13,154 nt of DNA from Leptolyngbyaceae cyanobacterium (GCA_050331235.1 JBHJHA010000108.1:1-13154); one strand, 5' to 3'. Positions 1 to 13,154 are shown, counted from the first letter of the stretch. The notes: a model not told the origin generated them from the letters alone. Program-made: numbers and translations.

Positions 1-120
1 CGATTGGCTTCGGATGTGGGGCTTGACGCTGATGTGACTCAGTACTGGAACCGCATTCAAGGCAAGGTCCACCCTACTTTCCGGGCAACCTATGACCGTA
101 GCGGGGCAGCGGCTAGCTAG
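1..120 (+). CDS. 3' end (partial) of a glutamine synthetase inactivating factor family protein (IF7/GifA, or the homologous C-terminal part of IF17/GifB)
   Basis: Frame 1 reads RLASDVGLDADVTQYWNRIQGKVHPTFRATYDRSGAAAS-TAG(118-120). This matches the IF7/IF17 C-terminal pattern R..E(I/V)G...W..(V/I)QGK...FR.TYDRS...S, recognised from memory of the Synechocystis proteins. The 5' part lies outside the window, so gifA and gifB cannot be distinguished. Confidence 0.8.
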   Translation, partial: RLASDVGLDADVTQYWNRIQGKVHPTFRATYDRSGAAAS

Positions 121-142
121 GCGGGCTGTGACTGTACTACTA

Positions 143-192
143 TGCAAGCATGAAAAAGAGGGGGCAGCTGCCCCCTCTTTTTCATGCTTGCA
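143..192. terminator. 50-bp perfect palindrome, probable bidirectional intrinsic terminator between the convergent gif-family and PEP-CTERM genes
   Basis: TGCAAGCATGAAAAAGAGGGGGCAG|CTGCCCCCTCTTTTTCATGCTTGCA is its own reverse complement. The GC-rich core is followed by a T5 run on either strand, and it lies between two convergent stop codons (120 and 246). Confidence 0.8.
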
Positions 193-245
193 AAGTAGAG
201 CTGATTTATCCCCTCCTCTAGTAAGCTATTCCTGCTCAGGTAAAA

Positions 246-998
246 TTAAGCAGCCTGTTTGCGACGCAGTCTCAATGAGCTGAGAGCGCCAATGGCTAAA
301 ACGCCTAAAACAGAAGCGGGTTCAGGTACTTTTTCGACTGTCAGGCTAGTCATCGTCCAGCCCGAGTTTTCTTCGATTGCTGTAAAGCGAAAGCGATCGC
401 CGAACAAATCATTAGAATCATTAGTGGCGCTTTCAAATAGGAAGGGTGACTCCCCTTTGGGAACATCGAGCCCATTTGCTTGCCACACTAAACCGCCATC
501 ATTTCTAACCTGAACAAAAAACTTTTCAGTCTCTTCACCAGGTTGAAATGCTCTCAAGAAAGTAGCGCTCACAAGTTAGATTTCCTGGGAGAAGCCAAAA
601 ATTAAGCTTTCGTTGCCAGGGTCGGCTCCATCAACTGTACCTGCACTGCCATCCGTATTCTCATCACTCTTCACTGCTAAACCTGCCCGGTTGTAGCGGA
701 CTTGACCGTTAGCCCCGTTGCCCTCACGGCCTCGAACAAAGACTTCCAAGGGGTTGCCTGTAGAGGTCAGGAGTGGCTTATCGTTATTCGGGGTAAAATA
801 CAGCCTCTGTCCTTCGCCATAGGTCGTACCCCAGCCATCTTGAAAACCATATTCGCCTTTGTAATCTTTAGTCTCGTCAGGACTACCGAACGGCTTGAAG
901 TCGTAAGTGAGTGTTCCAGCTGCAGCAGCGCCTACTGACATACCGCCAGAAATAGAGGCGACCGCAACAGCAAGCAGACTCTTGGTGAAAAAGTTCAT
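246..998 (-). pseudogene. PEP-CTERM sorting-domain surface protein (~250 codons) interrupted by one in-frame TAA at 578-576
   Basis: ORFs 576..998 and 246..572 share a frame: ...FGFSQEI*LVSATFLRAFQ.... The upstream part has a signal-peptide-like N-terminus (MNFFTKSLLAVAVASISGGMSVGAAAA). The downstream part ends in VPEP + hydrophobic helix + basic tail (VPEPASVLGVLAIGALSSLRLRRKQAA). Could be a true nonsense mutation or a base-call error. Confidence 0.8.
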
Positions 999-1352
999 AG
1001 TGTTACCCGTAAATTTGCTGAGTATTTCACCTGATTCCTGTAAGTAAAGTAACGAGTTTTCACTGGAACTACTGTAGTCAAGCGGTTGATTTATCGCATC
1101 TTCAAAAAGGCCGTAATATCCATCTCATCAAGTTTGTTTGAAAAGTCCTGAAGATATCTCCAACCAAAACTCATAGATATCTTGAGGGAAACTTTAAGAA
1201 TCCCTGTCGAAAGGTCGTTTGGACTGATAGGCTTAAACCCTTTTAGCGCAGGCATCGTTTATATTGTTGGTTCATATGCCAGCATTTTTTCTTAAGATAG
1301 TTTGCTGCCTTGTCAATAGCGTAAGTTGGGTTATTGTCAATTTACCGACACT

Positions 1353-3683
1353 TTATATATCCCCTGGTAAGACGTCTACGCGAGCAAACTTGAGGCCAGT
1401 GACTCCTTGCAAAGGTTCGACATCACCCTGTGTGATCGCAGTGCCGATCCATCCTTCTCGCTGGAGATATCGCAAATATTCCTGATATTCCTTCCACTCT
1501 TCATCGGTGGAATACACCAAGGTTAAACAACCGGGCTGAGTAATGCGATCGTGGGTTTCGGCATCTAGGGCCTTGTCAATACGTTTTTTGACAATTTCAT
1601 ACCGGGTATCGCGGGTGCCGCGGACATCGAACAGACGCTCAGTATTTTCGTCGTGGGTAATGTCAACAGTGCAGTCTTGTACGAGTACCAGATGGGTAAT
1701 ATCCATATCGGTTGCATGTTTTGCTTTGAGGCGAAAGCCGGTACGTGCACAGTCGCACACTGCCCTGAGTTGCTCATACCGCAAGCTCCGTAAGTGAAAT
1801 GGCGAGAACCGAGAATCGATGGAGCTACCGGCATAAATCATGTGATCAATCCCATCGGTCGACTCGATGTCACAGTAGTGGGGGGAAACCTGCTGCATCG
1901 TGTGTTGCCATCGCTGCCAAGTATCACGCAGCGACAGGTTAATATTCTGTACTGTTTTGTCGTAAACTGATCGCGCGGTATAGACACAGCCATGATTGCG
2001 GTCCTTTGCAGCTTCGTAGGTCGCAATTGCCTGACTGACCGCTTCGCCACAGGTGGCAAAATAATCAAAATGGACTTCCAAATTGTCCTGGAGATATCGC
2101 AGCAGGGTGATCTCCGCATCAACAGTGACTCCCTGCTGAAGCTGCCCAATTTTTTCTAACAGATCATCATGGAACTGCTCTGCAAAGGCATGGTTAACGG
2201 TATGGCAAACGGCATTGGCGATCGCCAATGCCAGGCGAAACTGTGCTAGCAAATCTTGCTGAATGGCCCGATTGCGTTCATTAGAAGAACCGCGGATATC
2301 CGAAATGCCATATAGCGGATAGACATCACTGAATGTAATGGGCGCAGGGGGCAGGCCCAGGCTACGGCGCTCGGCTTCTTCTTCAAACCGCCAACGGACG
2401 GAGGCATGAATATGCATAAACCGCTCGTTGACGCTTTGCCGCATGGCAAATGTCAGAGCGGGGATTAGCGTTTCGCCATTGTGTTCGTCAATAGCATCGA
2501 AGGCATCTGGTTGGTCACTCATCAGTCCCACCGCCCCCAAAAGCTGTGGTCCTGTCTGCAGGCGCACTGATTTCACCACCAATGGCAAGATTAGCAGCGA
2601 CTTTGCCCCGCGGTCTCGTAGCAAATGCTCGCAGGCAGAAAAGTCAGGGGCGCTGAGATCACTCAGATTGAGTACTTTGCCCTGGGTCGCTGATTGGCAT
2701 AAAACCGATCGCTGGAGGCAATCTGCCGGTAAAGGATGGTTAGACCATTCTGGCTGGTCAAGATCGAGATATAGCGCGGCATTGCCCCCTTCTGCAGTCA
2801 AAATTAAACTGTCGGTGGCGCGAAAGAGACGTCTTAGCAGCGTATTCGCCTGGCGAAAGCGATGCGATTGTAGAATCGATTCGCGATCAAGTAGCAGATG
2901 CACCAATCGCTGGGTGATTTCTCGACTGCTGACATCCATCCCCTCAACGAGGACGATGCCGCTGGCCCGGTAGGTCTGAGGATTGAGCTTTTGCACCACT
3001 CGCTGTAAAGGGGAGGTGGCATCATGAAGCTGCTGTAGAATTGCCGCCGAATCGGGCACCTCAGTCCAGCACTCGTCTAGGGCTGCTCTCACTGAGGCAT
3101 CAAGGGACAGCAAACGCACCTGATCGCTACTCACAGTGAACTCAACAAACCGTTCGCGATCGCCCCGCAAAGGCGTCACTGAGATGATCAGCGGCTCATG
3201 GAGCCAGCGAGACGGCAACAGCCCTGATTGCTGATAATGATCTGCCAAAATGGCATTCAATACATGCCGCCGAATCCGCTCTCGCACCCAGAGCTGATCT
3301 GCCTCCGATAGCCGCTGTAGTACTACATCACCCAAGGTCGGGGGGGTGTCAATCATGCCTACTAGGTGGCGAAAGCGATTGCTGGTCCACTCAATGCGGT
3401 GGTTAGATAAATCGATGGCAGCAACCAAAAGGCGGCTGTGCTGCTCCAACACTGACCACCAGCTTGGGATTTGGCTAGACGGTGATGGAGCGGCCAATGC
3501 TGCCTTGGTTACGGCAGGCGGAGGGCTCGCTATCTTCGTCGAAGGGAACTGCGGCGACGGGGCATCAGTCATCGTGTGGTCCTCGCGATCATCAATCCGG
3601 GCTGATGCAGTGAATCCGCGATCGCCCGTAGCAGTTGGTTGATTGGTTTCGAACTGAGCGTTGAGTAGAGTCCCCTGATGCAC
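1353..3683 (-). CDS. GAF domain-containing signalling protein (PAS-like + GAF + uncharacterised, possibly cyclase-like, C-terminal domain)
   Basis: 776-codon ORF. GAF signature: GKVLNLSDL...GAKSLLILPLVV...LLGAVGLMSDQPDAFDAIDE...LIPALTFAM (~2880-2436). PAS-like start (LVAAIDLSNHRIEWTSNRFRHLVG) and end (GIVLVEGMDVS). The true start may be ATG at 3572, preceded by GAGGA at 8 nt, rather than GTG at 3683. Confidence 0.85.
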   Translation of the reverse strand: MHQGTLLNAQFETNQPTATGDRGFTASARIDDREDHTMTDAPSPQFPSTKIASPPPAVTKAALAAPSPSSQIPSWWSVLEQHSRLLVAAIDLSNHRIEWTSNRFRHLVGMIDTPPTLGDVVLQRLSEADQLWVRERIRRHVLNAILADHYQQSGLLPSRWLHEPLIISVTPLRGDRERFVEFTVSSDQVRLLSLDASVRAALDECWTEVPDSAAILQQLHDATSPLQRVVQKLNPQTYRASGIVLVEGMDVSSREITQRLVHLLLDRESILQSHRFRQANTLLRRLFRATDSLILTAEGGNAALYLDLDQPEWSNHPLPADCLQRSVLCQSATQGKVLNLSDLSAPDFSACEHLLRDRGAKSLLILPLVVKSVRLQTGPQLLGAVGLMSDQPDAFDAIDEHNGETLIPALTFAMRQSVNERFMHIHASVRWRFEEEAERRSLGLPPAPITFSDVYPLYGISDIRGSSNERNRAIQQDLLAQFRLALAIANAVCHTVNHAFAEQFHDDLLEKIGQLQQGVTVDAEITLLRYLQDNLEVHFDYFATCGEAVSQAIATYEAAKDRNHGCVYTARSVYDKTVQNINLSLRDTWQRWQHTMQQVSPHYCDIESTDGIDHMIYAGSSIDSRFSPFHLRSLRYEQLRAVCDCARTGFRLKAKHATDMDITHLVLVQDCTVDITHDENTERLFDVRGTRDTRYEIVKKRIDKALDAETHDRITQPGCLTLVYSTDEEWKEYQEYLRYLQREGWIGTAITQGDVEPLQGVTGLKFARVDVLPGDI

Positions 3684-3892
3684 CTCGCCCCCTTCGCCTG
3701 TCGCAAATTCACTTGAAATGCTTCAGGCTATTGCCCCGCTTTTCCAGAAACCCGCATCGAATTAGTGCAGTAGCCAACGGCGACAACCCTTTACAATGGA
3801 AACTCTGAAAATTTAAGCAAACTGTGGCAAGGTTCCTTCCATTTTGCCCTAAGTAATGACGTCCCTTTCTGCTCACTGGTAGCAATTCACCT

Positions 3893-5377
3893 ATGTTTGA
3901 AGCCCTTTCTGAACGTTTTGACGCGGCCTGGAAAAAGCTCCGGGGGCAAGACAAGATTAGTGAAGCCAACATTCAGGAGGCTCTGAAAGATGTCCGCCGG
4001 GCGCTACTAGAGGCGGATGTCAATCTCCAGGTGGTCAAAAATTTTATTGCTGAGGTCCAGAGTCAGGCCCTCGGTGCAGAGGTGATTTCTGGCGTTAATC
4101 CTGGTCAGCAATTCATCAAGATTGTGAACGAGGAGATGACCAAGTTGATGGGGGAAACAAATGCCCCTTTAGCCAAGGCTGAGACAGCGCCAACGGTCAT
4201 CCTAATGGCGGGTTTGCAGGGTACAGGTAAAACGACGGCCTCGGCCAAGCTGGCCCTACACCTTCGGAAAGAGTCGCGATCGGCCATGATGGTGGCAACG
4301 GATGTTTATCGTCCTGCCGCTGTTGACCAGCTCATTACCCTGGGTAAACAAATTGACATCCCTGTATTTGACCTAGGCACTGACGCCAATCCCGTTGACA
4401 TTGCTCGCCAAGGGATCGCCAAAGCCAAGGAAGACGGCGTTGACACCGTAATTGTCGATACGGCCGGTCGCCTACAAATTGACCCCAAGATGATGGCCGA
4501 GCTGGCCCAAATCAAAGCGGCCATTCACCCCGATGAGGTTTTGCTCGTTGTAGATGCTATGACGGGGCAAGAAGCGGCTAACCTGACGCGGACCTTTCAT
4601 GATGAAATTGGCATTACCGGAGCCATTCTCACCAAGATGGATGGCGATGCTCGTGGGGGCGCAGCGCTATCCGTGCGGCAGATTTCGGGCAAGCCAATCA
4701 AATTTATCGGGGTGGGCGAAAAAGTTGAGGCGCTACAGCCCTTTTATCCCGATCGCATGGCCTCCCGCATTCTAGGCATGGGCGATGTCCTCACGCTGGT
4801 TGAAAAGGCTCAGGAAGCGGTTGATTTTGCCGATGCTGAAAAACTACAGAACAAAATCCTTGAAGCCAAGTTTGACTTTGATGACTTTCTCAAGCAAACG
4901 CGGTTGATGAAAAATATGGGCTCCCTCGGCGGCATCATGAAGATGATTCCTGGCATGGCGGGCAAAATTTCTGACGACCAATTACAAGAGGGGGAAACCC
5001 AGTTACGCCGAGTTGAAGCCATGATCAACTCCATGACTAAAGATGAGCGCAAAAATCCAGAGTTGCTTTCGGGCTCCCCCAGTCGTCGTCGCCGCATCGC
5101 CAGAGGAGCCGGTTATCAAGACCGAGACGTTAGCAAACTGGTCAGCGATTTTCAGAAAATGCGCAGCATGATGCAGCAGATGGGCTCTGGTCAAATGGGG
5201 ATGCCCGGCATGGGGGGTGGTTTTCCAGGCATGGGTGGCGGCTTCCCAGGCATGGGCGGCGGGATGCCTGGTATGGGTGGCGGAGCTCAGCCCGGTTTTC
5301 GTGGCTATCCGGGCATGGGCGGCGGCAAAAAGAAAAAGAAAAAAGGCAAGAAGAAGAAAGGCTTTGGCGACCTCTAA
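3893..5377 (+). CDS. ffh: Signal recognition particle protein Ffh (SRP54)
   Basis: ALLEADV N-domain motif; GTPase motifs GLQGTGKTT, DVYRPAA, DTAGR and TKMDGDARGG; RILGMGD; Met-rich M domain with SRRRRIARGAG. Confidence 0.99.
   Translation: MFEALSERFDAAWKKLRGQDKISEANIQEALKDVRRALLEADVNLQVVKNFIAEVQSQALGAEVISGVNPGQQFIKIVNEEMTKLMGETNAPLAKAETAPTVILMAGLQGTGKTTASAKLALHLRKESRSAMMVATDVYRPAAVDQLITLGKQIDIPVFDLGTDANPVDIARQGIAKAKEDGVDTVIVDTAGRLQIDPKMMAELAQIKAAIHPDEVLLVVDAMTGQEAANLTRTFHDEIGITGAILTKMDGDARGGAALSVRQISGKPIKFIGVGEKVEALQPFYPDRMASRILGMGDVLTLVEKAQEAVDFADAEKLQNKILEAKFDFDDFLKQTRLMKNMGSLGGIMKMIPGMAGKISDDQLQEGETQLRRVEAMINSMTKDERKNPELLSGSPSRRRRIARGAGYQDRDVSKLVSDFQKMRSMMQQMGSGQMGMPGMGGGFPGMGGGFPGMGGGMPGMGGGAQPGFRGYPGMGGGKKKKKKGKKKKGFGDL
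5201..5284 (+). repeat. Four in-frame 21-nt units encoding (M/F)PGMGGG in the Ffh C-terminal tail
   Basis: Protein reads MPGMGGG FPGMGGG FPGMGGG MPGMGGG. The DNA copies differ at synonymous positions. A Lys-rich end follows. Confidence 0.85.
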
Positions 5378-5391
5378 TTAAGTTTTCTAAG

Positions 5392-5423
5392 AGGCGTAGG
5401 GCTGATCGTGTCATCCCTCGCCT
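5392..5423 (+). terminator. Imperfect stem-loop 15 nt after the ffh stop (possible 3'-end structure)
   Basis: AGGCG-t-AGGG-c-TGA [TCGTG] TCA-t-CCCT-CGCCT gives 12 paired positions with a bulge and a mismatch. No clear U-tract follows. Confidence 0.35.
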
Positions 5424-5552
5424 AGGACAACTCAGTAACTTTTCTCAGATGAAGGCCTCTACTCACCTGACCCCAGCCGAAAACGAGGCTCAATCGGACA
5501 ACGCAGAAAAAGTAAAAGGAATATCTGTACCAGCGGGCATGGGTAAAACCAA

Positions 5553-5819
5553 TTAGGCGCCCCCTTGCTTAGTGGGTGATGAGTTGCTGGGATTCCCTTC
5601 AGCATCTAGCGATCGCAGGGCTGCGAGCACTTCTGCCAGCAAATTGTAAGAGCCGCCTGCCATGTTTTCTTCCGCTGCGACCTGTAGTTCCTGAGCATCG
5701 TATTCCCACTGCCGAAGCACTTCTACTTTTTGCTCAGAAGTCAGTTCATCTGTGGTGCTCACCGCAGCGGGCGACTCAAAAACGCTGGCCGGATTGAGTT
5801 TGGCTTGTTCAAAATCCAT
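5553..5819 (-). CDS. Small acidic hypothetical protein (88 aa)
   Basis: ATG-started ORF with protein-like composition and motif P..VF.SP..V.....L..EQK..VL.QWEYDA..L.VA.EE.M.GG. I recall this motif from an uncharacterised small-protein family; not verified. Confidence 0.8.
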   Translation of the reverse strand: MDFEQAKLNPASVFESPAAVSTTDELTSEQKVEVLRQWEYDAQELQVAAEENMAGGSYNLLAEVLAALRSLDAEGNPSNSSPTKQGGA

Positions 5820-6226
5820 AACTATTTCGAGAAGATTGCTGCAGCTAATTTAACTTGTTTTGTTAGAACAGGGGGCTGCCAAGGTCTCTGATGATTCACC
5901 TTGGCTGGGTATTGATGGTAAGCGGCAGTCAGGTTGGGACCTATGCGATCGCCAAATCGTTGGTGCCGCGCTCCTCGAACCCGGCATCTCATAAATCTCT
6001 GCTGGATAAAACTTATCCCAGTTTCACCCAACTTTATCCAGGCTGCTGGGCGCTCTAGGACGATTCAACGGCAAGCTTATGCTGCTGCTCTCAGGCCAAT
6101 ACGGCCGTATCCCCGTACTATTTGTTTGCAACAGCGTTAGCCAGGTAGAGATGACCGATCCGCCGGAAAATTATTTTCTCTCAGCGCTTGATTAAAGTGA
6201 AAAGGTAGCCACAGTTAGCAACTATC

Positions 6227-6313
6227 ATGCCCACTTTTTTATCCACCGTTTTGCCCCTCATTTTGTTTGCCTGGTCAATATTTATCGTTCTCAGCCAATT
6301 TGTTGGTCAATAG
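6227..6313 (+). CDS. Candidate 28-aa single-helix membrane peptide (below the ORF-track cutoff)
   Basis: ATG(6227)...TAG(6311-6313) encodes MPTFLSTVLPLILFAWSIFIVLSQFVGQ, with a ~19-residue uncharged hydrophobic stretch. It fits without overlap in the gap before the convergent stop at 6336. No strong SD sequence. Confidence 0.35.
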   Translation: MPTFLSTVLPLILFAWSIFIVLSQFVGQ

Positions 6314-6335
6314 GGGTGTGCTGGTCTGGTGGCAA

Positions 6336-6692
6336 TTAAGCATTCAGGGTTGCCTGTAGCTCTTCCTCTTTAGCTCGAAAGCCCACCAGCACGGCTTGGC
6401 CATTTTTGACAAACAGTGGACGCTTTAGCAGCATGGCATTCTCAGCAAAGGCCTCTATCCACTGTTCATCGCTCCAAGACTTCTTTTCTTCACCGATCGC
6501 GCGATAGGCTTGACCGGAGGTATTGCGCATTGGTTTGGAGCCCAAGGCTGCCACCCAGTCGGCAATCATCTCTCGGGTTGGGGGAGCCGTTTTGGTGTTA
6601 ATGAAGTCGTAGGCGACGTCGTTGCTCTCCAGCCAGGCAGAGGCCTTTTTGCAGGTGCCGCAGTTGGGAATACCGTAAACCTCGAGTGTCAT
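6336..6692 (-). CDS. ArsC/Spx/MgsR family (YffB-like) thioredoxin-fold protein
   Basis: N-terminal VYGIPNCGTCKKA (CxxC), NTSGQAYR and C-terminal MLLKRPLF...VGF motifs of the ArsC family. Confidence 0.92.
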   Translation of the reverse strand: MTLEVYGIPNCGTCKKASAWLESNDVAYDFINTKTAPPTREMIADWVAALGSKPMRNTSGQAYRAIGEEKKSWSDEQWIEAFAENAMLLKRPLFVKNGQAVLVGFRAKEEELQATLNA

Positions 6693-6765
6693 AAGTCTGT
6701 CGTCAATGGATTTCGATAGCAGCGTAGCAAATCCCCTCCCCCCCTGACCGAGGATTGCGGCGGGA

Positions 6766-7200
6766 TTATTTGTGGTAGCTGCTGCCTTGTAAAATCGTTT
6801 TGGCCCGATAGAGCTGCTCTAGCAAGAGGAGTCGAGCCACTTCATGGGGAAAGGTCATGGGCGACAAGCTTAAATGATGACTGGCCGAGCACTTTACCGC
6901 TGGACTCAATCCCGTCGCACCGCCAATCACGAAAACTAAGCTGCCTGAGTCAGCGGTTCTAAAGAAATCGGCAAACTGAGTAGAACTGTAGGTTCGGCCT
7001 TCTTCCATGAGCGCAATCAGGCGATCGCGGCTAGTAACTTTAGCCAAGATTTGGTCGCCTTCCTTATCCGGAGTCGTATCTTTTAGTTCAACAATTTCTA
7101 GCTCTGGCAAACGCTGGCGATAAACTTCAAGACCTTCACGAATCCAGCCTTTTTTTACCTTGCCGACGGCAATCAGCGTAATTTTTGGAAAACTGGTCAT
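6766..7200 (-). CDS. rlmH: 23S rRNA pseudouridine-1915 N3-methyltransferase RlmH
   Basis: ITLIAVGK at the N-terminus, FVIGGATGL, and LSLSPMTFPHEVARLLLLEQLYRA...SYHK SPOUT signatures. Start placed at ATG 7200; alternative ATG at 7215. Confidence 0.96.
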   Translation of the reverse strand: MTSFPKITLIAVGKVKKGWIREGLEVYRQRLPELEIVELKDTTPDKEGDQILAKVTSRDRLIALMEEGRTYSSTQFADFFRTADSGSLVFVIGGATGLSPAVKCSASHHLSLSPMTFPHEVARLLLLEQLYRAKTILQGSSYHK

Positions 7201-7259
7201 GGTCACCCTATCCATTCTTTTAAAACTGGGGATGAGGCTGGACCCGACTGGTTAACGAC

Positions 7260-7976
7260 TCACCAGTTGAGCTGCTGGCTGGCTTGAATCAGTTTGGGAT
7301 GTACCCACCAAAAGCCCAGGATAAACAGGCAGATGCCCACGTAGGCGGGCCGCAGAAATTCTTGCCACTTAAGCTGTTGCCGCCCCTGGATTACCGCCAG
7401 GAAGGGAACCACCGAAGTCCGTTCCTTAACGGCGACAAAGGCCTCACCATAGCGAGACTGCCAACGGCGATCGCCATGCCACACCGCAAACAAGTGATGG
7501 GCAATAAGACCCGCGGAAGTCACAATCATAAAGGTCGTGCCGAGCCAGAGGGTATGGGCAATGCACCAAATTACCTGCCCTACCATCTGTGGATGGCGAG
7601 TAATCCGGATAATGCCAGTTTCGTAGAGGTGCACTTCCGGCTTCTCGATAGCAGCGATTTCTAACAGGTTAAACGTGGCGGGATAGAGAAAAATGAATGA
7701 GATGGCTGAAACAATCCAGACACCGGTAAAGACTCCCGGCACTCCTTGCACATTCCACAGACGCAGACCGTCGTAGCGATGCACGATGAAGTAAATGATG
7801 AGCACGCTGGCTAGGGGAATGCTCACTAAGGCAAACAGCACCCGGTAAGCTCGAGCACCCATGAGCGCCTCGCCCCGCGGCCGCAGACTGGCCAAGCCAC
7901 TGTGGGCGATCGCAAACAATATCAGCAGACCCGTCATGATGCCATGACTGGGCGTTAACCAAGATAACAATGTCAT
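7260..7976 (-). CDS. NnrU family membrane protein, 15-cis-zeta-carotene isomerase (Z-ISO) homologue
   Basis: FAIAHSGLASLR, RAYRVLFALVS, HRYDGLRLW, YPATFNLLEIAAI, GIIRITRHPQMVGQVIWCIAH and WHGDRR motifs typical of Z-ISO/NnrU. The His and CxxH candidate heme ligands are present. Confidence 0.92.
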   Translation of the reverse strand: MTLLSWLTPSHGIMTGLLILFAIAHSGLASLRPRGEALMGARAYRVLFALVSIPLASVLIIYFIVHRYDGLRLWNVQGVPGVFTGVWIVSAISFIFLYPATFNLLEIAAIEKPEVHLYETGIIRITRHPQMVGQVIWCIAHTLWLGTTFMIVTSAGLIAHHLFAVWHGDRRWQSRYGEAFVAVKERTSVVPFLAVIQGRQQLKWQEFLRPAYVGICLFILGFWWVHPKLIQASQQLNW

Positions 7977-8076
7977 CGTGTTATCAACGCTACGGCTAAG
8001 TCGTCAGAGCGCTTCATCCCCGGTATGGCCACATGGCGCTAACTGGAAAAAAGCGAAACCTCTCTATCCTAAAGGC

Positions 8077-8838
8077 TTACGGCAAAATTAGGGCAATGCT
8101 AACGGCCATGATCGCGCCAATGGTGGTATTCACGATATTGACGATTTCGTTGGTCAACCAGTCGAAGTTTTCCTGCAACGTGGCCCCAATGACACTCTCT
8201 AGGTTCGTGGCGACGAACGCAGCGACCAAACAGATGACGACACCTAAAGGCGAAATCAGCCCCACGCTCCAACCAACCGTGGCAATGACGGCGGTTCCCA
8301 CGACTCCGGCCAAGGTGCCCTCCAGACTGACGGCCCCCTCGGTGCCAGCGGGTACGGGCTGTAGGGTCGTAATCAAAAAAGTTCGTTTGCCATAGGCCTT
8401 GCCCACTTCACTCGCGGTGGTATCTGACAATTTGGTGGCAAAGCTCGCTACATAGCCCAGCGCAAACAGTGCCTTCCATACGTCTGAGTTGTCGGTTAGT
8501 AGATAGTCAGCCGCTAATCCCCCCAGAGCGCAAAGGGTCGCGGTCAGGGCGGAGCCCCACACGTTTTCCGGTCCGCGAACGCCAGAGCGTTTTTCAGCGA
8601 TTCCAGCAGCCTCTTTTTCCGCCATGCCGATGCGCGTGACAGCCGACCCCAGCAGAAAATACACCATAACCACGGCGTAGCCCCGCCAGCCCAAACAGCC
8701 CCAGACCAAAACGCCGAGCACCCAAGCGTGTAAATATCCCATGGGCGTTAGTAACTTTTTGGGAAGCCACCAGGCGATCGCCAGCAGTCCAGTATTGAGG
8801 GCGATCGCCACAAGCCAAGGCATGACAAGAGGAGACAT
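8077..8838 (-). CDS. DUF92 / TIGR00297 family membrane protein (homologue of plant VTE6 phytyl-phosphate kinase)
   Basis: KEAAGIAEKRSGVRGPENVWGS, SFATKLSDTTASEVGKAYG, GTEGAVSLEGT, ESVIGATLQ and NEIVNIVNT motifs; multiple hydrophobic helices. Confidence 0.93.
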   Translation of the reverse strand: MSPLVMPWLVAIALNTGLLAIAWWLPKKLLTPMGYLHAWVLGVLVWGCLGWRGYAVVMVYFLLGSAVTRIGMAEKEAAGIAEKRSGVRGPENVWGSALTATLCALGGLAADYLLTDNSDVWKALFALGYVASFATKLSDTTASEVGKAYGKRTFLITTLQPVPAGTEGAVSLEGTLAGVVGTAVIATVGWSVGLISPLGVVICLVAAFVATNLESVIGATLQENFDWLTNEIVNIVNTTIGAIMAVSIALILP

Positions 8839-8899
8839 GGCAATAGAAGAGAGGGGTAATGGCTGTCTCCAGCATGGGACGAACCGCCAGAGCCGTCAA

Positions 8900-9361
8900 T
8901 CAAGTTGATGATGTTGCTGGTTGCGATAAGGGCACTGGCTCATCAAAGCGTATACGAATGTGCAGACAATTCCGCTGATCAGCAGTGCGTAGATAGTCCA
9001 CAATGTCGGCCACCCGATACATGATACGGAGACCTCGGCCGCCCTCAGAGTCAGCATTAGTGGTTTTGAGCTTGTGGTCTAACATCGCTTGAAAATCAAA
9101 CCCAGGCCCGAAATCCCAGATTTTCATATCTAAATATTCATCCGTGACCGTGACCGCAATCTCGACGGGCGTCTCTGGGGGGAGTCCCTTATGGGCATGA
9201 CGGACGGCATTGGTAAAGCCTTCAATCAGGGCGAGCTGACACTGCAGCCAATCTTCTTGGGGAATGGGCAGCGTGTGAAAGCCATCGAACCAAGACAGCA
9301 CCCCCTTGAGGGCTTGGGGATCTGTTTCACTTTTATAAGTACTCTGCTTGAGAATATTCAA
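8900..9361 (-). CDS. RsbW-like anti-sigma factor / Ser-Thr kinase (HATPase_c_2 ATP-binding protein)
   Basis: GHKL boxes: LALIEGFTNAVRHA (N), IWDFGPGFD (G1), EGGRGLRIM (G2). Start uncertain: TTG at 9361 preferred from domain length; the ORF extends to TTG at 9427. Confidence 0.88.
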   Translation of the reverse strand: MNILKQSTYKSETDPQALKGVLSWFDGFHTLPIPQEDWLQCQLALIEGFTNAVRHAHKGLPPETPVEIAVTVTDEYLDMKIWDFGPGFDFQAMLDHKLKTTNADSEGGRGLRIMYRVADIVDYLRTADQRNCLHIRIRFDEPVPLSQPATSST

Positions 9362-9567
9362 GGGTCTCAATATCGCTGAACGCGAGAGTCTTTCACATGT
9401 TATCGAGTAGTCAACGGTTGGACTCAAAAAACACGCGATTTATCTAAAAAATCTTAGAGCTTGCTGAGTCGATCAACTACTTCCAAGTTGCCCGAAAACG
9501 AACTAATCAAATCATCTAAGTGAAAGTTCGTAGGCCGACGGCTGTGAGGGAAGGCTCTTCCCTGGGC

Positions 9568-10791
9568 TCAAGCGCTGCGGAGGGCCACAATGGGGTCAAG
9601 TTTGGCGGCTTGACGCGCCGGAAAGACCCCAAAAAATAAGCCGATGCCGCCTGAGACGCCGACGGCCGTGGCGATCGCCACCCCAGATACCCCTGCTTCA
9701 AATGGGGTCAACGTACTGATCAGCACAATGCCGCTGATCCCTAAGCCAGTGCCCACCAGGCCACCCGCGATGGATAAGATAATGGCCTCAATTAAAAACT
9801 GGGTCAAAATGTCCTGTTGGGATGCTCCGACTGCTTTTCTGAGGCCAATCTCCTGGGTTCGCTCCCGCACGGACACCAGCATGATATTCATAATGCCGAT
9901 GCCGCCGACGAGCAAAGAAATACCGGCGATCGCCGCCAACATCACTGTCAAAGCGCTGGTAATCGTTTCAGCGATGTCGAGGAGGGTATCTTGACTTTGG
10001 ATAAAGAAGTCATCTTCGCCCCGGATGTCATGGCGGAGCCGCAAGAGGTTGGTGATTTGAAAGGCGGCGGTACCCATGGTTTCACGGGTGTCGGTCGAAA
10101 CTGAGATGAACGATACCTCAATGCCATAGGGGGACTGTCGCCGCCCTACCAACCGGCTGGCCTGGGTAGTAATGGGGACAATCACCGCGTCATCGTAGTC
10201 AAGCCCTAGGTTAGAACCCTTTTGGGCCATCACGCCCACGATTTCAAAACTGGTGCCCTTCACTCGAATCGACTGGCCCACGGGTAAGGTATCGTCAAAC
10301 AGCCGTTCTGCCAGAGTGGCCCCGAGCACCGCGACTTGACTGCGGCGATTGAGATCAAGCTCAGAAATAAACCGCCCCTGACTCATCTCAAAGCTGCGGA
10401 CTTTCAAAAACTGCTCGTTTGTCCCAACCACACTGGTGTTGGCATTGCGATTGCGAAAAGTTACCAAGCTGCGCAAGCTAAATTCAGGGGCAACGCCGAC
10501 AACGGACGGTACCTGCTCAGCGATCGCCCGCGCATCGGCCACTACGAGCGTTCGCGGTATCTCTAAACCGCCGAGTTCCCGTGTTTCTCGGTTACCCGGA
10601 GCGATAAACAGGACATTGGGACCTAGCGCCTGCAGTTGATCGTTGACATAGCGCTGGGCTCCTTCACCGATGCCCACCATGTCAATGACCGACGCATTGC
10701 CAATCACGATGCCCAACATCGTCAAGCTACTGCGAAGCTTATTTGCCGTCAGGGTTTTGACAGCCATCCGCAAACTCTCGGCCACATCCAT
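9568..10791 (-). CDS. MacB/FtsX-family ABC transporter permease
   Basis: NKLRSSLTMLGIVIG TM1, periplasmic domain with GRF, IAGISLLVGGIGIMNIMLVSVRERTQEIGLRKAVGA, and terminal PARQAAKLDPIVALR. Start placed at ATG 10791; the ORF extends to TTG at 10812. Confidence 0.96.
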   Translation of the reverse strand: MDVAESLRMAVKTLTANKLRSSLTMLGIVIGNASVIDMVGIGEGAQRYVNDQLQALGPNVLFIAPGNRETRELGGLEIPRTLVVADARAIAEQVPSVVGVAPEFSLRSLVTFRNRNANTSVVGTNEQFLKVRSFEMSQGRFISELDLNRRSQVAVLGATLAERLFDDTLPVGQSIRVKGTSFEIVGVMAQKGSNLGLDYDDAVIVPITTQASRLVGRRQSPYGIEVSFISVSTDTRETMGTAAFQITNLLRLRHDIRGEDDFFIQSQDTLLDIAETITSALTVMLAAIAGISLLVGGIGIMNIMLVSVRERTQEIGLRKAVGASQQDILTQFLIEAIILSIAGGLVGTGLGISGIVLISTLTPFEAGVSGVAIATAVGVSGGIGLFFGVFPARQAAKLDPIVALRSA

Positions 10792-10861
10792 ACAATTGGC
10801 TACCCTACTCAAAGTCTTATCTTCAGGAAAACATATCTACACCGGTTTGGGGGGCAAGGCG

Positions 10862-10900
10862 CTGGACCCGCATCCTGGACCCGCATCCTGGACCCGCATC
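10862..10900. repeat. Perfect tandem repeat, 3 x 13 bp (CTGGACCCGCATC)
   Basis: Identical copies at 10862-10874, 10875-10887 and 10888-10900, followed by a degenerate copy (GTGGATACCGCGT, 10902-10914), in the divergent intergenic region. Confidence 0.95.
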
Positions 10901-11084
10901 AGTGGATACCGCGTGGGATGAATCACTGAATTTTCTTTCCTCAGAGATGAATAATCTTTACTGGTCAAAAAAAGCCTGGGGAAGTCTGATACGGTACTGG
11001 CATTTGTTCTCCAATGGCTAGCCCTGTCCCTATGACCGGTCCGCTCAGTGTCTAGCCCGACTTAACGCACAGGAAGCAACTCCT

Positions 11085-11435
11085 ATGACTGATTTTCTCG
11101 ACTGCTTGAAGCACAAATACGCCTATGTTGCGATTGGCGAGTTTAAGCCAGGATGTTTCGCCGAGGCTCGTCAACTTTATGAAAAGGCTGTTTCGACTTA
11201 CAGCGATGGCTTTAACGGGGCTTACCTGCTCCAAGAACCCGGCAGCGATCGCGGCATTGCTATCATCCTGTGGGAAAATCCCGGCAACATGACTGAGCAC
11301 AGCAATCAAATCTACGACGAGGCGCTCAGCAAAATATCCCATCTCTTTGCCGAGCCTCCCAAAACAGGGTTTTACGAAGTTTGCAGCGAAATCATGCCCC
11401 TACTGGCTGGGACTTTGGCCTCAGCGCAAAACTAA
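11085..11435 (+). CDS. Antibiotic biosynthesis monooxygenase (ABM)-like dimeric alpha/beta barrel protein
   Basis: Pattern FKPG...EA..LYE.......GF.GAYLL........IAIILWE......PP....YEV typical of the ABM fold; AGGA at 11071-11074 upstream of the ATG. Confidence 0.8.
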   Translation: MTDFLDCLKHKYAYVAIGEFKPGCFAEARQLYEKAVSTYSDGFNGAYLLQEPGSDRGIAIILWENPGNMTEHSNQIYDEALSKISHLFAEPPKTGFYEVCSEIMPLLAGTLASAQN

Positions 11436-11518
11436 ACGGCTGACGAGTGTCCTTCTCTCAACGGGATGTCCAATGGGTCCTGTTTTAGAGACCGATAGCC
11501 TAAGGGAGCACAATGGCT

Positions 11519-11527
11519 TGCTATCGT
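11519..11527 (+). promoter_or_regulatory. Possible extended -10 element for DUF3285-ybeY
   Basis: TGcTATCGT fits TGnTAnnnT, ~95 nt upstream of ATG 11622; motif match only. Confidence 0.25.
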
Positions 11528-11621
11528 GAAAGAGGTGAACGTGCTGCTGAGTGACTTCCGCAGTGAAGTCAAAGCGAACACGACTTACTGCGACCTGCTT
11601 GGCTATCCTGCCCTTAGATTT

Positions 11622-11837
11622 ATGGCTGAAAATTCCCCCACTGAAACTCCAGATCTGGAAGCGTCGGACTCGGATGCACCACTGACGACGCCAGGGTTTG
11701 AGGAACCCAAACCGAGCTATGTCAAGCTCGCCATGCGAAATATGGTTCGTAAGGGCGGCAAGTCAATTTTTCACTTTACGCTGACCGTCGTGGCGCTGAT
11801 GGGGATTTTGGTGGGGCTGTCTTATTTGACCCGGTAA
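11622..11837 (+). CDS. DUF3285 family small membrane protein (71 aa)
   Basis: PSYVKLAMRNMVRKGGKSIFHFTLT plus a C-terminal hydrophobic helix; sits directly upstream of ybeY, as is usual in cyanobacteria. ATG 11622 preferred over GTG 11526. Confidence 0.88.
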   Translation: MAENSPTETPDLEASDSDAPLTTPGFEEPKPSYVKLAMRNMVRKGGKSIFHFTLTVVALMGILVGLSYLTR

Positions 11838-11839
11838 TC

Positions 11840-12367
11840 ATGTCTCGAACTGAGTTAACCGTTGAGGTCGAGGTATTGGGGCGCAGCCTGGGTCAGGTCA
11901 GCGCGATCGCCCCGCCAGCGACCTGGCAACGCTGGGTACAGATCTGGCTACAGGCGCTCTCGCCGACGCTGTCACCGATTCAGGCCTACGAGTTAAGTCT
12001 CCAGTTCACGACTGATGCCGATATAGCAGTCCTCAATGGCGATTATCGGCAGCAAGATCGTCCGACCGATGTGCTCTCGTTTGCCGGACTCGACGATGCG
12101 CCATGGCTGCCTGACGTGTTGGCCCAGATTCCGTATAACTTGGGGGACATTGTTATCTCCGTTGAAACTGCCCAACGGCAGTGCGAAACCCACGGCCACT
12201 CGCTGCAGGCGGAATTGGCCTGGCTCGCCGCCCATGGACTGTTGCATTTGCTGGGGTGGGATCACCCAGACGAGTTACAACTGCAAGCGATGTGGCAGCA
12301 GCAGCGATCGCTCTTAGCCAGTGTGGGGATTGATCTCACAGATTCGGCTTATCGCAAAGATGCTTGA
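11840..12367 (+). CDS. ybeY: rRNA maturation endoribonuclease YbeY
   Basis: LN..YRQQDRPTDVLSF, LGDIVIS, and the zinc motif HGLLHLLGWDH. Confidence 0.97.
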   Translation: MSRTELTVEVEVLGRSLGQVSAIAPPATWQRWVQIWLQALSPTLSPIQAYELSLQFTTDADIAVLNGDYRQQDRPTDVLSFAGLDDAPWLPDVLAQIPYNLGDIVISVETAQRQCETHGHSLQAELAWLAAHGLLHLLGWDHPDELQLQAMWQQQRSLLASVGIDLTDSAYRKDA

Positions 12368-12516
12368 TGGTAATAGTTCTCCGGCATTGATACGTGGATA
12401 GTCGAGAGGAACTCGGGCAGGCATTGTCCAGTTTTGGAGAGCAGCCTGGTCCTATCGAGTCGCTCCCCACCGATGGTTGAAAAAACCGCGATAAGCAGAT
12501 GTAACGGTGTAAGTCC

Positions 12517-12525
12517 TGTTATGCT
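12517..12525 (+). promoter_or_regulatory. Possible extended -10 element for the dgkA-family gene
   Basis: TGtTATGCT fits TGnTAnnnT, ~93 nt upstream of ATG 12618 within a 250-bp gap; motif match only. Confidence 0.3.
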
Positions 12526-12617
12526 ATTGCTGCCAAAATACTCACCGGCGATGATGGCCTTAGCAGCGGGCTAGCGAGCCCGACTTTTCAGTCTGATGCG
12601 TCGATAGTCCTTGCTTT

Positions 12618-13088
12618 ATGCCGACTCCTTCATCTATTCCTGATTCTCAACCGGTCACTTCACCTCCTCCATCGGCAGGCCCGTCGGAGCGTCCTCAGGC
12701 CTATCAAGTCGCTCACAACTTAACCTCTAGCTTTTTATATGCTTGGCAGGGAATTTACTATGGGTTGCGTACCCAGCGCAATTTTCGGATTCACACCCTG
12801 GCCACCCTCCTTGTCATCAGTTTGGGGATAACGCTGCATTTGCCCCGAGTTGATATTGCTGTGCTGGGGCTTACCTGCGGCGCTGTTATGGCGCTGGAGT
12901 TGGTAAATACCGCCCTAGAAGCAGTCGTTGATTTGACCGTTCAGCAGAGCTTCCATGAACTCGCTAAAATTGCAAAAGACTGTGCTGCTGGGGCCGTTTT
13001 TGTCGCTGCAATCACCGCTGTTCTAGTCGGCCTTTGCCTACTGATTCCCCCTTTGTACGTTGCTCTACAGCCTTTTCTCGCTAGATAG
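12618..13088 (+). CDS. dgkA: Prokaryotic diacylglycerol/undecaprenol kinase family protein
   Basis: SFLYAWQGI, QRNFRIH, ELVNTALEAVVDL and AKIAKDCAAGAV motifs; three TM helices; adjacent to ybeY. Lipid substrate cannot be determined from sequence. Confidence 0.93.
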   Translation: MPTPSSIPDSQPVTSPPPSAGPSERPQAYQVAHNLTSSFLYAWQGIYYGLRTQRNFRIHTLATLLVISLGITLHLPRVDIAVLGLTCGAVMALELVNTALEAVVDLTVQQSFHELAKIAKDCAAGAVFVAAITAVLVGLCLLIPPLYVALQPFLAR

Positions 13089-13101
13089 GATCTTTCATGA
13101 C

Positions 13102-13154
13102 ATCATTGTTGTAATCTATAACTACGACAGCTTTACTTTCAACCTAGTTCAGTA
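13102..13154 (+). CDS. trpG: 5' end (partial, anomalous start) of anthranilate/aminodeoxychorismate synthase component II (TrpG/PabA)
   Basis: Frame from 13102 reads IIVVIYNYDSFTFNLVQ(Y), against the family consensus MI.VIDNYDSFT(Y/F)NLVQY. It follows dgkA, as I recall in other cyanobacteria. No in-frame ATG at the expected position. Confidence 0.8.
   Translation, partial: MIVVIYNYDSFTFNLVQ

Follow-up and report, generated by a model that had tools for sequence, protein, structure and literature searches.

A divergent class III nucleotide cyclase-like domain behind a PAS-like and GAF sensor module in filamentous cyanobacteria and other bacteria

A protein of a Leptolyngbyaceae cyanobacterium that is labeled in the database as 'GAF domain-containing', and nothing more, ends in a domain for which structure prediction confirms the fold of class III nucleotide cyclases. 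It is the predicted structure, not the sequence, that establishes this likeness. The domain order is PAS-like, GAF, linker and C-terminal cyclase-like domain, and, judging from the models, the protein is likely to be an undescribed sensor-controlled signaling enzyme that belongs to a large bacterial family. Its most probable activity, with a chance that we put slightly above even, is that of a soluble, sensor-gated class III-type cyclase that would make a 3',5'-cyclic nucleotide (cNMP).

The gene lies in a stretch of 13,154 nucleotides (GCA_050331235.1 JBHJHA010000108.1:1-13154; hereafter, the window), where it adjoins ffh in a divergent orientation (Table 1). Residues are numbered throughout from the GTG codon at 3683, but the ATG at 3572 (739-aa product) is the likelier start because an identical 739-aa record exists. 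The C-terminal query consisted of the last 354 residues of the ORF, and the numbering of the model and of the couplings restarts there (C-terminal-domain numbering). The motifs listed in a preliminary description of the window are all present, in the order given there, in the 776-aa ORF. The gene is single-copy in its genome, which contains 17 PF00211 matches, with the ORF 1353..3683(-) absent from the 17, so that no missing activity calls for this gene.

Table 1. Features of the ORF and coordinates in the window
Feature	Coordinates	Strand	Basis or remark
Whole ORF, 776 aa	1353..3683	(-)	GTG start at 3683
PAS-like domain, ~residues 84-250	2934..3434	(-)	Model of the N-terminal half; alignment jointly with GAF
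GAF domain and flanking helices, ~residues 251-422	2418..2933	(-)	Pfam PF01590; structural match
Linker helix	2337..2417	(-)	Model residues 1-25 inside alignments to sGC, AC5, AC9 and Rv1625c
Predicted class III cyclase-homology fold, ~residues 450-772, with insert and beta4-beta5 arm hairpin	1368..2336	(-)	AlphaFold2 model and structural searches
D462, likely first metal-binding Asp	2298..2300	(-)	414/415 homologues; end of beta1
Helical insert, ~104 aa, between alpha1 and alpha2	~1960..2270, boundaries approximate	(-)	Secondary structure, Asp spacing
E607, candidate base-specificity residue	1863..1865	(-)	Cyanobacterial Glu; register from weak coevolution
D610, likely second metal-binding Asp, beta2-beta3 turn	1854..1856	(-)	414/415 homologues; model position
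Basic alpha4 stretch K699-K704	1572..1589	(-)	K699 414/415, R701 408/415, K704 414/415
Q759, at the KG-Lys position of canonical cyclases	1407..1409	(-)	Alignment ends 349=1077 in AC2 C2

The template-free AlphaFold2 model of the C-terminal domain has a pLDDT of 96.1 and a pTM of 0.91, and the five models are concordant (pLDDT 95.5-96.1). All Foldseek matches listed for this model are class III cyclases, and in a second, Foldseek-independent search of 48,161 chains, class III cyclases fill ranks 1-19 (Z 11.6-9.1), followed by AdvA (7sua; Z 8.9), Cas10/Cmr2 (7.2) and the GGDEF protein DgcZ (7.0), the Cas10/GGDEF-type matches with Z ~7 extending over ~135 residues. The remote class III fold proposed in the preliminary description is thus borne out by the model and by structural searches of the kind suggested there, and an unrelated fold was not obtained. 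Cya2 of Synechocystis (2W01) superposes with Z 12.1 and an rmsd of 3.1 Å over 183 of 199 residues, and CyaB of P. aeruginosa (3R5G) with Z 11.5. The likeness to the PF00211 cyclases, which include these two along with CyaC of Spirulina (1WC1), soluble GC and mammalian AC, covers nearly the whole predicted domain (Z 11-12) and extends to the linker helix, the arm hairpin, the two acidic metal positions and the order of sensor, linker and catalytic domains, the last being the usual class III layout according to a study of the cyclase-transducing element (CTE; PMC9552081). The strands of the arm hairpin are at 251-254 and 264-266 of the model (C-terminal-domain numbering), and the couplings 254-266 and 256-264 across it rank 4 and 9.

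At the sequence level, the C-terminal 354 residues have no significant match in NCBIfam, Pfam, PADLOC or the PDB sequences; the alignment profile, when compared with the PDB, retrieves solely GAF domains and one phage tail fiber (E 0.31); hhalign of the domain against the genome's own cyclases gives probabilities of 0.1-2%, with partly misregistered alignments; and the family HMM has no significant match among 15 canonical cyclases (best E 0.2). Identity over the structural alignments to cyclases is 5-13%. The family further differs from the class III cyclases in the 104-aa insert between alpha1 and alpha2, in having no recognizable counterpart of the catalytic Asn, of the beta4 Arg or of the KG Lys, and in a longer, basic alpha4 that is followed by an extra hairpin. 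Because the profile test and some of the canonical-residue tests fail, the domain is, on the combined evidence of sequence and model, best filed as a divergent variant of the class III cyclases rather than a proven member.

The distance between the two aspartates, D462 and D610 (codons 2300-2298 and 1856-1854), is 148 codons, as had been pointed out before, compared with 44 in the canonical cyclases listed from the same genome (n=5), and therefore, the insert comprises ~104 residues. Across the homologues, the spacing is 148 in 373 of 415 sequences and ranges from 144 to 154. The helical insert of ~100 aa claimed in the preliminary description accordingly exists but is located at ~2270-1960 rather than at 2200-1900 because 1960-1890 corresponds to the helix before beta2. 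For model residues 42-158, generic helical bundles are the sole structural matches among the 48,161 chains, and the mean column conservation in the insert is 0.46 vs 0.78 for beta1-alpha1 and 0.74 for beta5-alpha4.

Conservation was assessed in 415 homologues (461 profile hits, of which 454 had a 300-420-residue match, less duplicates). Both aspartates are retained in all of these sequences but one, in agreement with the earlier expectation; in the sole exception, an Oscillatoria copy (P0134), neither Asp is left, and S466 and R701 are gone as well. The near-invariant residues are D462, S466, R470, D610, G611, G689, K699, R701, K704, R713 and R768, and conservation of at least 97% was found for R470, D477, R571, Q597, G611, G689, R694, E696, K699, R701, K704, R713, T715 and R768. 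The arithmetic of the structural alignments places D462 at CyaC 1017, Cya2 448 and Rv1900c 302, which we take to be the first metal Asp in each case. By the same reckoning, with the CyaB alignment beginning at 28=222 (C-terminal-domain numbering), D462 falls on CyaB D234 if beta1 is gap-free, D234 being identified as the first Asp of CyaB because it is fixed by CyaB T351 (bioRxiv 10.64898/2026.04.03.716176) and the chain alignment. Superposition of the whole domain and weak coevolution (the beta1-beta3 coupling 37-192 in C-terminal-domain numbering, rank 109 and 136) would make D462 and D610 adjacent in space. When profiles are slid along each other without gaps, the first cyclase Asp coincides with D462, and the Gly of the beta5 motif with G689, in the best register, and D610 comes two residues ahead of the second cyclase Asp; the alpha4, beta4 and C-terminal registers are not recovered as best by this procedure, nor is the register with R701 as the catalytic Arg the top one.

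Beyond the aspartates, the active site appears to be rebuilt. The KG Lys, which is presumably K1065 in the numbering of AC2 C2, is replaced in most of the family, with Gln at this position in 366 of the 415 homologues (and Lys in at least 6 of 535 members), so the substitution of QG for KG noted previously holds, with Q759 in the Lys position. The catalytic Asn of canonical cyclases is not recognizable in the family, the residue four positions before R701 being I697, no Asn; the phosphate-binding Arg of beta4 is absent, with THL instead. Of the six catalytic residues of canonical class III chemistry, as enumerated in PMC4626032, the two Asp, and no others, are clear in the family. The invariant basic residues may stand in for these three canonical residues. 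When residues are counted back from the PG-x-I strand, R701 emerges as the best candidate for the transition-state Arg, in an alpha4 that would be one turn longer; this is the Arg of the KKR motif, and its anticipated conservation is evident (408 of 415). The coupling between S466 and R701 depends on approximately two events. The Asp of FDV, D686, for which conservation was likewise expected, varies: it is present in 174 of the 220 non-cyanobacterial sequences and in 164 of the 195 from cyanobacteria. GTRD, described as non-canonical in this protein, takes the place in cyanobacteria of the GAYN/GAYD seen across the family.

The PAS-GAF front end recognized in the preliminary description is supported by a Pfam match and by the N-terminal model (pLDDT 89.3). 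The GAF domain is the sole Pfam match in the protein (PF01590, E 3.5e-5, residues 282-399), with structural matches to 3o5y (Z 14.4, rmsd 2.9) and 1ykd (Z 12.3). In the PAS-like domain, which was examined in the structural search as a pair with the GAF, a helical insert precedes the last strand and a D-V-S/T motif is found at the end. The pair aligns to the phytochrome PAS-GAF module over model residues 18-352 (~235-250 residues, rmsd ~13). A photoreceptor reading of this resemblance is unsupported. As to a bilin-binding Cys in the GAF domain, C351 is present in 86 of 119 cyanobacterial homologues and absent from the non-cyanobacterial consensus, no invariant Cys was seen in the GAF across the homologues compared, and the N-terminal model contains no PHY domain. 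By hhalign (99.8%), homology with distant members also extends to the N-terminal half of the protein, and hence, the architecture is family-wide. The linker helix, in which H426, W431 and F433 are each conserved in at least 97% of the homologues, is likely to be, judging from the model, equivalent to the cyclase-transducing element or helical domain. GAF and PAS sensors also precede the class III domain in the GAF/PAS-regulated adenylyl cyclases of cyanobacteria (tandem-GAF 1YKD), which we take to be CyaB1/CyaB2; here, in contrast, a PAS-like domain is followed by one GAF, and the catalytic domain is divergent and insert-bearing.

The C-terminal domain matches 880 clusters at 50% identity, and at 90% identity, the family comprises thousands of clusters. 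Among the non-cyanobacterial matches listed, identity is 34-41%, and most lengths fall in the range of 750-880 aa. The relatives in Bacteroidota that the preliminary description had mentioned were found, including Chondrinema and many Lutibacter, and the named members further include a Leptospiraceae bacterium and Haliovirga (Fusobacteriota). Among cyanobacteria, the gene is carried by 17 of the 201 genomes sampled by 12 of 13 genomes of the same genus and by 13 of 18 of the same taxonomic family, and the named carriers are mainly filamentous (Nodosilinea, Halomicronema, Microcoleus, Laspinema). Of 80 cyanobacterial loci, 64 have ffh as the divergent neighbor, and other neighbors (DCC1-like, kinase-TPR, YHS) recur within lineages only. 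In the surroundings of the 80 non-cyanobacterial metagenome loci compared, mostly not Bacteroidota-like, there is no recurring neighbor, the largest real cluster covering ~6-7 loci. No relative was found on viral contigs, two matches come from plasmid records, and a search for longer fused forms, a weak test, gave one GAF-only match. The stable position beside ffh, the lack of PycTM in the carriers and the lack of viral relatives point away from defense, and the role is likely to be in housekeeping signaling rather than in phage defense.

The working mechanism that we favor can be outlined as follows. Some ligand or state would be sensed by the PAS-like/GAF module, and the signal would shift the linker helix, gating the cyclase domain. 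The cyclase domains would pair head-to-tail in a dimer, with two metal ions presumably bound by D462 and D610, and the basic residues of alpha4, R701 first, might take over the handling of phosphates from the canonical Asn, Arg and Lys. An NTP would thereby be converted to a 3',5'-cyclic nucleotide.

Several alternatives have to be weighed against this mechanism. The cyclase likeness could stem from the modeling itself or reflect convergence toward a generic alpha/beta sandwich, and the low structural identity and the lack of significant profile matches would fit that; the agreement of the five template-free models, the coverage of most of the target domain by the match and the landing of the invariant D462 on the catalytic Asp render the chance of such an error negligible. 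It is unlikely, to our reckoning, that the protein is a metal-dependent enzyme in which the same palm catalyzes a different reaction on nucleotides, for example, synthesis of a linear or cyclic dinucleotide, NTP hydrolysis, or nucleotidylation of a target to which the insert binds. This possibility is suggested by the retention of both Asp together with the replacement of the cyclization residues by an unusually large number of invariant basic ones (R470, R571, R694, K699, R701, K704, R713, R768), by the fixed length of the insert, and by the structural relatedness of the GGDEF and Cas10 palms, but the class III matches have Z 9-12 over the whole domain, with the arm and the C-terminal strands included, vs ~7 for Cmr2/DgcZ, and the beta2-beta3 turn is T-D-G, with no GGDEF/GGDD signature found. 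Similarly improbable is a pseudo-enzyme that would bind a metal-nucleotide without turnover and signal by conformation or by protein binding through the insert, in the manner of AdvA. This view draws on the missing Asn, beta4 Arg and KG Lys, on the existence of the degenerate Oscillatoria copy without both Asp, and on the precedent of AdvA of Acinetobacter baumannii (7SUA), another very divergent cyclase fold invisible to sequence search, which works without catalysis. The inactive cyclase-like domain of AdvA has no arm and only two of the eight active-site residues (bioRxiv 10.64898/2026.04.03.716176), whereas the present family retains the arm and both Asp. The near-invariance of the Asp pair in sequences that go down to ~34% identity argues against a dead enzyme, and it is the catalytic core, rather than the insert, that shows the highest conservation.

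Much less probable than either is a Pycsar-like anti-phage cyclase that would activate a PycTM or TIR effector. PycC proteins are among the structural matches (7R65, 8JSF and 8JSZ; Z 9.4-11.2) and share with the family the class III fold, the two Asp and rewritten base-reading residues, the latter two as described in PMC11224242, and at one Bacteroidota-type locus (L202), an HD-PycTM gene is tail-to-tail with a homologue. That gene was the only HD-PycTM among 66 scanned neighbors (of 132 extracted; 50 of 80 loci, mostly non-Bacteroidota); among the loci compared, its product matches its own locus only, and it has no significant match in the genome studied here. PF18967 (PycTM), found in 8 of the 201 genomes of the phylum, was not found in this genome or in any of the 17 carriers, no PycTM/PycTIR effector recurs as a neighbor in the 80 cyanobacterial loci, and no linked receptor was found in cyanobacteria. 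The full protein has no PADLOC match, and the aromatic residue that PycC has two positions before the first Asp (Y50, F60 and F100; PMC11224242) is missing, I460 occupying this position in 119 of 119 cyanobacterial homologues. The family differs from PycC also in its sensor domains, its insert and its stable inheritance beside ffh. Pycsar-like defense is therefore largely argued against for the cyanobacterial clade.

If the protein is a cyclase, its substrate is a matter of the base pocket, which appears to have been altered in a single cyanobacterial clade. In a tree of 242 thinned sequences, the 66 cyanobacterial ones split off on a branch of 0.97 substitutions per site with a support of 1.0. 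Compared with 220 other sequences, the cyanobacterial members have Ile/Leu/Val instead of Lys/Arg in position 606, Glu (in 193 of 195) instead of Gln/Tyr/His/Phe in position 607, Arg/Lys instead of Asp/Glu in position 688, and Arg-Asp instead of Tyr-Asn/Asp in positions 691-692, and the basic group shifts from 606 to 586. Purine specificity depends on a pair of residues: Lys and Asp/Thr in adenylyl cyclases, Glu and Cys/Gly in guanylyl cyclases. Mean-field coevolution within the non-cyanobacterial sequences alone, a shallow set (n=340, Neff 197, 61,425 pairs), couples 607 with 613, 686 and 684 (ranks 53, 73 and 88), and on this weak signal, 607 would be the purine-specificity site, at which ACs have Lys and GCs have Glu; Cya2 aligns with Glu at the equivalent site. 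The pattern of residues in the non-cyanobacterial sequences suggests instead that the specificity site is 606, not 607, and 606 is coupled with the helix residue 586 (rank 12). Depending on the register, E607 or I606 is combined with D686, and neither canonical purine pair is complete. By analogy with guanylyl cyclases, the presence of E607 alongside D613 and D686 where the base probably binds might slightly favor GTP, which, given activity, is the leading candidate at somewhat less than an even chance; CTP or UTP is a tentative second possibility, and ATP is a little less probable still.

It is conceivable, if doubtful, that the family is a widespread, unrecognized class III branch with a rebuilt active site, serving non-defense signaling with a messenger other than cAMP, namely, a cyclic pyrimidine or similar molecule both read and cleared by HD-PycTM in Bacteroidota, and that filamentous cyanobacteria have a re-specified form, probably making cGMP, that has dropped the HD-PycTM partner. 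New here are the clade-specific pocket, the analysis of its register and the observation that cyanobacterial carriers are without a PycTM partner. If active, the family would add a cyclase to the repertoire of many Bacteroidota and filamentous cyanobacteria, and the class III fold would be capable of catalysis with the canonical Asn/Lys set missing. Because it is precisely at the likely base-reading positions that the cyanobacterial clade departs from the rest, the two would be a natural pair for the study of specificity change.

No description of the family was found in the literature searched, which was largely that outside the subscription journals, and none of the papers in it carries the accession PF27174. 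Profile-based censuses of cyclic-nucleotide signaling miss the family, for all its 880 clusters. Part of it is nevertheless already catalogued as PF27174 (named YeeD, Pfam 38.1), an entry known here by name alone: this domain is absent from the 120 cyanobacterial matches listed but is precomputed on all 120 Bacteroidota-type homologues listed, and it is assigned to the nearest Atlas cluster with a score of 0.94, in 32% of the members.

P0134, the 717-aa member from Oscillatoria sp. FACHB-1406, has no equivalent of either likely metal-binding aspartate (D462 and D610), of S466 or of the candidate transition-state arginine R701, with the remainder of the protein kept; P0134 is a degenerate family member and would serve as a natural dead control. 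A small clade (loci L165, L171, L182, L184, L185 and L198) keeps both aspartates and has glycine at the position of R701, with S466 replaced by alanine in five of the six. One of the canonical (PF00211) cyclase matches of the source genome contains an internal TAA (G000:C53:1900-2436, locus L103).

Among cyanobacterial loci, ffh lies divergent from the family gene in 64 of 80; this arrangement recurs at one non-cyanobacterial locus, L160, reflecting either chance or an old linkage. The cNMP-binding ion channel gene beside a homologue is a single, non-cyanobacterial case (L147). At L202, a Bacteroidota-type locus, a divergent ORF of 1233 aa comes after the gene for an HD-PycTM protein (PF18967); inspected by eye, its product resembles a fusion of a metallophosphoesterase with an outer-membrane barrel.

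Genes and other features in the window and at loci of non-cyanobacterial homologues
Feature	Coordinates	Strand	Remarks
ffh	window 3893-5377	+	divergent from studied gene, 1353..3683 (-)
ffh	L160:6494-7831	-	divergent from homologue, as in cyanobacterial loci
cNMP-binding ion channel gene	L147:1661-2926	+	directly 3' of homologue
HD-PycTM gene (408 aa) and adjoining ORF	L202:10236-15240		HD-PycTM gene tail-to-tail with homologue
Secreted-type protein gene	window 246-998	-	weak C-terminal PEP-CTERM match, E 6e-4
Near-perfect palindrome, 62 bp	window 137-198		arms 31 nt, 97%, without spacer

The PEP-CTERM gene of the window is broken by an in-frame TAA at 578-576, which marks either a pseudogene or a sequencing error. 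The palindrome directly 3' of this gene may act as a bidirectional terminator, or it may have arisen as an artefact of assembly.
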